Source: Rotaria socialis (taxonomy: Eukaryota). Taken from it: a stretch of 64,000 nt of DNA. Within the stretch, counting starts at the first letter, position 1. Each line of letters begins with the position of its first letter. The translations under genes and the position numbers were made by a program. The stretch covers positions 186,001 through 250,000 of the forward strand of contig CAJNYD010000056.1 in assembly GCA_905331295.1 (NCBI GenBank). Direction: 5' to 3'. Shown piece after piece: positions 1 to 64,000 of this stretch. The notes under the pieces were generated by a model that worked only from the letters and a program-made list of their open reading frames with translations, was not told the DNA's origin and searched no databases.

Positions 1-1145
1 TTGCGACAAAAAAAACGAATTAAAAAATAACTGTATTGAATTTGATTGGATCATTAGCGGAACATTGTTACATGCTTTGCAACCGATAGAGACAAACAAG
101 TAGCCATCTCAATGTATAGACAATTAATTTTGATTTTATTGTAAAATATATTCATTGTTTAGTTTGGTTTTTTCATGTTTGAGATGATGGATTTATCTTT
201 ATTTATGGTAAACTTATATGTAAATAATGAGAACTAAACTCTTTCAATAAAGATCAAATATAGGTAAATGAAATTTCCTAGCGACGTATGACCCAGTAAG
301 TTTTTTCAAGAAATTTCAACACAGATTTTTTTTTCTATCACAATAATAAGTTAGAGAGGAATCATTTATTAAATTGCTTTACGATCGGTTATCATGTGCC
401 TTGAGATGATACTCGACATGTATCTAGAGTCATGACCGTGAACTGCAAAGCATTATTAGTACTGAACTTTTACGTATTTTTTGTCAACGTTTAATGTGTT
501 TAAAGGGGATAAATAAAAGATGACACTCAACATCACATGGATGAACAAACTATAATAGCAGACTTCTACAATAACTTTTCAATATACTTTAATAGAACTC
601 GGATCACATCGATAAATATCATTATTTTTTCGACAATTTGCACCAAATATTCAAATATCAGATGATTTTTTCCTTGTGGGTGAACGAAGTCTTTTTTTTA
701 ATTTTCTTACGCAAAAATATCAATTTAAAAACTAATCGAAATGCACTGTTTCATGTTGAGAAATGAAGATATTGTAATTCAATAATCTTTTTCCAGAAAA
801 CTATCATCACATAAATTATGCATAGATCCAAAATAGAAACTAACATTTCATTGAAAATGAAAGTGTCAGTTAAAATTTTCTCAATTTTTATTTATTCATC
901 AGTATACAATGATAAAACCAATCGTTTCCAAATAAACTTCAACACACGTACGCATTGCACAAATTTTTCGAAAAGAATAAATAAGTTAAAATATTTTTAT
1001 AATGTATTGATTTCACCCATTATGTTGATACGTCGATTTTGACATTTTTTCACAGAAATTTCTTTCGCTACCTAAAACTATTTCATAGAAATCTTTTATC
1101 CATTTAAAGAAAAATCGATGTAACCTGTTCTTTCAATTGTTTAGT

Positions 1146-1245
1146 NNNNNNNNNNNNNNNNNNNNNNNNNNNNNNNNNNNNNNNNNNNNNNNNNNNNNNN
1201 NNNNNNNNNNNNNNNNNNNNNNNNNNNNNNNNNNNNNNNNNNNNN
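1146..1245. other. Assembly gap (100 N)
   Basis: Run of N; cuts off the repeat copy to its right. Confidence 0.99.
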
Positions 1246-1494
1246 TTTTTTGAAAAATCCCTGTACCCTCCCTCAGGGATGGTCTGGTCAATAATGACAA
1301 TTTTTTCGATAACTCAACCATTTCTTGACGGATCCTTCTCATCTTCGAACTCGACTGAGACATTGATCAGGCTGAGCTGTGTAGAAAATTTCATCATGAT
1401 CTAACTCTCCTTTCGAAAGTTATCGTGTAAACGGCCGGCCGGACGGACACACTGACCGATTCTAGAGTGTACTCACGTTTTGAGTACACAAAAA
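1246..1494 (-). mobile_element. HINE/DINE-1-like non-autonomous Helentron element, family A, copy 1 (truncated by the gap)
   Basis: Closely similar to 33525-33770. Terminal hairpin GTGTACTCA-cgttt-TGAGTACAC (1467-1489) next to an A-run, plus a (GACG/GCCG)n tract. Confidence 0.7.
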
Positions 1495-1664
1495 GAACTT
1501 ATTAGCTGTGAAATACTAATCATCATCTGTAATACCAGCACAATGTACGAATGAGAAACATAAATAGCAAACTAATTTTCCTTTCATAAAGTATTCAACT
1601 TCAAATATAAATCCATACAATTTTCTCTTGTGACTTTCTACCCAAGCATCAAAGCAAAACAACA

Positions 1665-2340
1665 ATGAGCGATGACATTATTACACGATTGGCCCTCATC
1701 TCTCTTCAACTCAATCGAATTGTACCAATATTTCAAATTGAATTTGGCACAGTCGGAAATATCATGAATATTCTTATTTTTACACGTCGATCTCATCGTA
1801 ACAATCCATGCTTGCTTTATTTTTTGGCATCATCGTTCAATAACATCTTTGTCTTATATATTGCTGCGTTGACACGTTTTCTTTCAAGTGGCTGGAAAAT
1901 AGATCAAACCATTTCAAATACTGCTCTTTGCAAATTAAGAATATTTTGTTGTCTATTCTTCTCTTGCTCTCATTCAATGGTTTATGGCTCTTGCAAGTAT
2001 CGATCGGCATCTCTTGAGTTGTCAAAATGCTCGATATCGACAAATGAGTAGTTTACCAATAGCTCGAAAAACTATTGTAATATATTCATTTATAATTATG
2101 CAATAGCATTTCAAATATTTTTTCTTGTTATAACATGTGCTTTCCCACCGATACCCATGGGTGTATTTGGTGCATTAGCAATCTTCAATGTTAAACGACT
2201 TCGAAAGCAAGTATCTCCACAAAATAATGATGCTTGAAGTGATCGTTTACGTTCTAAAAATCGTCAAATGATTATAATGCTTCTAGTTCAAGTTCTTATA
2301 ACGATTCTTTGTACACTTCCATTTTCGGTCGTGAATACTC
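1665..2340 (+). pseudogene. Rhodopsin-like (class A) GPCR pseudogene 1
   Basis: TM1-TM2 motif GTVGNIMNILIFTRRSHRNNPC. A +1 frameshift near 1945 is followed by ...ALASIDRHLLSCQNARYRQMS in another frame. TM4/ECL2 is deleted relative to the paralog, there is an in-frame TGA near 2235, and the sequence breaks off in TM6. Confidence 0.8.
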
Positions 2341-2591
2341 AGAAAGCAAAAAAGGTGTCATACTGAACCTTTTAAGGCTCTAGAGTAGTAAAATGTAACT
2401 CACCACACTCAATTAGTCTAGTACTCCAGACTAATGTTTTATCCAACCGTTAATTTCATATTTAATCCCTTATTCCTAACCTAAACCCTAATTTCTGCCT
2501 ACAGAATATTATTTGATATTCGTCTAATGTTTTAAGTAAGATTAATTTCATTATAGAAAAGCGTCTTTTTTGTTGCATTGATTTTGAAATC

Positions 2592-3601
2592 ATGTCAACA
2601 TCCACGGGTGATCTTCCTGGACGTTTAGTACTTATTTCATTCAAACTCAATCGTATTATTCCTATACTTCTACTTATTCTTGGCACAGTTGATAATATTA
2701 TGAATATTCTAATATTTACTCGCCGTTCACTTCGTACTAATGCATGTCCATTTTATTTTTTGGCTTCATCAATCAATAATTTGTTTGTTCTCAGTGTTGC
2801 TTTACTTATACTTCTTCTGTCAAGTGGTTTGCAAATCGATCCGTCGAATTTAAATATTGTACTTTGAAAATTAAGAATTCTCTTTGTTTATTCATCTATA
2901 TGTTTTATACCATGGTTTATAGTATTGGCGAAAATCGTTCGATATCGACAAATGAGCGATTTACCGATGGCTAGAAAAGCACCTGAATACATCATTTTAA
3001 TTGTAGGATTAACTCATTTTCATGCATTGATTTGGTGGACAGTTGATTCTATTGACAATGATCCCTACTGTAATCTTTTTATAGATGATAATGAAATAGC
3101 TTTTCAAGTCTTTTTTTAACGTTTACTTGTACTTTCACGCTGGTTCTTATGATGATTTTTGGTTTACTCATGATTTCAAATGCTCGAAAACGTCATATGC
3201 AAATAGCAGCAGATAACAATACTCGAAGAAAAGATCTTTCACGTTCTAAAGATCGTCAATTAATACGAATGCTATTAGTACAAGTAATTATTGTTATATG
3301 TTGTACGGCGCCATTTGCAACTGTTAACATTTTTTATAAGATGGTGAGATATGCAGATGAACCAGCGTATAATCGTAAGATTAAACTATTTTTTGACAAT
3401 ATTTGTCGATTAATATTATATTTTAATCCAATGATTGAATTTTATATTTATACATTATCTAGTCGAGCATTTCGTACTGAAATCAAGCGTGTTATGAAAC
3501 GTGGATGTAAATTTGTATATGAAAAATTTGGTTTACAACAATGCTTTTCCAAACGTCAACAAAATCAAATAGTTGTATTAAGTTTAAGTGTAAGTCAATA
3601 A
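2592..3601 (+). pseudogene. Rhodopsin-like GPCR pseudogene 2 (tandem paralog)
   Basis: Paralog of 1665-2340. TGA at 2865-2867 replaces the Cys of LCKLRI, the DRx motif is deleted, and there is a frameshift at the T-run ~3110-3117. TM6-TM7 (KDRQLIRMLLVQV...FYIYTLSSRAFR) is intact. Confidence 0.8.
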
Positions 3602-4005
3602 CAATATTTAAATTTAAAATCGGAATTATTTACGTTTGATTTTTATCAGTTCAACAATAACAATCTTTTTACGTACTGATTCACTTTAAAAAAAGAAAAA
3701 TGAAATTTTATTTTCAAGAGGAGTTTTTCTCGTTGTTATTTATATACTCTGTTTTTTTTCGTAACTAAGTATTTAATTGCTAAAGATGAAACATGAATAA
3801 CCGTATGCCGTTGGCAACATTTCCGTTTGTTGATTTGAATACATACAAAATTTGCAGTGTAATAGTGACGCATAACAATCAAAAGTTAATGTTAAATGGA
3901 AACCAAAAGAAAAGGGCTTGACTTTTTTCTTGCATTTATGTTTCTTTTCATTTTTATGTAAAACATGGCATTAGCATACCTTAAAATTTTCTTAAATATT
4001 CTTTT

Positions 4006-4984
4006 TCCTATTATGTAATATTGCTCTTTTTCTTTTGTTACAATTTCGATGCTTTTTCCGCTGTAAAAAATGAAAACAAAAAACAACGAATATTATTCAT
4101 TATATACTTCGGTACAGTTTTTCTGTCTGTATGTATATACATATATTTATGTTATAAATGCAAACAAAAAGAAAGTAGCACAAACCCGTAATATTCTTCT
4201 GAATAAATTAAAAAAAACATACGGAAAAGAACATGCATTTATTCAATAAAGCCACAATCGACACGTGGTACTACATGAGTTAAATCAAGTTTTTCATCGC
4301 GAATTTCTACATTACCGCCAGCTGGTTTATAATCGACATTATCTAGTGAACCAATTTTAGGTTGAACATCCCATGTTAGTTTTTCTGTTCGTACAGTAAC
4401 TTGGGGCGTTGGTGGAGACCAACTAGCGTTGGCAAGTGAATTGATTTTTGATGATGCATTCCATTGTACAGCTTCGTCTCTGATTGATATTTGANTCCTA
4501 TTATGTAATATTGCTCTTTTTCTTTTGTTACAATTTCGATGCTTTTTCCGCTGTAAAAAATGAAAACAAAAAACAACGAATATTATTCATTATATACTTC
4601 GGTACAGTTTTTCAGTCTGTATGTATATACATATATTTATGTTATAAATGCAAACAAAAAGAAAGTAGCACAAACCCGTAATATTCTTCTGAATAAATTT
4701 AAAAAAACATACGGAAAAGAACATGCATTTATTCAATAAAGCCACAATCGACACGTGGTACTACATGAGCTAAATCAAGTTTTTCATCGCGAATTTCTAC
4801 ATTACCGCCAGCTGGTTTATAATCGACATTATCTAGTGAACCAATTTTAGGTTGAACATCCCATTTTAGTTTTTCTGTTCGCACAGTAACTTGGGGCGTT
4901 GGTGGAGACCAACTAGCGTTGACAAGTGAATTGATTTTTGATGATGCATTCCATTGTACAGCTTCGTCTCTGATTGATATTTGA
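4006..4984. repeat. 489-bp near-identical tandem duplication separated by one N (probably two alleles or overlapping contig ends)
   Basis: 4006-4494 matches 4496-4984 with about 6 substitutions; the junction is an N at 4495. Confidence 0.9.
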
Positions 4985-5550
4985 CCGCCACCAGGTTGAT
5001 ATTGAATATTAGCTAATGAACCAACTTTCGATGTTACATGTTTATATTTTCCATCTTGAGAACGTATATGAACTTCGTTTCGTTTAGGTGACCACCATAA
5101 TTTACGAATCTAAATAAATCAGTGTTTTTTATTTTGCTATTATTTTCTAGAAATAATATCATTATATATTTACCCTTTGATTGCTCTCACTTGAAGCTGT
5201 TCTTGTGATTTGAGATGATTTTCCATTCAAGTTAACAGGGCCACCATTAATTGTTTTTTTCATTGTTGTTGTAGTACTCATCGTTTTGGTAATATATTTT
5301 TTTGGAACAGTTGAAGAAGGCTTACTACTCAACAAGGAACGACGTATAGAATTCAAGTCGTTGTTTGAATTATGCCGAAATACTCTAGCTGGAGGGGGCA
5401 CTATAGGAGGTAGATGCTCACTTTCTATTGTGTTCGATGAAACTTCGGATGGTGTTGCTGGCAAACGTCGTTTCTGTTGTCTTGAAAGTGTTGACGCTCT
5501 CGATGACAAAACAGCAGCAGTACTTGGCTGTTGATGCAACCCTTTACTTG
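4729..5550 (-). CDS. Tau/MAP2/MAP4-family microtubule-associated protein (5' end unresolved)
   Basis: Exons ~5550-5174 (Ser/Pro/Arg-rich) and 5109-4729 splice in frame (ESNQR|IRKLW). Tubulin-binding repeats VTSKVGSLANIQYQPGGG and VQPKIGSLDNVDYKPAGG; stop at 4729-4731. Confidence 0.85.
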
Positions 5551-5751
5551 CTAAAAAATGCGTTTGGTACGCCGTTTTTTGCTTTCGACTTTACTAATGG
5601 AATGAAGTGTGAAAAAGAATCGTAGTTGCAGTCACCCTTATCGAGATGATGATGAACGATAATGCCATCAAACAAAACGGTTGCTGTTGTTGTTGTTTAT
5701 ACAGGTAAAAACACCGTCAAGCCATTGTTGTTATTTTACGTGTAGGTTAAA

Positions 5752-5756
5752 AAAGA

Positions 5757-5787
<31 letters not shown>

Positions 5788-5797
5788 GAGAGAGAGA
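5752..5797. repeat. GA-rich microsatellite
   Basis: (AAAGAG)n grading into (AG)n. Confidence 0.9.
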
Positions 5798-6290
5798 CAC
5801 ATCGAGAGAGCAATATTAAAATCACGCAAAAAAATTGTCGCATTGAAAGAGAATGATCGGAAGAAAGATTGAGAGAAAGCTTCTTTCAATTAGAAAAAAG
5901 AAATCATGATTGAAAATGATCGCTTTTATAAGGAAACACAATAAATAGCCGTTTCTACTTTTTTCCTCGACTGTGTTTCTATTCCTGTTATTGAAAGAAG
6001 CTTACGGGAATTGATTTTTGTGCTGTTGTTGGTTCAAATAAAGTAATCGATCCATTTAAGATTTCATTAGTGATACTTCCAAGGTTAAACATAGAATATG
6101 AATATATTAGCGATTTTATCAAATGATCTTAATAAATAAAATATGATCGGATGACTTTTTTGTCTATTGATTTATCATCAAATATCGTTCGATGCAATGA
6201 GAAAAATGACACGTGTTAGTACGTCTTAAAACAAAAAACAGCTCCTAAGATATTTTAAGAGAAAATTTATTTTTATTGTATTCAATCGAA

Positions 6291-6861
6291 ATGATTTTCA
6301 TGAAAATTTTATTATTTTTCATTACTATCCATACTTCAATAGCAACACTAAATCAAATTCAAGATCAAATCGATCGATTAACGAAAAGTACACAAGAAAA
6401 AATTTTCAATACTCTCCTATTATCATCATCGAGAAATGATCTAAAAGATACCGGTGACAATTGGTGCTGTAAAATCGATCATGGTGTTACAGCAGTATCA
6501 CAAACACGACAAACAACATTCTATGTACATAGAGAATTTCTAAATAAACAGTTCATTTTATTTTCTTATTTAGATACTTAAAAGTGGCCGTCATAAATGT
6601 GGCTATGATGGATGTGGTTTTCTTGGATGGAGTCGTTGTACACGTTGGTGTTCTGAAACTTGGTTAGAAGTACAACATGGTGTTGAAACTTATGTAGTTT
6701 ATACAGAGAATATCTGCCCCAATGATCAAATTGTATGCTGCGCACAACATATTTATGCACTCGGTCATTGCTTTTCATTTACAGAAATTTATAATAATCA
6801 ACAACTATTGGCAGATTTACATGAATTAGGAATTGTTATTCCAGGTCCTTCTATTGGCTGA
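6291..6861 (+). CDS. Small secreted cysteine-rich protein, EMI-domain-like (2 exons, ~170 aa)
   Basis: Signal-like MIFMKILLFFITIHTSIA; intron 6525-6573 (GT..AG, phase 0). Exon 2 reads HKCGYDGCGFLGWSRCTRWC...CPNDQIVCCAQHIYALGHC...PSIG*. Confidence 0.75.
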
Positions 6862-6951
6862 GAACAGAAAGAATATAAGCTTTCTTTTTTATTTAATTGT
6901 CTAAACAGTAAGACAAAGAAAGAAATAATACATCTATGAGATTGATAATGA

Positions 6952-8524
6952 TTAAACTATGTTAGTTATAAATGGAGATAATAATTGAATGGGTCGATTG
7001 ATATAATGAATATATGCTAATTGTGGAATAACAATGTTTACATTTAAGGGACTATAACTATTATTGATTACTATTTGTTGACGATAGATTTCATAGCCTC
7101 GATAGAAGACCTAAATATTCAATCTTGTTTTTTATAAATTATATTTTCATCTTTCTTACCTTTAGAGTATAGACGCCTGGTAAAAGTATTCTCCAGAATT
7201 CTCCTAGTGGCGTTACATTAACAACAGGTCGCCTATTGTCAATCATTACTTGTGTTAATGGAATAGATTGATGAAACTCATCGCGTATGAGACCTTTGAC
7301 TCCTAAACAAAAACTAATTTCTTTCTAAGAATTTTTGTCTGTGCTTTCAACGATCAAACCTCTTTGCGCTTGCAATAAAAGTTCAATCATAGCATCACGA
7401 TTGTAATTCCAATAGGAAGCCAATAAATTCTCATATGGATATTTACAACATGATATTTCCATTGTCATTTCAATAGTACCATAATTTAAATAGCCATAAT
7501 CTTGCATACTACCAACGATTTCATACCAATCAGCACCACGTATAACTGTACCGATTTCATCTGTTCTTGAATCGCAATATTTATTTGTTTGCGATATTCG
7601 ACTAATATAAGATCTGCCGATCATTTGATAAATATCATCATCACTACTAGTTGAGACTTTTCCAGTATCTAGAAGAAAAAACGCTTTCACATTCGAATGA
7701 TAAAATAAAATATTTATACAATAACGATCATAAGGAACATTAATCATAAATGCACCACCGTGGTAATTTGCTGAAAGAACAAACGGTACAGCATGGAGCC
7801 AAGACATGATTGCACTGGTTTCTACAGCACGATTTGATGAAGGAAATGGAACACCAAGATAATCGGGAAAATTTCGATTTAGATCAATATTATTTAATGT
7901 ATTTCTAAAAATTTTCTATATGAAAGTCTGAAGATAAACATTTCTTTTGTTTTTACCTTCCACCTGTGGATCCGCAATCACCTTGTTGTGATAATTCGAA
8001 ACCATCAGGGTTCATCGATGGCATAATCCATATTCGAGCATTATTCATGAGTTCGATAACTTGATTGTCATTTGATGTTAAAAGATATTCAACTAAGTAT
8101 AATAATACTTGTAGACCAATGGCTTCGTTTCCATGCATATTTCCAATATATTTAACTTCTGGACGTAATAAAATATGTTCATTGGGAGAATATGAACTTA
8201 ATGCTACAGCCCATAATGATCGTCCTGACGAATAAAGTTATCGAACAGTTTTAAAAGGTAATTTCTATTTTACATACCTCCTTGACTTTTTCCTACTTCA
8301 TATAATATCGCTTTCGATGGATAACGAGAAGTGATATCATGAAGAAAATTAGTCATTTTTGAATAATTATAATAATGAAAATAATATGCTTCATTGTTAC
8401 TGAATACACAGAATAGTAGCACTACTATTAAAAAACTTAATTTTGTCTTAAACTATAGAGAAAAAAAACAGGCGATAATATTTTATAGAATATATTTAAG
8501 AAAAACAAAAAATTTTCATACCAT
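6952..8524 (-). CDS. M14B zinc carboxypeptidase (carboxypeptidase D/M/E-like, single catalytic domain plus C-terminal beta domain)
   Basis: Motifs PEVKYIGNMHGNE, MPSMNPDG, DLNRNFPD, LSANYHGGA, GADWYEIVGSMQD, EMTMEISCCKYP, GEFWRILLPG. Exon 1 supplies only the ATG (8522-8524); signal peptide FKTKLSFLIVVLLFCVFS; stop at 6952-6954. Confidence 0.93.
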
Positions 8525-11394
8525 AATGAATTGTTTATCTAATTATTACTGTACATATTGCACTCATCACCACATTGCATCTATCTAAGTATTGACCACC
8601 AACTAGATCGAAAAAGAAATCGTCATAGATTTGTCCGGCTTTTTTTTTCGCTTTTTCTTGTTTAGTAAAAGAATTATACAAAAATTATGTAAGAGGCAAC
8701 ACTTTCTATGTGCTCATGTTGTTGACTTGTGGTTTTATAGTGTTTTTTTCTTCGTTATTTGTTTAGAATTGAAATCGAAAAAGCACGTAGGATATTTTAT
8801 GTCCTTGGAAAAGATACAATTGACTATGGTCGATCTTGAGAGAATACAAATTTGATGAATGATTAGCAGCTATGTATTTAGTTGATTATCAAGCAGACGT
8901 GAAAAGAAAATAATGAGTTGATTTGAAGATTGCAAAAGATTATTATCATGGACGAAGACAGTAGATAAGAAATACTTCAGCATACATAAAATATTAACAT
9001 GTACGTACTTAATATTGTCTCTGGCTTTTATTGATAGATATATAGATTCAATTTTGTAACTTTATGGTAATGGATAACTGAATCAATGGCAAAGTTAGTC
9101 GAAAACAAATGCTATGGTAAGAAAGAAATTGTTTGTCTGGCGATCAGCATGCATAAAGATCATAATGAAGCAGTTGAGGTTGAAGAATTACTCTGATATT
9201 ATGTATAACAGTAGGATGTTAAGATATATTTCATGTTGACATTTATCTCTGTTGACACCAACAAAGGGTGTCCCAAAAATTAAGCAGAAAAACAAGCATA
9301 ATTATCGCATAAAATACTGAAGTAATTTAGACTTGTTTTGTTTTAGTTATATTTTCACGATATTATTAGTTAAATCGAAATAATTCGGTAGGCAGTCGGT
9401 TTTGAAATTCTATTAACTATTCTACCCAACGAAATATTTGCTTATCATTGAGGTTTTCGTGTCAGACGATCGTTTTCGTTTTGAAGCCTTTCAAAGTCCC
9501 ATGAACTCATCACTAAAACAACTTCATCGAAAAAGTGTAAACATCTTTAGTATGTTTTACATCTAGATTTTTCTCATTCTAATTCAGCGAACATGTCTGG
9601 TTTGATAATTGCAGAGAAGTTGAAGGCGATCACGGATTATTCAGTGACATGAATGCACTAGACCTATCTTTTCAGTAGTATCTATAAGTATTTTCAAAGA
9701 CTCAAATTTATATTCTATTCAAGCTGTTCTTATTTTTATTGAATTAAATTATATACAATCTTGAATTTAACATTTAACTAAAATATCAACTTTTTCAAAA
9801 CAACAACATTGACTATGAAGAGGCTTACGATTTTAAATATAAATTGTTGATTCATATAGAAAGTGACATTACACTAGCAGGAGAAGTATTGCACAGTTTT
9901 ATTTTGTTACGCGACGGATTCTCATACCTATGTCCACTTTTCTGTCATCCTAAATTTACATAAGCACACTTACTTCCAAACCTGACAAAAAGTGAAACAA
10001 AAATAAATTCAACATAAAATAAATAAAGTGTAATAATAATAAATATTGTTCCTCAGGTATCTATTTACTATATTTTTTTAAATACAAAAAAGAAATTCGA
10101 AGTTTATTCTCATCTCGGAATAAGAATAAAAACACTCAACATAGTGATGCTGGAGGTCTTCAAATCTATTATGCTCAAAGCATATATTTTTTCCGCGATA
10201 GTTTGCTTTTATAATCTTGCTCGTGCAAGTAGACAAGCGATAGAAAACAAACACTCTCAATTCATAACGTTCCGAGCAATGTTTATTTTTCTGAGTTTTG
10301 TACATTGTCACAGGCGAATGAAATTTTTTGCGAAAGTAAATAAAGAGAGAGAGCTTAACTCTTCAAGGCTATAGAGCACTTGGCTTCCTCTCAAATCTAT
10401 TTCAAGGACAGACACAACACTGCAACACGGTTTTGTTTTTGTTTACAAACATATAGAAGCTTATGAAATACGAAAAATTAATAATACATCTGAACATATA
10501 ATACAGCAATGATAGCCTAATAAATAAACAGATCTTTTTGTCAATGAATCCTGTTCTAGAACTAGCAAAGATTAGTTTGAACTAATTTTTATTCAACCAA
10601 TAGCTAGTAATCAATGAGTATTTATAACCTAAAGTAATCTTTTTATGAAGGTATTTGTGTGGGTTCATTTACTTACAAGAAATTATTCTCAAATAAATTT
10701 ATTTTCAACTACATTAGTTCACAAACTTCTATGAGCAGTACTATCGTCAAATATGGTTACCCATTCATTCATCAGTTTGTGGAATCGCTAATCATCTAGT
10801 ACATGTTCGTTTAGATGCAAACCTATTGTCTATATTTGATTAAATCGTCCAGCAGAGCAGTTTTTGAATGATGAATACTGTAATAAATTTAAAAAGCAGT
10901 CAAGAAAAGTATTTAATGCAAATGATTTAAATAAACAGAAAAATTGGTACTGTTTTGTATTTTCTATTGATGAGAAGACTAACTATAAGATAAATGCCGT
11001 CGAATAAATTTTCTGTTTAAAATCAAGGAAAGAACAGGTGATTTTACGATTTTCTATTGTACCGTAGATTCGATGGTATCAAACTATTGATATTGTCTAC
11101 GTAACGATAGATAGTCGATACAATAGAATCAACTAAAGAAAATTTTTATCCTTAATTTTAGTATTTATCTAGCTGCATTTCATTATGCAATACAATTAAG
11201 TTTGAAGAATCATATTATTTTGTTTAAATATGATATTTCAAATACGTAGTTATATCTTCTTACAGATCTGTTGTATCATTTGCTAATAACAAAATTCATG
11301 TGAACGAAAGCAAATCTACTGCAAGCAGTTAATAATCCTTTTCTAAATCTTCTTTATTAAAACAACAACAAAAAAATAACAAGATGGAGAAAAA

Positions 11395-12367
11395 CTAATT
11401 ATATTTATTGATAATATTTAAACCATTATGTATTGCTGTATTCAATGGTGAATTTTGTTCATATGGTGAGAATTCTAAATGAATAGCCGATGTACGTTTG
11501 ATAATTGATGAATTAATTTTACTTGTAAGATCCTAGATTGGTTTTTATTTAAGAAAAATTTACAAATGATATTAGTGTTGTCTTACACAAATACTTTCAT
11601 TGGTTCGATTATTGTTACCTAATAGAATATATCATAATGAAAAACAATCGAAATCAAAATAAAGTTTTATACATGCTTTTTAACAAGATCGTCTCATCAT
11701 ATGCATTTGTTTCTGCTGCTTCCATGTCTAAACTACGATCCATTTCATCATCTGGTTCATCTAAATAGAAGATATCGAACACAAGTTTTACATATCGAAG
11801 TTCGATAGAAACTGATCGGTTAGTAAACTTGACTTGGAATCTAACTATTACTCAAGCGCAGCATGTCAATAGTACTGAAGAGCATATGAGAGACGTCTAG
11901 AAATAGTAGTCAGTATCGTACAAACAAAATGTTTAATGAAATAAGAACAAACTAGAATACTAAGAATGAACACAAATGTAATAGAGATAAGCATTGTTAC
12001 GCTACAACTGTTAAATCTAGACACCTATTATGGTTTTTGATTCAAGTTTACAAAAGAAAATACAATTAGTTTGGTAGCATACGTGCTGTTCCATTGAAAT
12101 CGAGTGTATCAGGTACATTGAAACATGCTGGTGGTGGCAATGGTACTTTTCTTTTATTTGTCACAACTACAGAAGGTTCTGGAAAATAATAGATTTCTTA
12201 TAAATTTTCATTGAAACAACTAAAATTCTACCAGGAGTTGATGCAGCAATAGTTTGAGTTATTGAATGGAATTTGACAAATTGTTGTTGCCGACTTAGAT
12301 AATACGTCAGTGGATAACGAGTACGAAGTAATTTATCCAAAAACGATTCTTCTATCGGTTGAGCCAT
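11395..12367 (-). CDS. Uncharacterised ~155-aa protein, 5 exons
   Basis: Approximate exons 12367-12232, 12166-12082, 11760-11677, 11619-11588 and 11533-11395 join into one ORF (MAQPIEESFLDKLLRTRYP...KRKVPLPPPACF...HNGLNIINKYN*) if intron 3 uses a GC donor (gcatgt). Confidence 0.6.
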
Positions 12368-12459
12368 GACGCAATTGTTCGTTGAAACGAAGCGATACGT
12401 ATTATATCAGTGTATGAAAGTCACATTATAGACAAACGATGATGTCGCTACATGCGTCT

Positions 12460-12515
12460 GTTGAAAGTGAACTTTTGATTGGCTGATCGAATTTCACACT
12501 TTGTTTCGCGGGTCT
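12460..12515. promoter_or_regulatory. Putative bidirectional promoter with CCAAT box and E2F-like site
   Basis: About 210 bp separate two divergent ATGs; ATTGG at 12478-12482 and TTTCGCGG at 12504-12511. Confidence 0.35.
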
Positions 12516-12578
12516 TTGTCTTCGGAACCTGTAAGCAGAATTCAATTCTATTTTATCGTTTTCTTCTATATGCATAGC

Positions 12579-15500
12579 ATGAGTATAAACCTTCGTCAAA
12601 AATTAGTAAGTTAATTGAATTGAATCGCTGTTCTTTGATCTTCATGAATTAAAAATCGTACATCTATTATAGAAAGAATTGAACAAACAAAAAGAACAAT
12701 TCAATGAGGATAGTCAAAATGTTGATATTCAAAAAAGCTTTACAACAACACCAGTACAATTGAAAAAGACTGTACTAAAACAACAAATACTTCATCCAAA
12801 ATCGTTGAATATCAATAATAATGATATAACATTAACAGCTGAAGAACTTAATCGACGTGAACAAGGTTCGTAAAATCTCTGTTTTTTTCTAAAATTAATA
12901 AAAAAAAAAGGATTATCAACGATATTTTGTTGTTGTAGAATTTAACGATGATATGCAACGTGAATGTGGTCAAAATGCACAATGGAAAAAAATTCAACAA
13001 AATACATTTACACGATGGGCAAATGAACGTTTGAAATTAGTGAATCGACATATTGATAATTTACAAACAGATCTTGGTGATGGGTTAAATTTAATTGCAC
13101 TTCTTGAAATATTAGTCGGAAAAAAATTACCACGTTATAATCATCGTCCGCAATTTCGTTCTCAAAAATTAGAAAATGTATCTGTCGTACTTGATTATGT
13201 TGAAAATATTGAAAAACGACGTCTAGTCAATATCGATGCATCGGATATTGTTGATGGTAAAGTCAAATTAATACTTGGCCTTATGTGGACACTTATTCTA
13301 CATTATTCAATTACACTGCCAGCTTGGGAAATACCTAATGAAAAACGAGAAACAATTCAAAATCTTAAACCAAAACAAAAATTAATGAATTGGTTACAAG
13401 CAAAATTGCCAACACACATTAATATTGCAAATTTTACTTCGGATTGGAACGATGGAAGAGCGATTGGAGCTGTTTTGGAATCTTGTTATCCAGGTATTCA
13501 TGGAAGTTTTCTTTTATTAGACACGAATGATTTTTTTAAACATCATTGGATAGGTCTATTTCCGAATTGGGCTGATCGTGATCCAAAGCATGCACTAGAA
13601 AATGCAAAAGAAGCTATGGAATTGGCAGAAAAATGGCTTGGTATTCCACAGGTAAGTTCTACGTTGTCTATTAACCGCTACAATAAGGTCAATGAGAAAA
13701 TGTGAAAATCATCATCTCTGAGAAGGACTGTAGTACTCATAACAATTGAATTATCGTACTGTCGATTGGGCAGCATCTCATCTATTCGAGCACTTCCATT
13801 CTATTCGTTTTCGATGCAACAATTAGTTTAGTAATACGAAACGAATTTTTAAAACTTTTTTAGCTTATCCAACCACATGAAATGATAAATCCACACGTTG
13901 ATGAACAATCGATGATGACTTATTTATCTCAATATCCGAATGCGAAACTTCAACCTGGCGCACCAGTTAAGCCAAAGAATTATGCTCATCTAGTCAATTG
14001 TTATGGTGAAGGTTTGTAACAGAAATTTTAAAGAATTCATTTTCATATAATTTGAATTTAGGTCTTGAGCGAACGGGCCATATGGTTGATAAACCAGTTA
14101 TTTTTCACATTGAAACATGTGCAGCTGGTATAGGTAAAGTTGATGTTATTATTGTTAATCCAAATGGACAAACAGAAGAGGTTAGAATTCAAACAGCATT
14201 TCTCACAGAATAATTTATTTTTATTCTTCTTTCAGTGTACTATTGAATTCCGCGAAGATAGAAATCGAACATACGATTGTGCTTTCTATCCAGCGATGTA
14301 TGGTGAACATAAAGTAAGACTTTCGACAATATGTCTGCAAATAAATATTTTGTTTCTTGTATCCAATAGATTATTGTTACATTTAATGAACAAGAAGTAC
14401 GGCATTCACCATTCTACATATATGTTGATGAACCAGAGCAAATATCTGAAGTGTTAGATAATGATGAAGTGGATACAGCATGCAATGAAGTTACACGTAT
14501 GATAATCTTAAACAAATGATTTAAAAACAACAAAAACTCTTTCTTCCTTTGTTTTAAACAGCTTCTGATATCGAACAACCAGTCTATGAAAATTATAATC
14601 CAGCAAATGCTATCATCTATGATAGAGAAGATACAGCTGATATAAAAATAACAAATTTAAATGAAGATGGAGATGGAGATGATATTATTCTTCAAGAAGA
14701 TCATATATATTATGCTCATGTAAGTTTTTTCTTCTCAATCGCTCAGATTCCACATCAAGGCTAGTAAAATGAAACATCCATTTACAATTAAGAAGCCTTC
14801 CTTCGATTTCGTTTAATGTCAGAGATGGCTGAATCACATGTTTCAGTCGGTGAAATAATGTCCTAATCCTTTTGAAAGCGATAGAAAAGTTTGTTCTTTA
14901 AATTTTAATATTTTTATTTTTGATTAGCAAACACAGATTACATCTATACAAGATCATCAACTTCGTCGTCAAATCTCCACACGGTCAATATCCGATCCAA
15001 CATTAAATAAACATAAATTTTTCTCACCAATTAAACCACCACGAACTTATTGCCATGATGAACCTGACGATGAAATAGTGAGTTTCGTCTTATTTGCTCT
15101 TCATGGAATTTTGAAACAAAAAAAAATCATTTTTTCCTAGAATGAATCTCCACTGGTTTATAGTCTAACAGATTATCGTCTAAAACAAAAACGTCAGGAA
15201 GGTTTAGATCTTGCACAAGCAAATCGTGCAGATTCAATAGCCATCAGTTCAACAACACTGAATTCAACATCGTCCATTTCAATTGATGATAATCCACAAG
15301 AAAATAAACGTTTAACATCAAAGTGGCTAGTGATTGATGAAATTAGTGTAAAATTTTGAAACAAAAAATCTTTAATTCTTTTTGAAATAATCTTTCTTCT
15401 TATTTAAGCGTTTAACTGAACTAACAAAACGAGAAACATCAACATTAACACAAACATCACATGCATTAAAATGTTGTTCGAACGATCCACATGCTGCATT

Positions 15501-17243
15501 ATCAGATAAAAAAATCGAATGTGAACGTGTCATATTTATGGCTAGTATGTATTTGACTTATTTCCATAGATTTTACATTGATATATATATATATTCTGTA
15601 TTTCAGAACAAAAGCTAACATCATACAATAGTGAAATAAAACGTTTAGAAAATCTCGACCCTGATAGTGAATATTATTCATCAGATATTTCGCATAGTAC
15701 ATTAATTTTACAAGATATTCGATTATCAATCAAAGAAGATTATTTAAGATCGTTACGTAAAGGAAAAGGTTTGCACTTGTTCTTTTTTTCTAAGAAAAAT
15801 TATTTGCTTTCGTCTTTGTTTAGAAACAAAATTTTATTTTTTTATGTGTGCTGTTCACTATCGTTCACAAACACTTTTTTCACATATGGTTTCATCATTC
15901 GACACACTTCAATCTAATGGACAAGTCATATTTTCCAATCGAATGATTATAAGAGAAGTTGAAAGCAGTTTTGCTGCAACTATTGGTGTTTATTGCATGG
16001 CAAGTTTTTGCATCCTATGAACCTCTGGAAAATATCTCTCATTAAAATAGAATACCCTACATATGTAGTAAATCCCAGTAGTCTCACTTCGATTAATGAA
16101 GTACGTTCGCGAGAAGTTTAATAGAGGATCTAATTACTTTGCTCCATTGGACACTTTTAAGAAGAAGTATTTGTAATAATAAAATGTTACATCTATTCTT
16201 TTACTGTAGAAACATTGAATATGAGAAAACAATATTTTTATTATATAGGAAATCACGATGAAACATCCAATAACTGGCCTCGATCATTCACCCATGGTTT
16301 GTCCACATCATCATGTTTCATCATTGGCAAAGACTGTTCAATGTATGAAATGCGATAAACAAAGATTAAATAGTACCGGTACGTACTTTAATTTCATACA
16401 TTTTTCTTTAAGAAATATTTGCCATTATTTCTAGTATCAATACCTGGTCAACATTCAAAAACAAATACAATTCTCCGCGTTAGCAATTTTGTTCAAGTTG
16501 ATGCAATAACTATTCGTAAAGAAGATCTTAAAACACAAGAATTTATGCTTTCAGTAAATGAATTCGATATTAAAAATACATAAAATCATCTATTTTTTCA
16601 TCTCTCTCTTATAGATCTCATCCGCATCGATTCCATTAAAAGCTAAATTACACGTTAAACTACAACGTTTATCAGAATTAAAAATTCGTAAAGCTGGCTA
16701 CTTGGTATATTTTCGAAAGAATTTAATATGTTTAGATTTCTCTTTTTTGCTTTTATTAGACAATCTATTGCGATATTAGTGGATCAGGTGTATGGATTCG
16801 AAGATGGTTTATATTGACCAATGAACAAAATCTTCGATATTGGCCATCACCAGACGACGAAGAAAATAATGTGGTAAATCGATTTTATTCGAAAATAAAA
16901 TCTATATTCTGTTTCGTTTTAGCCACCTACAGGTGAAATTGATCTACATTATTGTATTGATCAAACGGTTAATCTATTACAACGTGAAACATGTGCTCGA
17001 CCTCATACATTTGAATTACGTATTGCCGTTCCAACAAAGAAATCCACTGATCATCGATTGTTCGCTAGTGAAAATGATGAGAATGATGAATATCCAACGA
17101 ATTCTATAATAGCACAACCATTCGGTAAACGAACACTATTTCGATTTTGGCTAAGTGCTGATTCAAAAGAAGATCGCAATGATTGGTGTAATATACTTAA
17201 TCAAATCTTAGCGGATTTACGCGAATGGGAAGTTATTTCATAA
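12579..17243 (+). CDS. Filamin-anillin chimeric protein: CH1-CH2 actin-binding domain, one filamin Ig repeat, acidic linker, anillin RBD-C2-PH (~1000 aa, 19 exons)
   Basis: Filamin motifs WKKIQQNTFTRWAN, NFTSDWNDGRAIGA, VDEQSMMTYLSQYP and Ig repeat CYGEGLE...HSPF. Anillin motifs PLVYSLTDYR, QTSHALKCC...IECERVIFMA, LQDIRLSIKEDY, GYLTIYCDISGSGVWIRRWFIL, RETCARPHTFEL and WLSADSKEDRNDW...LADLREW. All introns are phase-compatible. Confidence 0.88.
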
Positions 17244-17994
17244 ACACTGATCTGAATTTATTTGTAAATAAATACCTTTATTCATAGAGATCAGTATTTT
17301 CTTTTTTATTTGTTATTATTACGATTCTCTTTATGCAAATCAAACGTTCGCGTGTGTTTTGTCGTGTTTATCTATAATGAGTATATATTTATACATTTGT
17401 CGATCTGTATAGCGACGAACATTTCATTTTTCTTTTTGTCTGTATTGTGAAACTGTTTAAATATTGTAGAAAGAAAAATTATCGCATAGACCAAAAAATT
17501 TTTTTTTATTTCAAAAGGTTGCAATATGATTGAAGGGTGTAGATGTGTGTAATAGTATGATAAATTGTAGAAGAAGATGACTCGAAAACATTCAAAATAT
17601 AAAATAGTGAGTATACCATGACTCTATTGTTAGAAGTGTACTTATTTAAAGACGATGTTTTGAGTCTGGTAAGTGTGAAATTCATTAACAAGCGGCATGA
17701 TACATTTCACGGGCATCACGAAAATATAATAAATAGGCAGCTGACCTAAAAAATTGATCGATTAAAGACGTGAGTTTCTGCAATATTTTAGTAATTTCAT
17801 AGACAACTAGTTTATATTTGTCATGGCCGAAACAAAATAGAATCACTATTTCATAGGACTCAATCGAAGTTGTAAAAATTTATAAGTCTATTTATGGATT
17901 CTAATTTTTTTATGTCCAAGAAATAGACATAAATTTATATTATTAAATTATATATCATTCAAAAACTATGGTGAGCAGGAATTTAAAGGAGAAT

Positions 17995-19320
17995 TTATAG
18001 TCTATGAAAATTGATGCCATTTTTTCTTGATACAGCTAATAGATTTGAGCCGAATAGAACAACATGACAAGGAATTAAATCGTATGGAATAATTGTTTTC
18101 ACCTTTCCATCTTTTTCGACGTGTAATAAACGACGATTTTGATAATCAGCTACTAACCATTCATTTGAATTGATCGAGCAACAACGAAATGCTTTCCTTT
18201 GCTGACGTATAATATCAAATTTAAGTGACCAGATAAGTTCAAGTGTCTTCGATAATCTTAGTTCCATGCGTACAGATCTGTCAACGTTATTCGAAATCAT
18301 CAAAACAAGTGTTGAATTATTGTACGAAATATGATCAATGCATTCATCTTTCGCACATAGATACGGAGATTTCCATTGGTTAACCATTCTAATTGAAGGT
18401 AAAAGATGAAATTCCACAATCGACGGATTTATCTCATCTATTGATAGAAAAAGAGATGTATCAGAACATGCACATGAAAACCATTTTCGCTTCTCCATCA
18501 TTTTTAAACTTTCAATTGACATATTTCGACCATCAACAAGATAGATGCTACTTTTTCCAATAACAACAAATCGCTTTTTTGTTGATGACCAACAGATACT
18601 CGAAATGACACCATAAGGCCATTCAATTTGTTGAATTGTATTCATTCGTTTATCCATTAAAATCAAGTTTGGTGTTAAATGTACCAATAGACATTTTTCA
18701 TTGCCGGCTAATGCTCCATAACTTCCTTGAGGATGATTGATTGCTGCATCAATAATTGATAAACTGGATGGATTTAACTTAAAATTGTTCGGTTTATTAA
18801 TCGAAATTAGATTATCATCGATTGGTAATGGATCAATATTAACTTGATCATAGATTTTTTTGACATAGTCTATTTCTATTCCAACATCATTGATAATCGA
18901 TCTTAATGAGTTAAAATCTTGATCATTGAGTTCGTGTCTATTAATAAGCTCATCTACTTCCGATTGTAAACGATGGATTTCTGTTCGTTGATCATCAATT
19001 TTCTCGTCGATAAATCGATGAAATTGAAAAATTTTTCGTTCGAAATATTTATCAATCCGATTATGACATTCCACACGCCATTGTTCAAATTTTTGACGAC
19101 AGTTTTCAATGGCCGGTTGAATATTTAATATTTTAATTTGTTGATCAAGTTTGTTAATTTCATCATTCAAACAATTCAATGCTCGTTTTCGTGACCCAGT
19201 ATGTGCAATTAAATGTTGAAGACAATAATTTTCTTCACAACAACGACACAACGCACACGATTCCCTATTACATTCAGAGACCGTACATAGGAAAAGCGTT
19301 TGATTTTGACCAGAATTCAT
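17995..19320 (-). CDS. B-box-like Zn finger, coiled coil and beta-propeller (NHL-like) protein, RING-less TRIM-like; paralog 1
   Basis: Intronless 441-aa ORF; N-terminal CxxxxC...CxCC...CxxHLxxH, heptad region and beta-rich C-terminal half. Confidence 0.85.
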   Translation of the reverse strand: MNSGQNQTLFLCTVSECNRESCALCRCCEENYCLQHLIAHTGSRKRALNCLNDEINKLDQQIKILNIQPAIENCRQKFEQWRVECHNRIDKYFERKIFQFHRFIDEKIDDQRTEIHRLQSEVDELINRHELNDQDFNSLRSIINDVGIEIDYVKKIYDQVNIDPLPIDDNLISINKPNNFKLNPSSLSIIDAAINHPQGSYGALAGNEKCLLVHLTPNLILMDKRMNTIQQIEWPYGVISSICWSSTKKRFVVIGKSSIYLVDGRNMSIESLKMMEKRKWFSCACSDTSLFLSIDEINPSIVEFHLLPSIRMVNQWKSPYLCAKDECIDHISYNNSTLVLMISNNVDRSVRMELRLSKTLELIWSLKFDIIRQQRKAFRCCSINSNEWLVADYQNRRLLHVEKDGKVKTIIPYDLIPCHVVLFGSNLLAVSRKNGINFHRL

Positions 19321-19920
19321 GTCAAACTGTCAGCTGTGGTTTATTATAAAAGTAAAGAGAAAAATTTTTGTCGTGTCTGCATAAGAACAAATACTAGTTG
19401 TTACCGCCTCTCCGCTATGATAAAAGTCGAAGCCGCTCCTTTTTTTCTTCCAACTTCTGTGTGAATAAGAGGCTAGATAAAAAAAATGACTTCCTGTCAT
19501 TTTGCATAATTAATATTATTTATTTAGTTAAAACATCTTTTCATATGAGAAAATTTCTGTTAAAAATCTTTCACTAACTAATCATTTTGAGAATACTGTT
19601 CGCAGTCATGCAAAGAATGATCAATTTTGAAATATGATTCAGCTATCCTATTTTTCTGAATGCTCTTCAGATTCGTACTCTAGACAACTCGATTCATGAA
19701 GATTCGTTGCTAGAATGGATCGTTGTCATTTAAGCATATATTTTTAAAAAAGAAAATAATTTCAACACGAATTCGTTTGAGATCTTTGTTAATTTTATTA
19801 GATTATAAGAGATTTCATTTTTGTTTTGGAAGTAGTTAACTGAAATGTTTATTTTTCTTACGCTGTCTTTGTTGTTTTCTTCTACGTTGGTTATTATCAA
19901 AAATGAACAACATATAATAA

Positions 19921-21258
19921 TCAAACAACAAAAATAGTATATGTTTTTCTATAATTTAAATTATGAAAATGAATTCCATCATTTGCCGATACAGCCAGCG
20001 TATTTATACCAAATCTAGCAACACAGTATGGCATGCTATTATACGGTAGTACCGATTTCATTAATCCTGTTCTGCTTATATGTAATAAACGTCCGGTCGT
20101 GTGATCAGCCACAAGCCAATCGTCGTTAATAAGTGGACAACAGTGAAAGGGTTTATTTGGGCTCCACACGTCATTGAGTATAAGTGACCAAATTCTATCT
20201 AATGTTTCTGGAGATCTTAATTCAAAACGTACTGTCTGCTTTGAACTATTTCGAATAATTATAGCAATTTTTTTATTATTAGCAGTAATAACGTCAATAT
20301 ATTCATCTTTTTTACATATCTCAGGTGATTGCCATTGTTTGTCGAGCTTTTTCGACGAATTCAAAAGAATCTTTGTTATTGATGATCCCCATTCATTTGT
20401 TGATAGAAAAAGAAATTCTTTAAAACACGTACATGATAGCCATTTACGTTTTTCGATTGTTGATACTTTTTCAATTGACATAGTTTTTTCATCGACAAAA
20501 TAAAGATGTTTTTGATCAAGAACAATAAATAGATTCAGCACCATCGACCAACATATATCATAAATTGTCCCGTGACGCCATGGAATATTTTTAATTATTG
20601 TTAAATCTTGATCAACTAAACATAAATTTGGTGCTTGATGTATTAATAAATATTTATTATTACAAGCCAATGCTCCATAGCTTCCAGCGGGACGATTAAT
20701 ACTTTTATGAACAGGCGAAAGTATTGATAGATCATAGTCTTGTTCATTGATTCCTTTAATACTAATTAAAGTAAAATCTAATATTAATGGACGAGCATCA
20801 AGTTGAATAAAATTTCCTTCAATATTATTTATATCTTGTTCGAGTTGTTCACTTATCAATGTTAATTCATAGAAGTCATCACGAGTTACTTGTTGTTCTT
20901 GAATGAGTTCACTAAGTTTTGATTGTAAGTTGCCAAGTTCTTCGTGTTGCTCATCAAATTTATCCACAACAAGTCGTTCGAGTTCTTGACATTTATCTTC
21001 AAAATATCGATCGATTTCTTTATGAGAATCTAACCGCCATTGTTCAAGTTTTTCACGATAACTATTGACAATTGTTTGAATATTTAGTGTTCGAAGACGA
21101 TTATCCAATAAATTGATTTGGTCAATAAGAGGATCTAACTGACGATTAAGTACATTGTTGTGTTCATTTAAATGGATGATGCAGACATTTAGTTGACAAC
21201 AATGACATAGAGCACAAGATGTACGTCGACAAAATTCTATTTCACATACCTGAGACAT
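19921..21258 (-). CDS. B-box-like Zn finger, coiled coil and beta-propeller protein; paralog 2
   Basis: Intronless 445-aa ORF, colinear with paralog 1 (shared GSYGALA, KRKWxSC, QWxSP, WLVAD motifs). Confidence 0.85.
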   Translation of the reverse strand: MSQVCEIEFCRRTSCALCHCCQLNVCIIHLNEHNNVLNRQLDPLIDQINLLDNRLRTLNIQTIVNSYREKLEQWRLDSHKEIDRYFEDKCQELERLVVDKFDEQHEELGNLQSKLSELIQEQQVTRDDFYELTLISEQLEQDINNIEGNFIQLDARPLILDFTLISIKGINEQDYDLSILSPVHKSINRPAGSYGALACNNKYLLIHQAPNLCLVDQDLTIIKNIPWRHGTIYDICWSMVLNLFIVLDQKHLYFVDEKTMSIEKVSTIEKRKWLSCTCFKEFLFLSTNEWGSSITKILLNSSKKLDKQWQSPEICKKDEYIDVITANNKKIAIIIRNSSKQTVRFELRSPETLDRIWSLILNDVWSPNKPFHCCPLINDDWLVADHTTGRLLHISRTGLMKSVLPYNSMPYCVARFGINTLAVSANDGIHFHNLNYRKTYTIFVV

Positions 21259-22781
21259 TGAGTGATAAAGATAGAAGTTTATATTTGTCTGTTGTTAACT
21301 GAAATAGTAAAAAAAGAGAGAGAGGGAGAGAAAGAAAAAAAATGTGCATTTTTTTTGTTTTATTACTCAATGGTCAAATATAGTTGTGTTTTTGCAGAAC
21401 AAATGGAAACTTACCTTGATATTTGCCTGGTAAATGACAGAATTTTTATTTATGTTTTAATGAGTAACGTTATCGGAAAGCGAGACCTCTGTCAATATTG
21501 ACTGTGGACAATCTTGATGAAAAGCAATCATCTCATGAAGTCTCGTACTGGTTCGTTAAGTAATAAATCGTATCATTCTTAAGTAACTCGTCTTATTGTT
21601 ATCTCGTCGCGCAGTTATTGCAACCATCTGCGACTATTATAAAAACAAACATATTCCTGTACGAATGCGTATGATTCATTATTAGATTTGATAAATCATA
21701 AAAGCATTAGAGTATTTGTTTTTAAGTATTGACACGCATCTGTTAACTTGCGAAAATATTAACTGAAGTACATTTACAAGTTTCAAAAAAAAATTAGAAA
21801 ATCAAATTAAATTCGCATTATAAATTTTTATTTATTCATTCAAGTCGATCTATTGTTTTGTCATTTCATACAGTAACATTCTGCTTTTTTTACATTGATA
21901 TTTGCTAACAATAATAATAAGACCTTGACAGTAATTTTATCCTGGTTCAACAAACGAAAAACATCAATAATACAATTCATCTGAAATACAAATCAATATT
22001 TTTCGTCTTAGAACGTCAAAACAAATATTTCAAGCATGATATGAAAAATATCATATTTTACAAGGTAATATTATGTTTATTATAGCGAATATTACAACAC
22101 GTGCGCTCGAAAGAAAACAGCAGGCATAAAAAACCTAACTGTCCTATTGACATATTAGTTACAACGCATAGGTTCAATCAAGGAAAAATTGTGATAAGAT
22201 ATTAATTAAATATTTGCGTTTGAGAATAATATCAATATACTACCATGCTTCATGATTGCCTTTCATTGTCAATATAGAAAAAGAGACGTCCTTGTTGATG
22301 GCGTATCGAACCATTCCAATAAATATGTCACAATAATCGAAATATACAAACTAGACCTTTTATTCATTCATTTCTAAAAGAGCAAAAACTGCTCGAAATC
22401 GCGTAGCTAATAAATGCCTATTGAAATACTGAATAGCCAATTTATTCAATTCATATTTTTGTATTATTAAAAATTTATTTCCTGTTTCTACAATGTCATT
22501 TTCACCTTCGATTTTGTTTAATCATTCATCTAGATTCAAACAGACGATAAAATAATAGTTACTCTGACCATTCTCTATTTACTTTTTTCTTTCGTTCTGT
22601 CCATTTGATTAATCATATTCGTTTATCTTTTTCTTGTCAAAGTACTCAAAAGAAAACAAGAAAATTCATGACTTATATACATCTATTTTTCATCATTATA
22701 AAGAGCAAAAATCTGCATTAATACCTATCAAAATTAGCCTTTCATTATTGTATATAGAAAAACAATAGCAAACCAACTCGT

Positions 22782-23491
22782 CTAGAAATATGCACATTCT
22801 TCATTGGACGCATCATAAAACATGTCACCATCATCATTTATATTGCCATGTCGTTTTATTCCCCATCGTTCTCGTACTCGACTAACAATGTGCCGAGTTC
22901 GAGCTTGCAATGTATAACAAGCACCATTCGATGAATAATAATAAAATATAAAATATGAAAAAGATCGTACACATTTTTCGAATTTTCCATTTGAGAATGG
23001 TTGAAGAAAAATAGATAATAAATAACATATTCGATGAATACAAGATGATAACAACATAATACGACTGATAATAAGATGAACGGCTGACAAGATTGCTCTT
23101 ACCATTTGTATCCATCCGTAAATGACTCTGATGATTTGAACAATTTTTTCGATAAATGCAAACAATTCTCTTAATACTTGATCGATTAAAATAAAAATGC
23201 GAAAGACATATGCTATCAATAAACATAAGGAACGATATGATTGATTGAGATTATGAATAAAGTATCGAATGTGGATAATTCGTTTATGGATTCTTCCTTC
23301 TAATGCATATAAACGATGTCTCAAACGGCGTTTACTAACAGAAAAATTAAAGATAAATCATAGTAAACTGGATTAAAAACAGAGGATAAAATTCGAATCT
23401 TACGGTTTTGGATGTTCAAGAAGAGATTTACGATGAAATAATTTGTGTTGATGCTGCTTTTTAGATTTTGCCAAAGCCATATTTTATACAT
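22782..23491 (-). CDS. Uncharacterised basic/hydrophobic protein with a C-terminal FFAT-like motif (2 exons)
   Basis: ATG at 23489-23491; intron ~23404-23335 (gtaag..ag) joins in frame (EHPKP|KRRLRHR) to the 180-aa ORF ending DDGDMFYDASNEECAYF*. Confidence 0.65.
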
Positions 23492-24351
23492 CCATTCTAG
23501 TAATATCGAGGTTTCGATAAAGGCTTGTTTATATTACAGAGAGAGACGATTGTGAATGAAAGAAAACATCATCGAACAGCGCGGAATAGATAGGATCGAT
23601 GATTCGATAAAGGTAGAATAACTCATCAGTGTCAATACACCGTGAAATGTTTTTTTTCTTCTTCTCACTACCTCAGTATTACTCAAACAGGCGAAGAAAT
23701 GCAAAGGCTTGTTGCATGTACAACGGTATGCACGTTATGAATATTTATGATTGTAGAATATTTCTATTGAATGTACGAAATGAACAGATTATATTCTTCG
23801 TCTTCTATCGAACACAAGAATATACATGTTCTTTCTTTTGTTTTTAAATTCCTAATCAAATGTTTAGACTAAGGACTAACAGGATCAATGCATCAGAACC
23901 AAACGAGCTTTTGTTTCATTTTTCTCTTGAATATTATTGCATGATCAATGATATAGATATATTGCTTATCAAATCAATCACAGTATGCACTTAGATTTTT
24001 AAAAAAAGTGACATAATATAAAGAATCGAAGTAAATATCACATTACATATAGATAACAATTACAAAATCAAGAATGCAGATGAATGTGTGCGTCTGTATC
24101 TTTGTAACAGTTTTGACGCTATTGTAAATGTTTAGAACTTTGCATCAGTCGACGGTGAAAAAGTATCTAGTGAATAATTAAACTAAATAAGTTTACGCAA
24201 TAAGTATTATCGAAAATAGAATATGCGTTTCACCGCGCCAATCACAACAAACATTATTTTCACTTTTCAGTTATTGGTAAATTTTTTTCTTCATTGTCTA
24301 CTAAAACGAACTGTAATTATTTACTCATAATACGAGTTTATCAGACATTCT

Positions 24352-27300
24352 ATGGGCAATAAGAAACAATCAAACGGTATTTTTCTATTATTAATTGATA
24401 AAGAATTTGATAACATAGTGATTTCATAGACCTGAAAACATCGTTAGAGAAAATACGTCATACGAACTGGTTCGACGGTATCCATAAACTACCAAGCAAT
24501 GTAGATAAAAGTTAGAATCAAAGGATACAATTCATAGGCGTAGATTTTTGCTCTTGTCTTTGCATAGAACTACTTGATCAATGTTCTATTCTCATTGAAA
24601 AATTTAGTAAACACATTTTTATTATAATCTTTCTTTTAATTTCATAAATCTTTCGTCAGTTAACAATGATGAATCATTACCAAAAACGATGATAAAATCA
24701 GAGTCGAAACTACTGAAACCCCAAGGTGATAGCATATTTTAAATATATCTATCTATTCGTACTGATCAAATTCTAGTTTCAAAAATCAAAAAATCTAACA
24801 TAAAAGCAACCAGTGAGATTAATTGACTTTTTATAAGTCAAGTAGTAGATATGATCTATTAATTAGAAATAAAACAATTGAAATCAAATTCTACATCTAA
24901 AAAAATCAAAATATCGAAGAAAACGAATCCGTCATTTCACTACAGCAACATCACATCCACTACCGGTTATCCTTGTTATCCATCGTAAGTTTTGAAATGT
25001 AAAAAAGATGTTTTAAAAAAAGAATTCTCTAGAGCATTTCCTTGTTTTCGATCATGTGGTCCAATAAATTGTCCTGAAAATAAATTGCCTATGCCTCGCG
25101 ATCTTTGGTATCGCATTGTTTATTCGCAAGCACTCGAACAACAACTAATAGGTACAAAAACTATAGAAAAAAATTGTAATTCTGGTTTGTTTTTATTCTT
25201 CAAAAATCGTTTAGGCGGTGGAGAATATGTTGTTCAAAATCGATCAGGTCTTATTTCATTGTAGCATCTCTTTAGTAGATTATAAAACCATAATTGTAGT
25301 TTTACATTCTCCATCATCATCGTCCAAAAGAAAACATAAAGAAGGTATTCTTTTTACATAATATAGAATCAAAATTCAAACGATATATTTGATTTTAAGA
25401 TGAATCTATAACGGATAAATCATCATATAATAATTTACATAGTAAGTCAAAGCCATGTTCTTGATTCGGTTTGATCTTAAACACATTGGTTTTCTTTTCA
25501 ATTAAGGAAACTTATCCAATACTAATAATTCCTTTCGCCAACAAACAATGAATACAGCATTACCATCAGCATCTACTAATATGATGAAGCTAGACAGTAA
25601 AATAGATTCTTTTATTGTAGCTTGAAGGAAAAAAAATTTCATTAGCACTTGATGATCATTTGAAAAAATCAGGTATAGAATTCAATGACGACACTTCATC
25701 ATTCGGTATTAAAGGTAAGAAAATATGAAGTTCGATCAGTAAGCTCTTTTTTTTATGTAGTACCATCAATTTCTTATAAACCATTTCCAAGTATGAGATT
25801 TGTTTCATAAATAATAACCTAGAGTACTATCTTGTTTGATGATCAGTGGATAATTTGGAATATATCGCTGAAACTTTACCATTGAAAACAGAAGATCAAC
25901 ATTGTGATTCGCGTAAGTAGGCTTTGTTTTTTTTTCTGCTTTCAAAACCTATTCTGATTCTAGAAGATTTTGTATATCAGAAAACTGACTCGAAAGAAAA
26001 TCGTAGGACTGAAAAAAAATGACGAATTTAATTATATTGCTATTTGATAATCTGAACTAGAAATAAATCTATGGAATACAAATCATAACAAAACAATATC
26101 ACCAACGGAATCTGTTCATGCAGAACTTATCAATCCACCTAGTACAATTATTGTAAACAATGGATGATTGTCTACTCTTCTCTAATTTAGAAATTCTTCG
26201 TGGCACATCAGCGGATGCTGCACTTGAGCGTAAAAATTATTTTGATAGTATTTAAAAAGAGAAAAAATTCATGCATAGAACTGCCACCTATTCCAAGTGC
26301 TCCGTCAGCGTCGATTCTTTTAAATCGTCAATCAAATTTCAAAGAGATCGCTAGTAAAACCTCTCTTTCATTGTCGTCAATTGAAATGTAAGAAAGTCTC
26401 TTAGGTTCATCTATTCAATTCGAACGATCCCAGTTGTCTATCGAACCATCGACTAATAAAATACCAAAAGAAACGTCTCATATTGATTCATTGGTGTCAT
26501 TCGAACATCCATTATTTCATCAATTAATTGAAAGTAAGAAAACTTTATTTGAATTTATATTTTCTTTCTTTCTTTTTCTTATTTTAGATTATTATCTGGG
26601 CGATATTCCTCGACCTCAATTATTCAAACAACTAAATCGTCGTTTGGCACATATTCATCAAACATTGAAATCCATGTCATCGAATGATATCGAAACAAAA
26701 CTTAAATATAAAAGCGATGGTAAATAGTAGGAAATCATAGGTTATTCAATTTTTGAATTTCATTCTAACAATAGCATTGCTTAAAAAACGTCAAACATCT
26801 AATCAATCATTGACTCACGATGAACGCATAGCCATGGCTGAGCGTAAGGATATTTTTTACATTATTGATAAAACAGAATAGACTTCGGAATTATTTTAGT
26901 TGAACTTAATGTTTACGAATATTCAAAAGGTAATGAAAAATATGTTTCTTTCTCTTGATTTTTAGATAACATTATGAATTATCATAGCACTTGACGAGCC
27001 ATCATCAAAATATTTTCGTATTAATAATAATAATGACGAGTTCGAAAATGAAAAAAGACAATCAATTCATCCTTTATTATTATCGTGTGATACAATTTTA
27101 CCTGTAGTAAAAAATACTGTTATATCGGAAACATCGATGTCAACATTTACTATAGGTAGATAGATTAATATAAAATAATTTAATCGTGAAACATCGAATT
27201 TTAAAGTTCGACCGTCGACCATCAGTCAGTCAGCGGCACTTCTATCAACAGAAACTCAATTTAGTGAAAATACAGGTTTTCCTTTATTTCAATTTTCGTT

Positions 27301-27817
27301 TCTTTTTAATACAGTTTTATTCTTGAGTAGATAAATTTGTTTTATGGAATCATCCACTGTTAACAAATCTAATGAATAGTCTGTTAGTTCCATTTCTCTC
27401 TCATAATTTAATGTTTCTTGTATCTAGCCTTTGAACCAATGGCACCATTATCGACAGCACAGATTCAAAAACAATGTAAGTATACGGAACACAAAAGTAC
27501 CTAATCTCTATTTTGAATAGTGTCTCGACGACATGAACATATTTGTAAAAAAGCAAAAGAACTTGATAGAATACAATTGCAAGCACGTAAGATTAACGAA
27601 TAATCTCGTCAATATAAATGTACTGTTTGATGTATTTATAGAGATAGATTCAAAATCTAAAGGTACGTCCTTTACTCATTTAGCGCTTTTTAAATTTTAC
27701 ATTTACTGTTAAATTGTTCTTAAAAAAGAATTCGAGTCTGCTGTTAGATCACGGAGAAGTGTATCATATCAGCAAAGAATAACGCTTAAAGTACCAGAAA
27801 ACATTAAGATTTCCTAG
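24352..27817 (+). CDS. Uncharacterised protein encoded by many short exons
   Basis: The first six exons splice in frame (MGNKKQSN|DLKTSLEK...|VNNDESLPK...|...GYPCYPS|AFPCFRSCGPINCPENKLPMPRDLWYRIVY). Regular GT-AG micro-exons continue to ...TLKVPENIKIS* at 27815-27817. Middle exons were not fully phased. Confidence 0.55.
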
Positions 27818-28444
27818 TATGAATATAAAAAAATCAAGATTGAAGCCTTTGAGTACTACCGAACGAGTCGCGAACAACCTTGCAAACAGTTTAGACTTTC
27901 ATAGTGCTAGATAGTGTGCACTGTTCTTGTTGAATAAATACTATGATCTTCTTCAAAAAGATTTCAATACAATAAATTCATCGAAGCTTTTCGAATATTT
28001 ATATCGGAGATTTCAGTTACGACAGAAGGTTCTTTTTTTGCTATTGTACTAATTAACACGATTAAATTCGCAACAATAAGCATACTTTGTTTAAGCACTG
28101 GAACAAGGTAAAAAAATCAGCCAACCAAACACAGATGAACTCTTACGAAAAGCAGAATGTGAGTAAAACTAAGTTCTAATTTGTCTAAAAGTCTTTTCGC
28201 ACTCTTTCTAGTGGAAATATGTATATTCGAGTTAGAAAAAGGTTTGTCAATGTTTTCTTCATCTGATTAATTTCTTTCTCTTACACTATCCTAGAACAAA
28301 TTGAACGAAATAAGACCGACTGATTGAATAAAAAAAACATGAATAGTTTTTTTTGTTTTTTTGTTTATTAATGATTTTCTTGTTATTATCTTTTTTCTTG
28401 TTAACAAAAACAAGCGAAACTAAAGTTCGAAGATTTATTTATGC

Positions 28445-28928
28445 CTATGATGTTGCAATAGCAGTTGATTGCTCGCCCGGTACGGTTCTAATAATATCGG
28501 AATCGCCTGGATCAGTTATAGCAAGAATACCAACACGAAAGTATTTGCCACAAGCTGTACCTAATTCAATATTATTACCACCATAATGATGTACACCAGT
28601 TTTGGCTAACATAGCATAATATTCGATTTCACTTTTTCTATAAAAAAAACTATCGATAGAAAATAATTTCAATAGGCAAATAAGTCTAACCTGATTTGCG
28701 GTGTATTAGCTGAAACAAGAATCAATTTAGCTTGGCCATTTCGTAGTGCTTTTAATGTTTGACGATAACCAAGTACATATTTACCAGATTTCATAACAAG
28801 TTGGAGACGTTGGTTAATTGTCTCAGCTTGTTTTTTCTATACAGAAATAAAACGAATCAAATTAATGGGTAAATTAAATGTTAGTTTAGTTTTTAACTTA
28901 CTCCTGCAACTTTTTTTGGTGGTGCCAT
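28445..28928 (-). CDS. RPL30: 60S ribosomal protein L30 (eL30)
   Basis: 3 exons: [93 protein letters not shown]... Confidence 0.97.
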
Positions 28929-29395
28929 TTTTTAAAATAGCTAAAAGATAAAAAAAAAATGAATTCAATGTGTTACACAGTTAGCGAAAATAAAACGAAG
29001 TGTATCATAAACAAAGATCCATGTGAAATGGTATTATCATGTCGCCATTATGATTCGATGAATATCTCGAATAGGTTTTCGACCTCCAATTTGGTTGTGA
29101 GAAGTAATAACCAAAATTGTAAATGTAATCCATCATGGTCCATGTTATACCAATGTGTGTATATTATCATTAGAAATGTATGGATAGTTGTCACTACGTG
29201 TGAATCATGATTCATTACAATCTTCAATGGAATTGAGTTCTATGCTGACTACTACCCTCCAATTTCAATATTGTTTGATGGGCGCTACTGTCGCTGTTGA
29301 GCTTTCTATCCCATTAATCAATAATAGTCGTTGGCTTGCTTGTGTCTATGTGTGCATCACTTGATGGTAATATTATTTTTGAAATAAAATTCTAG

Positions 29396-30963
29396 ATGCG
29401 TTCGTCAAATGGACCATCGAAATTATTCGTCGGAGATATTGGTAATAATCGTAAATCTGATTTAAATCGTCTATTCAGTAAATATGGCGAAATCTCAACA
29501 ATTTATATTGATGATAATAAACACTTTGGATTTGTTGAATTTATATCACCAAGCGATGCACAACGTGCATTAAGACATACAAATAATAAAACAGTGAACG
29601 GTTCAAGACTTCGTGTTGAATATGCTAAATCAGATAAAGCATCCCGAGATAATCGACCACCCGCGGTACGTGAACGTTCACCAGCATCAACTTTATTTAA
29701 TCATTTACAGGTTTGATAATTACAAAAAAAAATTAAAACAGCAGAATAGATTACGTTTTTTTTGTTTTCTTGGAAAATAAAAGGTAACGGCGAATCGTTT
29801 ACCCTCAATGCAAGCTATTCGTCAAAGTTATTATCAATATCATCCAGCTACAATGATGGCAAGTTCAGTCATGCCTCGTGGTCGATCTTTAACACCACCA
29901 TCATTTAAACAGAATGCTCGTCTATCATCGATGAATCATTTACGAACACAAGATTTTTATCCACCGGTATATTCGCCTCATTCAGTTGTTTATCCCGATT
30001 CATCTTATTATCGAACATACGGTGATCCATATTTAATGCAAAGATTACCACCACCACCGCCAAGTTATCTTCCTCCAGTATCATCACCGCCACCATCGTC
30101 ATTGTCATCCTACCGAAATATGTATTCATCATCTGGTCATCATCGTAATCCACCAGAGACGTCGCATAGACGAACACGACAAAGTTGTAGTCGTGGTGGA
30201 CGCAGGTACGAACTTCGGCTATTGTTGTCTCTCCCTTTTTTGCCATCAATAATAATCACGATCGCTTTATACATCGGACTACACGTCTCACTATGTCACT
30301 TATTTTCTCATGATCATCATCAGTTCATCTATCGTTGAAGAGAAGTGTCATTTTGACGATCGACTAAATTTCTTTCTCTTTCGAAACAGTCAGCTCCACA
30401 ATAAACATAATGGATAATACTACATAGCTACAGGTTGGTTTTGACCGATCTACTGTATATATTGATATATTTTTTTCCTTTCGAATAATGAAACTATATC
30501 AGAATATAGAAAATATAGCATAATGTTTTATTTATAGAAGCTCAAAATCACGAAAAAATCCATCGAGTCGTGAACGGGAACGAAAACGTAAACGACAATC
30601 TACACCATCATCATCGTCGTCATCTTCTTCGAAAGAACCACGTGAACGTGGTCCACAAACACCACCACCATCACATAGAGCTAAAAAACGGTTCGATTTG
30701 TTTTTGTTGAATATTTGTCGTATAACCATAATATCCTTTTGTTTTAGATCTCGCTCTGGTTCGGATGAAAATGTTTCAACATCTGAACAAAAATCAGCTT
30801 CTGATTCATCTTCTGAAGATGAAACTTTAGAAAATAAACAATCAAAATCTAAAAGGTAGACTAAATTATTTAAATTTTTTCTTCTAAAATTTTTCTTTTC
30901 TATTAAAGATTTCAAGATAATGATTCAAGTAGAAAGCATTCTAAAAGAAAAATAAGAAGATAA
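29396..30963 (+). CDS. SR-type RNA-binding protein (SRSF3/7-like RRM, Pro/Tyr-rich linker, Arg/Ser-rich tail), 5 exons
   Basis: RNP2 LFVGDI, RNP1 HFGFVEF, GSRLRVEYA. Exons 29396-29710, 29784-30205, 30538-30690, 30748-30855 and 30910-30963 are in frame. Confidence 0.85.
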
Positions 30964-33435
30964 ATCATTTTTTAATTTAATTATATCAAAATATTTGTTT
31001 ATTAGCTATATTTCTCTTAATTAATGTAAGCGTGTTTTCTTTTGTTGCCTCCCATGAAAAAGACTCATTGTGTAGTGGTGCCAACTACTTCTGCCTCTTT
31101 TTTTTTCTATAATCTTTTTGTAATATATTGTGTGATCACACATGTTATATTACTTCAACCATCTATGGTTGTTGTTTTTGCTGCTATTTTTGGTTAAAAT
31201 AAAATAGCATTAGAGCACATACGAAAATAGTCTTGTTCGCAAACAATCGATAAGCATCTATATATTGATGTATCATGCGTGCGAGTGTTACATCAAGGTG
31301 CTTTTCACCATGTAAACGACAATGTCTTAAATTTATAATCTGTTATTCAATAAAACTACGCACAAGTTTTAGTTATTTTAAAAAATAAGACGGAAACGTA
31401 AATAACTAAATTAAGATATTATCATATATTCTACATGTTTTTAATTTAATGTTTAAAAATTCTTGTATATTTTATAACTATGGAATAATAGAAATTAATT
31501 TTTTTAATTAGTTTAGTTTGCTTTGAGACTGATAATCTTGAGTGGTTACGCAAAAGGAATCAACTGAACGAGCTGAATGAATAGATGTGCTATCTGCATT
31601 GCTAATAGCGTTTATTGTACTAGTTGATCACATGAATCGCACCTCTATCAGCGCGAACACACTGATATATAAGTGTCATATACAATATAAGTGAAAGTGA
31701 AACGCATATCGTTCAATTCAACATTAATGAAGACGTCATGGAGAGAAAAGAAGCGAAGTGGAACGGTCATATTCAAAAGTAATCAAACTATTCAGAACAG
31801 TAAACCATGCTGTGGTAATTATAGAATGATGTAAAATTGTCTCTGTTAAATCTCGATGACGTCGCTGATTAAAGCGATTATTGAAAAGAGAAAACTTCAT
31901 TTCATAAAACCTTTATTTGACTGAAACGATAAGATTGACGTTGAGAAAGAAAAACATAAGACACTCTGCGTTTTTAGTTTTCCGTCTGTTAAAACGACTC
32001 CCATAATCTAGAAGTGAATTTTGTTTTTGAACTAATCGAATCATTATTCATATCCGCCAGTAAAAATGGTTTGATTGCGATTAGTTCAACAGAAAATGTT
32101 TGACAAGAATCTATAGATGATTACTGTTATTTTCAATATGTCATCGTACAAGTCTGCACTATCTCATATCATTATCCTACTAAGTGACTACGATGAGAAC
32201 GAGAATTTTTGTGAAGACTTCGGAATAATATTTTGAACGCTGGAAAAAATCACATTGCTTTTTTCATCAAACAATTGCCAAGTCTATTCTATGTTACATT
32301 GCTGAGAAATGAGTTTTGACATGAAGTTTTTCATCGTTTATTAATAAAAATAATTCGATACACTCATTTATTATTTATTAAATTGTTATTCAATTCTTAA
32401 AAGTAACTATTCGTTTCTTTGTCAATATCGTGTTCGAAAGGAGCAGTATTCAGTTTATTTTATTTCTTCAAGCCTTTGACAACGTGTCTATCAATGTAAG
32501 AGTTACTATGGTGCTTCTGTATTCAATCAATGAAGGACACAATTGTTTTTTTTATGGAATGTTGATAGATTTAATTACTTCAGTCAAGATTGATTAATCT
32601 ACTGAAGTATTTCTTCGATGATAATTTTAATTATCAGTCAAGGTCATTTCATGTTCTGAAAAATTCCACCGTGGAAAAATCTAGTGTCTATCCATGATGA
32701 TTTCCTCAAATAACAACAATAATAACTAAAGCCATCAGGCAATGAAAATGAAGTTTTGCTTTTCATGGAAATAGGAAACAATAACTTGAGGACATAGTTT
32801 CATTTTTTTCCAGAATGCTGCTATTTGCTTAATGAAAGATAGAAATTTTACCAAAAAATGCTATGAAGTGTTCAACAACTTGGTTTATAATGTTCTTTAT
32901 GACAAAAAGAACACATTATTCTATCGCTTCAGGTGGGTTAAGTTGTGATGAAGAAAGAATGGCATATGTTGTATAATTTGTTTGGTTAAATAGAATAATA
33001 AAGCATTTATTAAAGAAATAATGAGCTACATGAAGAATTTTGTGTTTTTCCTTCCTTACATATAAATCAAGGACTAGTATAAACGGAGAATACCCTGTGA
33101 ACTGCCAATTTGGTTTTGCTTTTCTTCTCTATTACATACTTATTTTTTCGCAATTTGATAGAACTTGATAAACCCCCATTAATTAGTTTATTCATACCAC
33201 GATTAACGAATAAAGAAAGGTTTTATTACAAAAATTTGATAACTACTTCTTTCATCTACTACTCTGAACCGATATAAAATGTATAAAATCAATAATTGTT
33301 TCCTATACTCATGTCTAATATGGTGCATGCATCGCTACCTTGGATTTTTATAAAGGCAAGTTTCTGTCTTCAATCAATTATCATCATAATATAGAAAATC
33401 AGCGCATAAAATAGATCAATCAGTGAATCTAATCG

Positions 33436-33770
33436 AAAAAAAATGCGGAAACATCGGATTCGCATCCGATTGTTATGTGTACTGCAAAAAACTGAGTCGA
33501 TTTATATATGTTGTGAATAATTCTGAGAAAAAAATCTCTGTACCACCTCAGTGATGGTCGGGTCAAAAATGACAAATTTTTCGATAACTCAGTCATTTCT
33601 TGACGGATCCTTTTCATCTTCGAACTCGACTGAGATATTGATGAGATCATTATGTGTACAAAATTTCATGACAATTGGATGAGCCTGTCAAGAGTTATCG
33701 TGTTAACAGACGGACGGACGGACACACTGACCGAATCTAGGGTGTACTCACTTTGTGAGTACACAAAAAA
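33436..33770 (-). mobile_element. HINE/DINE-1-like element, family A, complete copy
   Basis: 5' hairpin GTGTACTCAC-ttt-GTGAGTACAC (33742-33764), (GACG)n tract, subterminal inverted TGTGTACT (33476-33483), 3' stem-loop ATCGGAT-tcgc-ATCCGAT (33453-33470), T-run flanks on the minus strand. Confidence 0.75.
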
Positions 33771-33782
33771 CACATTTCACAC

Positions 33783-35174
33783 CAGGCCTCCTCATGGGAT
33801 GGGATGATTTCCTAATCCCATGATAAATGCGATTATCTTTTTAAAGAAAAAATGATTATTCATTTATGTCACACTTGACAATAGGTGAAAAGTGTGAATA
33901 TTATCATTCTTTTTCCGTACTGGCCATTAACCCAACCTCGAACTCTATTCGAACAATTGACTAAAGAATACGATAAAACATAGAAAACAGACCCATGTCG
34001 CGAATACCGCTTCAATTTTTGCGGTAAACCGCGGTAATTTTAGAAAAGCGGTAAATTTGTATGAAATGGGAGCCGGTAACCTGAGCGGTAATACCGCGGC
34101 TAACCGCTAGTTTTTCCGGTACCCTTTTTTTACCGTTATCATATAGGAAAAAAAGATGCCTAAGATAGCCCGATCAATGACTTTTAGCAACAATTTTTTA
34201 TAAACGCTCAGCGAACCGGTTAATCAAAAAATACCGGCGGTAAACCGCGGTGTTTCCCGAAACCCCCGGTTTACCGCGGTAAATTTGTGTTGATGGGAGC
34301 CGGTGACCGGAGCGGTAAAACCGCGGTAAACCGTCAATTTTACTCCGTTTTTTCCAACATGGGGAAATAAACATGAATGTTCTTTTTGTTTCAATGTTTT
34401 AATAAAATAGCATCATCTTTTGTTTTATAAATTGTTCAATGTCACCTTCTATAATTATTTCTTCCTCATTATCATCCTTAGTTTCAGACTTACAATTTGC
34501 ATTACACAAATTCTAAGAATAGATTTGAAAAAAGCGTTTAAAACTGAACAGAAAAATATGAAGAAAGAGATGTTCGATCGGTAATTCTCACTACCGGACA
34601 CGTCATTTTTAAGTGGGGAAAGATCAAATCCCGTCAATTTCTTGAATTTTTTTCCAATGTTTACATGTTTTCAGCATTAAGAGTTATGGACTAAGCCTCG
34701 ACTCACTTATTTTTTCTGTTCAGTTTTGAACGTTTATTTCAAATCTATTCTTAGAATTTGTGTAATGCAAACTGCAAGTCTGAAATTGAATAGGATTTGA
34801 CCGAAAACGGCTTGAAAATTCAAATTCTGAGTCAAATCCGAAAACGTTTTTTAGTCTTTCATAAATCTCGACTATCGTTTTACATAGAGCAAAAAAATGG
34901 TCTTGGCTGATATATGGAATCAGATGACAACTCCATTCTAAATCAGGGGGAAATATCTTCTTTCTTGCAATCTACTAGGAATTGGTGCATCCCTAATTCC
35001 AATATTCAAATCAGAATGCTGGAAAACTTTGAATTTTCAGTTACAAAAAAAATAAACCTTGATTTTCAGTAAGATTTCTCGTAAATATAGCGAATCCCAT
35101 GGGATGGGATGGAACGACTTGCATTATCCCACGGGACGAAAATTTCGTCCCATCCCATCCCACCAGGAGCCCTG
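33783..35174. mobile_element. Non-autonomous hAT-like element, copy 1
   Basis: TIRs CAGG(C/G)CTCCTxxTGGGATGGGATG; 8-bp TSD tttcacac/cttcacac; homologous to 53719-55055 in inverted orientation. Confidence 0.85.
33992..34363. mobile_element. Nested MITE with CCCATGT termini and 2-bp TSD (CMC/EnSpm-like)
   Basis: Absent from hAT copy 2 (empty site aaaacagaaataaac). Flanked by duplicated GA; rich in GCGGTAA/TTACCGC subterminal repeats. Confidence 0.8.
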
Positions 35175-36442
35175 CTTCACACATAATTTTAAGTCATTAC
35201 AAGAATACATGCAATCATCAATCTTTTTCTCATAAAAAACAGTGTAAAACAAAATTAATTTTACCAGTTTTATAACATGACATCAACATAATATTTTACA
35301 TCCATGAATATATTAATACGCATCACTCATTTTAATAAGTCGTCACCATAAATCTAAGTAATTCATGAGAGAGAGAAATGAGAATTATAGTAAATGTTTA
35401 GTTAAAATGACTTGTACCTCTAGATGAGCACCAATTATTTTCGTGCTAATTAATAAATGACACGTAAACTAAAAGCATTATCATGTTATCTTGCATGAAT
35501 ACAAAACAAGATCTATGTATATATATATATATATATAGTTATATATAAACGCAGATATACTCCACGATCTAACATGATTATTACTAATTTAGTTTCTTGC
35601 AATAGAAAATCTCTGCTTGTTTACTATGTTAAAAATATCCAGCTACGGGTAGACCTTATTACTAAATGAAGAGATGTGTTTAAATTTCCCAAACATTCAC
35701 TCTTTCTTTGTGATCACGTGAAGCAAATTATTTCTTTCGGTTTCCTCGATTGTCTTTCTTCTGATTAGTAGAATAATTTGTACAAATCAATAAAAGAAAA
35801 AAAACTGTATTATTTACATCAACTTCAATTCGAATAAATTTTCTATGAATTTCATACGAAGTTTTCTTTCTAAAATGTTTACCTCTCACAGCCTATGTAA
35901 TAATTCATTTTGAATAGTTTTAATCTATGCCACCATTACACACTGCTACAGCTCCGATTCATATTTCTTAATGAATATTTTCTAAAACAATCGAATTATG
36001 TTCGATTTCTTGGTAGTATAGATCATGAAACTGATCTGAAGCAAATGGAACTCAGGCTGCAATACATTGAAACTGCTCTCATAAGCAACCGTCGATCACA
36101 AAAAATATAGATCTAAAAGGAAACTTTAGAAAAATGCAGAGAAAAAACACTGTTTGAACTCGCCGAGAAAATTCAAGGATAGGCGTATAATGTGGTAGTA
36201 AAAGATTTTTTGGAGAAACATGCAAATTTTCTTGAAAAGAAAATCAACCGACAGAGTAATTCTCATTTTTATGTAGAAATAAACTGAAAGAAGCTTTTCC
36301 TAAAACCATTGCTATAAAACAACATTTTATCTCTCTCTGGATTTTCCTTGTCTATCATATTTTTGCTGTTCTCTAAGCTTGGAATCTTACGCTTCTCATT
36401 AACTTTAAGATAGACTGCCCTTGTTAGATATCAATCCTATTA

Positions 36443-37184
36443 TTAATGCGGTGCGAAGCACAGCATTTATGTAGTCCGTCGCGAGTTTTTAATGCGATGC
36501 GAAGCAGAAGCATTTCTGTAGTCCGTCGCGAGTTTTTTTAATGCGATGCGAAATAGAGTTTTCTGAGTGATGAATTTCATCATGTCGACATAAAAAGTAT
36601 TCAAGATTTCTCTGAATTGCAGATTTTTCCTGGATGGAGATTCCTGCTTCGCATCGCATTTCGTATTCGAGTGAAACTTGAATACCATCTAGTTTTTTTT
36701 TCTTTTTTACTTGACCGTACGCATCTTTTCTGTCGTTTTGTGACTCTATGATCTCGAGAACCAAAAATCGTAGAAAACTCGTTGAAACACAAGATAGCAG
36801 TATCGAGATCGAACTGCTTACAGCTTTTTTCGAATCTAAAATCCGATGTTTCATTCGGTCACAAATATCATTCCAAAATGACGAAAATGAACGAAATTTA
36901 TCGTTAGATAATTAAAGTGACGTCATCAACATATGTTAGCCACTATAGTCTCTTCATTTACAGCTGATCTAAGATAATGAATCATGGAGATAATTAATCG
37001 ATCAATCTAAATCGATCCTTAAGAATGTATCGCTAAGTAAGAATGGAGTTTTCTCAGTGATGAATTTCATCATGTCGACATAAAAAGTATTCAAGATTTC
37101 TCTGAATTGAAGATTTTTCCTGGATCGAGATTCCTGCTTCGCATCGCATTTCGTATTCGAGTGAAATTTGAATACCATCTAGTT
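36443..37184 (+). mobile_element. HINE/Helentron-like element, family B, with reiterated 5' and 3' ends
   Basis: 5' unit TTAATGCGATGCGAAGCAG repeated ~2.5 times. The inverse CTGCTTCGCATCGCATT plus stem-loop GTATTCGAGTGAAACTTGAATAC plus CATCTAGTT occurs twice (ending ~36694 and ~37184). Confidence 0.7.
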
Positions 37185-37427
37185 AGATTTAGCACTCGTA
37201 TGAAAAACGTTACACGTCTGAAATGTAATAATGTACGCAGATTCTCTAGACAAACAAAGCTAAGCATATAGGATATCCTATTGCATTGCGTGAAATATAA
37301 TATTTCATGTATCTTTATTGTCTTATATTAAAGATTTTTGTGTTAAAAAATCAGCTTTGTTTTTCGAACTACTCCACATATCACTTTTTCAATTAATAGA
37401 AATCACATATAAATTTATGTCATTCAG

Positions 37428-38240
37428 ACAATACCAAAACCGTCTGCATTAGATCGACCATCTGATGGAAATTATTTAACTCTCAATGATTCAGAGCGAG
37501 TAGTAATATCAAATGTTGTGCATGCGTATGATGCATTTAGTCCTATATTTCTAATGCGGCGCACGATGTCACTGTTGAAAACATCAGCATCTGATCGTCA
37601 GCATGGTATATCTCAAGCGATACGAATTATGTTAGGAGTTTATCATGGCGTACAATCATTTATAGGTTCAACGCCCGATTTTAAAATACTTACATGCGCT
37701 GAACAACATTCTCTATTGAATCGTAATTTGCTTGGTCTTGTTTGTGGTGGCTTGCTTTGCATAGTTCATGAATCAGGAATGTTTGATGCGCCTGAAAATG
37801 AATTAGTATTCTCGCTATTATATGGCACAGAACTGACGCAACACGCAAGATCTATTTGTCAGAAACTCAATTGTGATCTAATACTCATTAAACTTCTGAT
37901 TATTGCTCTTGCTTTCTCTTCGAATTGCTATATGGTAGATAATCAAGAAAATATTGGAGAAGACGCGCTATTATTAGGTACATTTCGTTTATTTGGAAGT
38001 CAGAATGCTTATGTTGAAATTCTATGGAAATATTTGATACATAACTATGGTTTTGATCGTTCAGTACACATATTTTCCAAACTCATTAAACAGTTTCTCG
38101 ATGCATTTTCCCTTTCAATGGACATGTACGCAAACAAAACATATCATCGTATTTTTCTTGACGAAATAGTTAAAGAAGTGGAAACATGCTCGATTTCTGA
38201 CGAACAACGTGTGGCACCTTTGTGGGGAAAACAACCATGA
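37428..38240 (+). CDS. Nuclear receptor ligand-binding-domain exon (intact ORF; no DBD exons found upstream)
   Basis: Acceptor cag|ACAATACCA matches the paralog at 44322. Colinear protein (QSFIGSTPDFKILT, ALAFSSN, LLLGTFRLFGSQNAYVEILWKYL, PLWGK). Confidence 0.75.
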   Translation, partial: TIPKPSALDRPSDGNYLTLNDSERVVISNVVHAYDAFSPIFLMRRTMSLLKTSASDRQHGISQAIRIMLGVYHGVQSFIGSTPDFKILTCAEQHSLLNRNLLGLVCGGLLCIVHESGMFDAPENELVFSLLYGTELTQHARSICQKLNCDLILIKLLIIALAFSSNCYMVDNQENIGEDALLLGTFRLFGSQNAYVEILWKYLIHNYGFDRSVHIFSKLIKQFLDAFSLSMDMYANKTYHRIFLDEIVKEVETCSISDEQRVAPLWGKQP

Positions 38241-41200
38241 GTGTTACCTAGTTGTTGTTCTTTTCTTGTAAATGTTCAATTACGTATTATTTTGAAGTAA
38301 TCAATGAAATATATATATAGTAGATGTTCTAGTTTATTTTTTTAATGTAAATCTATGTTTTCTTACAAAAAATATTTATTTGTGTTTGAATAAAAGAACA
38401 CTTCGCAAGTTTTTTTGACTGAATTGATGTAGATACGTAACAATATTCAATGAGTGAATATGAATTATTCGTCCGTTCGGTTCGCATACGATTAGATCTA
38501 TGGAATTAATTAAAACATAACTACCGTGCAAGTTTCTTCGGCTCTGAGCTGAGCCATTTAAAATCGAATATTTATGTGAATGATATTCGAGGTGTCCAGG
38601 CATCAGCAAGATAGTGAAATCATTAATGAATTACGAAATCGATTTGAATATTTTCGCTAAAGTTTTCTTGAGCATTTCTCTGAATAAAAATAGATGAACT
38701 ACGGAAAGTTCGTTGGAAAAAAACGAACATTTCTCTTGATTGAAAGTACCACATAGATTTTATTCATATATCTATCTTGGTGGACTTACTGTCACACGGT
38801 ATAAAAGAGAGCGACGAAACAGTTTCATCTTATAATCACTGTTAAGGTGTAGAGTTTTCTCTTCGTATAAAATTTAAACAAACTGAATAAGGGTCGAATT
38901 CAATAAAAGGAAAGATAAAAGAAATTCTCATAAAACCATCATCAAGTTTGTTCTTTGTAGTAAACAAGTAGCATAAAACTTTCTTCACTAAGTACTTTTA
39001 AAATAAGAGCCTTTCAAACTCTAGTGAATCTCGAGAACGGACAGGTGCTCATGAACTTTTGAATTGTTTCTAGAAACCGGCGTATATCATGGACTGATGT
39101 TCTTCACTTCTATCACACTTTCCATCGCTCAGCAGCTCAATAGCAAAGACATAATAATGTTTTCTTGTTAACTGAACTTTATGCAAATAATGTTTTAATC
39201 GCTTTCGTGTGTGTTCTGTTTTGATGCTTCTCCTAAGGTGCGTTTCACTTAATAAAAAAGTACAACTGAAGAGTTTCATGAATCGTAAATGTGAGTTTTT
39301 TTCTAGTTAATTCAATTTATTTTCTTATTAGCTGAAATAAATCGCCCGAACGAAAATCACTCTGTTCTATTGCTGAAGGCTGTCTGATTGTCAGTATCGA
39401 ACAAAAATCAAGACTCGAAACATTTTTATTATAAAAAAATAATCTGTATTAATATATTCAACATGATTATAATTTTATTTCGCAGAAAACTCTGTAATCA
39501 AATAAGATAATCTTATTTCCTAGTACGTCGTTCATACTTTGTTTTTATTAAAAAAGACAAAAAGAATCTTTACTGTTCGAGTACTTTCTATGCTATGCGT
39601 GACTGAAAAGAATGCGCACGTGTACATATGTGGAATAGTTCTAGATATGTGAGTTGTTCACATGCAAACAATTCGGATAAAAATTTCGAGTCGTCTGATG
39701 AATTCTAATAAAAACCAGTCAAGAAATGGTGGAAGGCTTTGTGAACTAGTTTTTATGAACATAAACATCATCGAAAGTGAAGTTACAGCTCTCGGTTTGA
39801 TTTCAATTATTCATACTGTAAGATTAAAAAGAAAACCATTCATTCGCTAATGTAAGTGTGGTGTTATATTTTTCCTAAAAATGTGCAAGTCGTAATTTCA
39901 TTGTCAACAACTATCTTCATCTTCCAATAGATACGCAGCACAAGTTAATGAATAAACAATATGTTGACTCTTTGAACATATGATCAACATAAATATGAAA
40001 GTTAGAAAGATCAATCTTCTCTTGTGTTTTTTTCGCACGTAACCGTAACAGTAGAAATTAAAACAAATAATAAGAAAAGAAACGCTATAGGCTACTGATT
40101 CTGATGTGATACTGGTAATGCATCACTTGCTTCGAATCGAATAAAACCGAACTTTACCAGTAGTGTCAAACTTGACAGATCTTTATGCCTGTATCGTTCT
40201 TCGAATTAATAATTTGTCAAAAGCAATTGTTTAAAAACTAGTTAGGCAGACTTGTACAAAGATAAACATCCCAACGAAAAAGAGTAATACAATTATAAAA
40301 ATAGATTCTACAGGAATGTTATCTAAAATAAACCGATGCTTTATTAAATCTAATGTGTGCCTCTACCGTACAACCAGATAGTTCTCATTGGTTTATATAA
40401 ATATTATAATTTATATCTATTTAATATATTTCTGTTACAGACTCTGAAACAATCTGCTAAATGAATGCCGAGCACAGATTGATAAAACAGAGTCAAAAAA
40501 TATTTTATCAAAACAATAAAACGTGGTTTTGAACTGAAAACTAGATATGAGAAGTTTTCACTAGAATGATCTATTATGATTCATGAATGTTTTTCTCGAA
40601 AGACTACAGCCAATTGGTTGGTTTACAAAGAGCTGTTCAGGATTTCTATAGTCCAGTAAGTATTGACTATAGTCTTCACAAAATATTAGCGGCTCACTTT
40701 TTTGACAGCAAGTATCTGCTTGATAAAAATGCACGAATGATCAATTTTGGAATAAACTAATGTATTAAAAGTATATACTAGAATGGCCAGGCTTTTTCTG
40801 GCTTCAAATGTATAATATATATATATATAAACGTGTATTTTTATTTTCTACACAGTAAAGTCATCACAATCAACAACGTCCTATCCAGTATGTATATTTA
40901 CTTTTCGTTTAGAATTTTATATTTCTTCGAGTTTCAAACACAATGGAAATATTTTGATTTGTATCGGTTCTATTTTTTTTCTTCCTAAGATTCTTAAGCA
41001 TGCATTTTCAGAAAACATAAGAATGTAAACATATGAAGATAACTGGTAGATAAAATCTTCTCTGATTTTTCCCTACATAAGGGCACAGGCTTTAGGCAAC
41101 ATTATTGATTAATTTAAAGTGAATCTTTCTATTTTTCATCTTGGTTTTTCTAATTTCAATGCAATAGAATGAAGCAATCTTTAGCAAATGTTTATTTTTC

Positions 41201-43216
41201 CAAGTCTCGCTTTTTCAACAGAGAGATCTTTGAGTAAAAAACAATCATACTGAAATGTGCACCTTATAATTCTAGAGAAAAACTATTCTGAAAAATTCTT
41301 TGCATTTTAACGGTTCAGAAGGAGATAAAATGCTTGTCTTGTGCGCTTCAAAAAAACTACAATAAAATTAGAGGAAACAAATAGTAAAACGTTTCTTTTA
41401 TATTAAATGAAACCGGAAAAGTGCAGAATTAATTTACAGAAAATTCAAACATCAACGAAACGATAGATAAAAGCAATATAGAGGATTCATATTTTTTTTA
41501 AAACTATTTTACCATAGTTGTACTTGATTGAACACATCAAATTAATTGGTTATCTAGAAACCTATTCTATTTTTTACTTTACTATTCATTTCTTATCTCG
41601 CATAGAAACAATAGGATAAGGAAATTTGAAATAATTCAGAAGAAGTTTTTAAATTTTTGTTTTGATATCTGGATTTCATGTAGTTCGTAATTGCCGCATA
41701 TGACTATTTTGTTTATACATGATATCGAGAGAAGTGAAACAATATAATCAAACCCTTACAGTAGACTATCCATAAGTGTGAGATGTCAGTCGAGCTGATA
41801 TGTAACCGTTAATTCAAGTCTAGTAAGACTATTCGAAGGTTTAAAGGGTTCATACTTCTAGTTTATCTTCTCTTTGTTTCAACTATTCTGAGAGGTTTGT
41901 TATGACAATAAGACGATCTAATTATGAACTTTGAGCCGTGCATTTTCTATGTTCAAATATATCTCATAGCAAGAGAAGAAAGCATTCGAATGGTTTGCAA
42001 TATCGGAATGAATGTTTCTGTTGAGCAATATTATTTGATAAAAACAGTATCTTCATCTTCGGCGATCAGCGGAATTGTGTAGATTTGATACTGATATGAA
42101 TGAGTACTGTTTCGTATACGTAGAAATTAAAATAAAGCTTTTAATATTGTTGCGTAAGCGTCATCCATGACTTTTTCTCTTAGATGCTTATTGACGTTAG
42201 CTAGTTATATCACAAATAAATGCAAAATAAAAAAAGTATTATGCTACGCATATTGAGCCATTCTTTATCCACACAAACAGTGTAATGGCCATGTAGAAAA
42301 AAACCTAAAACTGTGCCATTCGGGAACTAGACGAAGGATTTTAAACAAAAACTTGAAACTCAAAATTAGTTTTGATTTTTCCAACTGTTTCATAGCCGTA
42401 CAAAATTGATCATAGCAAAATCAATTCTTTTTCATTCAAGTTTTGGCTATATCTTCAAAAAACTACTTCGTTTTCCGTTTCTGATTCGCGCTGAAATTTA
42501 GTTTGTTGTTCGAACAAAAAATACCCTCTTATCATCTAGTCCAATTCGCTTCACCGCAAGGCCAAAGAAACATTTTATTCTTCTGCAAATTTCTATAGAA
42601 AGAGAGTGATTAAACAAGTAAGAAAAGCATATAAGAGAAAAACCTTTGTTTTAGTCGATAGAGTGACTACTATAAATAATAAAGCAAAAAGTTAATATTG
42701 TTAGAAACATCTTGTATATGTACTTTAACAGTCACTGAAATATAACCATCGAGAAGAGATTCATATAGCCCGTCTATTTATATGCAACAACAGAATAATG
42801 TAAGTATTTTTATTAGCAGAAAAATTGACGGTGAATATTTAACGGCCATGAATAATAGGTACTAATTAAAAGAATAAAAATTCGATTGTACTTAATGTAA
42901 AAATCAATGTTACCCTAGACTTGGTTTCCTGGAATACGTAATAGCTGAAATGTTTTTCGTTTAAAAACTGGAAGTTTATTTTATTTTTGAATACTATTTA
43001 AACTATTCAATTCATAGTATCAAAAGTAAACTCTTATTTTTTTCGCTGAAACTTTCTCATTGAGAAAAATTCGCCTACTAGATTAAAATGAGCTTCAGTG
43101 AAAATAGGTACTCCAGAATTTTCGTCTGATTTTATTGAACAAAAAATCCCTATTGAGCTGGAAATCCGGCAAAATAGAGAAGTTTTATTTATATTATTTA
43201 GAAGTGAATTACATTT

Positions 43217-45134
43217 ATGGCTCCATCTGGCGAGCCAAACGAAGCAACAACACAACCAAATCAACCAAATAATATTTGTCAAATCTGTGGAGATAGCGCA
43301 TCTATAAATAATTATGGAGCTTTGTCTTGTTCACCATGCAGAACATTTTTTCGTCGCAATGCTTTTCCTCCTGAAGTTTGAACATTCGACGAAAATTTTT
43401 TCTATTGTCCTCAGTATATGTCCTTTTTATTTTACAGAATGCGGTTGTTTGTCGCTATGGTGGCAATTGTGAAGTGAATATGTTAACAAGAAAAGTTTGT
43501 GCAGCGTGTCGTCTTGGTAAATGTTTCCTTGTAGGAATGAGTGTGGATTTAATTCGTAAAGAAGATTTAGCGAGAAAAAAACGAAAACGTAAAACATCAA
43601 AAGGTGAAGAACCCACTACGGCGGTATGTAAAAAATCAGACAGTATCACTATGAACTAAATAAGTGTAAAAGGTGCCCGTTTAGACGAAATAAATTCGTG
43701 ATCAGAGTTTTCGGAATGGAAAAATTGCATTTTATTCTCAAATGAAACCATCAGATAATACGATCTAAATACAACGGACTTTGATGGTCTTATATGCTCA
43801 TGTAAAAGCAGATGAAAGTTGCACAAGAATACAATAGCCGGAGAAATCATACGCTAATTCGTCGTATCAAATTCCTCCATGATCTTTTTACCGTGTGAAA
43901 TATTATCATACAATTGTAGATAATCTTTTAAGAGAGCAAGATTTATTCAATGATATTTTCGTTCGTCTTAAAGTAAAATTTGTAAGACTATGCTTCTTTC
44001 TGATCTTTCGCTTTGTTTCTCCATCTAGAATTTCGGTGTCGGCTACTCAATCGAATTGCCTAGATGGACTGAAATACGATAATGAAAAACTTAGCGTTAG
44101 GATATTTCGGCAAACAAATCCGACAATCTCCGATCTCCTATTATGTTTTGTGAAAGATAATATTTTATGTGTTACTCTGCTTCGTTCTGAAAATGGTAAT
44201 TGAAAAGATCCGATTGTTTCTCTGCGACTTTAAAATTTTGATTCCGCATCAATAATAACTAAACAAAAAGCCATCTAATTTTTCTTACACATCGCAATTT
44301 TTATTATTTCATCTCATTTAGACAATACCACAAGAATCTGCATTAGATTTGCCATCTCGTAGCAATTCTTGCGATCTCAGTTTTTCAGATTGGACTATAA
44401 TTTCAAATGTTGTACATGCTTTTAACACGTTCAGTCCTGTAGCCGAAATACGACGTAGAATACTATTTTTCAATACTACAGAATCCAATCTTCAATATAA
44501 CTTAACCCAAGCCAGGCATTTAATGTCTTCATTTTATAATGGTTTACAATCATTTATTAGTTCAACACCTGATTTTAAAATACTTACATTACGTGAACAA
44601 CATTCCCTATTTCAAAGAAATATGGTGGGTGTTTTATGCGTTGGTGGAACATATTTAATGCACGAATCAGGAATACTTGATAAACCTGAACATGAATCCG
44701 TTATTTTGTCTCTCTACGGTTCAGAATTTATTCAACAAGTTAAATTAATATGGCAACAACTTCATTGTGATCCAATACTGATAAAATTAATACTCGTTGC
44801 TCTTGCCTTTTCTTCTAATTATTTCATGATAGATAATCATGGAAATACTGCTGACGACACACTATTATTAGGCACATTTCGTCTATTAGGAAGTCAGAAT
44901 GTCTATGTTGAAATTATTTGGAAATATTTATTGTCTACCTATGGTCATAATAATGCAGTACTAAGATTTTCTATCTTGATTAAACAACTACTTACTATGC
45001 TTTCTTATTCAATTTATATGTATAAAAACAATATAATTCATCAGGCGTTTATTGATGATATAATCAAACAAACTGCAACGGAGTCAAAGGTAGATGGAAA
45101 CGCGCTTGTACCATTGTGGGGGAAAAAAAATTGA
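43217..45134 (+). CDS. Nuclear receptor, NR1I/NR1J-like, complete (3 exons)
   Basis: Exons 43217-43375 (CQICGD...YGALSCSPCRTFFRRNA), 43438-43623 (CRYGGNCEV...CAACRLGKCFLVGM) and 44322-45134 (LBD). Confidence 0.92.
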
Positions 45135-46197
45135 TTGCAATTTATTATTTTTTTCTTTTGTTAAAGTTATTTGTATTTTGTTGTGATGCATCAAATGTGT
45201 AGAAATTGTACTTATTTGGACGTGCACCAAATCTCTCAAGCACAGAAAAATTCAGAATAATCTAATAAAATGAAAATTTGAAAGATAATCAACTGATATA
45301 AACTTTGTTCATTTTTTTAAATAAAATGGTTAACATTGATAAATCATTTTTCTTTGTTGTCTTCATTTCCTCAATAGAATCGCTCGTTTGACATCATGTA
45401 ATTTTAGAGTATTAGTTAGAATTCTTTTCTTTCCTTCTAATACAAGAATCAAATACAAAAAAATAGATATTTCGGAATATCTATTGAGAAAGAACAGTGA
45501 GATGTCATTTTAGCTAAGTACTGACCAATAATTATTAGAAACACTTTTTGTATGGTTTGTCTGCTGGTTAGACAATGCTGTTACATTCGTAACGTTTCTC
45601 GATGGCAACAAGACGCATGATCATATCTCTACTATATTATATTATTACTATTTTTAGCTTTTTGTTAGGTTAGCAAACGATGAATAGTGCAAGTGCTCTG
45701 TCAGAATGTATTTTTTTTTATCTAAAATTTATGCGTTTTGATAACGATTTTACTATTTCATTTGTTTATAACTTACTAAAACAAATAAAACATGCCGAGA
45801 GGATAATTCTTCAACAGAAAATATTACAAACTATGCGTATGAAGAACTTCAAATGTCAATATTTGGTTTTAGAATATTTTTCAATATCGAGTAAAAATAG
45901 TGTGAACCAATAATGTCAACTTTTCTGGTTCTCAGTTCGAGAAACGGCCCGTCGCTTCAGGAACGACCTATTCAATATCTCTTATAGATATATCATCAAA
46001 CTTCGAGAGATCTCGAGTCCTGAAAATGTTCATCGGATGCATGGGTTTAAGTTGTTTTCATAGATTTTGAGCGAACATTTTTATTTATCTACTAAGATAT
46101 ATGAGATTCAAAGGAACAAGACATAAAAGATTATTTATTTTCTTTGTACAACATCGTTTTTAAATCATGAGTTAAACAAGAGAAAGCTGCTTGCCAA

Positions 46198-48712
46198 TCA
46201 AACGTCATCTTCATTATGTTCAGATTTTTCATAAATTTGAGTAACTAAAATGTGATGTGCTGTATTTTGTATATAAGTGTCGAATGTCATTGGAATTAAA
46301 TCAACTATTTGTTTAATAAGCCGGGCAAACCGAATAGTAGCTCCTTTATTACCATAATGAAAGAGCAGATATTTCCAAAAAAACGTTCAGCATATTGACT
46401 TTTATAGAAGAATAATTGTTTAGTTTTTCTTAGAATATGATATCTGTGATTATAAATCGAAATGTCAATCATAAAACGATTCCAAAAAAAATTAAATAAT
46501 AGCAAGAAATGCTTTGACAAATGTTAAATTATAATCGAGCCGTTCCATAACAGATTCTGCCTTTGTAAGTGTTTCAATATCATACAAACAAGTAAAAGCA
46601 TATATAAATATATATACGTTGCATTTTCTAAAAGAGCTGATTCACGTAAAATAACTTGACCCATTAAAGTAGAAGTACTGTGAAAATTTCGTTGAAAAAT
46701 CGATTTTTGTTCATCAATCGACATGCGAAATTCATTTGTCCCTTTGATAAACGATTGTAATGATGTATAAAATGAAATTAGTAAATTTTGTATAAAGTCT
46801 TATGGAAGTTTTACATGTATCTAAAGTGGTAATTTTGATTGACGTACAACTTCATTAGAGATAGATGATACTGGATTGAAATGTATCGTAGTCATGTATT
46901 ATATTGGAAGATAATGCTCAATTGGGACTAGTGAGATCTGATCGATCGTTGTTTAATAAATCCAATGGATTAACAGGAAATGAAGACTAAATAGAAATAA
47001 AACAAATTTCACTATGAATTGCTATTCTATCTGCGATAAGACTGTAAAATATGAAAGTCACTGACGAATTCTATTCTTCCACGAAAAATTTAGGATTCAG
47101 TATACTCATTAGGCAAACTTAGACGTTGATCGGCATAGATGAATTGCATATTCTTCAGTTGAGAGATAGATGTTACGGTTTGCTTTTATTACGAATCAAT
47201 ATAAATATTAGTCATTTTCGCTATCGAAATGGTGTCAAATGGTAGGATTCTTCAGCCAGAGGTCTTCCTAATAACTGATATTAGCTGTAACTTGAAATGA
47301 TATGTCAGCTAAACGCCGCGTTCTCTCGTCGGATCATTTAAGTTTCACTTCAACATTCTAATTAATCAAGAATTAATTTAAAAAAACGTTCTTGTGTGCT
47401 AGTCTGATCAGCATGTACTTAAACGGGTAACATAAGTCTATTAAATGTTCATGAGTTGTCTGCCGGCATCCTAGAATTTATCCCATTAAGTCACGAGAAC
47501 AGTACCTCGAAAATGATGCCGAAAACGGCATGATTAATAACTGATGAACCTTGTCTGATCTGTCGATAATAAAGCATATATGCTATTAGTTTTCCTAAAC
47601 TCAAAAAACTCAGGTAGAATAAAAGGGCAAAGATCTAAACCAATTCTTCTTGAGCAGCATCAATCCGTTAGCAAAAATTGCCTATAATACATTCAAAATA
47701 TTGTTCTAAACGCTAATTAATGAGAAATACTTTCGACACAGTTGCTTGTCAACAATATCAACTATCGATTGCATCAAATGTTTGCTCATTTTTCGATCGC
47801 TAGATAGAGACGTAAGAACTTTAGACCAATATTCAACAGGATTTTTTTAGGTTATAAAATATGAGTAGTGTAAAATAAAGCACGACTCGAAAACAATAAA
47901 AATTGATTTATATTTTCCTTCTGTGACTTGTCACGAAAGCTCTACGTGATACAGTAGAGAGAACCTCGTACAACTTAAAGTTCATTCTAAGCATTACATG
48001 TTTGACTTTTGACTAGATTCGTTCAAAACCAAGTCTGTAATATTGGCCTAATAAAACCATTGAACACAAATTGTCAGGTTACCATTAAGGACAAAATGAG
48101 CCTATTCCAACAGGGTAAGTAACTTAGATCAGTTCTCACAAGACGAACTGGTTGTTCAACGGAGTTAAAAAAAACATCGAACACATTTTTTCAAGTCTTC
48201 TATTACTATGCTTTCATTATACAAAAATGCTCAATAGTCTATCTTACCATTCTTGTTTGTTGTATGATGTTTTGTTTTTGTTTACGTTTAACTGTTGAGC
48301 ATAAACTTCTTTCGTTTAGATCTTCTTTACGAATAAGATCACGACTCATACCAATTGTAAGACATTTAGCAAGTCGACAAGCCGAACAAACTCGTCGAGA
48401 TTGTAATGTTATATCACAATTTCCATTGAATCGACATGGTTCAATTTTCTATCAGAAAAAAAATTCAATTCAAATGAAAAGCATGTTTAGAAAAAGCAAT
48501 AGATCTATACTAACTTCAATACGAAATCCACGACGACGAAAAAATGTTTTACACGATGCACAAGAAAGTGCACCGTAATTAACAATTCGTGCTGTGTCAC
48601 CGCAAACTAAACAGTAACCTTCTCTAGCTGCATATCTTCCTTGCCGTTTGGCGGAGTCAGTAGTGACAGGAACGAACTCCGGCAATTTGAATAAAGACTG
48701 ATGATATGCCAT
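46198..48712 (-). pseudogene. Nuclear receptor with intact DBD exons and a disrupted LBD exon
   Basis: Exons 48712-48515 (CLVCGD...LSCASCKTFFRR) and 48448-48248 are open. The LBD exon 46986-46198 has TGA at 46918-46920 plus several frameshifts but keeps LQSFIKG, EQKSIFQRN and WKYLLFHYG. Confidence 0.8.
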
Positions 48713-50840
48713 ACGACCGAGTATAGTTTATATGCTCTAAAGAAAATAGCATAAACTAGTATCAAATTATTTAAAATACAAGGTGCGAAGAAAATTTTCT
48801 TTACCATAGATATATTGTCAGATCGAGACTGCTTTTATTTCTAATGAGAAGATTTGAACAAATATTTTCAAGTTTATAAATTTCTATGGTTCGTGACAAC
48901 AAAAAAATAGACGTTCTTAATTAGAGTGTATGAAAGGAAAAAATATGACAGATTATTTGACATTAGTTCTACATTCATGTCACCAAATTTGATAGATAGT
49001 AATATTCGTTCTAGTTTCGTGTTAGAAAAAGACAACTTGAATCTTCCACTTATTCCACTTTTTATGCCATGGAAGATGATTATTTTCTAAGATATTGATG
49101 ATTTCGATAAGTTTTTATTATTTATTACAATTATTCAAAACCGCTATTTAAAACAAAGAAATTTATCCAGTCTTGCTACTGATATTTGTCCGATATATGT
49201 TTATATTCTATGAGCTGCACCTACGATGAGAGGTGAGAAATATTTAATTCGTACCGTTCATAACTGTACCTTTCAAGTTTGCTGATGATTAAATTCTAAT
49301 TCAGATCTTCGTATATTTTTTAACTGAAATTCTTATTTTCACAGTAACATTTACATGATTTATAAGTCAAAAGAAAATAGCTTTCTATTTACCTGTAAAA
49401 CACTAGTAAATAAATATAATACAATGAAAATAACTCACATCTCTTCAGCGTAAAAAATGTATCATTTTAATAATGGCGGTGAATTTGTTTTTCTTTTCCT
49501 AAGATGATATAAATCGATGATCGCTGACGAATTCTAAATCAACCACGTAAAATCACTATTCAATAAACAACTTGCGAAGTCTTAAAATGCGAACCTTAAT
49601 AATTTTCCTTAAAAATCACGCGTTGACACTTGTTAACTCATAGAAAAGAAACAGAAGCAGAAATAACTCTATTGTTCCTTTCAACTCAAACTTCTCTTTT
49701 TAATTGCCTTCTTTTCTGTTGTCTTACACGATAGAAGTCGTAACTTTTATAGTGAAACAATTAATACAGAAGTAAATAAATAATCCAAAAAAAGCTATCG
49801 TTTTTTTTTTGTTTTACATATCTAGTTATTCCGAAATGGTTATCAATTCTTTGTCTCATATAAAAACATTTACATCAAATGACGTCATCGATAAAGTTTC
49901 CTTCTCTTTCTTTACAAAAAGAAACAAGACAAAGAAGATTTTGTATCATTGACAGAAATTCAATAGATATGAAAAGAATCTTTTTTTTCTGTGATAAAAA
50001 GAACAAGTTTCTCACTTTTGTCATGTCACAAAATGACGTAAGCCACATAGTCTAGTTCATACATACGTATAAATGTTATATTGTTGTTATTACTATGTAA
50101 TTTAATGTTTTATTTATTTAAAAATGACGCATTTCGATAGTGTTAGAACAATAATAAGACTAATGTAACTTATAGATATATCTCATTAGTCCATTTTAGC
50201 ATAAGAGAACGTAGGAATCTTTTTTTCTTGAAGATGGGCTATGTCATTATGCTTAAATAGCAATAAGGACTACAAGTAATCATTTACCTTAGTAATAATT
50301 ATTGATGATACCGCAGTGCTAAGATGGTTGTTTAATTTGAAGAAAAGTCTTCGTGTTTAACAGTTGATGGTGTTGACACGCATAATACTAGTTTTATATG
50401 TACCTCTCATGACAAGAGTGAATCTCAGAATAAGGCGTTTGTTCCTGCTTCCGAAGTCTAGAAGAAACAGATGAAGACATATCCAGTAGGAAATTTCTGG
50501 TTTTTTCAACCTCGTTGTTTGAAAGGTTACCTATTGAGCTTTATGAAAATGAACACATTGTGTAAGTTGATTTTCATAGATTTTTAAGAATTATACATGC
50601 ATTCATACTTCTAATTGAAAATCTTGGAAAATAGGCAAGCCTCAGGCATTTTACTTTAGTAGTTTGAAAATTACTGGCCTTCTATTCAAACCTCCCAAAC
50701 TACTTGACAAGCAATTACTGTAATACGAGTTGCAATTCCTCCTCATTCTTTTATTTCGGCACTTATTTTTAGAAAATTGATTAAAGATACTTTCAAAAAC
50801 ATGATAAGAAAATCTTTCATGCAGGACTCAATCTGGATTT

Positions 50841-51398
50841 GGCGGAAAAGCAGAAAGGGAAAATGTCAAAAAATTGAGTTTTTTTGACAATTTTAAAGGA
50901 AAAAAAAATTATTTTCTAAATTGGTGTGCACATATATGCTGCATCCATGTTCAGTACAAGCCCAATATTTTTTTGACGAGGACGTTTTATTGCATTTGAA
51001 CATATATTGGTTAAACACTAGTAATAGTTTACCTTGATTAGTTGTTAAGAATGATACTTCGCTGTCCATTGCCAACGATTGAAGAGAAAATTATTTGTTA
51101 GTTGTTTTTGTCAGACTGATTTATATATATTGTATACGCTAACAATGAACAAGTATAGACTACAGACGAGGAGGACAACGATTTAACTTATCCCACTAAC
51201 AATCAATACCAGCTCAAAGAAAAAAATTTCGTTATCTACAAACATCTTTTTCATTCTACGTTTTCCTTTTCAAAATTTTTCTACTTTTTCCTCTAGCAGT
51301 TTTCTTCGACACTTTTATTACTTATACTTTTTCATTTCAACATTTTCCATTCGACGATTTCACCTTCTGCAATTACCAGTTTCGACATTTCCCTTTTC
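50841..51398 (-). mobile_element. Mutator (MULE) remnant with a FLYWCH zinc-finger fragment
   Basis: ORF FLTTNQGKLLLVFNQYMFKCNKTSSSKKYWACTEHGCSIYVHT, flanked by inverted GAAA(A)GGGAAA(A)TGTC / GACATTTCCCTTTTC motifs and TTCGAC repeats. Confidence 0.65.
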
Positions 51399-53463
51399 AT
51401 TGATGACAATCACACCATGTCATTCTGTTCACATTGAAGATTGCTCAAAAAAGAATTCATCTGCTTTTCTTTTCCTATTCAAAGTGAATATCAGATCTCA
51501 ACTGAGTTTTTTTCTCTTTTTTTGCCCACACCCAAAAAACTTTGAGTAGGTAATAAAAACTTTTTTTTCCTTTACCGGATGGTTTTGAACTTGTAAGGGA
51601 AATTCTTGCACCATTAGTCAACTGTTTATCTGAAGAGTTGTCAGCTCATCAATGCATTTGAACTACTTTCAACGTGCATCTAAGCTAAGATGTGTTTTTT
51701 TTTCAACCTAGCTGATCTCATAACGAACGCTTCAAAAATAGTAATCGGTTCTAGAAAGCTCAAAAAAAAAACGTTAGAAACCATTCATGCTCATTCAAGC
51801 GAGCTCATTGTTGCTATGACTTAGAGAGGTTAGGTATAAACACCAATAGGCAAAATGGCTCTACTAAACAATGAATTTCTTTTTCAATGCTCGATAAAGA
51901 CAATCTATTTTCTTATATTATATTCCGATGAAATAATTCACTACAGCACATACTGACAAAATAATGAAACTTTTGTCTGAAAAACAAAGGATAATAATTT
52001 ATTAGGTTTAATAAACTTTTTTTTCTAATCAAGACGACGTAAAAATTTTTATATCTTTTCTATTAAACGAATTCAATTCTAAAAAGGAATGTAATCTCAA
52101 GAAGAATAAACCTAAATAAGTAGATATGTTCTATTTATATCGTCAAGTCTATTATTGCTGGCATATTGAAGAAAAATTTTCATTTAGATTACTAAACAGT
52201 ATCATATCAATAGTTAATAAATAGACAATTCGATCACAGTTATGATATATACATACATACATACATACATAGTCACTTGACATGTTCGTTTCTTCTTTAG
52301 TCCTTTTCTATTGGTTCTTGTTCAGCTGTCTCTCGTTTGTTTACCATGCGTTCTTCTGTTGTTTTACTGTTAATTCAAGGGCACCTTTTCAAATTTATCT
52401 TCTGATTTAAAACGAAAATAGTCGTGCAATAAAAATTTGTTTTCCATGTGACAATATTGTTTGGTTGTATCGAACAAATTTCGAATTCTTTTTCCTTGCG
52501 ATTTCATTGCAAGAAATATCTCATTGGAGAAATGATGTGAATGACATGGAAAAACACAGACACGCTATGTAAATCAAGGTCATCGTAGAAAAATGAATAG
52601 CGTTCTATTGGTCACGTTTAACTATACATTATAACAATATATAAAGCTAAGATATGAATAAAAGTTCAAAAGCATGTGATAAGAAGAAGTTCTAGGCAAA
52701 AATGCTTGTCAGTTGAACTACATTATCTGACAATAGACTTTCGTGTTTCTAATTTGAGTACATTTCGTGACATAAGGAATTTAAATCCCATGATGAAAAA
52801 TTTTCTTTCATCAAATTAGTTTTGTATTGAGATGAATTGATTTGTTACAAATCTCAATCGAATGAAATCATCTTGATGATTGATCTATAGAAAATATTTT
52901 CTTCTTTTCAAAGAAAACGAACAAGTTTTCGTCACAATCAATATCTCGAAAAACTTTTGTTACGATTTGAGAAATTGCTGAATCCTTGAAGACTTTCTGT
53001 TCAAAGAGTCGTTCACATGACGCACTCTTAGAGTAATTAATACTTGTTTGTTTAAAATTTGACAGTATCTTCACGACAGAATTGGTTCAAACACTTCAAA
53101 ATTATGCTGAATTAGAAATTTTTTCTGTATTACTATTTATGAAATGACATAAAGCAAGAATATATCTATGTTGCACAAAATATTTGTCTTGTTAGTCACA
53201 ACAAGTCCATTCACCATTGATAACTTGGTGAATACTCATATTGTGGTCTCTCTATTGTCACTGATAGTTTTTATCTGCATTCACTTGTTTTCATAACAAA
53301 ATCTGAGATGGTAATTTCTTTTGTTGAAATTAACATTTGTTTTTTGAATGATGAATTTGAACTCGTTTCAAACTGTAACTGCAGTCATCTCATCAAATCT
53401 AACATAATGTTATCGTTTATCTAATTAGATTATCAATCGAACAATGATATCTATGTTAATTTG

Positions 53464-55622
53464 GTTTATACGATTTACTTGACACGGACTTACTTGACGT
53501 TGATTGTTTTTCGATTTTAATTGGTTTTTTAGCAAAAATATTTTATTTTCGTTGCAGATGATTTACTTGACGTTGATTAAATAAAAATGGATTCCAATTA
53601 GTCTATTTTTCTATGAGGATTTACTTTCCGTTGACTACTTAGACTTAAAAAAATGAGCAATTATTACGACACTAAATACATGATAAGCACAAAAAAAAGG
53701 AACACATATTGTTCATCACAGGGCTCCTAGTGGGATGGGATGGGACGAAATTTTCGTCCCGTGGGATAATGCAAATCGTCCCATCCCATCCTATGGGATT
53801 CGCTATATTACGAAAAATCTTACTGAAAATCAAGGTTTCTTTTTTTTTGTAACTGGAAATTCGAAGTTTTCCAGCATTCCGATTTGAATATTGGAATTAG
53901 GGATGCACCAATTCCTAGTACATTGCAAGAAAGATGACATTTTTGCCTGATGTAGAGTGGAGCGGTCCTCTGATTCCATATATCAGCCAAGACCATTTTT
54001 TTGCTCTATGTAAAACGATAGCTGAGATTTATGAAAGATTAAAAAAAGTTTTCGGATTTGACTCAGAATTTGAATTTTCAAGTCGTTTTCGGTCAAATCC
54101 AATTCAGTTTCAGACTTGCAGTTTGCATTACACAAAGTCTAAGAATAGATTTGAAAAGAACGTTCAAAACTGAACAGAAAAAAAATAAGTAAAAAGGCTT
54201 AATCCATAACTCCCAATGCTGAGAACATGTAAACATTGGATAAAAAATTCAAGAAATTGACGGGATTGGATCTTTTCCCTACTTAAAAATGACGTGCCCG
54301 GTAGTGAGAATTATCGATTGAACATCTCTTTCTTCATATTTTTCTGTTCAGTTTTGAACTCTTTTTCAAATCTATTCTTAGAATTTGTGTAATGCAAATT
54401 GAAAGTTTGAAACTAGGCTGGATTTGGCAGAATTTGACGGAAAACGACTTGAAAATTGGAATTGGGAGTCAAATCCAAAAACGCTTTTTCATCTTTAATA
54501 AATTTGGATCATAGCTTTTCATAGATCGAAAAAGATGATCTTGGCTGATATCTGGAACGGAATCAGAGGACGACTGCCTCCTACATTAGGCAAAATTTGT
54601 ATCTATCGTACCATGTACTAGAAATTGGTGCATTCCTGGTTGGAATATCATTATCAATACCTTTTAATTCTGCTTGTGATGTTGTAAACGAAATTTGACT
54701 TTCTCAACTGAATATTCCTGTTTATCCGAAACTAAGGATGATAATGAGGAAGAAATAATTATAGAAGGTGATATTGAACAATTTATAAAACAAAAGATGA
54801 TGATATTTTATTAAAACATTCAAACAAAAAGAACATTTATGTTTATTTCTGTTTTCTATGTTTTATCGTATTTTTTATTCAATTGTTCGAATAGAGCTCG
54901 GAGTTGGGTTAATGACCAGTACAGAAAAAGAATGATAATATTCACACTTTTCATCTATTGTCAAGTGTGACATAAATGAATAATAATTTTTCTTTAAAAA
55001 AATAATCACATTTCCCATGGGATTAGGAACTCATCCCATCCCATTAGGAGCCCTGCTTCATCAGATACTACGACTGACAAATCTACATAACTTGTTGCTG
55101 TTGCACTACATTTTAGTCATATGCAATACTCGGAACCATTTTAATTTTTTTGCGTTTCGCAAAATAACAATAACCTAGGAAGCATGCATGTTTTTTCCAT
55201 GTGTTGATTCGACGAATTTTCCAAACATTTTTTAAACAATACGCAACAGAGTTCATTAACGGTACTTTTATTTACACTTCTTAAAAAGAGTATTATGTTG
55301 ACAACCATTTTAGGTACTAAATCACAGAGCACTGCTAGTTTATAACTGAAAATTCAGTTAATCGCTCGCTTATTGATAAATATTCATTCTGATTAAAAAT
55401 ATTTTTAGAATTTGTTCGTACAGCACATTGACAATGTACCTGCTCATTTCTTTAAGTCTAAGTAGTCAACGGAAAGTAAATCCTCGTAGAAAAATAGACT
55501 AATTGGAATCAATTTTTTTCCCATCAACGTCAAGTAAATCGTCTGCAACGAAAATAAAATATTTCCGCTGAAAAAACCAATTAAAATCGAAAACCAATCA
55601 GCGTCAAGTAAATCGTGCATAC
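53464..55622. mobile_element. Long-TIR (Mutator-like/foldback) non-autonomous element hosting hAT copy 2
   Basis: ~53464-53658 is the reverse complement of ~55441-55622 (~180-190 bp); TSD not clean. Confidence 0.75.
53719..55055. mobile_element. Non-autonomous hAT-like element, copy 2
   Basis: TIRs CAGGGCTCCTA(G/A)TGGGATGGGATG; 8-bp TSD gttcatca/cttcatca. Confidence 0.87.
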
Positions 55623-58600
55623 GATTAATCTCTCTTATCGTATCATCCGCAGAACGCTGCCTTCTATTTTCGTTACAGACTGGATATCCTATCCTACTTA
55701 TTCGATAGATAATTTATTGCATAATGGATTTCTTTGAAATTCTTTTCGCTCGATCATCTTCTTATAGAGATAAAATCAAAACTACTGGAAAGGAGAATAC
55801 AGTTCATTTTCATGCTCATCAATTATTTAAAGGCCTTTTCAAACAAACGAATTCCACAACATAAAAGCTTAAATAACTTTAATTATCCATTACTGTCGAT
55901 ATCAAAAGATTGATTTTTCTTTTGTGATCTTGTTTTTTTATTAAATATCAAAAAGATAAACTTTGGAGGAAATAATTCTTGTTTGTTTTTAACTCAAAAA
56001 TATTTTTATCAAATATTCATTTCATTTTAGGTATGATATCATGATAAGAAAACCTAGATCAAAAATGAAAAGAAAGTAGAAAAGTGAAATAATAATTTCA
56101 ACAATCGATTTATTTTTTTATTGATCTTGTTTATGAGCTGTTTGTTCAAGGACATGAATACAAGCAGATATTACCTTATCTTTTATGTTGATAAACAGAT
56201 GTTAAGATTCGCTTTTTTTTCTTACGTATATATAATCTTTACTATCACTCGACCTAATCATTGTTTTATGTACACAGTACGTTCAAGTGTAAAATAACAA
56301 TGAGAACAATTAATCATGTCTTTTACGAGACTAATAAATAGCACCATTCAATAATCATCTGACATTTAGTAAATTTTTATATTCTTGTCTAATATGGAAA
56401 CCATACGGTCTAATTAGAAAGAATCAAGAAGGAAATATTCGACGATTAACATTCGATTGATGTTCTTTTCTATTGACTAGTTCATATGCATACACGATAT
56501 GAGTTGAAAACCACAAGTATACTCATATAAGAGTAATTTTATTATCTATCAAGTACTGCCTTCTTAAGCTTAGAATGACCATTAACAAATTCTATCGGCT
56601 AGCTACATATATTCTTGTAATCTGTAATTGAATAGCTCATCTCCGTTCGTCATTTATTTTAGATCGTTCTTTCTTTATCTCGCATTTGTGATTTCTACTC
56701 ACTGTCATTTATCTAGTAGAATATGTACTGTTTAACATTACTATTATTCATCGGTACGATTTGCGTCAGTTCAAGTCGATCTGAAATACAGCGCACGATT
56801 GATGATGATGGTGATGAAGATCTTTGTAAGTATAAACCATAAGTAATGAATTTTCAATCGCGAGCTTAAATATGATTGAACATTTTGTCGACTTTCTTTC
56901 ATTTGTCACCCAATCGATAAGCCACTAGGGAGACAATGATTGCAGTTAATCTATCTTATAGAGAATAAATAGCTCTTCAAGGAAAATCTCAGTTATTTTA
57001 CTTTTTAAGGAAATATCTTCACCTTTGATAAGAACCCATAGCGTAATATAAACAGTAGAGCATCACTTAATGAGAAACATGGGGCGCATTCCCTGCTGTT
57101 GTAATTTCTTTTGTCAAGAACAAAATAGAAGACAGTGCTTTTAAAAATATGTACAGTTACTAGAGTCATACGACATGCAATACGTTGTCACCTGCATATT
57201 TGATTTAAAGATGCCGTTGGGTATATTTGAAATGGAAAATATAATAAGGATGACGTATATTGCAAACGAAAACCTGTTGAATATAGCACATCGCTTCTCG
57301 GTAAAACACTCATTAAAAATTTTCACACACTAACGTAGAAACTATCGGTATCAAATTACCTACCGTTATTTATCGCTCATGTTTACATCACCCCGAAAGA
57401 AACAATAATTAGTATGAAATGAAGGGAACTAGTGCGATAATAGTGCGAAGAAAGAAAAGCACAGTTCAACGAAAAGAGAAAATTATAAAATCGTTTTGTT
57501 TTCAGTAATGTTTTTCTCCTAAATGTACATCTATCATCTATTCCGATCTTAATATGTTCGTTCGTTCGTTCGTTTCTTTCATCGAGTCTATATACTGTAT
57601 AGCTACGTATTTGATCTTAGTTTTCACCGTTAATGCAATGGACATATCATCATCTATTTCATTTATTTTTTTGACAACCAACAAGAAAGAGTTAACGATC
57701 GACTCATTGATATTGAATTTGACTTGAACGAATAAGCGAAAAAAAAAATTCTATCATCTTTTCTTTTTGTGTTTTCATTTTCATAACAAAGAAATAATGA
57801 ACTCGGCCTCAAAAGTCACATAGGACAAAAGAATATTGAATGTCTATATTAAAAATGAACCGTCTAAGACGATTTTCTGATCAACCATAAGAACAGTATA
57901 CGATTACACACAGTTGACAATAACGAAGACAGAATGTAGAGAGAGAGCGCATATTATCTTGTTCAACTTTTCGATCAGAATTTGCATTCCCCATTTACCA
58001 ATAGAAACATGCTGCATAAGAATGTATTTATTTCAACATACGGACGTCCTTAAGTGATCTATCAATGTTAATAGAGTATGACACATGACAAATTTGCACG
58101 CTGAGAAAGTTTTTAGAAATAGTTTTCTTTTGAGTCGGAATGTAGTTTGTTACTTGACCCTAAGTTAAATCCGTAGGAATGATTTTAACTTCAATAAATC
58201 TTTATTATTCATATATCACTGTTCGATCATCCAGATGTTCTTGTCCGGAAGTTCAATTTTTAACTTTAGAAAGACGAACATATATATGTAAATAGAAGCA
58301 TACATAGAGCGATCACCACAAAATATGCAAGAGCACCGCCCCGTCAGTCCGATGCTAATTAAGACAAAAAGATAATTATAATATCAAGTTTTGTTTTCTT
58401 CTTCACAGTAATATATTATGCAACAACTTATATCGTAGCTATTTAATCGAATCATGAATGTATAGAAATTAGCATTCACTGAAAATATTTTTGTTGCATA
58501 GTTTTTTTATTTCAACAAATTCTTTCAATAGGAGTCATGATTAAAATATATAAACATGAAGAAGCAGGAACAATTAATTGTTCATGTCCAATAGACTTGC

Positions 58601-58839
58601 CGGCAGGAAGATAAAAGATTAACTCAGTAATACAGCGTTCTTTCTCTAAATAACTACTTTATAAGTAGATTCTATAATCCATGATTGCCTTCAAGGCATC
58701 TTCGAAATAACTTGAGAATAGAATAGAGTTAAAAAATATTGCTTAGTCCTAGTATTATGTCTTAATAGGTAAATGATAGAGAAAATTTCATGTCTACAGA
58801 ATATTCTGTTCAACGTACCGTATTTATCTATTACTATCA

Positions 58840-58841
<2 letters not shown>

Positions 58842-58870
<29 letters not shown>
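58842..58870. repeat. (AG)n microsatellite
   Basis: Perfect AG run. Confidence 0.95.
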
Positions 58871-58873
<3 letters not shown>

Positions 58874-59714
58874 GGATTAGTTATAGAATTCCCTTGACTA
58901 TGAAATAATGCTTTTGTTCACGACAACTGTCAAATAGATAATAATTTGCCATTTCATCGTTAAAGAAATGAACGATTCAATTGAACAGCAATTATATAAT
59001 AATTCACAATTGCTACACGTTGTTGTTGTTAATAAAACAGCAACTGCTTCATTTCTTAACCTATCGATTGATGTTACATCAGATCAGATTTAAAGAAAAA
59101 GAATTCGTCTGGAAAATCCCCCCATGCCAAGTTGATTCCCATCTTAACTTTTTCTAGTGTCGGTGAAGTTCACCAGTTGCTTTTGATTTTTAGAAAAGAG
59201 AATAATCATTACTAGTCAAGCGTCTCTAATATGTGACGACCTTGGTCATTCATGCTTAATATGTTCAAAACTACCACACCCGATCTATATTTTGTTCGAA
59301 CATCATTCGTCTTTCAATTAACCGACAAGCATCCGTACTAGTCGGTCAATTCATCTTTTTTTTCCTATGTACATGATTCTGCTCGGGGCTCCTTTCAATA
59401 GGATCAGTGAACATGGAATAACAACGATAATTAGCAGCAGACGTTCGCTGGAACACGAACGCATTTCTTTTTTTTTCCTTCTTTTTATTATTTGAGAAGC
59501 ATACAAACGTTCAATGTTTTGGAATAATCAAGTAGAACAAGAGAAAGAGAAGAAGAAAAAAATCGAGAAAGAATAAGAGAGAAAGAGCGATCGAAGGAGA
59601 GAGAAAAAAATGTATGTGTGCGTTCAACGAGGAGAACGATTGTCCATTTTACTTGACACCTTGTCCGAAAGACACTCTGAAGAAAAATCATACAAGCAAA
59701 ATCGATCAAATGCT

Positions 59715-62631
59715 ATGCTGTTATTATATATATTTATTAATTTAGCTGGATCACTGGTGGCATTCGATATAACCATTGAAAATTACACAGTACCAGTTAG
59801 TGGAAAATGTATCTTGACTTGTTATATAGCTGAAGTTCGTTCATTTAAAGTAAGTCAATCATATCTTGTTTTCCTTCTCGTATTGTTGTTGTTGTTTATG
59901 TCTATGGAATATGATCTGTTGGTTCAACAGATCTTTAGTTACATCGGATATATACGTTGAACTAATTAGATTGATATCACTCCCACCCATTTTCTTCTAC
60001 TGATAACAATCTAATACTATGTCTGGTTTTGATGTGGTAATCGAAAGATAAATAAAATACGATATATATATATATAGTTTTTTCTTTCTTGACTAAGAAA
60101 AAATATCATATTCTTGAGTTTTAACTTTTATTTGATTAAAATTTTCTTCGTCGTCTTCATGTCGCTTTGATTTCAAGTGGTCAAACGAAGAAAATCATGT
60201 TTCGAAAACAAACACGACCTGTGAATACATAAATATATATATATATATATATGTATGTATGTGAGATCTGATCGAGCGGCAGAAGAAAATTAAAAAAAAA
60301 GGCAATTATTTACATATGAGCACAGAGTGAATGTTTTAGTCGATATGGATAATTTGAGATTTGTAATGATTATTTACATTGGTGCACATATTATAGATGC
60401 AACATATTGTATTGAGAAGAGACACAATCAAATTCAAAATTTCCATAGGCGGACGGTGACGAACCGGAAGATGATGATTGTGTGTCTGTCTCTCATGTGA
60501 ATAGAATGGATGAATGTGTGTGAAAAAGACATTAGAGTTCGATTACAAGGGTAGATACACACACACACACATGTTTATATGAAATCGAGATATACACCAA
60601 TTCTATTCCAACTTTCGACTAGTTCGATAATTACTTGTCAATTGTCTTTGAACTCTATACTGTATACTTAAGTTAATAGGGTGGACTCTATCGTATAGTC
60701 AATCAATAAATGTATATTCATAGAATTTTTTGACAATTGCATGACAATAATTGAATTGTACGGTGTATTGTATAGGTTCTATGGCAAAAAATCGATCGAG
60801 TAAATCAAGGTGGGAATCAAACATTGGATGAACAGCAAGGACAACCAACATTAATTGCATTTGATGGTACTGTCTATTCGAATAAAGATCATTATCGTCT
60901 TGAATCTGATTATGTTGGTTCATATAATTTAATCATTGATCGTGTTAATGAAGATGACCAAGGAGAATATCAATGCCAAATAAATACAGAACCAAGAAAA
61001 ACGAAACGAATTTTTCTGACTGTCCAAGGTAAGTTTTTCTTGTTTAAACACGAAGTCACTCTTCAGACTTTTATGAATAAATGGAACGATACTTTTCATT
61101 TTTAGTACCACCACGTATTGTTGACTTTCGTCCAAACCCTCCATTAATATCCATACGCAGTGGCATATCATTAACATTGTTATGTCGTGCTGAAGGAACA
61201 CCATTACCTCACATACGTTGGCGCATTCGTGATATTGATATGAATCGAATTGATTCATGTAAGTAGACGTATTAATGAGTGTATGTACTCAATCATCTTT
61301 TTTTTACACAAATTCGCACGCACTTTCTAAGCTGCTTAGAGTAAAACATAAATATATCGTGATTGTATTGCGCAAAAGAACAATAGACTTATATTGACAT
61401 TTGCTTTGTTTTTTTTCTCCTCGTCTCTCACGGACTGGTCCTTGATTGATTTGTCTCAACTTAATCATTGCTGGTGCCGGATAGCATTGAAAAACAAAAT
61501 CAATTCCGTTAACAATTCAAGTAATAGATAGTTTAAAAGTGTTCGAATATCTATTGTTGATTCACATCATACTTCAGTTTTGACTATGCCAATGCGACAA
61601 AAACTTTGTTTACACACTTGACAGTACATTGAGAGTTCAATATCTTCTTGTTGTACTCAATGGCCGTAGAAGAAAGCATAACGATTCGAGTGATATTTGC
61701 CTTGATGATTATTCTCGTTGAACAACGCTTAATCAAAGTGGAATTATGAATCTATCGATCTATACTATTCTTTTTAGTGCCACCTGAAAATAGCAATATA
61801 TGGTTTATACCAGCAGTGACGACTAATTTTCCGCATACAGTTGAATGTATTGCTGATAATGGTGTTTTACCAGCATCAAATCGTATATTTACAATAAATG
61901 TTGAAAGTAAGTTTCTTTTTTTTTATTATTATCAAAAGAAAAGAGACAAACAAAAATATGCAAAAATTTAGTTCCACCTATTGTTATGATAAATAATGAT
62001 TTAATTCAAAGTCAACTGTATCAAAATGTCACACTTGACTGTTCAATATTAAGTCGTCCATTGGCTCGTATTTATTGGGAAAAAAATGGGCAAATCGTTG
62101 ACGATAGCAAAATGATTAATACCCAAATAAATCAAACACTATCAATAAATCAATTAAAACTCCAAGTTGATAAAATTCTTATTCATCATTCTATTTATAT
62201 ATGTATAATTTTTTGTTTTTGAATAGATCAATGATGATGACGATTTCGGAAAATATAATTGCATTGCTGAAAATATTCATGGAAGAAAAGAAGCTTTTGT
62301 ATATGTACTAAGTAAGTGCCGTATATTTATTACTAATTAGAGACTGTTTCTTTTTTCTATCTAATTTTTTTTTATAGAAGAATCAGTTGTTGTTACGACA
62401 TTAACAACGAAAAAATATCAGCGCCATTCGAAAAATTCTTCATTACGATTAAGTTCTAGTCGAAAAATATTTCGATCAACAACATTACCAACAAAAGATA
62501 TTTATATTGAACGAGAGATTCATATTACTTCATCTTCACATCGACCTTCGACACATCATCGACTAAAAAATCGTCTATTTATTTCATTATTACTATTGTT
62601 ACTATGTCGATTGAGACGGACCGACAGATAA
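59715..62631 (+). CDS. Three-Ig cell-adhesion protein (IgLON/Lachesin/DIP-like), probably GPI-anchored, 7 exons
   Basis: Signal MLLLYIFINLAGSLVA; Ig1 LTCYI...VLWQK...DQGEYQCQINTEP; Ig2 LLCRAEGTPLPHIRW...VECIADNGVLP; Ig3 LDCSILSRP...IYWEK...DFGKYNCIAENIHG; hydrophobic C-terminus LFISLLLLLLC. Confidence 0.88.
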
Positions 62632-62743
62632 AAATATGCTATATGCATGCGCTTGTTTGTGTGTGTGTTTATGTTTTACAGTGATAAATATATTTATTGA
62701 AAGAAATAAAAAATAAAAACGAAACAACAAAAGATATAATTCG

Positions 62744-63023
62744 TCATGTGCATCCAGCCTCTTTAGCTTCTTGGATGGCACGGCGACGATTTTGAAGGTG
62801 TACAGTTAAGACGACAATAAAAACAACTAAAATCATGATTGTAACAGATGCATATGTATAAGCGACACTGATTATTGTTAGAAAATAAACATTTTTCGAA
62901 CACCAATTCTCAGGATCTTCTGTTGTTTGTTCAAAACGTGGCAAACGATAGTGCAATATTAAATAATTACCATAGATAAACCAAATAATTAGAAATATTG
63001 TTGTAAGACCTTCCATAAATGTC
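62744..63023 (-). CDS. Last exon of a TMEM272-like multi-pass membrane protein
   Basis: IFLIIWFIYGNYLI...PENWCSKNVYFLT followed by a TM segment; acceptor ctag at ~63024; upstream exons not identified in the window. Confidence 0.65.
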
Positions 63024-64000
63024 TAGAATTTCAATGAGTAAAACATTTTTTTTAATCATTTTGAAGTTGCAGAACAATTTTGAAAATTATTTCCTCGTTT
63101 TCATATAACAAAAATCTATTTAGTATTGCACAGCACTAATATATTATTATCAATATAGATCTCTGTCAATATTTTTAGGGTTCTTATATTTATTAGTAAG
63201 CCTATGACAGTTAGCAGTGGAGATCACATATATTTTTGAAGAAAATAATGATTGGAAGTTTTAAGCCGAAATATTTTTGCGACTTCTCATCCACCCCATT
63301 ACAGACATCAGTAATTAAAATCTGTCTTTGTTAATCAAGGAGCCCTGTAATCACGGTTCTAAGTCTCTCATCATCATTACGGACCTTAGTAAAAAAATAA
63401 AGACAAGGCCAGCATTGCAGGCGTAAGTAAAGAAACAACGGTCTAACTACAAATTTTTATAAAAGGGACGAACTTTTAAAAGATTTCCCTGTAATTTGTT
63501 TTCGGATCAGCTTAGTGAATATAAAGCACATGTGCTATTTTTATATATTAACCTCAGGGGGGCTGTGTTAATAAGCTTTCTTTCTCTGGCTCAAAGACAC
63601 ATTTTATATCTATTTTTAATTGTTCACATAATTAAGTGTTGATCAACGTCATATACTTCAATGCATAAATTTTTATCAAAACAGTATCAATCGTATTAAA
63701 TTTTCATAAGAATTATATTTCAATTCCACAGAGATACGCGGATATGATGTTAGTCAAATTTTTACAGCCCAAAAACAAATATTATTAATAAATATTTATC
63801 ATTTTTGTTCTACAGAATATCTGTTCACATTCAATTCTCAACAGAATTCATTTGTTACTACGAACATGTTTGGTCAAGAAAGCTGAGATCAACGTGCTAC
63901 TATTTTTTATATGTTTTATAGAAAGACTAAACCAATGACAACATCTCATTGCAAGAATTTGATCGAGTAAAATGTTATTGCTATTGCACGAACTAATTAT

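Follow-up and report, generated by a model that had tools for sequence, protein, structure and literature searches.

A filamin-derived actin-binding head inside the anillin of Rotaria and Adineta rotifers

In the 64,000 nt of Rotaria socialis DNA that we analysed (the window; contig CAJNYD010000056.1, positions 186,001 to 250,000), a single 19-exon gene at 12579-17243 (+) encodes a protein of 1035 aa in one frame and, with a GC-AG intron, without any internal stop. Two CH domains and one filamin Ig repeat come first, followed by a linker and then by the RBD, C2 and PH domains of an anillin (Table 1). We consider it fairly probable, taking all parts together, that this is a spliced and conserved chimeric anillin of the genera Rotaria and Adineta in which the actin-binding domain and first Ig repeat of filamin stand in place of the low-complexity arm of unfused relatives. 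It likely had one origin after the Didymodactylos split, is likely the sole anillin in both genera, and is predicted to be the division-ring scaffold that RhoA recruits and that would grip F-actin at one folded site.

The roles of the N-terminal arm of anillin, i.e., bundling and entropic contraction, myosin binding, and retention at the midbody ring, have been studied mostly by deletions and artificial chimeras. The rotifer fusion is a natural swap of this arm kept under strong selection and would test what the arm is for, with the unfused sister gene of Didymodactylos as a matched control that permits direct comparison by rescue and reconstitution. It is also a cleanly placed chimera of a core cell-division gene for which donor and recipient are both identifiable.

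Table 1. Coordinates in the window of the fusion gene and its features
Feature	Positions	Strand	Remark
Coding sequence, exons 1-10	12579-12605, 12673-12865, 12939-13493, 13554-13651, 13864-14011, 14062-14180, 14236-14313, 14370-14496, 14562-14719, 14928-15077	+	
Coding sequence, exons 11-19	15141-15347, 15409-15544, 15607-15768, 15824-15999, 16249-16378, 16435-16553, 16615-16704, 16760-16873, 16923-17243	+	
Linking intron	14497-14561	+	65 nt, phase 1
Linking intron	14720-14927	+	208 nt, phase 0
Linking intron	15078-15140	+	63 nt, phase 0
Linking intron	15348-15408	+	61 nt, phase 0
GC-AG intron	16000-16248	+	mis-spliced in several public models
N-terminal segment, aa 1-40	12579-12765	+	common to unfused Didymodactylos anillin
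Filamin-derived cassette, aa ~66-427 (N-terminal flank, CH1, CH2, Ig repeat 1)	12841-14432	+	both ends within exons
CH1, aa 92-197	12992-13309	+	
CH2, about aa 217-318	13367-13944	+	
Single filamin Ig repeat, aa 333-421	13987-14414	+	Pfam
Acidic fast-evolving spacer, aa 428-469	14433-14623	+	3' junction of cassette
Anillin-derived linker, aa ~470-610	14624-15317	+	
RSxSDP in linker	14982-14999	+	candidate 14-3-3 site by what we take to be the consensus
SPxK in linker	15024-15035	+	candidate CDK site, consensus likewise presumed
Pre-RBD motif in linker	15150-15179	+	weak similarity to other anillins
Anillin RhoA-binding domain	15318-15665	+	A639, E657 align to human A740, E758
Anillin C2 (Pfam Anillin) domain	15666-16686	+	long loop 16249-16475, few basic residues
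CxxC in C2 long loop	16342-16353	+	common to Didymodactylos
PH domain, aa 887-1024	16690-17207	+	
3' UTR	17244-17498	+	end = where one RNA contig continues into extra A's

One spliced gene carries both halves

An earlier note, made from the sequence alone, had proposed that a filamin head continues through four introns into an anillin tail as one gene. The stated boundaries of these introns are all correct and preserve the frame, and the gene model, contigs spanning the junctions and an intron-less reading frame in a related contig agree on one gene in one frame; the intron of 208 nt is the largest of the four linking introns but not of the whole gene, which also has introns of 212 and 249 nt. 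Contigs from runs that we took, by guess, to be RNA skip at least 16 of the 18 introns among the joints listed, and the four linking introns are all among those skipped (no listed joint is for intron 1 or 17, and nine further joints lie beyond those listed). The two junctions that the note had singled out for an RNA check are both present in X9 contigs: one runs from CH2 (13373) to 15066 in the anillin-derived linker and crosses 14496/14562 and 14719/14928, and one other, with a depth of 4.1 and 37 nt on its short side, crosses 15077/15141. X10 and X11 contigs contain the 15347/15409 junction. None of the R. socialis RNA contigs covers the whole gene singly, and a DNA contig (X7) that covers 13300-16300 unbroken is possibly the source of the window's own sequence.

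The related contig L001 holds the whole fusion, with all four domain types, as an intron-less ORF of 1025 aa, and five more loci (L002-L005 and L011) link both halves, with linking introns of 48-60 nt where measured. These introns have the same positions and phases in the orthologous genomic loci L005 and L011, and two of them do so in L002, for which the spliced alignment is crude and gave one intron that is probably false. The genes flanking the fusion locus are conserved. At the protein level, the R. socialis record equals the gene model at 1035/1035 aligned residues, and P0133 differs from the model only by a retained 20-aa intron; a Pfam scan of P0133 found the full set of domains that had been expected, i.e., CH twice (122 bits), Filamin once (56.8), Anillin (48.1, cut-off 24) and PH (45.3). 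Records P0001 and P0002 start at an in-frame ATG 9 nt upstream of 12579.

These data confirm that the fusion is real. Two neighbouring genes, a misassembly or an artefact of gene prediction could still draw on the guessed RNA label, on X7 as possible source of the window and on the single low-depth contig at 15077/15141, but such a reading would have to explain away the continuous X9 contig, L001 and the five further loci with their conserved neighbours; it is already close to refuted and retains a minimal probability.

Donor, recipient and distribution of the fusion

Separate phylogenies, as the earlier note had envisaged, place the head with filamins and the tail within anillins. Residues ~66-427 group with seven bdelloid filamins (support 100/100, in a tree without Didymodactylos or monogonont filamins), to which they are 64.5-66.7% identical vs 49-56% to 17 other filamins, and a stretch of some 350 aa that spans CH1-CH2-Ig1 aligns to PDB 4B7L (E 1e-115). 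By these relationships, the head is a copy from the animal's own filamin gene that comprises the actin-binding domain and the first Ig repeat. Full filamins persist in the same species. In the order CH1-CH2 then Ig repeat 1, the fusion resembles these and other filamins (FLNA/FLNB, PDB 4B7L and 6D8C; bdelloid P0012, P0019, P0021-P0023), which however carry 22 or more Ig repeats (22 Pfam stretches in P0022) and a dimerising repeat, reported to be repeat 24 (PMC7216277). Pfam finds one repeat instead of the long rod in the fusion, and a PH domain at its end in place of the C-terminal dimerising repeat. We rejected the idea of the cassette as a symmetric phase-1 exon module: the similarity to filamin sets in ~8 residues ahead of intron 2 and stops within exon 8.

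The tail falls among named anillins from related animals. The five fused rows of the C-terminal tree form a clade (99/100) that is sister to two unfused Didymodactylos copies and lies within 17 unfused rows, with one change of state between unfused and fused; a 10-row tree with one distant outgroup did not place the root. Fused proteins occur in seven named species, all of them Rotaria or Adineta, and unfused anillins in Didymodactylos, Pomphorhynchus and Seison. A single gain after the Didymodactylos split fits best, though a fused Didymodactylos copy could be missed because its assemblies are fragmented and its gene models are described as made with BUSCO-derived parameters (PMC7943196). The view that no protein with such an architecture has been described has held up in the literature searched at record level and among anillins, where 0 of 149 other representatives carries a filamin head (150 of 452 matches listed; sequences within 50% of a representative hidden; 20 matches looked up by name).

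Neither protein searches nor word-based searches gave an unfused anillin of Rotaria or Adineta among the matches listed, although the latter are insensitive because they matched just one anillin outside bdelloids. Based on this absence, the fusion is likely the sole anillin of both genera. It could alternatively be a paralogue with a special role in muscle, at junctions or at stable cytoplasmic bridges, with cytokinesis relying on another, undetected anillin or on none. This seems unlikely to us: a syncytial body plan is also found in the unfused relatives, no unfused copy appears among the matches listed, and a 140-row tree shows the syndermatan clade without a second bdelloid lineage. Didymodactylos is, moreover, described as desiccation-tolerant (PMC7943196) and lacks the fusion. 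The same report attributes many retained duplicates and a tetraploid structure to bdelloids, anillin is said to act also at junctions (10.1101/282756), and with 150 of 452 matches listed the anillin searches were not exhaustive, all of which favours a paralogue.

An internal swap of the anillin arm

The earlier note had described the N-terminus of anillin as replaced. A filamin head is indeed present, but it sits inside the anillin gene, of which the first ~40 residues are kept: aa 1-40 are shared with unfused Didymodactylos anillin (0/1000 shuffles as high), and the fusion matches it again after ~470. The Didymodactylos carnosus protein (P0006, P0165) also shares the linker motifs, the CxxC loop and a 69% identical tail, whereas about 350 aa of low complexity with two FE motifs stand where the fusion has its head. 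The swap is an internal one, with the cassette in place of the low-complexity arm with repeated FE motifs of unfused relatives. Six unfused clade members have 2, 2, 3, 3, 1 and 0 such motifs and 5/5 fusions have none, by a pattern first drawn up after the sequences were seen; a stricter version built on three proteins matches 26/110 new anillins vs 0.6% of shuffles. We infer that FE motifs bind actin. Between the Didymodactylos arm and Anopheles anillin, only short motifs are common, without overall similarity (281/500 and 307/500 shuffles as high).

Within the retained segment, a helix is predicted at aa 2-19, in which residues 5, 9, 12, 16 and 19 are L/L/L/K/F(Y), and this heptad-like pattern is kept in four fusions and Didymodactylos. 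In an AlphaFold model that is poor as a whole (nine near-identical sequences, mean pLDDT 37), the helix is one of the better-predicted stretches. Were the fusion to dimerise, probably through this helix, it would be a small filamin-like crosslinker targeted to the ring by RhoA, and the bundling of ordinary anillin would be restored. We see some chance of this, though a low one, given that the helix spans only about 2.5 heptads, with a Lys in the core, and was there before the fusion, and that the dimerising repeat of filamin is missing. The helix as start of an Anillin_N motif was rejected, as a profile of 41 non-bdelloid anillins gave no score above shuffles. Residues 1-65 score against four filamin N-termini such that 2-25 of 1000 shuffles are as high, probably from overlap near aa 60-65.

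Values of dN/dS (0.03-0.38 for the fusion; against L001, 0.07 for CH1-CH2, 0.03 for RBD, 0.05 for C2 and 0.13 for PH) show purifying selection at the sequence level. The heads of R. socialis and A. steineri are 88.6% identical and so are conserved to the same degree as true filamin heads (86.9-88.3%), and 56 of the 65 CH1 columns that are invariant in seven filamins are also invariant in five fusions. In what we take to be the limits of two central actin-contact segments, 8/8 and 13/15 invariant positions are kept. This conservation makes it improbable that the head binds actin weakly or is kept in a closed state and acts chiefly as a spacer or regulatory module, leaving the work to the tail alone. 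For such a role speak the long stem branch of the head (0.48), the 20 filamin-invariant columns (seven filamins) that differ in 5/5 fusions, and published reports that CH2 can block CH1 (PMC7688639) and that human anillin without its actin domain rescued junctional myosin (10.1101/282756). Against the main reading, some head residues directly ahead of CH1 depart from those of filamin; at aa 83, for example, C stands in place of L.

Anillin tail and proposed function

The tail aligns to PDB 4XH3 (E 5e-41); its C2 domain scores above the cut-off of Pfam Anillin, and a PH domain follows at the C-terminus. The tail shares the RBD-C2-PH order, RhoA-contact residues and tree position with animal anillins (human ANLN, PDB 4XH3/4XOI/2Y7B; Drosophila Anillin; C. 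elegans ANI-1), and the pre-RBD motif is weakly similar. Instead of their actin/myosin-binding arm, the fusion has the folded CH-CH-Ig cassette and no Pfam match to Anillin_N. An HR1 domain, which in rhotekins precedes the Anillin and PH domains, likewise has no Pfam match; rhotekins were not knowingly among the rows of the trees. A639/E657 are kept in 5/5 fusions, with human numbering fixed via 887KK888 and the 1124-aa length (PMC7353161), and the human counterparts are reported to be needed for RhoA binding (10.1101/282756; PMC12013513). The C2 loop appears to be Cys/His-rich instead of basic, with 5-7 K/R in fusions vs 7-22 in 12/15 non-bdelloid rows (two unfused relatives have only 6), and human 887KK888, the C-terminal NLS, aligns to KH, so that lipid or importin binding may differ. 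This loop change is older than the fusion. In the Atlas, the tail falls in anillin clusters and the whole protein has no usable match, neither of which shows anything on novelty.

We propose that GTP-RhoA would recruit the RBD at the furrow, that C2 and PH would hold membrane and septins, and that CH1 would bind actin. Since it has a single actin-binding domain and lacks the dimerising repeat of filamin, the protein would link actin to the membrane without bundling it; the myosin-binding region of the ancestor is apparently gone. Its likely role would then be that of a ring scaffold that RhoA recruits and that binds actin at one site. The coupling of F-actin to Rho/septin membrane, as suggested in the earlier note, is something that ordinary anillin already does; what is new is the manner of gripping actin. 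A syncytial epidermis is common to the whole group of bdelloids, Pomphorhynchus and Seison, and a role at syncytial bridges, also suggested before, finds no support in these data, with the anillins of Didymodactylos, Pomphorhynchus and Seison being unfused.

Chances are about even for the further-reaching view that a major bdelloid lineage divides with this re-engineered anillin as its only copy, one folded filamin head replacing a multivalent actin/myosin arm. Animal cytokinesis could then do without actin bundling and myosin binding by anillin, whose core job would be that of a RhoA-gated actin-membrane tether. In C2, the Cys/His loop that is specific to bdelloids may bind metal in lieu of a basic lipid patch. 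Monomeric anillin is reported to bundle actin via several sites (PMC8319318). As a precedent for the main reading, the AH domain of anillin is reported to have restored junction contractility when fused to alpha-catenin and to have largely rescued cytokinesis when fused to MRLC (10.1101/282756). Like the fusion, these chimeras join an anillin tail to a foreign targeting module, but they are laboratory constructs, whereas the rotifer swap arose in nature, involves an actin-binding domain and is maintained by purifying selection.

One gene and one transcript

The gene at 12579-17243 reads as a 19-exon model of 1035 aa without an internal stop, as judged from a splice-signal scan and sequence reading of 11500-18500, and this open reading needs a GC-AG intron at 16000-16248. 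The four introns linking the filamin-derived head to the anillin tail have exactly the boundaries proposed in the earlier note. When 18 single-exon pieces were searched with Pfam, the matches were CH (exon 3), Anillin (exon 14) and PH (exon 19). The public Rotaria socialis protein P0133, which equals the model at 1035/1035 aligned residues except for one retained 60-nt intron, carries CH twice, Filamin once, Anillin and PH, each above cut-off, in line with the architecture claimed earlier; R. magnacalcarata P0131 is identical to the model at 1021 of 1033 residues.

Several public R. socialis models keep intron 3 (13494-13553, open in frame) as coding sequence and/or overlook the GC donor of 16000-16248 (records with such errors: P0001, P0130, P0133 and P0136), and missing the donor removes 25 aa of C2. 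Due to this mis-splicing, P0001 scores 23.9 for Pfam Anillin against a cut-off of 24, so the fusion can escape architecture searches.

Contigs from five presumed-RNA runs of three studies were aligned to the gene; among the joints listed, they lack 16 of the model's 18 introns. Both junctions predicted between the halves are joined: 14719/14928 by record 15 of run X9, which runs from 13373 in CH2 to 15066, also across 14496/14562, and thus connects the filamin head to the anillin-derived linker, and 15077/15141 by a single contig (X9 record 17). Record 4 of run X11 covers 15183-15766; no contig spans the entire gene among the R. socialis contigs of these five runs. Metagenome locus L001 holds an intron-less ORF of 1025 aa, 78% identical to the fusion and with all four domain types, that is likely transcript-derived. 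Across the 11 loci found, both halves are present in six, while the other five are truncated at a contig end or contain the tail only; flanking genes are conserved at related loci, and the linking introns of L005 and L011 (48-60 nt) occupy the same codons in the same phases. A misassembly or two separate genes can nearly be excluded, and an artefact is very unlikely.

Distribution and origin of the filamin cassette

Full-length fused records occur in at least seven named species, five of Rotaria (R. socialis, R. magnacalcarata, R. sordida, R. sp. Silwood1 and R. sp. Silwood2) and two of Adineta (A. steineri and A. vaga), tallied from the members listed for two large clusters (15/33 and 15/26). 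An anillin tail was found in 39 of 165 proteins compared, 28 of them with a filamin head too; the 11 tail-only proteins are three from Didymodactylos, an Anopheles anillin and fragments. That the fusion is a specialised paralogue rather than the working anillin of Rotaria and Adineta appears quite unlikely. Didymodactylos carnosus, a distant outgroup to these genera as reported in PMC7943196, has two anillin copies, with a tail 69% identical to that of the fusion and no CH domain. A HMMER search with the tail returned 452 representatives, and the head profile, run on the matches listed (150 of 452), detected a filamin head in 0/149 new anillin representatives (best E 0.09), a partial census because representatives conceal cluster members. 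At least 300 residues precede the RBD in 110 of these 149.

Full filamins are still present in species with the fusion. In a tree of 31 rows, composed without Didymodactylos or monogonont filamin, the head (aa ~66-427) clusters on a long stem with 7 bdelloid filamins (support 100/100). A filamin-like paralogue in DNA run X7 (record 10), aligned to 13647-13870, has no counterpart of the fusion's intron 13652-13863, so the fusion and one or more filamin copies differ in intron content. The linker from ~aa 470 is common to the fusion and the Didymodactylos anillins (E 1e-21), and the N-terminus matches the unfused P0006 with a score of 80 that 0/1000 shuffles reached (5-17/1000 for the truncated P0165). 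The filamin cassette thus lies inside an anillin gene, and since both its ends fall within exons, the gene structure does not point to simple shuffling through introns.

A tail tree of 22 rows unites the five fused rows in a single clade (99/100) whose sister is Didymodactylos, and implies a single change of state. Unfused relatives include the anillins of Pomphorhynchus and Seison, which are long branches in this tree, and two further full-length proteins of the same clade. The replaced arm carries repeated motifs ending in FE, two per Didymodactylos copy and 3, 3, 1 and 0 in four other relatives, and none of the five fusions has any. A stricter pattern occurs in 26/110 other anillins versus 0.6% of shuffles; judging from sequence, these motifs may be ancestral actin-binding sites.

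Predicted function and novelty

We consider it probable that the fusion is the working anillin of Rotaria and Adineta: RhoA would recruit the tail, C2 and PH would hold membrane and septins, and the single filamin head would grip actin. Engineered chimeras reportedly show that an anillin tail works with a foreign targeting module (10.1101/282756), and the Drosophila anillin N-terminus is described as mediating midbody-ring retention (PMC3824009). An ordinary anillin monomer is reported to bundle actin via several sites (PMC8319318) and filamin dimerisation to require repeat 24 (PMC7216277), so a monomeric fusion would tether rather than bundle; a dimeric crosslinker is unlikely.

Actin contacts are reported to reside in CH1 (PMC7688639, PMC7442826). 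Filamin-invariant columns are kept at 56/65 in CH1, 44/51 in CH2 and 21/34 in the Ig repeat, and a weak or closed head is highly improbable. The exact residue ranges of the CH1 contacts are presumptive. Human A740 and E758 (numbering as in PMC7353161), reportedly needed for anillin-RhoA binding (10.1101/282756, PMC12013513), align to A639 and E657 of the fusion in an alignment to human anillin 4XH3; E657 is conserved in 22/22 rows of the tail tree and A639 in 21/22. The C2 loop, rich in lysine in the human protein, has 5-7 K/R plus CxxC in all seven bdelloid rows, fused and unfused, hence this change is older than the fusion. Relative to L001, dN/dS is 0.03-0.22 for the domains, and the N-terminus and linkers give 0.17-0.38, rough values because dS is at least 1.0.

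The C2 loop, at 16249-16475, combines CxxC with upstream Cys/His, is bdelloid-specific in fused and unfused copies alike, and is absent from other anillins examined; these residues could possibly form a metal site.

Public records annotate the fusion only as unnamed or hypothetical proteins, and we found no report of an anillin-filamin fusion in rotifers in the literature searched (titles and abstract openings, subscription journals mostly outside). Since its two halves are modules already known and it probably does what anillin usually does, the fusion does not amount to a new kind of system. The fusion itself is real; the coupling between actin and Rho/septin membrane domains proposed earlier is not new, and a role at syncytial bridges is unsupported. 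The interest lies in a real swap that can be placed on a tree and comes with a natural control.

Other features of the window

Features surrounding the fusion gene
Feature	Position	Strand	Remark
Spliced, expressed gene	11531-12415	-	head-to-head with the fusion; RNA cover stops ~160 nt from its ATG
Two tandem intron-less paralogues, ~440 aa	17998-19329; 19924-21294	-	Cys/His-rich N-terminus; no Pfam match
Direct repeat, 489 nt	4006-4494; 4496-4984		98.8% identical, single N between copies; possibly an assembly duplication
Inverted repeats, ~92% identity	33783-35174; 53719-55055		~20 kb apart, each internally inverted-similar; possibly mobile-element copies
Zinc carboxypeptidase exon	7328-7915	-
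7TM receptor exon	3095-3598	+
Two related ORFs, ~270 aa	37413-38237; 44322-45131	+	no Pfam match

The head-to-head arrangement is retained in L005 and partly in L002, and DNA related to the tandem paralogues lies downstream of the fusion orthologue in L003, L004, L007, L008 and L010.
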